Source: Fimbriosthenelais zetlandica
Lineage: Eukaryota
Assembly: GCA_977030845.1 (NCBI GenBank)
Contig: OZ365112.1
Location: 24,676,001-24,740,000 of the forward strand
DNA: 64,000 bases
Direction: 5' to 3'
Positions 1 through 64,000 of the stretch are shown here, one piece after another. The translations under genes and the position numbers were made by a program. The notes below the pieces were generated by a model. The model saw nothing but the letters and a program-made list of their open reading frames with translations, was not told where the DNA came from and did no database searches. Within the stretch, counting starts at the first letter, position 1. Each line of letters starts with the position of its first letter.

Positions 1-329
1 AGAGCCTATTTCGATTGGGGTGATTCTGGGGATTGTTTATATTGAATTTAATTTGGATTATGATGCATTACATATTTCTGCCTGCTGTCATGGGGTAATT
101 CTGGGCAGATTGTTTTCTTGTACATTTAATTACATTTAATATCGGTGACTGAGATTGTATATTGAAATTCCATATTGCATACCGTTTTACAGTACATCTG
201 AATAAAAAACATACAAAACACTACATGTAACTTGATATTGTTCTCTTTAACTTATGTTATGATAATATAATATATATATATGAATTCAATTTGAGGAGCC
301 TACAGTAGGCCTACAGTATCTGCCCCCAG

Positions 330-545
330 TACACCGCAATCAGGACACTGCCCTTAGTACACCCCTGTCAGAACACCACCCCTAGAACACCCCTATCAGA
401 ACGCCGCCCCTAGTACACCCCTATCAGAACACCCCTATCAGAACGCCGCCTCCTGTACACCACTCCCAGGACACTGCAGCCAGAACGCCACACCCAGTAC
501 ACCCTACCTGTCTCACCCCCAGTACACCCCCGACAGAACGCTGCA
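330..545. repeat. Degenerate C-rich minisatellite (~12-25 bp modules such as agaacacccctatcagaacgccgcccct)
   Basis: Repeated cagaac/acacccct modules directly visible; source of the G/V-rich minus-strand ORFs 410-663. Confidence 0.8.
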
Positions 546-3367
546 TATAACACACCACACGCAGAACGCTGTGCGTCATGGTCATCCAAAATGCGGTGTA
601 AAAATACACCCAAAAAGGATAATTATTATTAACAGTGCAAGACATTGTATCTAAATATATCACCAGAATATTACTCCCTCTTTAGCAATGCAAGGCAATT
701 TACCGCCTGACATTTATGTCTCGTGTAAAGTGATATGGAGAGGCTGCTCTCTGGTTATCATGAAGATTTCTCAGCCAAACAGAACATCATCTGATAATTG
801 GCATTGCTCCAGATCACTTTCCTAGTATCATTCCATTAGCCTTCAAAAGAAATAAGAGCAGCGTGACTTTTGAAATTCCTGATCATTTCCGGGGTCTACG
901 TGAGACAAGAGAATGAGAATAATCAGGTGTTTATAGGAACGAGCACACGCTACCTGTAATCAGCAGCGGCAATGGTGATTAGATCAAACTACGGACCTAT
1001 AGATACTAGCTCATACTCATAGACCGCTATGAAACGGTACATATGTGGTCTAAGATTGAGGGCGGACTTAATAAAGAACTTTAGTAATAAAGGTTCATAA
1101 CTGAAGGAATAATGCATCAAAATTGTGTATAAATCATAAATATACCATTAAATGCCTTCTATAAGTCAACCAACGGTCACAGCCTTCAATGTAGGCTTGA
1201 TATGGCCCTTAATACCAGCAATGGAATTCAATAAAGCTAGACAGCTATATCTATGATGTATTGGAACGATAGAGTAGAGAATAGTGGAACGATAGAGTAG
1301 AGGCTATAGTAGATGCTGGATATATTGAAATATATAGTATAGTGAAACCCCATTAAAGCACGAAGACGTAGGTCAACAGATTGTGTAGTTTGGTTCAACT
1401 AGTGATAATATATGATTCTGTTAAGTTTTAAAGAATCAAGTCTTTTCAGGGGATTAGGAAGCATATATAAGGAAGGTGGTTTCCAGGCACCATGATCCAG
1501 GAATGCAAGTGAGACTTGCTGCTGCAGCCTCACCCCCACCCCCCAAAGCTCTGGGACAGACGAGACAATGAAAAACTTCAGCCACAAGCAGTACCAGATG
1601 CAGAGTGGAAAATGGACACCCATCACTAATGGCAGCAGGAGTGTGGGAGCATGTCTCCCCTCGCGCCCCTCTGAACTCTGCTGTGATTTCGCCTTCTTGC
1701 CCTGAGCATTTTAAATCCCCAGAAACTTTTCCCCTGTGTCATTCAAGGAGGAAGAGACTGCAACGTTAAATCTAGTTGACAGCATTAATTGCAGCCATGC
1801 CAATACCAATCTTGAAAATGATTTAATTTTTGGCGGAAAAATCTCCCACAGCATTTAACTTGGGCGAGTGTTCATCGTTTTATGTCAATTTCAGATAGGT
1901 CCCACATTTATTCAATAAGGATTGCGCTTTTTTCTCCAGCGTAAACCAGACCCCTTCCCATGAATCCAATTTTGGTCGGTTACCAATTTTTCGGAAATAC
2001 CGCATTACCCAGAGAATTGAATTTAATCAACTCAATTAAAGTAGTTAATTTTGTATTTCGATAGCACCAGTCCATGCATACACTCTCTATTGCATTTCCA
2101 TGTGTTAAGTGGCAATAATTGTCTGAATACGACAATGACACCATGAATGGCATCATCAAATAAAAAGCTGGCCAGGATCTCTGTAGCTCTGCTAACACAC
2201 TCTGACAAAGCCAAATGCGTTGAATCCAGGATTAATTCAATCCCGTACAAATCTGACACCCATTCTGATAGATGTTGATTAAAGTTCGCATCATATGGAA
2301 TTTTTTTTTAAATCTCCTCTTTGCAGTGGAGCCCCTGACAAAACGTTAGGAAACTAAATCCAATTCATTTTTCATTGGTATCTGAAAATCAGTCAAATAT
2401 CCAGTCCAACATACAGGTAAGCGGAATGTTAAATTTTGGCTCAATTTGTGAGACATGTCTGCTTAATTACTGGCATGCAGAGTATGAAAGATTGAAGAAA
2501 AATACAGTGACAGTCTATTTTTGGCAGTAATGTAAAGTATGAGTGCCAATGAGCAGCCTTGACATGGGTTATAGGACTGTCTTGGCACCGCCGTCTCCAA
2601 TACCAGCCTAATCTGACATGCTATTCTTATCTCCCTTTGTAAGCTTGACAAGCCATGCAGACTTGGTCGCTAGTGAAGTCACTCAAATGGCATAATTTTG
2701 GAGAAAATATTCCTTTGTACAAGAAAAAAATTGTTTCCTTGCCAGTTGGAAAAGACAAGGTTAACCACTTGGCTGAAATAAAAGTCTCAATCATATTAAG
2801 GTATGCGGGAATTGAAAATTAAATTAATTATATGAATTGAATTCAATAGGCTAAGAAGCATTAATTTAACACACCCGCATGTATATACATGGAATTATAG
2901 AAATTTAAACATGACTTAAATAATACACCTGGGTAATTATCTGGGAATTTCGTAAGTAACCTAAATATCCCAGTGAATGTTCAGATAAACGTGCACACAG
3001 TAAATATGAATTTGATACCTTGATAAGTCGATGGAACAGGTGATTAGGTTCACACGTTATTACACATAATATGTTATAGAATTCTCTATATTACATATAC
3101 CCAGCTTTAAGATAATATAGACCTAATGCTATAACCTTGAGAATATATATGCTGTAGAATTACATATATATTTTGAAAAAAATGTTCCTCATCCTTTGTA
3201 TTCTCATTTAGAATAACAGAATTTGATTGAACAAAAATCACAAATTGGAAACTCCGATAGAGCTAGTTCAGCGGTCGCCGAGCCAGGAGGAAGGTGAGCC
3301 CAAGCACCGCCTCATTTCTCAAATAGAATTACATATACCCAGCTTCAGGATTTATAATCTTGAAGGT

Positions 3368-3782
3368 CAAATCCTTAACTTTATATTTTCACCACCTTTC
3401 ATTCTATACCTTATCATAACCACTTGATAACCCCTCCAAGCCCAAACCTCAGGCATGAAGAGATACATATATTTGAAGGGAAAAATCCATCTATGATAAT
3501 ATCAAGATATTTATGTTTACCATTAAAAATACCTGTTATATTCAGTAATATTATACTGAATGGTGACTGATGTCAAATCCTTAACACTATATTTTCATCA
3601 CCTTTCATTCTACATATTACCATAACCACTTCATAACCCCTCCAAGACCAAACCTCAGGCATGAAGAGATATATATCGGAAGGAAAAAATCCATCTATGA
3701 TAATATCAAGATATATTTTATGTTTACCATTAAAAATACCTGTTATATTCAGTAATATTATACCTACCAATGGTGACTGATG
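3368..3782. repeat. Tandem duplication, 2 copies of ~206 bp
   Basis: caaatccttaac...aaacctcaggcatgaagaga...aaaaatccatctatgataatatcaagat...ggtgactgatg occurs from 3368 and again from ~3574. Confidence 0.85.
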
Positions 3783-3938
3783 AAGGATATATTAAAAATA
3801 TTATGACTATCATGCATTGACAAATATATGCATCCGATATATTTATATCAGTTACAAATTATTTGATACATAAGACAGCTTGACGCAAGAAGAAATCTTA
3901 TACACTATATCTATATTATACGTAAATGTTGCACTTAC

Positions 3939-6157
3939 CTGTTATGGGACGAGGCTGTGGTTCTCCCTGCTTCTCTCTCAGTCAAGCCTCTAATGAATGG
4001 ATGTCTGATGATCTGTTGCCTTGACGTCCGGCAGGATATGTTTGCTGAGGATGGGCGGATTGCCTTCTGAGCACGGCTAATTAGGACTGCTTCATTACCT
4101 CTGTCATAAATACAGAGATTATCCCATACCCTATTGTGTCCTCCAGACGCCTGGAAAAATGAAACACAAGCTTTAAGCCATGTGTATCACTACATTTCAC
4201 AAATCCACAGGTGCAGTTATATGTATATCATTTATCCTACCTTGTATATTAAATGGAATAATAGAGATATAAGTATTATATATATGTGAAACTGGTAATG
4301 ACAGACGGAGGGGGAAATACACACTCATTGTGTCAGTCAGGGAAGCTCTGTAAGAGGTGATTACTTCCCGTAATTGATTGTTCTACTCGTTCATTGGCTC
4401 AAGACGATCACACGATGTTTATAAGAATGCACTGTTCCAGCAGTACAGTAGGCCCTATGCCTTCTATCCACACAAGCAGAGTGACTTTCTAGAGCCTATA
4501 GTCTGTCGTCTCAAGATCTGCTATTAATACACTGTACATTGTATACTGTCCCAGTTCACTAGTCGGGTTCTCTCCTTACCCAAGTTGATGGTTATATTCA
4601 GTCAATAATAATCCTACAACTCCCAAGATTATTTTTAGCCTCAAACTAGTTCTTCAAAGTTGTCCCTGCCTATAAATATGGACATATTGTGTGTCAAGAT
4701 CCATGGGTTTCCGCTTGAAAGTTTGCGTGACAGTCTGTATAGGGAATCTGTGTGATTCACACGGCCTCTCAGACTTGTATTATAGCCGATATATACACCA
4801 TCAGTTTATACAAGATGATGGAAGTTTGCTCTACATTCAATGTCCACATCCCTTGTGCCTTTCATCTCCCGATCTTCAACCAATCAGCGGTAATGGCTAT
4901 TCAATTTTCCATTATAGTTCTCTACTAATTTTCACCCAAAAATGTGTAAAAATAATATGGGTTCCATTTCATCATCTCTGGTGGTGGCATTCACAGAATC
5001 ACTCAAGTCTAATTAGAAAACTCTTAATAATTTCCCTGCTGCCTCCCTCCAGGTGTTTTTGCTTGCTTGTCCTGCCATCCCTTTCTTCCGATACAATTGA
5101 TCATCCGTGGCGGAGGCACGTTCTGCTCTCACCGCGCCCGGATCAAGCCCGTGTAATTGATGACCCATTAGGCGAGGGAAGAAAGCTTGGGGGAAGATAT
5201 GATGAATCGGGAGGTGGGATCAATATGGGTTTCTACACTGCCTCTGATGATAGCTGGAGATTATAATTAAGGAGGGAGGGTCCAGTGATCTGTCACTTAT
5301 TTGTCAGTGTTCCCAGTACAGGTGGGAGGCAGGAGCAGCTCACGCATGGCTTCACCTTGTGGAGGGACTCAACCCAAGGCCCGCCTCATCCTCACAAGGG
5401 GATTATCCACGGATTAGAAAGCGGGGGGAAGACTAGTGTTTAGGTTGCTCTACACGCCTCCGCAGTAGAAAAAAGCGGCGAGGAGGGGAGAGAGTTATGA
5501 AGTTCTAAACAGCAAGAAAATTGATGAATTGGTCTGGAAGACAACATTGAGATTTTTACAAGTGCTAGTTCCCAACATCAAGTGTGCATTAATACATGTT
5601 TATGTCTCATTAAGTCTTGGTTATCATAGTCTTTAAAAAAGGTTAGTGGGTTTCTATCAATGAACATCATGGATCTGAATGGATTCCAAATCTTCTGCTG
5701 GAGTGTCATTTCATTCTACCCAAGTACCTCGACTGATCTTAGGGCCATCCTACAGTAAGATGTAAAGACATTATTGATCCTTTTACAGTAGTAGGCATAT
5801 AAAACCAAATTGTCAGATAAAATTTCAGACAAACATTTACATGTTCAACCAGGTGACTCATGTAAACAGAGAATATGGTATCATGTCTTGCCACAAGATT
5901 ATACGAGCAATAAAACCAAATCCACAGAGAAGAAAGGCACTTATCTATATAACTATTTGAAGATGGGTTTTACCTGGGGGCCTTGTTTCTTTTGGCGAGC
6001 TTTCCCTTGCTTCTCGATTGAAGGTAAGTGTATAGCATTCCCAACACAGGACAGAGCTCTTTGGCATTAGACACTTGAAAGCCTCCAGTGCGTTGCATTG
6101 GCCACAGGCGTCTCAGACCGTATATGTATCCCCGCCAGGGCCAGCAGGGGCTTGTAC
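3939..6157 (-). other. Putative spliced non-coding (5'UTR or lncRNA) exons at 5974-6157 and 3939-4150
   Basis: Minus-strand acceptors (ttttcttcag, tttttccag) and donors (gtaaaa, gtaagt) bracket two GC-richer blocks; joining them gives stops in all frames. Confidence 0.3.
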
Positions 6158-7539
6158 CTGAAGAAAAGCGCTGACGTCTGTTGTTTTCCACCAAGCGTGA
6201 TGGCTTTGAAAAGAAACTGGGAGAGGGGAGAAAGAGAGAAGGAGCTGTGAGAGGGGGAGAATGGAAGGTACAGATAAATAGGGATGAGTTCAGGGGATGG
6301 AAGGCGACAGGAGGGAAAATGGAGACTAAAAGAGGTGGTGGAAATGTAGGGAAAAAACAAAGATGGTCACGCGGCTTTCAATCATGCACACGTTTGAATG
6401 AATCATGTTGGTATCTGATAAAGCAATATAATAAATGTAGGGAGAGGGTTGGGTAGGTGGGGGTCAACTCCTGGCAAACACTATTTTTCCTTCGTGTTTG
6501 CAACTTTTTTACCGTCACAACTCAGGCAATTCAATTAAGGCGTTTTCTAACGCAAATGATTTTTGTGTGTTTTTTTTGTGGTTATTTGTTCGTAATTGGC
6601 AATTAAATAATTGATTTTCAAATATCCTAATATTAATGACAAAGTCAATGTTCTGTTGTCTAAAGCTTTTAACTTTAGGTATAGGATATAAGATTTATAA
6701 AAAGAATTCATAAAATGGAAATGACATACCTTTTCGAAGCAAAAGTACATAAATTAGGAGGGGATAGAATACGAGTATAGAATACATATTGGGCTGACGC
6801 ATACAATGTTCATCTGAAAATAGAAAATGACAAAATTATAAATGGGAAAAAGACATGTAGAAGAAATTGGGATGACACATGTAGTTTCCATCTACGTCCA
6901 ACCATTGAAAAACATGCATGTACACACTATAGTATAAGGTCGACATCTAAGTGTATACATACTCGCTTGTGTATTTATGCAATAAGGGGTCGCTTGCCAG
7001 TGGGGGAAGAAGATCCAAAGGAAGGCCAAGCCCTGGTGTCTCTGCAATTATCAACTATGCCAATTCGTGCGACCATCAAAAGGAGGAGTTACTAAATATA
7101 GAAGACCATCCGTCAGCGGTTGCTAAGTAAAGGGGAGATCAAGATGTGCTCCACAGGGAAAAGCTGAGAGAGGCGGGGGGAATGTAATGACAGGTTCATG
7201 TAGAGTAAAGGTCAGCGCCTGTCACGTGCTTTATGCCCGCCAGTGAAGTTTAATAGTGGGATACCATGTTAGGGTGTGGATTAGGACGAGGGTGTGGGAA
7301 CAAGGACACACTATAGACATCTATACATAGATCTAATGTACATACTATATATCCCATCCCTTGCACGATCAAAGGGTGTGGTTTCCTCCATTACAATAAC
7401 CACCTCGGCTTTTCTCTCCTTGACAGAGTGGATCTTGCAACTCTCAACCAAAGTGGGGATAATGCGGTAGATAAGATAAAGCAAATTATTGTTACTGAAT
7501 GGATTCCGATGATATCACATTAATCAATTACTTGAATGA

Positions 7540-8085
7540 TTTGAGGTGACCAGTGTTGATAAGTTTAGCGCTCTTTCTTGTTCCTCCTTCTCATCTACCA
7601 TTTCAGCGTTAGTAACCAATTGTCTGGGAGGAGGAGTCTAAGATCCAGTAGTAGGTCTTACAAAATGTACATTCCGGCTACTTGATTTCACAGACCCTGA
7701 AATTAAACTTAGTTAGTACAAAGGTACCATAATTATACACTAATCAGTAATACTCCTCCCCTACACCCACCCAATAGTGGCCTAAATGTATCTTAATTGG
7801 AAAATTGTATTCCTACATATAATATAAAGGAGATCAAAGTAAATACATAATGATCTCAATGAATACCTGTAAACTTGAGGTGACCAGTGTTGATAACTTT
7901 TCGTCCATCTTAGCGCTCTTTCTTTCTCCTACCATTTCATCACCAAAACCAATTTTCAACCGAGTGTCAGAGTAGGAGTCTTGGATCCTGGAGTAGGTCC
8001 TGGAGTAATCCTACATTCAGGCTACTTGATATCGCCACAGAACTTAGTTAGTACAAAGGTGTCATAATTATACACTAATCAATCA
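7540..8085. repeat. Diverged direct duplication, two ~200-bp copies about 335 bp apart
   Basis: ttgaggtgaccagtgttgataa...ggctacttgat...aacttagttagtacaaaggt...cataattatacactaatca at ~7540-7745 and ~7875-8085. Confidence 0.8.
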
Positions 8086-8264
8086 TACAGAAAAGTCATT
8101 TGAATAGAATAGGCTTAATTTCATTTAACAAGTTTCCGACTTCTTAAAACATTAGCCACTACTTACTTGACAGGGCTGTATTTGGTGCATGTAAACAAAA
8201 AATGTATATCAATACTACAAAAACATTATCAATATAACACACTGGATTCATAACATAACATGAA

Positions 8265-8870
8265 GGGGTAGGCTGGGGTGGGGTGGAGGGGAGGAGCCTA
8301 GCGCCATAGACTCCTCCCCCACACCCACTATATTAAAGGCCCATTAGGGGCCTACATATAATAGGGGCGAGTTGGGATGGGGTGGGGTGGAGGGGAGGAG
8401 CCTAGCGCCATAGACTCCTCCCCCACACCCACCACATTAAAGGCCCATTAGGGGCCTACATATAGGAGGGACTAGTTGGGGTGAGGTGGAGGGGAGGAGC
8501 CTAACGTCATAGACTCCTCCCCCACACCCACCACATTAAAGGCCCATTAGGGGCCTACATATAATAGGGACGAGTTGGGATGTGGTGGGGTGGAGGGGAG
8601 GAGCCTAGCGCCATAGACTCCTCCCCCACACCCACCACATTAAAGGCCCATTAGGGGCCTACATATAACAGGGACTAGATGGGGTGGGGTGGAGGGGAGG
8701 AGCCTAGAGCCATAGACTCCTCCCCCACACCCACCACATTAAAGGCCCATTAGGGGCCTACATATAATAGGGACGAGTTGGGGTGGGGTGGAGGGGAGGA
8801 GCCTAGCGCCATAGACTCCTCCCCCACACCAACCACATTAAGGCCTATTAGGGGCCTACATAATTATAGG
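8265..8870. repeat. G-rich minisatellite, 6 copies of ~99-104 bp
   Basis: ggaggggaggagcctag anchors at about 8285, 8389, 8488, 8592, 8691, 8790. Confidence 0.95.
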
Positions 8871-9729
8871 AGGCACATTTTAGTAGTACATGGATACAAA
8901 GTATAAAAGTGTGTTGACACCCTATAGCCTTATCATTTTCCAAAGGTTGTTAGATCAATAAAAGAAAATAGGCCTAGGTCCTGACCCATACATGTGCCAA
9001 TATTAATAAGAACAATTCATCAGAAAATGACATATTGCAGGCATATTTTATCCACAATTTCTTTTTTTAAACAAGGATTGGCCTCAGCCTCGGCTCACTT
9101 TGGGAGCTTAAATATTTTCAATCGTTTTGTGTCCAGACCATTTCAAAGATGTCGACTGAACTGAAGCAGAGGCATGAGGGTGTGAAAGCGCCCGTGCAGC
9201 CGGGAGCTGTTAGTTGACACCCAAATGAGAGGAAAAAACCTGCTGCATCAGGCTTTTACTACAAGTGATCACGACTCTGGTATGTGGGAAAAGGGCAACC
9301 AAACCTATTGACCGAGTCCTTTAAATTCAATCGTGAAAGGCATCGTGTCTAGGAATAGAGTCTACAGAGATAATCTCATGACCCATACTCAGGCCTGGGC
9401 CATGGCATAGGACATAATGACTAATGTTGTCTACGTCATCCGATTTCTGATGGAAAAGTAAAGACACAACGACACCCCCTCCAACTATAAAGCCTTGGAC
9501 TTAGTTCTTAGACATAAAGTACCGGTAAAGGCGGCGGTAAACACACGCCGCCATGTTGGTCATGCAGAGCGTCGATCTCGGGCGATTTTTGTTACTAAAT
9601 CAGTCGGAACTGCTCCAAAAATCGTTCCAGTCGGTTCAGAACGCATTATACGATGCTATACATTATAGGATTATACAAACAACAATGGGTAACACGCGGG
9701 ACAAGTTGGAAATACTTAGCTTTGTAGCA

Positions 9730-9840
9730 GACACATCCAAAAGACGAAACCGGAAGTAGCGCTCACCCTGCGCTGTGAAAAGGGGGAAAGTTGAGTGCCG
9801 TTAAAACATCATAGCTTGAACGCCGTTGCAACGGGTCAGG
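9730..9840. promoter_or_regulatory. Possible promoter-like element (ETS CCGGAAGT and palindromic ccgttgcaacgg)
   Basis: aaccggaagtag at ~9748-9759 and ccgttgcaacgg at ~9822-9833 in a locally CpG-richer patch; no associated gene identified. Confidence 0.25.
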
Positions 9841-9959
9841 CGCGACAAGGCTGTCGCAAATAAACCAATAGACTTTAAGTTCAATAAAGCTAATAATACA
9901 GCTTGTTCATACTCAGATAATTATTAGACATAACTGAGAATGTTCAATTTGATATTTAA

Positions 9960-10828
9960 CCCTTTCGCGGCGGCCAAAAATTTAGTTCTCCCCCTGAGAC
10001 GGCGAGGGTTACTGCCCTAGGGTCCAAAAAGGGGATTTTTCGGAGTATTTAGACACCATGAGCGCCTTTAAAAGTTTTCCCAACATTTTAATACCAGCTG
10101 TTTTATTGTTCGACTTGATTCACTGAATCCAACTATGTAACCATTATTTCAGTGCTATACTTCTGTAAAAAGCTACTGGCATAAGATTCGAAACAATATT
10201 TACAAAACTTTGGCCCCTTTTATGATAATATTTAGGGCAAAAAAATGAGAAAATATTTCTAAAAAGCCCCGCCAAAACACCAAAACATCTCAGACATAAA
10301 ATGTTCCCCCGAATTAAATAACATTCTTTTTTTGGCAGAAAAATAATTTTCTAACTAGAAATTTTGGTTACTATGGCAACGGAATTTTCTGAAAAAATGA
10401 GCTCCACGCCTTTAGTTGTTACCATGGAAACGGTCTTCAAAAGAAATTCTAAAATACTAATTAATGTCCCAAGCCAAGAATCTGACTAACCAAATAAAAT
10501 TTACTTTGCATAAATCGGATGAGAATTAAGGAATTTGTGAATAAAATACTTAATATTAGTTTTCCTATATTTTTTTTCTTCCAAATGTAGAGTAATTTTT
10601 TCTATATAAATATTATGCTTTCGAGAAATCAATATTTCTGAAAACAAATGGACATAACCGAATTTGAAAGTCAATATCTCGGCTTCTAATTGGAATATTG
10701 AAACAAAATTTTCACCAAAATATAGCAAATTCCCCACTCTAGATTGGTCAAAAAGAGCTCACAATGCATTAATGCATTGCCCGCCCTCTGTACGGGAATG
10801 CATTGAGGCATTGCTCGCCGCGAAAGGG
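9960..10828. mobile_element. Non-autonomous piggyBac-type DNA transposon (MITE), 869 bp
   Basis: Perfect 13-bp TIR CCCTTTCGCGGCG / CGCCGCGAAAGGG flanked by TTAA at 9956-9959 and 10829-10832; no transposase ORF. Confidence 0.85.
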
Positions 10829-13800
10829 TTAAATACATAGAGATGCAAAGGGATGGGGCTTGGGAGGGGCCTATAAGTTTAAAAGCCCTCAAATCCGTCG
10901 CCTTTTCTGCACAAACTTTACTTAGGCTACATCACTTAATTTATGTGACATAGGCCTACATAGCATATAAAATAAAATATTTTAAATTAAACATATTATA
11001 TTAGGGCCTATGGTAGCCTAACACTTTAGTTGACCCTTGTGTGAAGGCATGATTTCACATGCATGCTAAATATAATCTGTGATTGAAATCATCAAAGAGA
11101 TTCGCCTCCTTATTGCAGGCTAGGCTATGTGCATAGAAGATCTTCAATTCTTTCTCTCAAACAACAAAGGATAAACTTGCACCTGAGTGTCATTGACATT
11201 TCTCGCTGCATGTATGTCATAAAAGGAATTGTTGTCAGGCCAAAAAGTGTAATATCAAATACAAACATACGTAGAGGCATAGACAGTGTTTGCTTTTGGA
11301 TGTGGATATTTGTGTCCCAGCCGGGAAGTCGGACATAGTTACTGGGATTGCAGTGAAATTTCCATATTTAAACATATATAACCCTAAGACATCCCCTTTC
11401 GCATGGAAGTAAAAACCATTAAAACTTTTTAAACTTCTGACATGTGCCTCGGTACAAGAATAAAATAAGGATGGTGCGATCACAGAGCTAAATTAAGTGA
11501 ATAAGATTAAATTAATTTACATAGGCCCTACCGGTAGTCTAATTGAACAATCTTTAAAATCTTAAATAAAAAAAACTAGGCCTAGGCCTATGTGGAAAAG
11601 GCCTACATTTGATTATTTTAAAAGAAATATTACCCTACCTCTAAAAGTAAATTTAAATCTCTTCTAAAAGTAAAAAAATCATTAGTGACATTGAAAGTAT
11701 AGCCTATCTAGACTAGGCCTATATTTAGAGCAAATTTAAGTTGGGTCTACATGATTGTATATAAATTATTCTAAATGATCATCATAAAAAAAAGTAACCT
11801 AATGGGCGTTCACCTGGATGATATGATAATAATAGATATAAATTCTACTCTTGTCAGCCTTTATATTCGGGGACTGGTCAAACAGTTCCCCTATATGATC
11901 AAGGACAATATGCCTTGTACTATAAATTGAGTCATTTGGCATCCAGCCCACTCGCGACACCTCCACGGGTTCATCAGTGAAACTGGCCTATGATCTATAT
12001 GACAGACAGCTGTTAAATTTAGGAACTTATAAGGTCAGCCGCATCTCGACCTGGTTGGCAAGAAAACACTGGCAAACATAAATATACTTAGTGTATGTTA
12101 GTCTTTGGTATTCTCCCCGCTCAGTACCGCACAAAAGGTCATGGCTGAACTCACACCAGTGGTTGTGATGTCTCTACAGTTCCTGGGAAGCGGCATAGTA
12201 CAGTATAGTCTGGTTGGGTGTCCAAGGAAAGATCAGGAAAGGGATATATCATTAGGCCTTGGTTCGTTCTGCTTTTTAATAAACAGGAGATGTGATAGCT
12301 TTGATGCCCTTTCCATGGTCAAAGGTCATATAATTATGGCTTAGCTATACTGCTCGCGCTAGATAACCTAAAGACTACTGTCTAATGACCTTTGGCTTCC
12401 TTTTAGACAAGAGATAGGAGACTATGGAGATAATCATCCGAGAAATACATGTATACAGTCACATAAAGATCAGCATTTCACAGAGTGTAAATTATTTTGT
12501 TCTCAACAAGTAAACTCTGTATGGGAAAACAAAATAGAGGGTTTACTCTAGTGACCAATACCAATTCGACCCCTCAACTTTGAAGGTTTCCAGCAGAGGA
12601 AAAGAAGATTAGATCCTATTCCTGAACATTTATCCTAAATTTGGATCAATATGTCGGCCTACTTACATGCATATAAATTTTAATAGTACAAATATATTGA
12701 TGTCACAATCATGAGTTCAATAGAACATTACATTATCTGAGACTCAGATAGGCCTAAATTTCTATAACAGATGTAGGCTACTTGTATTACCATCAGGAAA
12801 ACAACCACTAGAAAAAGCCTTGAGTGGACACACCTCCCTTATACATGCTTCTGAATGGCAGAAATGCGTTTAATCGTGCTCTCTAGTTGTTTGCTAAACA
12901 TTCTCCATTTGAATCTGGCATAAAAACTCAAGTATATAACCTTGTTACACGGATACAGAACGTGCACGAGCCGTGAAAGCGCCTGGACGTGAGCTGGGTC
13001 TTGGGGACAGCTGGCATTATAGACTCCTATAGTATTGAGACCTCTCTTCTTTCCCATTCATGTAATTTGTCTATCATTAAAATTTATGAGGATGTAAATT
13101 GTACCATCCACAAATATGACAAATATCCTAAACAATTTCTCGATAATATTTCTGAAATTCACCCAATCTATATCATAAAAAGTAATGCTTTCCTTTGCCT
13201 ATTAGGATTATATTAAACGTTAGATATTTCAACAAAATTGAAAGAGCCCAAAAAGGTTATAAATGTACAAGGCAATAGAAAACCTTTCAAAATTTTAAGT
13301 AGTGATATTTAGAAAAAAGGCTATCGCAAGATGTCAAGTGTTATATAAGATATCAATCCTTTTCTCTGGAAATGTAGCCTAGGAAATACAATAATAGTAT
13401 ACCAGAGACCAAGCTTAGGTTGGTGACTTCTACTGGTAGGACAAAGATCTAGGGCCTGCTTCATAACAAAGATGTGCATCACTAATCTACGTTAAGTCTA
13501 GGGGTCTGTGTAGCAATACTCGCACACTTTTGTACTGAAACAAGCCCCTGTCCTCCCAAGCAGAACCAACATCATCTACCAATATTGGACCTGAGAGGAG
13601 ATGGTTGGTATGGAATGCACATCTGCCACTGGCACCAGCTAGAGGAGAGATAGAAGACTCCTCGTACAATTCACTATGTTCAGAGCCACCGTCTGATGGC
13701 AAACGAAAGAACTACACTTTTAATCATAAAAATAATGTGAAGTCATTTGGGGGCTTCGTACTATTTGAGAACTTGTGATTCAACATTTCCTTCACATTTT

Positions 13801-16800
13801 CTTTTTCCTTAATCAGCAAATCAGCAATTGATTTCATTTCATTAACTAATATTTACACTGAATAAATATGGTCGAAATGTTGGTTATTTCTCACATTGTC
13901 AATACCTTTTTGTCCAATAAGTCAACTGGACTTGTGGAATAAAAACCCGAACAAGAAACTCAATATTTGGACACAGCTGTTATTCATATTATTCTTACGT
14001 AAAAAAAGAAGACTTGGACATGTCTATTGCATGCACAAATGACATACAGATTTTGATAATGCACTAAAATGTACCTATCACAACCATATTATAAGATGGA
14101 TGGCTCTTTTATACAGTAGCACAAATTATACTCAAACCTCCACTCTATCGGAAACATTTCTCCGCATTTTACCAGTACATTTTCTCCAATACTCATTACA
14201 TACAAAGGCTTTCTAATCCGATATTCAACAAAGAAAAACAAATTCACAGATAAACAGACTCTTCAGAAAAAATATGTCCTAGTCAAAACTAAATAATTGT
14301 ACTTTTAACTAAAGGAACTAGGCTTTAAAACCCTCGCAATAAGAGACCAAGACATGCAGAGCATCACATTAATGGCATACTCGGCCCCTGTAATATCAGT
14401 AAGAGATTCTTCAACCTAGTTTTCTACCTTTCTGATCTAGAGTAAGGATAAGGATTATGAACAACTTGATTGTCTATATTATGTTCATCTCTGGATTGAT
14501 ATCTACATCTCTAATGCCAGACTTAGACATAAATATCTGTGAAACAATGTACATTACTACCATAACACAAGTTTTCCTTTCGTACACTGAGGTTTTACTG
14601 GCTGTATACTACACTTAGTGGTTAATCCAAATTGAGGGTAAATGTTATTTGACAGAGGGTCAGGGATGAGGACACACACTAACTTTTGATTAGAGTTCAT
14701 TAGAGTCAAGCCTTTACTTATATCGAAAGGCCCGTCAGTAATTCTAGACTATCTTGCATATTATCTTTGATAATCCATATGGAAAGTTAAAACACAAAGC
14801 CCTTATCGAGGAGGAAGATTACGTCATCGGAAGACCAACTCATCTACTCGATACATCAGCTAAGCTTTGAAGTACTAGATATTGGCCGATTTCCCCCCTG
14901 GCAGAATTTATTTTAGATACGAGGCAAAGCCTTGGAATTACTTCGATTAGGAAAAACTAATACACAATTATGCGCTTGAACACCACAAAAATCGTATTTG
15001 TCATAGAAAGCCCAAATATACTGGTAACGTGAACGACCGATTAAGCTAAGAGGAAACCCTCAAAATATGAAACTCTTTCAAGAGAAACAATATCAAATGC
15101 TCTTTTTTGAACTTAAGGATGTGATACGCCAGTATCAAAGAGAGTAAGAGTATGATCATATTTAAACTGACAAGTGGTTGGTCAAGTTGAACAGTACTGA
15201 ATAGCATCAGGATAGTACAAAACCAATGGAAACGAGAGAGAAGAGAGATGTTGGAAATAACCAAGGATCAAAGATAATCTTCCAGGACAGAAACTTAGGC
15301 TTATAGTTAAACCGGGTATAGCCATGACAGGGAGAGACAACTTCAAAATGGGACAATTATAAAATTAAATTTCAACAAAGGTAAGTCACTAAAGAAACCA
15401 AGTTATAGAGAAGTAACGAGACCTCTAGATTCTAAATATTGCGTGACATGAGAAAATGCATTCTCTTCTTATTTCTATTTTTCTAAAAGATTTCTGAGTG
15501 AGAAAGGAAAAGTGAGTTCAGATAAATTTCAAGAATATAATCCAATTAAATAGATCCAGGTAGCAGACAGTGGAGGTAGAGAATATTAAAAGTCAACTAT
15601 CTCAATTTATAGAAAGGCAAGTGTTCGTGATGTTAGCAAAGTGGCAGACTTGGACATTCACTGACTACCAACAGGCATTCCACTTGGTGTCATTTAAACA
15701 TTATTTTCATTATGGTTTTAGCACCAGTATGCAAGTGATCCGACTATTACTTGAGTACCATTGCGAGGTGCAATTCCCTTAGGATGTACCTCTAAATCTA
15801 AGGTATAGTTACCTGCTATATGAACTCTGGGATTTTACTGTATTCAATATTGTCTAGCACTGTTGTGCAAGTTCCCGTTTATAAAATATATCCAGTGATC
15901 TGGACATTGCCCATAACCTATATTCTATAGATCTATAAGGTTCAAACTTGCCACATTTAATATTATTTAAAGACCCAAATAAGAAAATTTGCCTAGGATA
16001 TATTACCAAGTATGACTCTATTATAAATATTCAGATATGAATCAAACACACCGTTTATGCATCCATCTATAATTATATCTATTCTCACGTACATACTATG
16101 AAAAATATATCAATGCTTCTCCCTGGTAGTTTAATAAATGGGGGTATCAGATGGTATATTGCGGAGATGTCCACTGACTTGTTTACAAATTAAATGTTCA
16201 TACTCAGAAGGTACTCAACCCCTGCACCTAAGGGTTTGTCGAGTACCGCCCATTCCGACTCATATTATAATTACTTCATTATATTTACACACTTACAGAA
16301 ATCTCACCAGTTCAAGCTGTGTCTTCAGCCTATGTTTTACAATACTCTTATACAGGATGAATAACAATAATAATAAACAATTCCATTCAACATGCCATAA
16401 TAAATATAGATCTGTATAACTCCCAAACACACATGGATATATACCAACTCTCGGTTGTCTCAGCTTGTTTTCTCACAGTGCTCTGCTTGAGAAACAAGTT
16501 TCTGCTGTCGGTTATAAGTGATAGTTATATAAGTTTATATATAAATTCCAATGCAAATAAAGAAGGACGTGTCCATGACGCACACTTTTAAGTCCTTACA
16601 CCACAATGAAGTGGAAATTTCTGAGGTATTTAACCGAACCAAATCCAGGCTCTGTTTCTCTGCCTTTAGAACACTTCCATACCAATGACAGCCAAATAAG
16701 TAATTCCATTATTTTATAAATGTATTTATAGTTTTAGATATTGTTTTCTGTCCACAGTTGACAGTTGAACATATTATACGCTATATATGCACGGATCAAC

Positions 16801-19393
16801 CATTTAAATTCTGAGCAAAGTACACATTTCTACCATGCTTGTACAAATTATATCGCGATTGAATGGAAATACCTACAGAACCTCAAGCTTTTCCATCAAT
16901 TTTCTTTAAAAATCTGAACCGAAGCATTACATCAAAGGTTCAGTTCCTACTCTGGACTAATACATATTATGTCGGCCTTCTGGAAAAAAGGACCATATTT
17001 CTTGAAAAACTATACGTTGAATACTCCTCGACACTCTCGCCCTTTCTTCTGTTTCCAGACTCAATTTATTTTCCACTCTGAACGAATTTCACTGCTAAGT
17101 GAATCACACCAATTAGAGCTAACATATTTGTCATCTATCCCTGATTAGACTCAGTGAGCTCTCTTGGTATTTGGTAAGCAGTGAGAAAATACTGATCACA
17201 TTGTAAAGACCAAAATCTCCCGACCAAGACCCGAATGGATCTTAGCATCAATGGACAAAAGAAATTATAATACTATGAAGCAGACGGAAGTTGCTTGATT
17301 CCATGCTTGACCAAAAAGAGTGAACTCCCTTTTGCTGAGCTTTCCAAACACTATCCAATCTTATCACATAAACTAAGAACTAATATGTTCAAGGGGAAGG
17401 GTACAATAAAAGAAATAGTTTCCCTTATGTTTAATTTATCATTAATAAGAAGCCATCTGGGGGTGATAATGATAATAGTTCAAGGTTTATTATTATAGAA
17501 GTGAAGGCCTGCAGGGACAGGGGTTCTACTAAACACAGGCCAGTGTGAGGACGTGATAGGTGATCACTCTCTCTATTTGTACAGTAGAGTTTAAATTTAT
17601 CACAGGCAACTTAAGTGTCGTGGGTTGAGTTCTTCTGACAATAATGACAAAATGATCAGGCAAAAACCACCTCCTCCTCCTCCTCCTAATTCCACTACCA
17701 CCACCAGCTCCAGTTTTCCCAAATTCTTCCTATAATTTTACTTCATGTGAATAAAGTGTCCAAGTATATAGTGCATCCTACCCTACACTAAGTGTTATCT
17801 CTCATAGCAATAAGAGAAAGAATGTCATCTACAAGCGAGCTTCAAATGTCCCATGCCTCACACTTACACAATAATTTGTCTGCCCAATATTTTAAAACCA
17901 CATTCTGTTCTCATCACATGGAGAGAACCCCGTTTTCTGAAATCATGGGGATCTTTGTCTCTTATATTTTCCTTTCATGGTAAAGGAAACACCAGCTTGC
18001 ATGATAAGACCATGATATGAACATTATATTCCATCAACAACTCGTAATGTGGGACTTTGTGTTCTTTAAGGGAGAACATTGGGAAGGCCTTGGACGAGGA
18101 TACTTGCCTTAATGTGTCAATATATATCACACACATTGACAAGTATGCCTCGGCCTTAACGCCCACAGCCACAGCCTTGACTGGTATATATATCATTACG
18201 TTTATCAATACATTGCCATCGACTACAAAACCCAATAGAGTTGATGAATGCAGCGGTCACAACAGGGCAATTTGAGCAATCAAGTTTGTACTCTGTTCTC
18301 CAGCATTCACTTTCGAGAAAATTTACAAAATGCCCAAATAATAAATCTGAAGAATTGAGCAAAAAAAAAGTATGAAATCATAGTATAGTCGAGAAGAACC
18401 GAAATAATAAAATCCAAGGAAACGAAATTGGAAATGATGTTTAAGGAATGGAAACAAACCTGCAATGAAACCTGTCATCAATTCCAAAACCAAGATGTCT
18501 GATAATAGCAGTTTTGATTGCCAAACTGAGAAAGTTTTGACAAGGGAAAATTACCAATTTTGAAATGTAACATAGAGTTGAATAGCTCAAACAGCTTTAT
18601 ATAAATTACATTTATTTTTCAGATCCACTGGACCTTGTTTCTATTTTTTTTGTCCACAGCGCTGTATAACTGAGTAGAATGAATGTAGGCGCTTTGAACA
18701 TGGTATAATAATAATACATGTATATCATAGGTTCATCAGCTGTGATGGACTCTTCCAAAACTTACTTCTTTCATTGACAAGTATAAGATATGGACGAGCT
18801 TAGTCTCAGCAGGGCCTGCCTGGGATCGTTCAGTATATATATAATATAAAACCGTTTCCATATAATTATTATTCCTATCATCTCATTAAACCATTCAGTG
18901 AAACTTTTTAAACCAGGCTGTGTATATATAAGTGCCTTACTCGCATGTGACAATGTATATAGTTGAAACTTGCACGCTCACAAGACTTCCCTACCACACA
19001 ATCATGTACACACACTGTGATGCTATTATCACAGAGCAGTTGCTGTTCTACACACTACTGTGGCAGCACCTGCGAACACATATTTGGAATACAAGTTATT
19101 ATTAATTTGTCCTTTTCCTTCTGTTTCTTTGTTCAATACAATCTGTCATGGTAATTGTCCACGTAATAGAAGACGTGAGTTGGGTTGATGAGATGGTTCT
19201 AGGAGTGAATGAGTGGCAAACATTTGGCATCCTTGGGCGAGGGTGCATATATATAAAATTATTATAATAATATATCTCCGTTAATGAGGGTGTGAAATGA
19301 GTTGGGGGTCACAAGTACCATGGCCTTGTCCAGCAGTAGTAGTTGCACACACACCCACATAGGGGGAGACGCAGTCATGGTGCCCTGAGACCA

Positions 19394-22300
19394 TCAATCA
19401 TATTCTAGAATCTGTTTATGGTAGAATAACAGGTACCTGAAAACAAGCAAGGCACCAATGTACTTCACCACAACACTGATTCAAGACATTCTACATCAAA
19501 TGCCCTTTTTCTCCTTTTTAAAAAACAAGGCCTCTGTGGTATATGAACTATGGCCCCTAGGCATTCAATTTCAGTACAATACCACCTGAGCCATGGCTCA
19601 ACCCCCAAGAGAGAGAGATCTAATACATTGGGTGCCAGGAAATATCCCTGGAGAGGGGTAAATGACGTTAATGACTTATTGACTAGGACTTATATAACTA
19701 GAATGTGATGTAACTTACCCTTCACTCCTGATCACATCCTCGATGCTGGCTCGACATATGAGATGGTCCTCACATCTGAACCAGTAGTTTTTGTGTTGTC
19801 GGATGTAGCAGGTGTAGTGGCCTGAGTCAGCAGTTCCCCGGTGGTTGACAACCGCATACAATGAGTACCTGAATAATTAATAAGCCAAAAAAATTTATTC
19901 AATTCATATATAAACTCGTTGGTTATATTCATATTCAATTATTTTCTAAATGATTTCCGAAGTTTCACATAAACTAATCATGAAAATTGAAATCGTGAGC
20001 ATCAATTTTCATGATTTATGATATAATATATCAAAAGGTAATCTTAATTATTCAAACTCACTTGTATTCACTGGATAAGGAGGAGGCAGCTTCCTGAACA
20101 ACTTGGTGGGTGTAACCATTATTGTGGTTACGAGATGAGGACATGAAGGGAGTCATGTCCAACTCCTCCGGGAAGGACACGAATTTAGATATCTTCTTAT
20201 GGTACCCTGTGGAATGCTCGAAACGCTGGAAAGATAGAACGTCCAATGCTTCAATTCATAATATTGTAACTGGGGAAAATTGGAAATAACTTTAGATTCA
20301 GGCAATTTAAGTAATTTTAGAAGAAACTATGCAAAGGGTTGACTAATTTTAACAAAGATAAATAAAATGTAAAATTGTAAGGGCAAGATGTTCCTTGCTG
20401 ATATTTATCAAAGTTTAACCAACTTATTATGAATTACCTTGAGATGAAAGCAGGCGACAAGAGGCAACTTTTTCATAGTAAGCTGTTTAGTTGACTCCTG
20501 ATAACTCTTACAGTTACTACATTTAATTTTGGCGGAGCTACCTAAGTGTTCAGGTTGAGTAAACCTGGAAAAGGAAGTACAGAAATATAATTTTTACATG
20601 TTTTCACAAAGTTTTTATCATAAGAAGGGAATAAACAGTTTCTATTTATCTGTCAATGACTGAGGAATTACGTAGGGAAATAGGAACTTAAAATTCAATT
20701 AAATAAAAGCTGTATGACCTTCGAAAATATATCTTTAGATAAAGTAGCGTAAAGTTATATTACCTTCGCAAGCAACTTGTAAGAGATGTAGGTTCGTCTA
20801 AATTATCTATCCCATTGGAAAAGTCTGAAAAGCAATAAGGACAAGATGTGAAATCTGACTAACAAAGCTCGATAATTTTTTTTTAAAGAGAAACATATGT
20901 TTTCAGAACTGGAGGAGCGCAAAGGTTGAAGCTTACCATCCGGTGGGCCTAGGTCTAGTGATATGTCCCAAAATGGGTCGATCGTTGTCGAGACATACCT
21001 GAAAACATTACGCAAAAATCATGTTATGAAACTAGAATTTAATTCTTTGTGTTAGAAGTGAAATTACCATATTTGAAATTAAGATTTTTCATTCTTTCGC
21101 AAGCTGATAAAGAGTTATCCATTTCAACAGTATTTCTTGTCATAATTGTATAATTTCCAGAGCGAGGTTTGTCAAACATTTGGAGGTTAATAAAGGATAA
21201 CTGACTTGCACTGTTGGCATGTAACGTCTGACTGGAGACCACCAGTGAAGATCTGGTCTATAATACAGTTGCAGTGATGAGGATTATTGCTCGACATTCC
21301 ATTCGTTCCTGAAAAAAAAACAGAACGAAACAATAAATTCAACATTCAGCCACGACCATAAATCTTCTATAATAATCCTTCCCAATGAAATAATATCTGC
21401 ACAGTGGTGTATATAAGTACGGAAGGCCTACCTTTACAATGCCTATGAAGCACATCCAAGGCTGCGATAAGAAACTCGTGGGCGTCTTGTTGTTCATAAC
21501 CGGCCAAATGCCGCGCGTGCGTCCAGACTAAATGTAGAAGACGGTAGGGTGTGTGTGGCGTCCTAACTCCAGAATAAAACTGTAATTAAAATGATAACAA
21601 ATTATTATACAGTGGTAACTAATACAATACAGAAGGGTTTTCTTTTCAGACTGAAAAAATGTACTTTGAATGTGATCAAAGGAAGAAATTAAATGAAGGA
21701 AGGAGGGGATTATAGGAAGGAAGGAAATATGGAAGAAGAAAGGAGGGAAAGATGGAAGAAGAAATGAACGAAGGAAATTATATATTAAAAGAACGTACTT
21801 CCTGGAAGAGTCTAGACATCTCGCAAACCAGGCATTGCTGAGACTCGTTGAGCATTTGGCAATTGTGTTTGTCTGCTAAGAAGAAATCTCGTAGCAGAGG
21901 TGTGTGAGTCAGAGCTTGTACTATACAATTCATAAAACACGTATTTCCTAAATTGATCAGTCCGCGCAAACCTGAAATGAAACAGAAGACAATTATGGTG
22001 AGTCCAAGGATCAAATAGAAAAATGTTTTTCAAAAGGAATTCTTTTGGTCGATAAAATCTTGATTATATTGCACCAATTGTTCCAGAAGTAATTAACATA
22101 TGATGTAGAGTAACTTCATAATGATACAGTAATGATTATGGCCTTACCTATAGTTGAGCTTCCCGTCACCTTGCGCCGTTTTGGATTTTGATGTAGCAGA
22201 TCTACTTCATCATCTGATGGCTCCCATGGTGAAAATGAACTCTTTACGCCTGCAAATTCAGAAAATGAGAAATATATTTCAAATAATTCTGGAAGTAATT

Positions 22301-23851
22301 TCAAGAGAGGATGGAGCCTGGCTTGATGGTCATTTTTATGGCCATCTTTATAATACTCTTACTTCACAGGTCAGTTTCGACTACAGAACTTGTTTTACAA
22401 ATTCTATGGAAAATATTGATTGAATGACAATCACACATGACGTTTAAAGCTGTAAATAAATCTCTTGAAAGAAATGTTCTTTGGGGACGTGAATGCCAAC
22501 TCACCTAAGGACTGTAATGCTTGTTGGTGCTCATGTCTGGCAATGACTTCTACTTCCTGATCGTAGACATAAGTCGAACACGCGAAACAGTATATAGCAC
22601 CGTAACTTAAGTCTATAGCTGTAAAGAATGAAGAGAAGGCAATGAGGCTGAGTATCGCTTAAATTTTTAAGCAACGAGAGTCGCAGAACTGACAGGTCAT
22701 GCTCCCTATTTCTATGTCCAATTATTGTACCGGTATGTTTCATTAGCAATAGTCATAGATGTGCATCATTTTTTTCAATCTAATCTAATTAAAGTTGGAT
22801 AAGTTTAGATTGAATCATAAGATATTATTTATCTAATTTTAACTTACCTAGGTTATGTTTTCTTTCCTTTGCATGCTCATGAATATGTCTTTTACCATAG
22901 CATCCGAAGAAAACGCAATGCAGGCATGAATGCAGTCGTGGACCATGGATCCGGCAAACGTGACAGACACAAGAAATTGCCTGAAGGAGAAAATACATAC
23001 AGAAATTTTATTTATTTTTTCTAGGTAACACTAGTTAATACCATAGCATAGGGGCTGGAGATTTGAAAACCGGCAGCAGGTAGCCTGCACTGCTACAGCT
23101 TGACTAATGACAGTACAGACGGTAAGGTCCCACTGTTCACGAGGAAAATAAACTGCATTGGCCTCTACTGTCAAGCTTACTAATTTTTCTCTTGCTTTAA
23201 AAATGTAAATGACAGAAATTCATGAGTGCTACTACTCAATCTTAGTCGGGAACTGAGACCTGAGTCACACCGTGACTGGGTCAATCTACCCGTGTGTGTC
23301 ACAGTTCGCCTTCACTGAAGGCTTCAGTCCACATTCAAAATAAAATGTCTCAATTTACAAGGAAAACCATCAGGCTTTTGGGATTTTCACATTCATGTTC
23401 TAGGAGTCTTATACCTTCATATCTCCCTTTTTATCATATATTTTACTAGGTTTGGAGCTCTTGACAAGGCCATCACAGTCATGTAGGCTAAGTGTGTGGG
23501 ACCCCATCTCCCCAACGCCAGATCCGGCTACGGAGTAAACAATCGACCGGTACATTTGACACCCCCTACGATTGCTCTCCAAATTCCCGATCTTCCATTT
23601 TAAAACTCCAGAAAACGATAAATCCGTATACTTCACAACACAGAGGGGCGGCATGGTGGAAGGGAAACGTTCTTTACCGGTGGAATTCAATTTCTAAATC
23701 TTAAATCCGTCACTTGACGGGCCTCACTCACCTTTCGCTTGCGAGCATCCTCGGTGGTGCACGAAATGAAATGTTTGTGGATAATCTTTAGAGGTTCCAT
23801 CCCCTTCGTAGCCTTGAAGGCATTGAAGTGCTGACAGCCCGCTTTACTCAT
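19394..23851 (-). CDS. USP22: Ubiquitin carboxyl-terminal hydrolase 22 (SAGA DUB module; nonstop orthologue), 13 exons, 499 aa
   Basis: Exons 23732-23851, 22848-22980, 22505-22618, 22148-22249, 21799-21971, 21432-21579, 21206-21308, 20937-20998, 20764-20824, 20438-20564, 20062-20225, 19719-19868, 19394-19436; all GT-AG, phases consistent, 1500 nt. ZnF-UBP ([17 protein letters not shown]), Cys box [19 protein letters not shown], His box [14 protein letters not shown]-terminus [14 protein letters not shown]. Confidence 0.97.
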
Positions 23852-23879
23852 CTTGGTAGGAGCGGGCCGGATTTAAAAG

Positions 23880-24100
23880 TTGGAAACATCTTCATGTAAT
23901 AATTTAGCCAAAATTCCCTGCTGTTCCAATCAACAAAGGTGGTGCGCAACCGCGGTGAAAATGCGACCTCTTCTGCGCAGGTATACTGCTTCCGCTTCCG
24001 GCCGCACTTCCGGCCGGCATGAACAAAATGTACACAAACGGCTGTCAAAATCAAGTCCAGAGTCTACTCACCGCTAGAATAGCATGTATTCGGCCAAGGT
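23880..24100. promoter_or_regulatory. Probable bidirectional promoter of USP22 and DHRS7B
   Basis: GC/CpG-rich patch between divergent starts with tandem ETS-type sites (gcttccggcc, cacttccggcc at ~23995-24013). Confidence 0.55.
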
Positions 24101-24181
24101 GGGAGTCATTGAAATCATACATATTATAGAGAGTTCACCTAGCGGTGTGTTAGATGCATGCATTTGTTTTAGACACCTTAA

Positions 24182-25072
24182 CTCTTTCTGTACCTTCGAA
24201 AATGCATGGAAAATAATACCAATGCAAAATAATTTTTAAATCATCGTGTAAATCATAAGAAATCGAAGTAAAGTATCACAAAGTATATATTTATATAGAG
24301 GTTTGATATTAAGCATTAAAAATAATGATATTAATTTGTGCTAATATGCATATGCAGGTCACGTGACCATGGCGGCCATATTGGATTTCTGAAAAATTAT
24401 ACCAAAAAATCGCATTGTTTTAGGTATTTGAGCCAAGTATTTTATTTCAACATTTAATTTTAGCTATTTCTGAATAGCTATTTTTGAGAATATGTCATAA
24501 GACATTTGGAACAGTTGGAATTTTGTTTATACCCCTCTTATTAAGGAAATGGCACCAAAATGAAATAAGAGTACTTTTTCCCCAAAAAAGGACTTTTGGG
24601 GGCAATTAGTATGGGTTTCAATGGGTCAAATCATTGGGGTCAGTTACGACATAATTGATAATATGTTAATTATTTTCATTACTGTATATTTTTATTATAA
24701 CTAATGACTTATTGTAGTAATATACATTTTCTGGAAGCTATTACCCCAGGCCATGTAATTATGATGGAAAATGTATGTATATGCAAATTAGTTGGTCACG
24801 TGACCATGGCGGCCATCTTGGATTTTTTTGGGGGGTAAAATCTGTCATTGGACAACAAAAAGAGATTTTTTTTGAATTGTCATTTAAAAAAAATATTTTT
24901 ATAAAATATCCATAATATTAGGTCCAAAATGTTCGCAAGACATGAAATTTATTAATTCATAAAAAAATTATTAAAAAAAATACTAATTAGGGTGTCATGG
25001 ATGGGGTCAAAGTTCACTGTGATGTCCATCGATCACATATGATCGATTTGAATAGGCAAGGTACAGAAAGAG
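24182..25072. mobile_element. Non-autonomous piggyBac-type DNA transposon (MITE), 891 bp, distinct family
   Basis: Perfect 15-bp TIR CTCTTTCTGTACCTT / AAGGTACAGAAAGAG flanked by TTAA at 24178-24181 and 25073-25076; internal duplicated ggtcacgtgaccatggcggccat.ttggattt block. Confidence 0.85.
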
Positions 25073-25317
25073 TTAATTTGCTTATCAATACTGAGGCCTG
25101 TTCAACTGGGGTATGGGGTGGGCGTGGCACAGTAATGTAATGGAAGTATTTTCAACTAGTAGTATTGGTATAACATGATGTTGCATAGTTTTTCTTAATT
25201 TTCATGGCTTATTATATTTCAGATATGCTTGTCAATATGATATATTTAATATTTCTTTCTATTTTCAGCTCATAAGCCATTGAGTTATATAGGAATGTGT
25301 CAAATTGAAATGCAAAG

Positions 25318-27023
25318 ATGAGCTGTAGTGTATCAACTATTGGAGGGGTGGCTGCTTGTGCTGGGGTCTTTTACCTGTTAAGATATCTTTGGCAGAGATC
25401 TGCATTGAAAAATGCTTCCATCAAAGGTCAAGTTGTACTCATAACAGGTGCAAGCTCCGGATTAGGAGAGGGTAAGTCCGAATGAATTGTGTAGCCTTAA
25501 TTATATGCTAAATCTGAGTAATATTTTCTTGAAAATAATAATGTAATATTGAATACCCCATGCAGGATATTCCCTTCTTTATCACCAACATATATCATAT
25601 AATTTTGCGTTTAAGTTTTCATATGTAATTGTAAAGCCTTTCACACTTTCAGCTTGCGCACATGCCTTTCATCGAGCAGGGGCTAAAGTTATTCTAGCAG
25701 CAAGACGTGTAAAGGAACTTGAAAGAGTAGCAAAAGAGATCACAGAAATGAACTACGTAAGCTCGAAACTTATTCCCAATTATATTAAGCAATCATTGGA
25801 ACAAAACACTAGGTAAATTATATAATTTTAGTGTATTTAATAATTTGGTGTTGTAATATTTGCAGTTAAACGATACCGTATATTTCGAATGTTTTTATGC
25901 AGCCTGGTGCCACAGGAGATCCTAAAATCTTGGCTTTAGACTTGGAAGACATAGCCTCCATCCCCAGAGTGGCTGAAGAAGCGTTGTCCGTGTATGGATA
26001 CATTGATGTCTTACTCAATAATGGGGGAATGAGCTTCCGTGGTGAGCTCATGGAAACGGCCGTACAGGTTGACATTAGAGTGATGACTGTCAACTACTTT
26101 GGACAGGTGGCTCTAACCAAGGGTGAGTCCTACGCCTACATTCCCTATTAAACTAAGAATCAGTGATTCCATACTAGAAAAACTCTCCCATTATGCTTCC
26201 AGTTTTCTTCAAATGTCCATAGGTCATTGGTAGCCACATTAACTCTGCTGACTTTAAATAAAACTTTATGTTTAATTCTTTTCATCATTTTATTCTTTAG
26301 CCATACTTCCCAGCATGGTCTCCAGAAGAAGTGGCCATATAGTTGGTGTTAGCAGTATTCAAGGGAAAATAGCCATACCTTACCGCTCGCCATGTACGTC
26401 ATCATTTCCACATGACAAAATTGTTTCAGAAAGATGTTAAATTGTATTTTAGAAAGAATAATTGCAAGAATTAATTACTATATTGATCAAGTATGGTTTG
26501 ATTTTTAGTGTTATCCTTTCTTTTTACAGATTCTGCGTCAAAATATGCATTCCAGGCTTTCCTAGACACACTGAGGGCTGAAGTGGCGCGCCACAATATT
26601 AGTGTGTCTACAATCTGTCCTTCATACATACAAACTGGTCTGTCTCGTAACGCAGTTACTGCAGATGGTACTGCGTATGGAGGTAATTGTTTCATTCGTA
26701 TGCATGTGGTTTGCTGCATCGAAATTTTGATGACATGATATATTACATATCCAATAATATTGTTAAGTTAGTGATGTAGCTTTAATACAAGATTTTCTTC
26801 TGACCTTCCAGTCCAGGACGCCACCACAGAATCCGGAATGAAACCGGAATATGTTGCCGATAAAATATTACAAGCGGTTTTATTGCGACAGTCTGAACTA
26901 GTTTTGGCGCCTATTTATATTAAAATAGCCACTTTGATCAGGGCATTATGGCCCTCTCTTTTTTTCACACTTATGACATCAAGAGCTCAAAAACAACGGA
27001 AAACCATGGAAAAGAAAAAGTAA
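25318..27023 (+). CDS. DHRS7B: Dehydrogenase/reductase SDR family member 7B, 6 coding exons, 311 aa
   Basis: Exons 25318-25471, 25653-25756, 25903-26122, 26301-26393, 26530-26682, 26812-27023 (936 nt). N-terminal hydrophobic anchor, [11 protein letters not shown] Rossmann motif, [29 protein letters not shown] (YxxxK); AATAAA at ~27057. Confidence 0.93.
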
Positions 27024-28189
27024 CCAAATAAGTGTGCATATTATATGTGTGGATTGAATAAAAGATTATATGAAGTTCTGGCAAAAAAGTTTGATGTTTT
27101 ATTCATTTAGTTCTATAAATCAATTCAATATTTTATCAATTTAATCGTGGATATTTTAATCACAACCATCTCGCAACTATTGTCATATAATTTAATTATT
27201 TGTAATTAGTCCTACTGGAACCAGGCAATTATGCAATATATTTCGATACTTCTTAAATGTATAAATTTATTTACAGAAGGCATTCAAAGATAGTTTACGA
27301 GTTCTTTGTTTCAATAATGAATTCATTTCTATGGATCAAACAACCATTTCCCAATCAAGCCTGTATTCGTTAGATAAACAATAATTGTTGAAATAATTTT
27401 CTTGCAATATAAATTAATATGAAGAATGAAATAGAGATAACGGAGGCAACATCCTGGTCTTAAATCTCGAGAATATAGGGCACGCCAATAATAGTACAAT
27501 TAGATTGTATAAAAAAAGGAGAAGACTACTTTATTACACTGAGTGTTTCGATCATTTGCTCCCTTAAAATAAACATTGGTCATGGGTAGGCTATTGGTTG
27601 TTACCGTGTAGTATAATGCATCACAGATCTCTCATGACGTACTATATAATATACATGATCTGGTATGAGATCTTTCACTTTAAATTTCCAAAATTAATCT
27701 CGGATACACACACTCTGATTCTGTTTCACAGGGGTTAATACAAGTATCAAGTCCATGGTCCCATGAACCACTGGAACTTCTAAATATACATCCAAATTTC
27801 AGTGAGTGAATGGAGACCATTTCAAATACCTGAGAGAGACATTGATAGGGCATATTTCATAACAATATCAAATGATATATTTCTATAAATAAGCCATTTA
27901 TCCATCCCATATGGCACGTTCACTGTCAACTAGTCAAGTAACAATAATATAATATTCCACACATAAATGTAACATTCAGTCAACACAGGTAACAAATGAT
28001 AATAAAGCAGATCCCTGGGTACAATAACTTTCACAGATCTATTTATGAATGGCGCTGGTGGCAGTCTGAGCAGGAGATTATAGTCACTTCATACAGTAGA
28101 TCGAGTCCCATTCCCCATAGACGTATACATTCTTGGTGTGTAGGCTTGGCTTGGTGTGTACAACACATTAAGCAGCTGCACCCCTGAGG

Positions 28190-31031
28190 TTATTTGGACC
28201 TGTTAAGCACTTTTTTGGTAATGGTAACAAGGGCATCCCGTTCTGTGGAGGGCGCGAGAGAGTTGATGAGTCGGACAGCTTCCTTACAATGTTGCTTAGC
28301 CAAGAGTTTGGTTTGTGCCACACCATCACTCTGTGGAAAAATAAATATAGTTGAAATTTATATCATTCACACAGTAAAGTACTAGACATTTTTCGCTTAC
28401 AAACTAAACCGAAAATTCAGCAGAAATCAAATTTCCATTATATAAGAATGATATCTGCAGTATAATTAAAAGTAAATTCATTTTATTAGATTTAAATGTC
28501 TCACCTTGGCAACACAGGCGCGTGCTTGTTCAACATCCCCCGGCTGAGAGAACCGCCTCATTATTAGAGCGTCTAGTTCTGGATACTGCAGGCAAAAACA
28601 TTAGACAATGTCAACTATTTCAATACAGAAGGTGACATATTTTAATATTAATTAGCATTATGGAAAGTTTAACTTAGAAAATAGAAAATCTTAGTAGAAT
28701 ATTTAACAATATTAAGTAGAGGACCTACCTGTTGAGCGGCAAATAAGACCGGGGCGGTGGCAAGACCCAGTTTGAGATCAGCAGCTGTAGGTTTCCCCAT
28801 CATTTGTTCACTTGAGATAAAGTCAAGTAGATCGTCCACCAACTAAAAATGAAAACCACTGGAAGTCAGTAACTTTGGCAAATTTACGTTCTAAGAAATT
28901 AACGAAGACAATTACTAGTACTTAAATTTCTTATATAGTTTAAAGTTGATTAGAAAATTAAACCACACTGAGATGCATCAACCTACCTGGAAAGCTATTC
29001 CAACATTACGACCATAGTTAAATGCCACACTGATCAACTCTTCAGAACAGCCACTTAATATTGACACCTGCAGCAATTGAAAAAGTACTGAATGCAGATC
29101 AAATAACATAATCAGTGATAAAAATTAAGGTGACATATGAATACTAATTAGTATAGGCCAACATACCGCTTTACAGCTATGTGCAATTAGGCTTGCTGTT
29201 TTCTTGTAGGTTTTCAAAAGGTAGTGATTGAATCGTTCATCTTCATTTTCTTTGGAACCTAATTGCATGAATTCTCCTGAAACGTTGAAAATATATAATT
29301 TCGTGGTAAGGAATTACCAAAGACTACACAGTGGTGAACCAGGATATAAATGGAAAAAGGTTATAGTCCATCCTTGACTATAAAAGCAAATATTATTATT
29401 TCACAATTATAACCGAAGAACAATACTATCCGTACCTCTTACTAAGTCTTCAAGAACTCTTGAGAGAACCTCCACGACTTCTGGATTTCCTATTCTAGCC
29501 AGTAATATTGTTGCTATAGATAAGATAAAGTCTCCAGCTAGAATAGCCTGAGGGAAAAAACAAAGTGGTTAAACGCTTCAATTTAACTATTAATTTTTTA
29601 ACTATTACAATAAACAATTTTGCTAGAAGCAGTATGCAAGTAATGTTAGTAAATATGTTAATGAAGTCACCTTTCTTTGGCCCCAGGATCCCTGAACGCT
29701 GCTCCGTCCTCGTCTTGTTTGAGCATCATCGATGACGTCATCGTGTACTAAGCTTGCTGTATGGATCATTTCTGAAACCATGGCGATCGTGCGTTGAGGC
29801 TCAGATAGGCTTAAATGAAATGAAACGAACTAAATAAATAAACAGTCTAAATTAAATGTTTTACCTGCGTATCCAAAAATCTTCTGTCGAAAATAATTTG
29901 AAATTTGAGGTTTTTTAACAGGTCGCAGAATTGTGTTTCTTTCAGTCTCAGGCAGTCTGCAGGGGGGATTGGGGTATGTGCAATTGTTTCCTATATTAGG
30001 CCAACCAGTGAAATTTGAGGTTTTTTAACAGGTAGGCCTACAGATGTTTTACTCACTTATTGTCAAACTTCATATGTTGGTTGCAAGCGCGAGCCATCAG
30101 CATTACTATCATAGGTCGGAAAGATTTGCCTTCTCCGTCAAAATGATATTGGGCAATATCTTGAAGTTCTACCTCCTCGATTCTCAAGGCCTAAAACATA
30201 TATGAAACACATATTATGGACCAATACGTGGCAGCTACACCAAGTTATGTATAGGATTCGATATTTCTATAAAACAAAAAGTGGTAATAAAAAAGTGATA
30301 CCGGTACTGGTCCCGTAATTAGTAACTTACTAGTCTGATATCATCGCAGAGCCGTGATAGGTCCCTTTCCACAAGCTTATAGGGATCATCTGACCCAAAA
30401 GTTTCCCGTTGTTCGATGGAGTATGATCGAATAGACCTGAATGTGGAAATACCAATTGCCTGTTGTCTCTAGAAAAGGAAGTACTGGGTATAATCATTTG
30501 ACACTACTATACCAGCCTGACAGGTAGATATTACTCTCAGAGTCAAGAGTTTCTCGGACTAGATAGGCCTTAAACTATGTGTCTACGGTACCATGTCTAT
30601 ACTATAGAGTATACGGTAGTGAAGTCATATCATTAGTCATTACCAGGGCAGACAGCGGTTTTCGGGGATCAACATAGAAAACAATCAATTTATATATTAC
30701 ATAAACTATTTTTAGGAACCAGTGGATTCATTATTTCTTGCATATTTATTGCAAACACCAACATGACCAAGTGACAGTTTTCAAGGACAACTTGTTTGTG
30801 CTCCACCACAACTGGCATTTCCAAGAACAGAAGCCGAGGTCAAATGTGTACATAAACAATGGGACTTACCATCCTTAATATTAAGCTTTTCTGGCTATAA
30901 CCTCGCATAGGTGTATAATTAAACACGCTCTTCGACATTCTATATTCTGATTTACTCAAATTAGTTCCACTTTTGCGTAAACTGCCGATAAATTGGCGTA
31001 ATCCACGTGCAAAACGCCAACCGGAAGCCAT
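28190..31031 (-). CDS. PDSS1: All-trans-polyprenyl (decaprenyl) diphosphate synthase subunit 1
   Basis: Exons 30870-31031 (mitochondrial-presequence-like), [unresolved small exon], 30331-30436, 30057-30190, 29671-29809, 29436-29547, 29167-29276, 28987-29067, 28729-28842, 28505-28585, 28190-28330. FARM EMIHTASLVHDDVID, SARM FQLVDDLLDF, GKPTAADLKLGLATAPVLFA, IMRRFSQPGDV, C-terminus ERDALVTITKKVLNRSK* resemble PDSS1 rather than PDSS2. Confidence 0.92.
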
Positions 31032-31271
31032 ACTTGCCGACAAGTTGAGTCAGGCTCATTAACAGTTTAGTATCTTGATCCAAAAACAGTACCGTAATAA
31101 TATATTTGAGTTCAGGCAGTATTGTCGATAAATAATTTAAAAAAATAATAACAGTAAAATGATGATTGATGCAATCAAAATGACCCTTCGCACCCGGAAT
31201 TGGCATGCATCAGGAGTTCAACATGCATCTGGAGTTGACCCCAGCATACATCTGGAGTTCGTATGTAGGTC

Positions 31272-33058
31272 AAGTACGGTGGCCCAAAAGTATATAAAGC
31301 AAAGTTCTGACGGAACTCCAGTTGCATGCTGCTTCCCATTTCTAGCCTACATTCTGCATGCTGGCAAACTCTCCCTTAAGTCTTGATCCATGCCAAGCTT
31401 TCATTACTGTACATTTTCATAGGAATAAAGCCAGCATAGGCCTACATCTGGAGTTCAACTCCAGTTGCATGTTGCTCAAGTTGATCTATATAGGTATAAA
31501 GCCAGCATGCATCTGGAGTTCAACTCCAGTTGCATGCTGCTCAAGTGGATCTATAGGTATAAAGCCAGCATGCATCTGGAGTTCAACTCCAGTTGCATGC
31601 TGCTCAAGTGGATCTATAGGTATAAAGTCAGCATACATCTGGAGTTCAACTCCAGTTGCATGTTGCTCAAGTGGATCTATAAAGCCAGCATGCATATGGA
31701 GTTCAACTCCAGTTGCATGTTGCTCAAGTGGATCTATATAGGTATAAAGCCAGCATGCATCTGGAGTTCAACTCCAGTTGCATGCTGCTGAACTGGATAT
31801 ATAGGAATAAAGCCAGCATGCATCTGGAGTTCAACTCCAGTTGCATGTTGCTCAAGTGGATCTATAAAGCCAGCATGCATCTGGAGTTCAACTCCAGTTG
31901 CATGTTGCTCAAGTGGATCTATATATAGGTATAAAGCCAGCATGCATATGAGCCAGCATGCATAAATGCTGCTCAAGCGGATATATAGGATTAAAGTCAG
32001 CATGCATCTGGAGTTGAACTCCAGATGTATGCTGGCTTTATTCCTATATATCCAGTTCAGCAGCATGCAACTGGAGTTGAACTCCATATGCATGCTAGCT
32101 TTATACCTATAGATCCACTTGAGCAACATGCAACTGGAGTTGAACTCCAGATGCATGATGGCTTTATTCCTATAGATCCACTTGAGCAACATGCAACTGG
32201 AGTTGAACTCCAGATGCATGCTGTCTTTATACCTATATATAGATCCACTTGAGCAACATGCAACTGGAGTTGAACTCCAGATGCATGCTGGCTTTATTCC
32301 TATATATCCAGTTCAGCAGCATGCATCTGGAGTTGAACTCCAGATGCATGCTGGCTTTATACCTATATAGATCCACTTGAGCAGCATGCAACTGGAGTTG
32401 AACTCCATATGCATGCTAGCTTTATACCTATAGATCCACTTGAGCAACATGCAACTGGAATTGAACTCCAGATGCATGATGGCTTTATTCCTATAGATCC
32501 ACTTGAGCAACATGCTTCAACTCCAGTTGCATGATGGCTTTATTCCTATAGATCCACTTGAGCAACATGCAACTGGAGTTGATACAGAAGTGATCACGAC
32601 TCCAGATGCATGCTGACTTTAATCCTATATAGGCCTATCCACTTGAGCAGCATGCAACTGGAGTTGAAGTCCAGATGCATGCTGGCTTTATACCTATATA
32701 ATCTTATATAGATCCACTTGAGCAGCATGCAACTGGAGTTGAACTCCAGATGCATGCTGACTTTAATCCTATATATCCACTTGAGCAGCATAACTCCAGA
32801 TGCATGCCGACTTTATTCCTATATAGGCCTATCCACTTGAGCAGCATGCAACTGGAGTTGAACTCCAGATGCATGCTGACTCCCAAGCAAACATACAACT
32901 GGAGTTCTGTTAATGTAATGAAAGGTCAGCATTCGTCCAGAAATATGCTGCGACTTTTTTCCAAGATAAATGTAATGAAAGCCCAGCGTAGATCGGAACT
33001 CCAGATGCATGGTGAGTTGGGAGTGTTATTTTTTTTCTGCTTTTGGGCCACCGTACTT
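31272..33058. mobile_element. Foldback-like element: 19-bp terminal inverted repeat enclosing inverted arrays of a ~63-bp palindromic unit
   Basis: aagtacggtggcccaaaag (31272-31290) is the exact reverse complement of cttttgggccaccgtactt (33040-33058); unit gccagcatgcatctggagttcaactccagttgcatgctgctcaagtggatctataggtataaa runs forward ~31430-32015 and reversed ~32017-32890. Confidence 0.7.
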
Positions 33059-33179
33059 CGTCTAATCTGGGTCAACTCTCATTGCATGCGGGGAGAATGC
33101 GCGAAGTACACCTGCTATGTTCCGACACATAGCCAAACCCCCTATTATCGCTCACCACAATACTGTCTCCTTTCTTTCT

Positions 33180-33950
33180 GTTTACAGGCAAAGTAACTCT
33201 GTTCTTTTGGATGCGATAGATTCTAAATGTAAATTTACCAAGTGATTTCAATTTTGGCTGATTTAGGTGCTTTTCTAGATCTACAAACGCCGTCTGAAAA
33301 TTCCTAGCGACGCCGGCTTGGCCATCACTGGCATCAGTGGTTGGGCGCTCAGCTGATGGCGACAAGAAACAGGTCTGCCACCTGGTGGTTTCCAGCTGAA
33401 GTAAAGGCGAGACGGAGCTCAGTGGTTCACTCCGTTCACTCATAGACAGTCTATGGTTCACTCGCCGTTTACAGGCTTACAGACAATTTAGCTTTGTTCT
33501 TTTGGATGCGATAAGTTCTCCATGTAAATTTACCTAGTGATTTCAATTTTGGCTGATTAAGGTGCTTTCCTAGATCTACAAACGCCGTCTGAAAATTCCT
33601 AGCGACGCCGCATTAACCGGCTTGGCCGGGCGGCTTGGGCGCTCAGCTGATGGTGGTGACCAGACACAGTGCTGGCACCTGGTGGTTTCCAGATGAAGTA
33701 AAGGCTCGGCGGAGCTCAGTTCACTCACAATACACAAGGTGGCAGCCCGGATATCGGCCAAAACCCCTATTACAACAACACTGCTCGCCGTTTACAGGCT
33801 TACAGACAACTTAGCTTTGTTCTATTGGACGCAATCAACTGTCCATGTAAATGTACCGACTGATTACAGTTTTGGCCCAGTTAGGAGCTTTCTTTGATCT
33901 ACAAACGTCGGTTGAAAATTCCGATCGACGCCCCATTAACTTAGCATTGA
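33180..33950. repeat. Diverged tandem repeat, ~3 copies of ~290-320 bp
   Basis: tttacaggc...ttcttttggatgcgata...taaatttacc...gatctacaaacgccgtctgaaaattcctagcgacgcc recurs from ~33180, ~33468, ~33790. Confidence 0.8.
33441..33455. mobile_element. 15-bp palindromic insertion CATAGAC-A-GTCTATG with 7-bp TSD GTTCACT
   Basis: gttcact (33434-33440) catagacagtctatg gttcact (33456-33462); the paralogous repeat copy near 33719 has a single gttcact and no hairpin. Confidence 0.7.
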
Positions 33951-35039
33951 GCGTTAGTTCCCATTTTCGCCTTAAGGATTAGGGCGAGGGCGCCACCGGA
34001 CCAATTTTGCGACATTCATTTCATGTCATACAAGACCTGGAAATTATTTTATTTGGACTTGAATTAATTTTTGGAGTATGAATAGGCCTATTTCACCTTT
34101 GTGTGATATTATCTTTGTGATATAATATACCGTATCTAGACGAGATAATTATTCATATTCTTATGGTTTCCTAGTTAACAAAAAAGCTGGCACCCAAACC
34201 CAAGAAATATATACAAGGATTAAGAGGATATATAAGAACTTGTTTTAAACTAATTATTTTAAATGGTTTACAGTTTATTACGCCTATAACAGCTGTTATA
34301 ATATTCAAGGAAAAAAATAGTACCCCGTATATTTTTTATTACTGCACGGGTAGCTAAATTACTTTCGCAAGGGTAGGAATCTTATAACAAGGTAGATAAA
34401 TATCTGGTACGTGTACACACATAACTGTCTTAATCATTATTTAAAGTTCTTGCACTTTCCCAAATCAACCACTCGGTGTATTTTCCAAGAATAAAAGCGC
34501 AGGTATACACAAAAAAAACCCAACACATTGATTTCACTTAGAATGACATTGTAGACTAGCTAAGCAAGTGTTCAACCCACTCCCCACTATTTTACCCAGA
34601 CCTATTATATATGTGGTCAAATACAATGTCGAGTAAGTGCTTCCTTTGTACAAATATTTTTACAATATATATCCGCTAATACATGTCCCCCGCTATTTTA
34701 TATGAAAAGAAATTTTAAAGATGATATTCATAGAATAACAAACAATTGTTGGTAATTAATTCAAAAGATAAATCTTCATTTTAAATTCATTAGGAAGGCC
34801 TATAGAGCCAATTCTGATCGTTCCTATGTCAAAATATATAACTTTTATATGTAATGATAACCCGGGCATACACTGACTCAAGTTTGTCAAAGTCAATATT
34901 ATGGTTACTAGAAGTGTATGCCTAAAATATATAAGGCTCGATTAGGAGGATTATGACGGGGAGACATAGCGGGTAAGATAAGGTGGCGGGGGTCAGTATT
35001 TTGTCACTAGGGTCAGTAGAGTGATGGGTTAAGTCCAGG

Positions 35040-38000
35040 TTATTGTTGAGGTCCACCCTGCTGCGTGTTGAGTTGTGACAACACACTCATAGTGACTTCA
35101 TTCAAACTCTGAAAAATACAAAATAAACCATATCAGAATTAATTCACCTCAGCCACAAATAATTAAATTTAAAACAATATTCTACGCTAAGTCTAAAATA
35201 CAATAAAGGAGAAAATTTATTTGTATTTTTAGACTCATCTCAATACACCGTGTGATTAAGGAACAATCATTGAGACTTAGATAAAGATGTCAATATACAT
35301 ACTTGAGGCTTGCAGTATTCCTCCAGCCAGTTAAACACGCAGGCTGACAGTTCAGCAAACGTTTGCACGGTGACTGTCTCATCAAACGAGTAGTAAAGTC
35401 TGTCTATAATTTCTTGGAACACGTGGAACTTAATCTCGTCTGAGACCTGGTTCTGACCCGCCTGGGGTGTGCTCTGGTGGGACTTCACCATGTGCTCGTA
35501 ATTCCTGTTTGGAGAAATTTAAAAAGAAACTAAATCACAATTTGCTATAGGATAAAGTGTACATTATCGCAAAATAATGCATAGCTTATCTCCAAGCCAG
35601 AGTACAGGGCTTATCAAAGTATTTAAGGTCTGCTTTGTTGTAAACCCAAGCTATGAAAAGAGGTTGTTATCTATCAGTATGATAATTTTTGTTATCTAGA
35701 CATGACTATTTTGGGGCTTGTTATCACGAACACGGCCTTATCACATAAAGGAAACCAATGAACGATATAGTGCACTTAGATCCGGGTTGGAACTTTATGG
35801 ATCGAGTGAAGCAGACTTTAATCAATAATCATTTTGTAGTGCCGAACTCTTCATATAAAACTTGGAAGTCCTAGGAATGATAGAACACTTCAACTTACGC
35901 CTTCATGATTTGAAGAGCCATCACTTCATTTTCCACCTTCTTCAGATCAGCCTCCAGCTTGGTCTTCTGGGTCTTTAACCGCTTCATGTAATCAATTGCT
36001 GCAAAAATAAGATCAATACTCTCAAATATTATGTCTTTAAGGATATACCCAATATATACTCCAGGGAAGGGTTTAAAAAAAAAAAGGAACATTTAAAATA
36101 TTCAAAACTATTCAAAAGTTTTTCCCTGGAATATTTGGTATAAATTAGCAAAGAATTGAGAAAATTGAATACGTACATCGCTGTAGAATAGCAGCTTTAC
36201 TCAGCTTCTGAGCACCCAGTGAGTCGGTCTGCTGACTGGGTGGTAGCAAACCAAACAGCTCATCATAGCCTTTCTGCAAACAAATCAAATTAATGTATTA
36301 TTAATTATTATTAATTATTTATATGAGGAATGGACAATCCCAAGTAAACTTGGCTAACCTAGCCCATCCCCCTTCCCAAACACAATCATGTGTTCATAGA
36401 CTTGTTTTGGGGAAATGAATTGGGCCACTTCAAGCATAAATTATACCAAGAAGTCATGGTTGAATAGTCCCTCACAAAGAGAAAGCCCCGCACTAAAAGG
36501 TAGGGCTGGGGAATATCCAGGTTTTGGCAACATCCGACTTCAGATATATCACTATAATATTTTTTATTTTTTATTATTTTTGACACTTACGATTTCCTTA
36601 CAATAAAAATGGTTTTATACATATATCACCTTACATAGATAGAGATAATGGATGGATGGATGGATTGATGGATGGATGGATGGATGTATAGAAGAAATGA
36701 GATCTATTTGACAAGTATAAGACATACCTTGATAGCATCTCTGCGCTTCTGTTCGGCATGAGTGTGAGCCTCACGACGCCTGTCTTTGTAGGTTAAATGT
36801 TTCAATGTTCCGTCACTATCTTCATCATCTGTAAAACAAAAGACAAATTATTACCAAACCTACTTCTTTTTGTAATATTTCAACAGTGATTTTCCTTTTA
36901 ACCTTACTAAAATATTCATCAGAGATACCTAACAGCAGAAACAAAATGCACTGGAACCTTCACCCGGATAGAGAGAGAGCTTTTCTTTTGGTTAAATTTA
37001 GGGCCACTCCTGCGTGATAGTGAAAATTTATGTCCTTCACCCAAAACAGCCTCAGATTTATAGCCACTTACACACATACTCTTCGTCGTTTCTCCGTCTC
37101 TTTTCATTCGCCTCAAAAAATATATCCAAATCCACAAAGTTATCAAGGTCTGGATCAGTATCGTCCCCCGACTTTTCCTCTCCACTCAAAACTACAGAAA
37201 ACAACCCTTCCTCCTCCTCTTTGACTTTAGCACTGGAGCCTTCTCCACTATCATCTAACCCAGCTTGTGTATTAGATGCTCCAGCCACAGGCTCCCCACC
37301 ACCTCCAGTAGGTGCGTTACCAAGCTGGGCACTCTCAATTAAGTCGTCAGCGAATCTACTCATATCTGATCCTTCCCTTTTAGTTTTAGGATCCATGGGT
37401 ACTAGATCTAATGTCCTATTGGCCTGGCCAAGTTCATCGAGAAGTCCTTCAAAATCATTGAAAACATCACTGGTGTCACCTGCGTATATGGATGCAGGTG
37501 TATTATACATAGAGGGGGTGTCCTCCCCAATGGCCTGTATGCTATGATGCTCGAGCGCAAAAGGCAAGGGATTCATTGCTGGTGAATTCAACCTCGCTCT
37601 TCGGTTACTATCCTATCTACGCTTGGGCAAAAACCTGCCTGTTTTACCTACGTTCTCTATGACAAAACTGCACCTCAAAGAAAACCGTCTCGATATATTA
37701 TAGTATCAGATATCAAATGATTTTGCCCTTATATTGTTTTATAAAAATCCCATAGCTAAAAATAGGCATCCCCATGAATGTGGTCACGGTCTAAATGATC
37801 TAGAACACATGTTACATATATTAAGTACTTACAGGGTAATTTGAGCGCCTTAATTCAAATAGACTTGCAAACTATACATGTATGCAAACTAAAAATAAAC
37901 ATTATGCAAGTATTGACCCAAGGAGAGGAGATAAATGTGAATATTAAATATTCTATAAAATCTCTAATAAAAACGACATCACCAATAAATATATCTGGCT

Positions 38001-40086
38001 CCTAAATATACATTTTGTAAATCTAAAGAACAATTTTTGATCGTTTACCTAATACCTATAACCAGTGTTAAATAGTACAAGAAAAGACATTTTTATTCTG
38101 GATCCACATTTTGCTTCGTCCCACATTACATACATTTTGTAAATGCCTTTCAATTTAAAAAAAAGTTAACACTCTGATTGGTATGGTAGCTATCGTTGAA
38201 TATCAGCAGGAGGGAATATACTAACCTGTGTTGTGAGCCGAGGAGGCGGAGGAGTAGCTGATAGCATGTACAGAACCTGTGCTGTTAGTGCGGGAGAATG
38301 AGAAGCGATTAGAGCCCGTGGGACTCTGCTGCTCAAACTTGAGCTCCTGGAGACCTGAGGCCTCCATCACCCCTGAAATAATAAAAAAATGACAATCAAT
38401 TTTACTTACAATCGTAGATACATAAATGTTTCATCATAAGATAATCCGTGCCTGCAAATACGGGGTGCAGTAAAACTGCAATATTCATTTCCAACTTGAT
38501 CTTGGATTTGGACGTTACTACATCCAGGCCCTCCAATGTAGAAATCAACTCACCGAACTTGAAATTAAACCTTCACAGCTAAAAGCTTTCCTTACAAACA
38601 AAGCAGAAAATCTTAATTGAAACATTCAGTAAAATGAACTTTAGATTTTCACCTGAACGCCTCTCCCGTAGTGAACGCTGTCTTAATTCCATACCCACCA
38701 GTGTGTCCCTGTGTCTATATCTAGGGCTCCTCCCCACCAACGAACCCGGGGGAGAAGTAAGAGGAGAGAATACCGGAGAAAACCCAGATAATACTCAGTC
38801 AACCATCCCCTCATTGGTTACCCATTGACACATGTCCTACACATTACGTAACCACTCCAGGGGCCTGTTTCATAAGAGATTAGCGCTGCATATATACACC
38901 ATATACCTAACTAACAGTTACACGGGCTCATATAGGGCATCTTGGTTATGAAACAGACTAGAGCAGGCCCTGTTATGTATTCAGGTTGCATGTTACATCA
39001 CCCCTATCAACACATCCACCAGGACAGATTTTAGTGTTTAACTGGCCACTATTGACTGAGCAAACATTAGGTTTCCACGAGAAAAAATAGTGGTTGTCTA
39101 AACAATTCTTTTCAATATCCTCTCAAAGTTGGGAAAGTATACATGAGACTTACCCTGTATTTGTCCTGTGGAAATTGCGGTATAATTCATCGCGTGCATT
39201 AATCAATTTAGTGTGATATTCTCAAATTAATCACGATCAAATCTGGTCACCTTTTACATGGTTTTAGATCTCCACTTAGTTTCACTGTATAGAACCTAAT
39301 TATACCAAGCCAACTATGTAGGACCTTACAAGATGTCCAGCTATTTTAGGGAATGCGTTCTTCACCAACTGAAGCACCATCCCTCCCGCCCCGCCCCCCA
39401 CCCCGACACCACTGCCCCGCCCCTTTGCGTCCCCTTCCCAACCCATCCCCGACAACCACTCACTAAGGGAATGAGCACCCCCCCCCCCCCGGCCCCATCC
39501 CCACTGGAAAATTCAAGGTAAAGCCCCGTTTTAGACCGATGCTATTTTTAGATTATCTGACCTAGGTGTCATGGGTCAATTTGTCATGGTCCCAGATACT
39601 GACCCTGGAAAATGTTGGCCCTTCGGCCTTGTCCTACTTAGCTAAATGTAAAGGCCAAGAGGTCACCAGTTGGAAAAAGCCATGGAGATACCATCTCTCA
39701 GTACATCAGTGTTCGTTCAAACAGAGGGAATACTTGTACATTAAAACGGTGTAGTCTCTCTGGTTCAAGGAACATCATCGGAGACGAAGAAATAAGTCAA
39801 GAATGGTTTGAAATATACTATAAATTCCTATAAGTTACTGAAATATTACAGACTCCTATGATAACATTTTTACATATTTAACCCCAGTTTCAAGCTTTGA
39901 TAATTTTTACCAGATAATCAATATTAATGGTTACTTCAAGTAAGAATGTTAAACAGGTAAAAGGTTATTAATAGTGTGGTAAATTCGTTTTAAATTTAGT
40001 ACATGATTAGGCAATGTAAATTACATGGACAACTGAATCCACTCACCCGGGTCAAACAGCTCTTCTTTGTAAGCGGAGTCTGCCAT
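35040..40086 (-). CDS. MLX: Max-like protein X (Mlx/Bigmax), bHLH-Zip; canonical isoform ~251 aa
   Basis: Exons 40047-40086, 38226-38372, 36728-36828, 36177-36273, 35899-35998, 35303-35504, 35040-35108 (756 nt, phases consistent). AHNTDDEDSD, YKDRRREAHTHAEQKRRDAIKKGYDEL, KLSKAAILQRSIDY, zipper, DCD-type ELSACVFNWLEEYCKPQ. Start codon choice less certain than the bHLH-Zip exons. Confidence 0.92.
36649..36687. repeat. (GGAT)n microsatellite
   Basis: gatggatggatggattgatggatggatggatggatg. Confidence 0.9.
37072..37578 (-). CDS. MLX: Putative alternative (cassette or first) MLX exon encoding ~169 acidic residues
   Basis: Stop-free 177-codon ORF in an AT-rich intron; donor GTG T|gtaagt (phase 1) matches the next exon; acceptor attcaccag gives a 507-nt phase 1-1 exon; in-frame ATG at 37574-37576. 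Confidence 0.6.
38861..38970. mobile_element. Small MITE-like element with GGGCCTGTTTCATAA-type ends
   Basis: ctgtttcataa (38865-38875) and ttatgaaacag (38946-38956) are exact inverted repeats; terminal gggc/gccc separated by a 10-bp insertion on the right; a similar left end at ~13454. Confidence 0.45.
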
Positions 40087-40642
40087 GGCCTCCTATATAA
40101 GGTACAAAAGATTACTTTTTTTTTTAGAACTTTGGACCGAGAATGTAGCAATTTGAACATTTCTTTATCTAAATTTATGACCATGAGTGAATCACATGTT
40201 ATTAAAGTAATAGAAAATAAGAAAATCAAACAAACTTTACACAGTTAAAAAAGTCTGCGTAATATATTTCTTTTTGGAGGAAATTTACATTTCAGTAGGT
40301 CTAGAGGCCTGGGGTTGGAGGGGCCAGTGAAAACAAAAAATCATAACCCAGCCAGGCGCAAATAGGCCAACACCCCTTCCGATTTCTTAAACCTAAAGAA
40401 AGCAATTTTACATTTGACAATTAGCCCAAACTAGCCTTTCTGACCCATACACTAGTGTTCCATTCCAGACACCTGTCTAAACTCTTTCTATACTAGTACG
40501 TGTATGTGTACACTACAGATATACAGGGCATCCTCTTCAGCTGAAGATTAGGTCAACGACCTGTTAGCAAAACTATAATGGTGCAATATTAGTATGAAAA
40601 GAATTCTCAACAAAATGACAATTTCTCAACACCCTGGCTCAC

Positions 40643-40816
40643 CTGGCGTATATGAGGGATGTCATCCAGCCATTTACCTGGCGATATTAACCTGGGATTG
40701 TCTGAATATTTGAAAGCATTCGGGTAACAACTCCCATAAGGTAATTTGCGTTTCAGGGAAGGATCACACGTGTCTGGGGGATCCCGACTTTCTGATTTGG
40801 ACGGTCCTTCAGCCAT
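40643..40816 (-). CDS. MLX: Possible additional upstream MLX coding exon (58 aa)
   Basis: aaatATGG context, 174 nt, CAG|gtgagc donor, phase 0 matching the ttatatag acceptor of exon 40047-40092 (EAMADSAYKEELFDP). Confidence 0.4.
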
Positions 40817-42718
40817 ATTTACCAATCCACTAATAATATGTTAAAGAGGTCCTCAGAAAATCACAGTATATCCATGGTTGCCAAATATCTAGAGACTCAA
40901 CTGATGTAACTTATGTATGTCCTTCTTTAGTATTATTCCACTTAAAAAGAGCCATGATGTTGGAGATATTACCCCTCTATTTGCAAAGTCCAACCTTATA
41001 TTAGTCCAACATAGAATCCTTCAATTCAAGCTATGTTTCAGTAATCCGGTTAGTACCAGTCTTCACAATGGAACGATGCAGAAAATTGTATCAGTTTTTC
41101 GACATTATCTTATCTTGTTTTTATCACGTTTTCACTCTGATCTCCTATAAAAGTTCTTACTTAACTATACATAGCCTGACAGGAATTTGCACATTCTTCC
41201 GACTTTCTCAGTTCTTGAATTCACTCTAAACTAAAACACGTAAATAGGTTGCTAAACAACTCCAACCGATTTATCCATCTGAAGATATCAAATGCCGACA
41301 TAGATACTGGCCTGACAATTGAGGACAAAGTCCAACCGTACAAGGAAAACAAGCTGAGTTTATCAAGTTCACAGACGAATCTAAGGCACTTTTTCACTTG
41401 GCAAGAAAAACAACTGGAAAGACAATGCGACAGAGCAATTGGATAATTTCCAGACCCCCCTTTTTAAGAAAGGAATTGCACTTAATTTATTTAAACCATT
41501 TAAATACTTTTCCTCGCCAAATCCCTCGACACCCTAAACATTGGCCTACTCCTGGGGCCTACTCCTTTTGACATTAAATAAAATTTAAATAAAAGAAAGG
41601 GAAAAAAAGATAAAGAGAGATAAAGGCCTACATTATGGTATGTAGTCTTAGATAGAGTATCCAGCTCTGGGTACCTTATAATCATTATTAACTTATATAG
41701 GGTCGTACATAGCATTGGGCTGGTACAATACTGCCTAGGTATGACATAGACATTATATACATTGTTACTTATGTTGGAGATATGCCGTAGCCATAGCCTA
41801 GTATGGGAATACCGGTAGGCCATGGTATTACTACCTGTATGGCTGTAATGATTAATTTATAGGACAAGTCGACACTACAGCTAAAAATATTGATGGTAAG
41901 AACAGTCCCTGTCCTTTGACAAAAAAAAAATTAATTTTGGTACTAGGGTAAGAACGAGGCTTATATGAAACAAATGACATTCAAGCATTATATCAACAGT
42001 TTTACATGTTTTGTGTGGCACCTCTCAATCCACCACTTGAATCTTTGACACTTGTCTGACCATGTGATATGTCACTGCATGCAGGTGTCATGCTTAATAT
42101 CCCTAAATGAATGAAGATTATGACGTGTGTAATGGCAAGGTCAGGCCTTTACGATCCCCTGCACACTCTGTAACGAACAATTTCTATATGACATGAGACA
42201 ATAAACTAAAAATCATCATACAAAGTTGGCCCTCTATCCTACTGACACTGTATGTCCTACCTCAATGTTATGGCTATGGACTGAGTATGGCCACTGGCAG
42301 ATAAGGGTAGGAAAGGATCAAATTCAACCGATATACAAAGATCATAGGCTTATTTTCGAAATCAGGATGAGAGAAGGATGATATCTGCTTGTCATCCCCT
42401 GGAAATAAATTATTGTATGTCAATAAAACTACGATTTTTCACAAAAATGAAGAAGATGAACTTGTACTTACCTAACCCAAAACAGAGGTAGCCTCAAACC
42501 AAAACACTTTATTACATTGATTATGTAAACGAAGCAATATCTTTGCTTTAATGTTTTTATGCATTATAAATTTAATTATTTCAATTTTAAGTATCAATTT
42601 ATCGGACAGAAATATCGTGATTGTACTTTTAAATGCGTTTATATCAAAAAAGGTTTTGAGACTATAGATGTGGTTCCGAGTTCCAGACCGAGGCTGTGAC
42701 CTACTTAGAAAATCCAAG

Positions 42719-54959
<12,241 letters not shown>

Positions 54960-56325
54960 TCTACGGAACTGCCCCACGTTATTCTGAATATACTCTTTGT
55001 ATTTAGATTGCAAATCCACATGACAGGACATGTCCTGCTCTGAACACACTATGGCGTAGAGTATACTAAACTGAGAATATCTTATCTGATCATGTACTCT
55101 TCGTGGGTAGATCCTAAGAGATCGTGACGGCATAAGACTTGTCTTACGTTGTCTGTAAGCAAGTCTTATGAGTGTCTCGAGGTGAAATGAACTGATAATA
55201 TTGTTATTTGAGGACCTCATTGGATCTACCCCATTGATTGTCTGTAAATGTTAACGTGCGTTAACTTAGCACCTGTCTATAACTGATTTGTACTGTATAA
55301 ATACTGTAGTCTAATACATCTAGATGATCCTTGTACCTGGTGATTGTTAATCAAAAAAGGTGTAATATCTTAATTAAGTTCTGATAAAAACCCCTGTATA
55401 TGGTGGTAATCAATTAAGGTTAAACAAACTTGATTAGTATTCTATTAATTAAGCTCATTTATCTGACATATCTGTATAGGTACGTTCTTGATACTTCAGG
55501 TTTAATGGGGCCTGGATTAGGGAAGACAATGCACTGAATTAGCCTATGGTTAACATTGGCGGACTTGGCTTGAATGTAAAAATTAATTATTTCGTTTCAC
55601 ATACGGTATATTGTAGTTCCATTGTACTATCTGTTCCAAACGCCAGAAATGTTGGAGCCAGTTGAACAATCTACTTACGCTACATCATATTCTTGCAATG
55701 ATAAAAAGATAAAGGTACAATTTGTGGTCATATCTACGCCATGGAAACCATTGAGAACTTTGTATTTTTTACAGTTGAAGTGCATTTCGCTATTTATAAA
55801 TATATACATGTATATAGGAAATCGTAAGTAGTTTTTGTATGCTGCATTGGCTTTATATGTCTTACCTCTTAAGAAACTATTATAAGGGGATTTCCATTTT
55901 AAGCGCTGTATAATATAATCTTTGTTGTAATTTGTGAATTGGGCAAGTGGAATATTTAATAATATTATATACCGGTACTGAAGGAATTGTTGCCAATAAT
56001 TACGAGTATGTGCTAAACTTTATCATTAACAATTGAAACAGGTTTGATTTTAAATAGCTAGTATAGGCGGAATACGTTATCAACTTGTACACATGTTTTT
56101 GTTAATGAAGAGTCAATAAATTCAAAGAAAATCCATTGTAACAGTAGAAGATTTGAGATTAATTGTGTATAATTCCTCTAATTAAATGCTGCTTTGAATA
56201 ATAAAATTTCAAAGTGATTTTGGATACAACCGAAACTTGCCTACCAATACTGTTTTGCTAGTTTCTACTTCTACAGTTGGCATTCTCGGGAAAGTCCCTG
56301 GAAATAGAAAACACTCCACATCCTA

Positions 56326-56326
<1 letters not shown>

Positions 56327-56356
<30 letters not shown>
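56327..56356. repeat. Poly(C) tract, 30 nt
   Basis: Direct read; explains the poly-Pro ORF 56237-56470. Confidence 0.95.
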
Positions 56357-58182
56357 ACTCCTCCCTCCCCAATCTCAAGACTGAAGGACAAATTTACTTC
56401 GAAGAGAGTGGCCCATTCCAAACTCGTTCCAGCTTTCATGCCCGACACTGTTCCAATCCGTATGAAATAGTCAATGAGATGCTTTGCTCTATACGGACAT
56501 TAAGAAATATGTATGTAAAAATGGTCAATTTACCTTGGTATTTATTCAAAAAGAAAGGTCAGACAAGGAAACTGAAAGACTTATGCTTTACATACAGACA
56601 TTATCTGAACTTCTGTATAGATGTATGAAGTTCAGGGGAAATAAGGCATGAAGCCTGATCTATGCCTGAAACATATTTATAAGCTCTTGCTAATCATATA
56701 ATTTTCAAATTGCATGAAACATTCCTGGTTGGATTTCGTGGTGGACGTGACTTGAAACACGAGTAATGGCTATAAATGGAACCCGGACACTGGTCTAAGT
56801 AAACTTGTCCACAGTAGGATTTTCCGCTCCCAACCCCAAGCGGCCACCAGTCGCCACTCCAATGACGCATCTCGGGAACTAAAGGGAATTTTGGATTTGT
56901 GCTGACCGTGAAGGCAGGAAAGGAAATCAGTTCCTTACTCCAAGCTGAAAGATACCTTGTAAGTAAACTTTTAAATAATTCTCCAATAGTTTCATTCTGT
57001 ACAACCGAATATGCAAGTTCAAGTTCATTTTACTTTCTAATTGTAGCCATGTTTTATAGGTTTTGCTAAATATATATGTGGATATAATATATTATTTCTT
57101 ACATATTTTCTTTTCTGCTAAGAATTAAGGAAATATTACTTGCGTAAAATGTACATAGATGGACAATAACTGGTGTGGGAATGAAAAAGTTACATGTAAT
57201 CAGACATTGAATTATTTCTCTTTTTTTCAGTTTTAAGCTCTGCGCTAATAACTTGACCCAGAATATATTTTATAGGCTACTGTACTTGCATACTTTAATC
57301 TTAGCTTATTTGTTTTACGTAAATGACCTTTAAGAAGGGATTAACCCACTTCAGAAACAGCTGTAAAAAATTGCATACACGTTGTGTCCCTGACTCTGAC
57401 CCAGCTGATACACTTTGGAAGGTAAAGGTTTTTTACTCCAGGCCAGTTTCGGTTCTTCTAGATCTCACATATTATTCAGAAGCGCTACAACGTGGCAATC
57501 GAAAAACTTACTGTGGTTTACAAGTTTCCTTTACAAGCGACATTTGTGTTATATTGACGTTTTATAACATTTTACATTCCTTTGTATTCCCCCGAATCCA
57601 ACCAACTGCATGGCGGGCTGGGGGTCAAAATGGGTCACAGCAAGGATATTTTTGTAACGTTTTAAGCTGTATCCTTTTATAGTACTGGTCCCTATTGTTT
57701 AGTGTCACATAGGCCTATTACATAACATTATCGTTATTATCGTTATTCTAAACCATGATAAAAGTCTAAATTAGCTGAGAATTATCAAGTCTGCCTCGAT
57801 AAAAAGTCTTAAGATGTTTGCAGAGCACTTTAATTTTCAGATTTTCATGAAACCTATATAGACCGGATCGAGTAAAGGACGCCGACTCATATCCTCATAA
57901 AAATTGTTTTTCATGTTATTTTTAAATTATCTTAGAACTCCTATGAGCACCATAAAATATCTCAGTAACAAGCGTGTGTAAAAAAAAATGAATATATTTG
58001 AATACATATATTCCACGTTTTGTGAGGTGTAGGCCTATGAATAGAAATAACTTAACACAAGCATCACCTGAATTCCCCTCCTATCACAATGTGGATGACT
58101 ACTAAAAAATATGAATTAAATTATGTTCTTTTTATATTGCAGCAACACAGTACATTAGAGAACTTCCTGGAAGGAAAAAGAA

Positions 58183-59577
58183 ATGTCTGTGCAGCAAGAA
58201 TCTGTGTCACGCCTGGCGCCTGTAGCGTCTCGTCTCACAGTGAGAGAGGCCCGGGCGGGTGATGTCGATGAAGTAGCATCTATCGACACTGGTTTACATG
58301 GGGGCCTCGACCAACTCCCTGCCCTCCTCATCTCTCACCTAAAAGATCCCAACCGGCGGGCCAGAGTCTGCTTATTAGATGACAAAATCGTGAGTAATGA
58401 ATTCCCCCCAAAATTACTGAAATGTTTAATTGTTTTGTTTTATTTATTTACAAAAATGTTTGACAAATTATTTTTAGATCGCTTTCCAAATGGCCCATGT
58501 TATCGACAATGGTACCACAGTCATACATCAGTCGTTGAGACTACAGCCGCACATGAGGGCCAAGGGCCTCTGGCCCATCATCCGAGCCAAACTCTCCCAA
58601 CCTCTCCCTGATTTTCCTCACATATCCAGAATGGCCCTCGCCACCGCTGTGAAAACTGTCTACCTGCGACGGATGTTGAAGCGCCCTAACACGTTAAACT
58701 ACGTTATGGAAAGGGTGAGATTTAAAAAAAGTTTACATGATGTGAATTAAAGAATCGTTGAGTTTTCGTTCCTAAACATAATACACAGCAATTAGGTCTA
58801 TATTACATATAGAAAAGGGTTCTCAGTACAAACGTTGAAGGATCTGAACACCACAAACATTTCTGCAGGGCAGTTACGGTTGTTCTCTTTTGCAGTTTTA
58901 TTGGACGTAAGCCCCATGCAAATGTCTCCATTCCAATTCACTCAATCGTGACTAACACTTATACCTCTCTTGTATATTTTCAGCCTACAGTCCGGATTAG
59001 ACCCACTGAAGCTGATATACGTAGGCTAGAAGTATACCCGCCTACAGCCAGTACTCATGAGCTGCTCACATGTGAGAAAGCCACCGCCGTCCTCCAGAAC
59101 AAACTCAACCAGTCCCTCTTATTCCCCCATGGCCGCGTCATACTTTCCTGGGAACCGTTCAGACTTATGTCAACTAATATACAGACCATTGTCCACCGCT
59201 ATCAAGGGATACATTCAATGTATGCGACCCCAGCAAGTAACAACGCTCAACTCGATTTAAAATCGACCACGGAAGGAAATGGAGAAGTGACATCTATATC
59301 ATTTGGATGCGCGTACCAGGTGCCCTCTGGGCTAAGGTATGACTTGGACTATTATGGACATGATGCGGACGATGCTTTAACCCATGTTTTGAGACATTTA
59401 CCACGTGCTTTAAATATTTTCGAAGGAGGAGAGTTGAGCGTTGAAGTATTTCTGCCAGTGGCTTTGGACAGGGAAGCTCTCCAGACGGCCGTTCGGGAGA
59501 AATTCCAACTGCGCTGTCTTTCAGAGGGTTTGACATTCTATCTGTTTGAAGGCCCGATGATGGCTGCGAAGTTGTGA
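58183..59577 (+). CDS. NAT16: NAT16/histidine N-acetyltransferase-like GNAT protein, 3 exons, 345 aa
   Basis: Exons 58183-58389, 58478-58714, 58984-59577 (1038 nt, phase 0 junctions). LHGGLDQLP, LKDPNR, VIDNGTTVIHQSLRLQPHMRAKGL resemble recalled NAT16 motifs (YGGLDYLP, LRDPDR, VIDAGETVLVEGLRVAPWERGKGV). One-to-one orthology not established. Confidence 0.75.
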
Positions 59578-59679
59578 TAAAAGATGCCATACGCAATATT
59601 ATGAAAATCGTTATTTTTTCCCATCTTTGGTTGAGGATTTAAATGAAGATGAAATCAAAAGTCTATTTCCTAAAACAAT

Positions 59680-59720
59680 CCCAAACCATCGGAAAGTTTC
59701 TGGTTCGAGTCCCGGTCGTC
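59680..59720 (+). pseudogene. tRNA/SINE-like 3' fragment with B-box
   Basis: GGTTCGAGTCC at 59702-59712 followed by cggtcg; no intact cloverleaf. Confidence 0.35.
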
Positions 59721-59759
59721 GTTGTCCTTTTTTGAGAGAGAAAATAAACTTCAAATCAA

Positions 59760-62700
59760 GCCTGAAATTTGCTCTCGTTGAATTACTACTGACGAAAAGG
59801 AGTATAATTACAAAGAGTGTTGTCTGAGAGAAAATACACTTCGATGCAGTCAAAATACAAAATATGAATAGATAGAATGTATATCAACCTGCATACATGG
59901 CGTCTGAGGCTAGGCAACTGCTGAATATTTTATAAAAGGGGCGGAAACCCTTTTTCCATAGAGTTAGCACTGAGCGATAGTTCACACTTATGCCGCGGGG
60001 TGCGTCGTGGTACGGTGCGCTTTCAGCTCACTCAGGAGCCATTTATGACATTAATTACAGTTCAATTAGGTCAAAATCAAACATGACAATAGATTAAAAG
60101 TGTATCTACTTTTTGACGTAGAGTCGGAGGTATACAAATGGCTAAATGTTTTATAAACGATGCCTGAAATTTGTTCTCGTTGGATTAGCACTGACGAAAA
60201 GGAGTATAATACAAAGGGTGTTGTCCGAGAGAAAATACACTTCGATGCAGTCAAAATACGAAATATGAATAGATAGAATGTATATCAACCTGCATACATG
60301 GCGTCTGAGGCTAGGCAACTGCTGAATATTTTATAAAAGGGGCGGAAACCCTTTTTCCATAGAGTTAGCACTGAGCGATAGTTCACACTTATGCCGCGGG
60401 GTGCGTCGTGGTACGGTGCGCTTTCAGCTCACTCAGGAGCCATTTATGACATTAATTACAGTTCAATTAGGTCAAAATCAAACATGACAATAGATTAAAA
60501 GTGTATCTACTTTTTGACGTAGAGTCGGAGGTATACAAATGGCTAAATGTTTTATAAACGATGCCTGAAATTTGTTCTCGTTGGATTAGCACTGACGAAA
60601 AGGAGTATAATACAAAGAGTGTTGTCCGAGAGAAAATACACTTCGATGGAGTCAAAATACGAAATATGAATAGATAGAATGTATATCAACCTGCATACAT
60701 GGCGTCTGAGGCTAGGCAACTGCTGAATATTTTATAATAGGGGCGGAAACCCTTTTTCCATAGAGTTAGCACTGAGCGATAGTTCACACTTATGCCGCGG
60801 GTTGCGTCGTGGTACGGTGCGCTATCAGCTCACTCAGGAGCCATTTATGACATTAATTACAGTTCAATTAGGTCAAAATCAAACATGACAATAAATTAAA
60901 AGTGTATCTACTTTTTGACGTAGAGTTGGAGGTATACAAATGGCTAAATGTTTTATAAACGATGCCTGAAATTTGTTCTCGTTGGATTAGCACTGACGAA
61001 AAGGAGTATAATACAAAGGGTGTTGTCCGAGAGAAAATACACTTCGATGCAGTCAAAATACGAAATATGAATAGATAGAATGTATATCAACCTGCATACA
61101 TGGCGTCTGAGGCTAGGCAACTGCTGAATATTTTATAATAGGGGCGGAAACCCTTTTTCCATAGAGTTAGCACTGAGCGATAGTTCACACTTATGCCGCG
61201 GGTTGCGTCGTGGTACGGTGCGCTATCAGCTCACTCAGGAGCCATTTATGACATTAATTACAGTTCAATTAGGTCAAAATCAAACATGACAATAGATTAA
61301 AAGTGTATCTACTTTTTGACGTAGAGTTGGAGGTATACAAATGGCTAAATGTTTTATAAACGATGCCTGAAATTTGTTCTCGTTGGATTAGCACTGACGA
61401 AAAGGAGTATAATACAAAGGGTGTTGTCCGAGAGAAAATACACTTCGATGCAGTCAAAATACGAAATATGAATAGATAGAATGTATATCAACCTGCATAC
61501 ATGGCGTTTGAGGCTAGGCAACTGCTGAATATTTTATAAAAGGGGCGGAAACCCTTTTTCCATAGAGTTAGCACTGAGCGATAGTTCACACTTATGCCGC
61601 GGGGTGCGTCGTGGTACGGTGCGCTTTCAGCTCACTCAGGAGCCATTTATGACATTAATTACAGTTCAATTAGGTCAAAATCAAACATGACAATAGATTA
61701 AAAGTGTATCTACTTTTTGACGTAGAGTCGGAGGTATACAAATGGCTAAATGTTTTATAAACGATGCCTGAAATTTGTTCTCGTTGGATTAGCACTGACG
61801 AAAAGAAGTATAATACAAAGGTTGTTGTCCAAGAGAAAATACACTTCGATGCAGTCAAAATACGAAATATGAATAGATAGAATGTATATCAACCTGCATA
61901 CATGGCGTCTGAGGTTAGGCAACTGCTGAATATTTGATAAAAGGGGCGAAAACCCTTTTTCCATAGAGTTAGCACTGAGCGATAGTTCACACTTATGCCG
62001 CGGCTGGCGTCGTGGTACGGTGCGCTATCAGCTCACTCAGGAGCCATTTATAACATTAATTACAGTTCAATTAGGTCAAAATCAAACATGACAATAGATT
62101 AAAAGTGTATCTACTTTTTGACGTAGAGTTGGAGGTATACAAATGGCTGAATGTTTTATAAACGATGCCTGAAATTTGTTCTCGTTGGATTAGCACTGAC
62201 GAAAAGGAGTATAATACAAAGGGTGTTGTCCGAGAGAAAATACACTTCGATGCAGTCAAAATACGAAATATGAATAGATAGAATGTATATCAACCTGCAT
62301 ACATGGCGTCTGAGGCTAGGCAACTGCTGAATATTTTATAATAGGGGCGGAAACCCTTTTTCCATAGAGCATAGAACTAGAAAGACTAGTTCTATGCATA
62401 GAGTTAGCACTGAGCGATAGTTCACACTTATGCCGCGGGGTGCGTCGTGGTACGGTGCGCTTTCTGCTCACTCAGGAGCCATTTATGACATTAATTACAG
62501 TTCAATTAGGTCAAAATCAAACATGACAATAGATTAAAAGTGTATCTACTTTTTGACGTAGAGTCGGAGGTATACAAATGGCTAAATGTTTTATAAACGA
62601 TGCCTGAAATTTGTTCTCGTTGGATTAGCACTGACGAAAAGGAGTATAATACAAAGGTTGTTGTCCAAGAGAAAATACACTTCGATGCAGTCAAAATACG

Positions 62701-64000
62701 AAATATGAATAGATAGAATGTATATCAACCTGCATACATGGCGTCTGAGGCTAGGCAACTGCTGAATATTTTATAAAAGCGGCGGAAACCCTTTTTCCAT
62801 AGAGTTAGCACTGAGCGATAGTTCACACTTATGCCGCGGGGTGCGTCGTGGTACGGTGCGCTTTCAGCTCACTCAGGAGCCATTTATGACATTAATTACA
62901 GTTCAATTAGGTCAAAATCAAACATGACAATAGATTAAAAGTGTATCTACTTTCTGACGTAGAGTTGGAGGTATACAAATGGCTAAATGTTTTATAAACG
63001 ATGCCTGAAATTTGTTCTCGTTGGATTAGCACTGACGAAAAGGAGTATAATACAAAGGTTGTTGTCCAAGAGAAAATACACTTCGATGCATTCAAAATAC
63101 GAAATATGAATAGATAGAATGTATATCAACCTGCATACATGGCGTCTGAGGCTAGGCAACTGCTGAATATTTTATAAAAGGGGCGGAAACCCTTTTTCCA
63201 TAGAGTTAGCACTGAGCGATAGTTCACACTTATGCCGCGGGTGCGTCGTGGTACGGTGCGCTTTCAGCTCACTCAGGAGCCATTTATGACATTAATTACA
63301 GTTCAATTAGGTCAAAATCAAACATGACAATAGATTAAAAGTGTATCTACTTTCTGACGTAGAGTTGGAGGTATACAAATGGCTAAATGTTTTATAAACG
63401 ATGCCTGAAATTTGTTCTCGTTGGATTAGCACTGACGAAAAGGAGTATAATACAAAGAGTGTTGTCCGAGAGAAAATACACTTCGATGGAGTCAAAATAC
63501 TAAATATGAATAGATAGAATTTATATCAACCTGCATACATGGCGTCTGAGGCTAGGCAACTGCTGAATATTTTATAATAGGGGCGGAAACCCTTTTTCCA
63601 TAGAGTTAGCACTGAGCGATAGTTCACACTTATGCCGCGGGGTGCGTCGTGGTACGGTGCGCTATCAGCTCACTCAGGAGCCATTTATAACATTAATTAC
63701 AGTTCAATTAGGTCAAAATCAAACATGACAATAGATTAAAAGTGTATCTACTTTTTGACGTAGAGTTGGAGGTATACAAATGGCTAAATGTTTTATAAAC
63801 GATGCCTGAAATTTGTTCTCGTTGGATTAGCACTGACGAAAAGGAGTATAATACAAAGAGTGTTGTCCGAGAGAAAATACACTTCGATGGAGTCAAAATA
63901 CGAAATATGAATAGATAGAATGTATATCAACCTGCATACATGGCGTCTGAGGCTAGGCAACTGCTGAATATTTTATAAAAGGGGCGGAAACCCTTTTTCC
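59760..64000. repeat. Highly homogeneous ~401-bp tandem (satellite) array, over 10 copies, truncated by window end
   Basis: Recurrent 62-aa ORF anchors at 60066, 60467, 60868, 61269, 61670, 62071, 62506, 62907, 63307, 63708 give periods 401,401,401,401,401,435,401,400,401. Confidence 0.98.
62370..62396. mobile_element. 27-bp palindromic insertion CATAGAACTAG-AAAGA-CTAGTTCTATG with 7-bp TSD CATAGAG
   Basis: catagag (62363-62369) insert catagag (62397-62403); sister units carry one catagag; 27+7=34 bp explains the single 435-bp unit exactly. Confidence 0.85.

Follow-up and report, generated by a model that had tools for sequence, protein, structure and literature searches.

The MLX Locus

The window, that is, the whole 64-kb stretch of DNA analysed here, contains a complete MLX gene on its minus strand; an ABI gene adjoins it on the plus strand, from ~42.7 kb. 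Seven MLX coding exons could be assembled, and these splice in frame into a protein of 251 aa. Exon 1 lies at 40047–40092, with the ATG at 40086 (coding part 40086–40047) and an acceptor at 40092 that is used by an upstream exon, E0. Exon 2, at 38226–38372, encodes the stretch ...SFSRTNSTGS...SSASSAHNT, and exon 3, at 36728–36828, opens with DDEDSD and carries the basic region; exons 4–7 follow at 36273–36177, 35998–35899, 35504–35303, and 35108–35040, the last including the stop codon. Over 243 aa the protein shares 64.6% of its residues with max-like protein X of Mytilus californianus; its identity with the MLX of other molluscs and annelids is 62–68%, and that with the homologue P0012 is 68%. 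PF00010 is present in the retrieved MLX homologues. Judged by this full-length similarity, which takes in the basic region, the HLH-zipper, and the C-terminal dimerisation/cytoplasmic localisation domain, the gene is a true MLX orthologue. Its closest relatives by sequence are spiralian MLX proteins, and the host is by the same measure an invertebrate. The boundary between exons 2 and 3, ...SSAxNT/DDEDSD, is the canonical MLX junction: L001, a metatranscriptome contig of cDNA type, has it too, and so do 71 homologues, in which 13–30 aa separate the junction motif from the basic region. Upstream, E0 (40643–40816, minus strand) encodes 58 aa ending in WLDDIPHIRQ and matches the N-terminal extension of the homologue P0037 at 10 of 15 residues; it is an alternative first exon and gives a second N-terminal variant of the same MLX.

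An Open Frame in Intron 2

Between exons 2 and 3, on the MLX strand, intron 2 holds a stop-free run of 184 codons (37061–37612), delimited by an in-frame stop upstream (37615–37613) and a TAA downstream (37060–37058). The ORF was called at 37058–37591, minus strand, with 177 aa counted from a TTG; its first ATG stands at 37576–37574. From this ATG to the last base before a splice donor, the candidate alternative first coding exon spans 37072–37576 (minus strand) and comprises 168 codons plus one base. The donor, GTAAGT at 37066–37071, follows the exon bases TGT and is of phase 1, as needed by MLX exon 3: the one base left at the donor and the AT that opens exon 3 (36828) form a Tyr codon, and the MLX frame is kept. 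TGT/GTAAGT is on par with the gene's own donors, for instance GGC/GTAAGT and GAT/GTACGT. An in-frame ATG, an open frame up to the donor, and a donor of matching phase are among the features of an alternative first exon, and all three are present here.

The composition of the ORF sets it apart from the surrounding intron, with a GC content of 0.459 versus 0.316 upstream and 0.354 downstream, the MLX exons ranging from 0.44 to 0.57. The 168-aa peptide from the ATG to the donor contains 20 D, 18 E, 6 K, and 6 R, for a net charge of −26. An earlier sequence-only reading of this DNA had pointed to a stop-free, GC-richer ORF on the MLX strand between the SSAHNT and DDEDSD exons, with an ATG of its own and a strong donor (GTG T/gtaagt) in the phase of the next exon, and had counted by hand ~38 D/E versus 12 K/R. 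Our coordinates and GC values agree with that description, the ATG and the phase of the donor are as it proposed, and the computed residue counts are identical to those made by hand.

Coding Signal of the Intronic Frame

How readily would such a frame arise by chance? Among 2,000 dinucleotide shuffles of the intron, a single one yielded an open run of 184 codons or more; when the GC-rich core alone was shuffled, 5 of 2,000 did. Given the number of such segments per genome, this rarity is by itself suggestive, not decisive. For the codon-position composition, the chi-square is 51.4 in the ORF and ~5 in pieces of the intron, while 3,000 stop-free Markov sequences, generated with the first-order composition of the ORF itself, averaged 9 and never exceeded 36.6. 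The underlying periodicity consists of G at 45% of first positions, A at 37% of second positions, and T at 37% of third positions, a pattern that is usual in coding sequence. Expressed per 100 codons, the three-base signal of the ORF is 24, the highest among the long open frames of the window, compared with 18 for the MLX coding sequence, 7 for a Pfam-supported exon of a neighbouring gene, and 2–3 for chance-like ORFs. In sliding windows the coding signal rises at the ATG and drops at the donor, and outside these limits stops crowd all three frames. Given that the signal is confined between the ATG and the donor, the ORF forms a discrete unit, and not the remaining middle of a longer, decayed gene.

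The GC content by codon position (0.59, 0.40, and 0.39) is coding-like at positions 1 and 2. At the third position, on the other hand, 0.39 is near the intron background and far from the 0.575 of MLX, and the choice of codons is also unlike that in the rest of the gene. Such a profile fits an exon constrained in its amino acids and weak in codon bias; it also fits a sequence of non-MLX origin. Two other sources of the pattern were considered and rejected: a trinucleotide repeat, since Tandem Repeats Finder returned nothing even at a score of 30, and the plus-strand (antisense) ORF as the true coding frame, since its T1-C2-A3 pattern mirrors the one found on the minus strand. The antisense frame is open too, because Tyr, His, and Gln codons are scarce in the ORF. 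Taken as a whole, the intronic ORF looks like real coding sequence and behaves as such, rather than as a chance ORF.

Homology Searches and MLX of Other Animals

Pfam gave no significant match for the ORF or for its antisense ORF. A word-indexed search of 5.8 billion proteins returned no match to the ORF, an exhaustive phmmer search of 1.84 billion representatives returned none at E ≤0.001, and a scan of metagenome contigs yielded no locus. The best score with ESM Atlas features, 0.65, was uninformative, the neighbours being only generic disordered fragments. Exact look-up of the ATG-start and TTG-start versions in public assemblies found no match, and Rfam found none over the whole window. 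Terminal repeats, long terminal repeats, a target-site duplication, and a poly(A) tail are all lacking at the ORF, and no second copy of it occurs within the 64-kb window. A transposon or retrocopy origin was rejected on these grounds, namely the missing hallmarks, the single copy in the window, and the lack of Pfam or protein homology; the sequence-only reading had named a best hit of that kind as the result that would speak against it, and no such hit emerged.

These blank results must be read against the sampling of the collections. A profile built from P0037 and the exons of the window, which would be expected to put the MLX of this species at the top, had P0012 as its best non-self match, at 484 bits versus 659 for P0037 itself, and the closest MLX in the protein collections is 65–68% identical to that of the window. 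Because neither profile nor identity finds anything closer, the species and its close relatives are evidently absent from the collections, and with the clade missing, blank searches with the ORF neither support nor refute its conservation at the level of the lineage. Disordered regions are unalignable at the sampled distances; even the conserved exon E0 illustrates this divergence, retaining just a 15-residue motif.

The collections contain many animal MLX proteins, both annotated and transcript-derived. We retrieved 155 MLX homologues from other animals, and in none of the 155 is there an insertion at the SSAxNT/DDEDSD junction or an N-terminus related to the ORF. A metagenome scan with MLX exon 6 yielded nine loci, each of them distant. 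L001 and L002 resemble cDNA and contain the canonical junction only, and in L005, a distant relative, the equivalent intron is ~490 nt long and holds no comparable ORF. The absence of homologues implies that the ORF is no ancient component of MLX common to many lineages, and these comparisons are consistent with that. The N-terminus of the family is itself variable. P0012 and P0037 differ in their first exons; spiralian variants with a long N-terminus include P0121, of 500 aa, and P0021, a Biomphalaria isoform of 335 aa; and in the Pomacea model P0056 a different N-terminus is joined straight to DEDEDSD. Alternative first exons are usual in the MLX family, E0 of the present gene included.

Alternative Origins of the Open Frame

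Among the alternatives, the one that survives best is that the ORF is coding-type sequence lying outside MLX messages, either a nested orphan gene or an intact remnant copied from another gene or a mobile element. The frame is complete, with its own ATG and stop, and as a nested gene it would encode a 172-aa acidic protein ending in ...CKWL. It is an orphan in every protein, Pfam, and metagenome search, its codon usage and GC3 differ from those of MLX, and acidic disordered regions diverge too fast for a donor gene to be traced when MLX itself is at 65–68% identity. However, no poly(A) signal (AATAAA or ATTAAA) is found between the stop of the ORF and MLX exon 3, so that a transcript begun at the ORF would run into MLX and meet the in-phase donor. 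That donor is a consensus GTAAGT placed four codons before the stop, in exactly the phase of exon 3. The lack of terminal repeats, target-site duplications, poly(A) tail, and a second copy in the window also argues against this alternative, as does the sharp end of the coding signal at both ATG and donor, with no frameshifted continuation. We regard an origin outside MLX messages as rather unlikely, yet as a serious competitor.

That the frame is open by chance, within an intron patch that is rich in purines and richer in GC, and is never translated, is in our estimate very unlikely. Long open frames without coding signal do exist in the window (e.g., 4676–5263 and 51221–51805), the shuffle probabilities (0.0005–0.0025) are not extreme once the number of segments per window is allowed for, and the antisense frame is open as well, though the few Tyr, His, and Gln codons lead one to expect this. 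Yet chance would have to produce a periodicity above that of all 3,000 stop-free null sequences, with the universal G-rich first position and with no tandem or trinucleotide repeat to explain it, and would have to do so where ATG, donor, phase, and GC island coincide.

The least probable alternative is a cassette exon between exons 2 and 3, of either 507 nt or some shorter length, the latter spliced at an acceptor within the ORF (37446 or 37179, for instance): the 507-nt form preserves the frame and the two internal acceptors are phase-compatible with 11/18 pyrimidines, but the acceptors at 37578 and 37596 have 7/18 and 5/18 pyrimidines against 11–14/18 in real acceptors, the coding periodicity starts at the ATG and not at an internal acceptor, and an insertion at the junction occurs in 0 of 155 MLX proteins, so that we give it hardly any credence. 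The 507-nt cassette had been the first option of the sequence-only reading. Its arithmetic (37072–37578) and its frame hold; its CAG acceptor (AG at 37579–37580, minus strand), with 7/18 pyrimidines and thus no polypyrimidine tract, makes it unlikely, the seven real acceptors of the gene being preceded by 11–14/18 pyrimidines, mostly T.

A Proposed Alternative First Exon of MLX

The second option of that reading, an alternative first exon, fits better than the cassette as judged from the point at which the coding signal begins, the TATA-like elements and CpG content upstream of the ATG, and the lack of a poly(A) signal ahead of exon 3, and would call for a promoter and a splice event of its own. 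Upstream of the ORF, within 37693–37743 of the minus strand, two TATA-like elements (TATAAAA at 37743–37737 and TATAATATAT at 37702–37693) could mark a putative intronic core promoter. The ATG of the ORF is the first to occur downstream of both, none lying between ~37712 and that ATG, and the CpG observed/expected ratio is 0.89 in 37577–37800 versus ~0.51 elsewhere. TATA-like strings are common in AT-rich introns, and these together with the CpG ratio weakly suggest an intronic promoter.

The explanation that we favour, tentatively and at somewhat less than even confidence, is that the ORF is a real, lineage-restricted coding exon that serves MLX as an alternative first exon under a promoter within intron 2. 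Transcription would start ~100–140 nt upstream of the ATG at 37576, and splicing at the GTAAGT donor after 37072 would join the exon to exon 3. The predicted product, 357 aa long, would have a 168-aa region in place of the usual 62 N-terminal residues, a region that is acidic and probably for the most part disordered. Within it would lie a KRRR cluster and three short amphipathic helices, and the bHLH-zipper and C-terminal dimerisation domain would follow unchanged. Since the new N-terminus matches acidic activation domains in composition, any MLX dimer could receive activating potential from the isoform itself rather than from Mondo. Several observations count against the first-exon reading: the proposed isoform would omit exon 2, despite its strong conservation among animals; the ORF is without homologues in the collections searched and without a counterpart in the 155 MLX proteins; its GC3 and codon choice are unlike those of MLX; and the TATA-like strings stand in AT-rich DNA.

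Likeness to Acidic Activation Domains

The activation-domain character of the peptide was assessed with a published rule for acidic activation domains (PMC10550315, equation 1), which selects tiles of 39 aa with a charge of −9 or lower, at least seven W, F, Y, and L residues, and a position inside the CITED2–VP16 H1 diagonal. When predictions on human factors were tested, 72% of 144 were reported to be active (PMC10550315). Tiles starting at residues 117–121 of the exon satisfy the rule, with charges of −11 to −14 and eight W, F, Y, and L residues; four further tiles, with starts at 136–139 and spanning the exon 3 junction, also pass, the count of these residues being 7–8 across all passing tiles. 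No tile of the canonical MLX passes, nor does any from the 155 homologues. The C-terminal part of the ORF peptide thus resembles an acidic activation domain in composition, under a rule validated on human transcription factors only. The sequence-only reading had described the peptide as a whole as activation-domain-like; the resemblance holds for the C-terminal tiles at 117–121, by composition, from which activity may follow.

A single-sequence AlphaFold2 model of the peptide, for which no alignment was used, has a mean pLDDT of 49 and places helices at residues 36–52, 72–84, and 151–166. These lie over the hydrophobic-acidic stretches that the earlier reading had picked out, and the low pLDDT is compatible with disorder in the model. 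That Mlx possesses no activation domain of its own, as was also claimed there, accords with the literature: MLX isoforms homodimerise and bind E-boxes, and are described in a review as having negligible transcriptional activity of their own (PMC7358075).

Comparison with Known Systems

In the accepted view, MLX and MAX are dimerisation hubs that are neutral in themselves, and the partner sets the outcome, activating in the case of Mondo and Myc and repressing in that of Mxd and Mnt. Against this background, an MLX isoform that is transcribed from an intronic promoter and carries a newly evolved acidic activation domain in this invertebrate lineage, the fullest form of the proposal, is in our view unlikely. 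If true, MLX homodimers, or MLX joined to a repressor partner, could activate E-box and carbohydrate-response targets without the nutrient-sensing domain of Mondo. The Myc/Max/Mlx network would then be partly rewired, and in this one lineage the division of labour between hub and partner would no longer hold; the isoform would also show plainly, in nature, how a transcription factor can acquire an effector domain through an added first exon. Even without activation, an orphan exon that is intact and strongly coding-like within a conserved gene would offer a useful test case for the origin of new exons and disordered effector regions.

The nearest known parallel is that of the mammalian MLX isoforms alpha, beta, and gamma, which belong to the same gene family and differ only N-terminally, ahead of the DDEDSD/bHLH exon; this N-terminal variation is reported to alter localisation (PMC7358075). 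The additional mammalian exons precede the conserved N-terminal ones, whereas the present candidate sits in the intron that directly precedes the bHLH exon. The mammalian isoforms are also reported to be negligibly active in transcription (PMC7358075), whereas the candidate exon is strongly acidic and would replace the conserved exon 2. Within related phyla, P0121, P0021, and P0056 illustrate how MLX genes gain unrelated, probably disordered N-terminal extensions by means of alternative first exons; yet none of the three resembles the ORF in sequence and none passes the acidic activation-domain rule.

A second group of parallels concerns the effector region. Acidic domains of the VP16 H1 and CITED2 type, as understood in the acidic exposure model, are approached by the ORF in that its passing tiles fall inside the published boundary of the predictor; the low-confidence model of the region would be compatible with disorder and short amphipathic helices. 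The likeness is one of composition, without sequence homology. MondoA/ChREBP and Myc, for their part, unite a bHLH-zipper and an N-terminal activating region in one chain, as is proposed for the candidate isoform; yet the ORF has no similarity to their N-terminal conserved boxes (0 matches at E ≤0.001 among 1.84 billion proteins), and the dimerisation domain of the isoform would be that of MLX itself.

Open Frames and Intronic DNA

Three further long stop-free runs in the window, at 4676-5263 (+), 51221-51805 (+) and 5973-6377 (-), span 135-196 codons and show almost no three-base periodicity, their codon-position chi-square being 2-3 per 100 codons. These runs, which resemble frames left open by chance, provided a useful internal control. 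Within MLX itself, which lies on the minus strand, intron 1 holds a very G-rich tract (39380-39500, -) whose gene strand has G runs of at least 12 as well as recurring GGGG blocks. With a local GC of 0.55 and strong GC skew, this tract could form G-quadruplexes. In intron 3, directly after the bHLH exon, lies a (CATC)n-type microsatellite (catccatccatc...; 36640-36705, -).

Neighboring Genes

Between 33000 and 55300, MLX (-) is followed by ABI (+), which starts at ~42.7 kb and has its SH3 exon near 54.8 kb. In human, ABI1 and PDSS1 adjoin each other, with no MLX in between. Farther along, a histidine N-acetyltransferase-like gene occupies 58183-59577 (+), its last exon matching Pfam Hisat_C (PF24066; E 1.3e-11).

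Variation at the MLX N-Terminus

Farther upstream in MLX, another alternative first exon, E0 (40643-40816, -; ATG at 40816), encodes 58 aa and stands head to head with ABI, ~1.9 kb apart. It ends in WLDDIPHIRQ at a GTGAGC donor, and its splice partner is the acceptor at 40092, 6 nt upstream of the exon-1 ATG, giving an MLX form of about 311 aa. P0037, a transcript-derived MLX homologue, has the WLDDIP motif as well, in its N-terminal extension. Some spiralian MLX proteins carry Q- and S-rich N-terminal extensions of 100-260 aa, among the extended forms being a Logan transcript (P0121, 500 aa) and a Biomphalaria glabrata isoform (P0021, 335 aa). Since these long extensions bear no relationship to one another, the MLX N-terminus seems to be a hotspot of lineage-specific additions.
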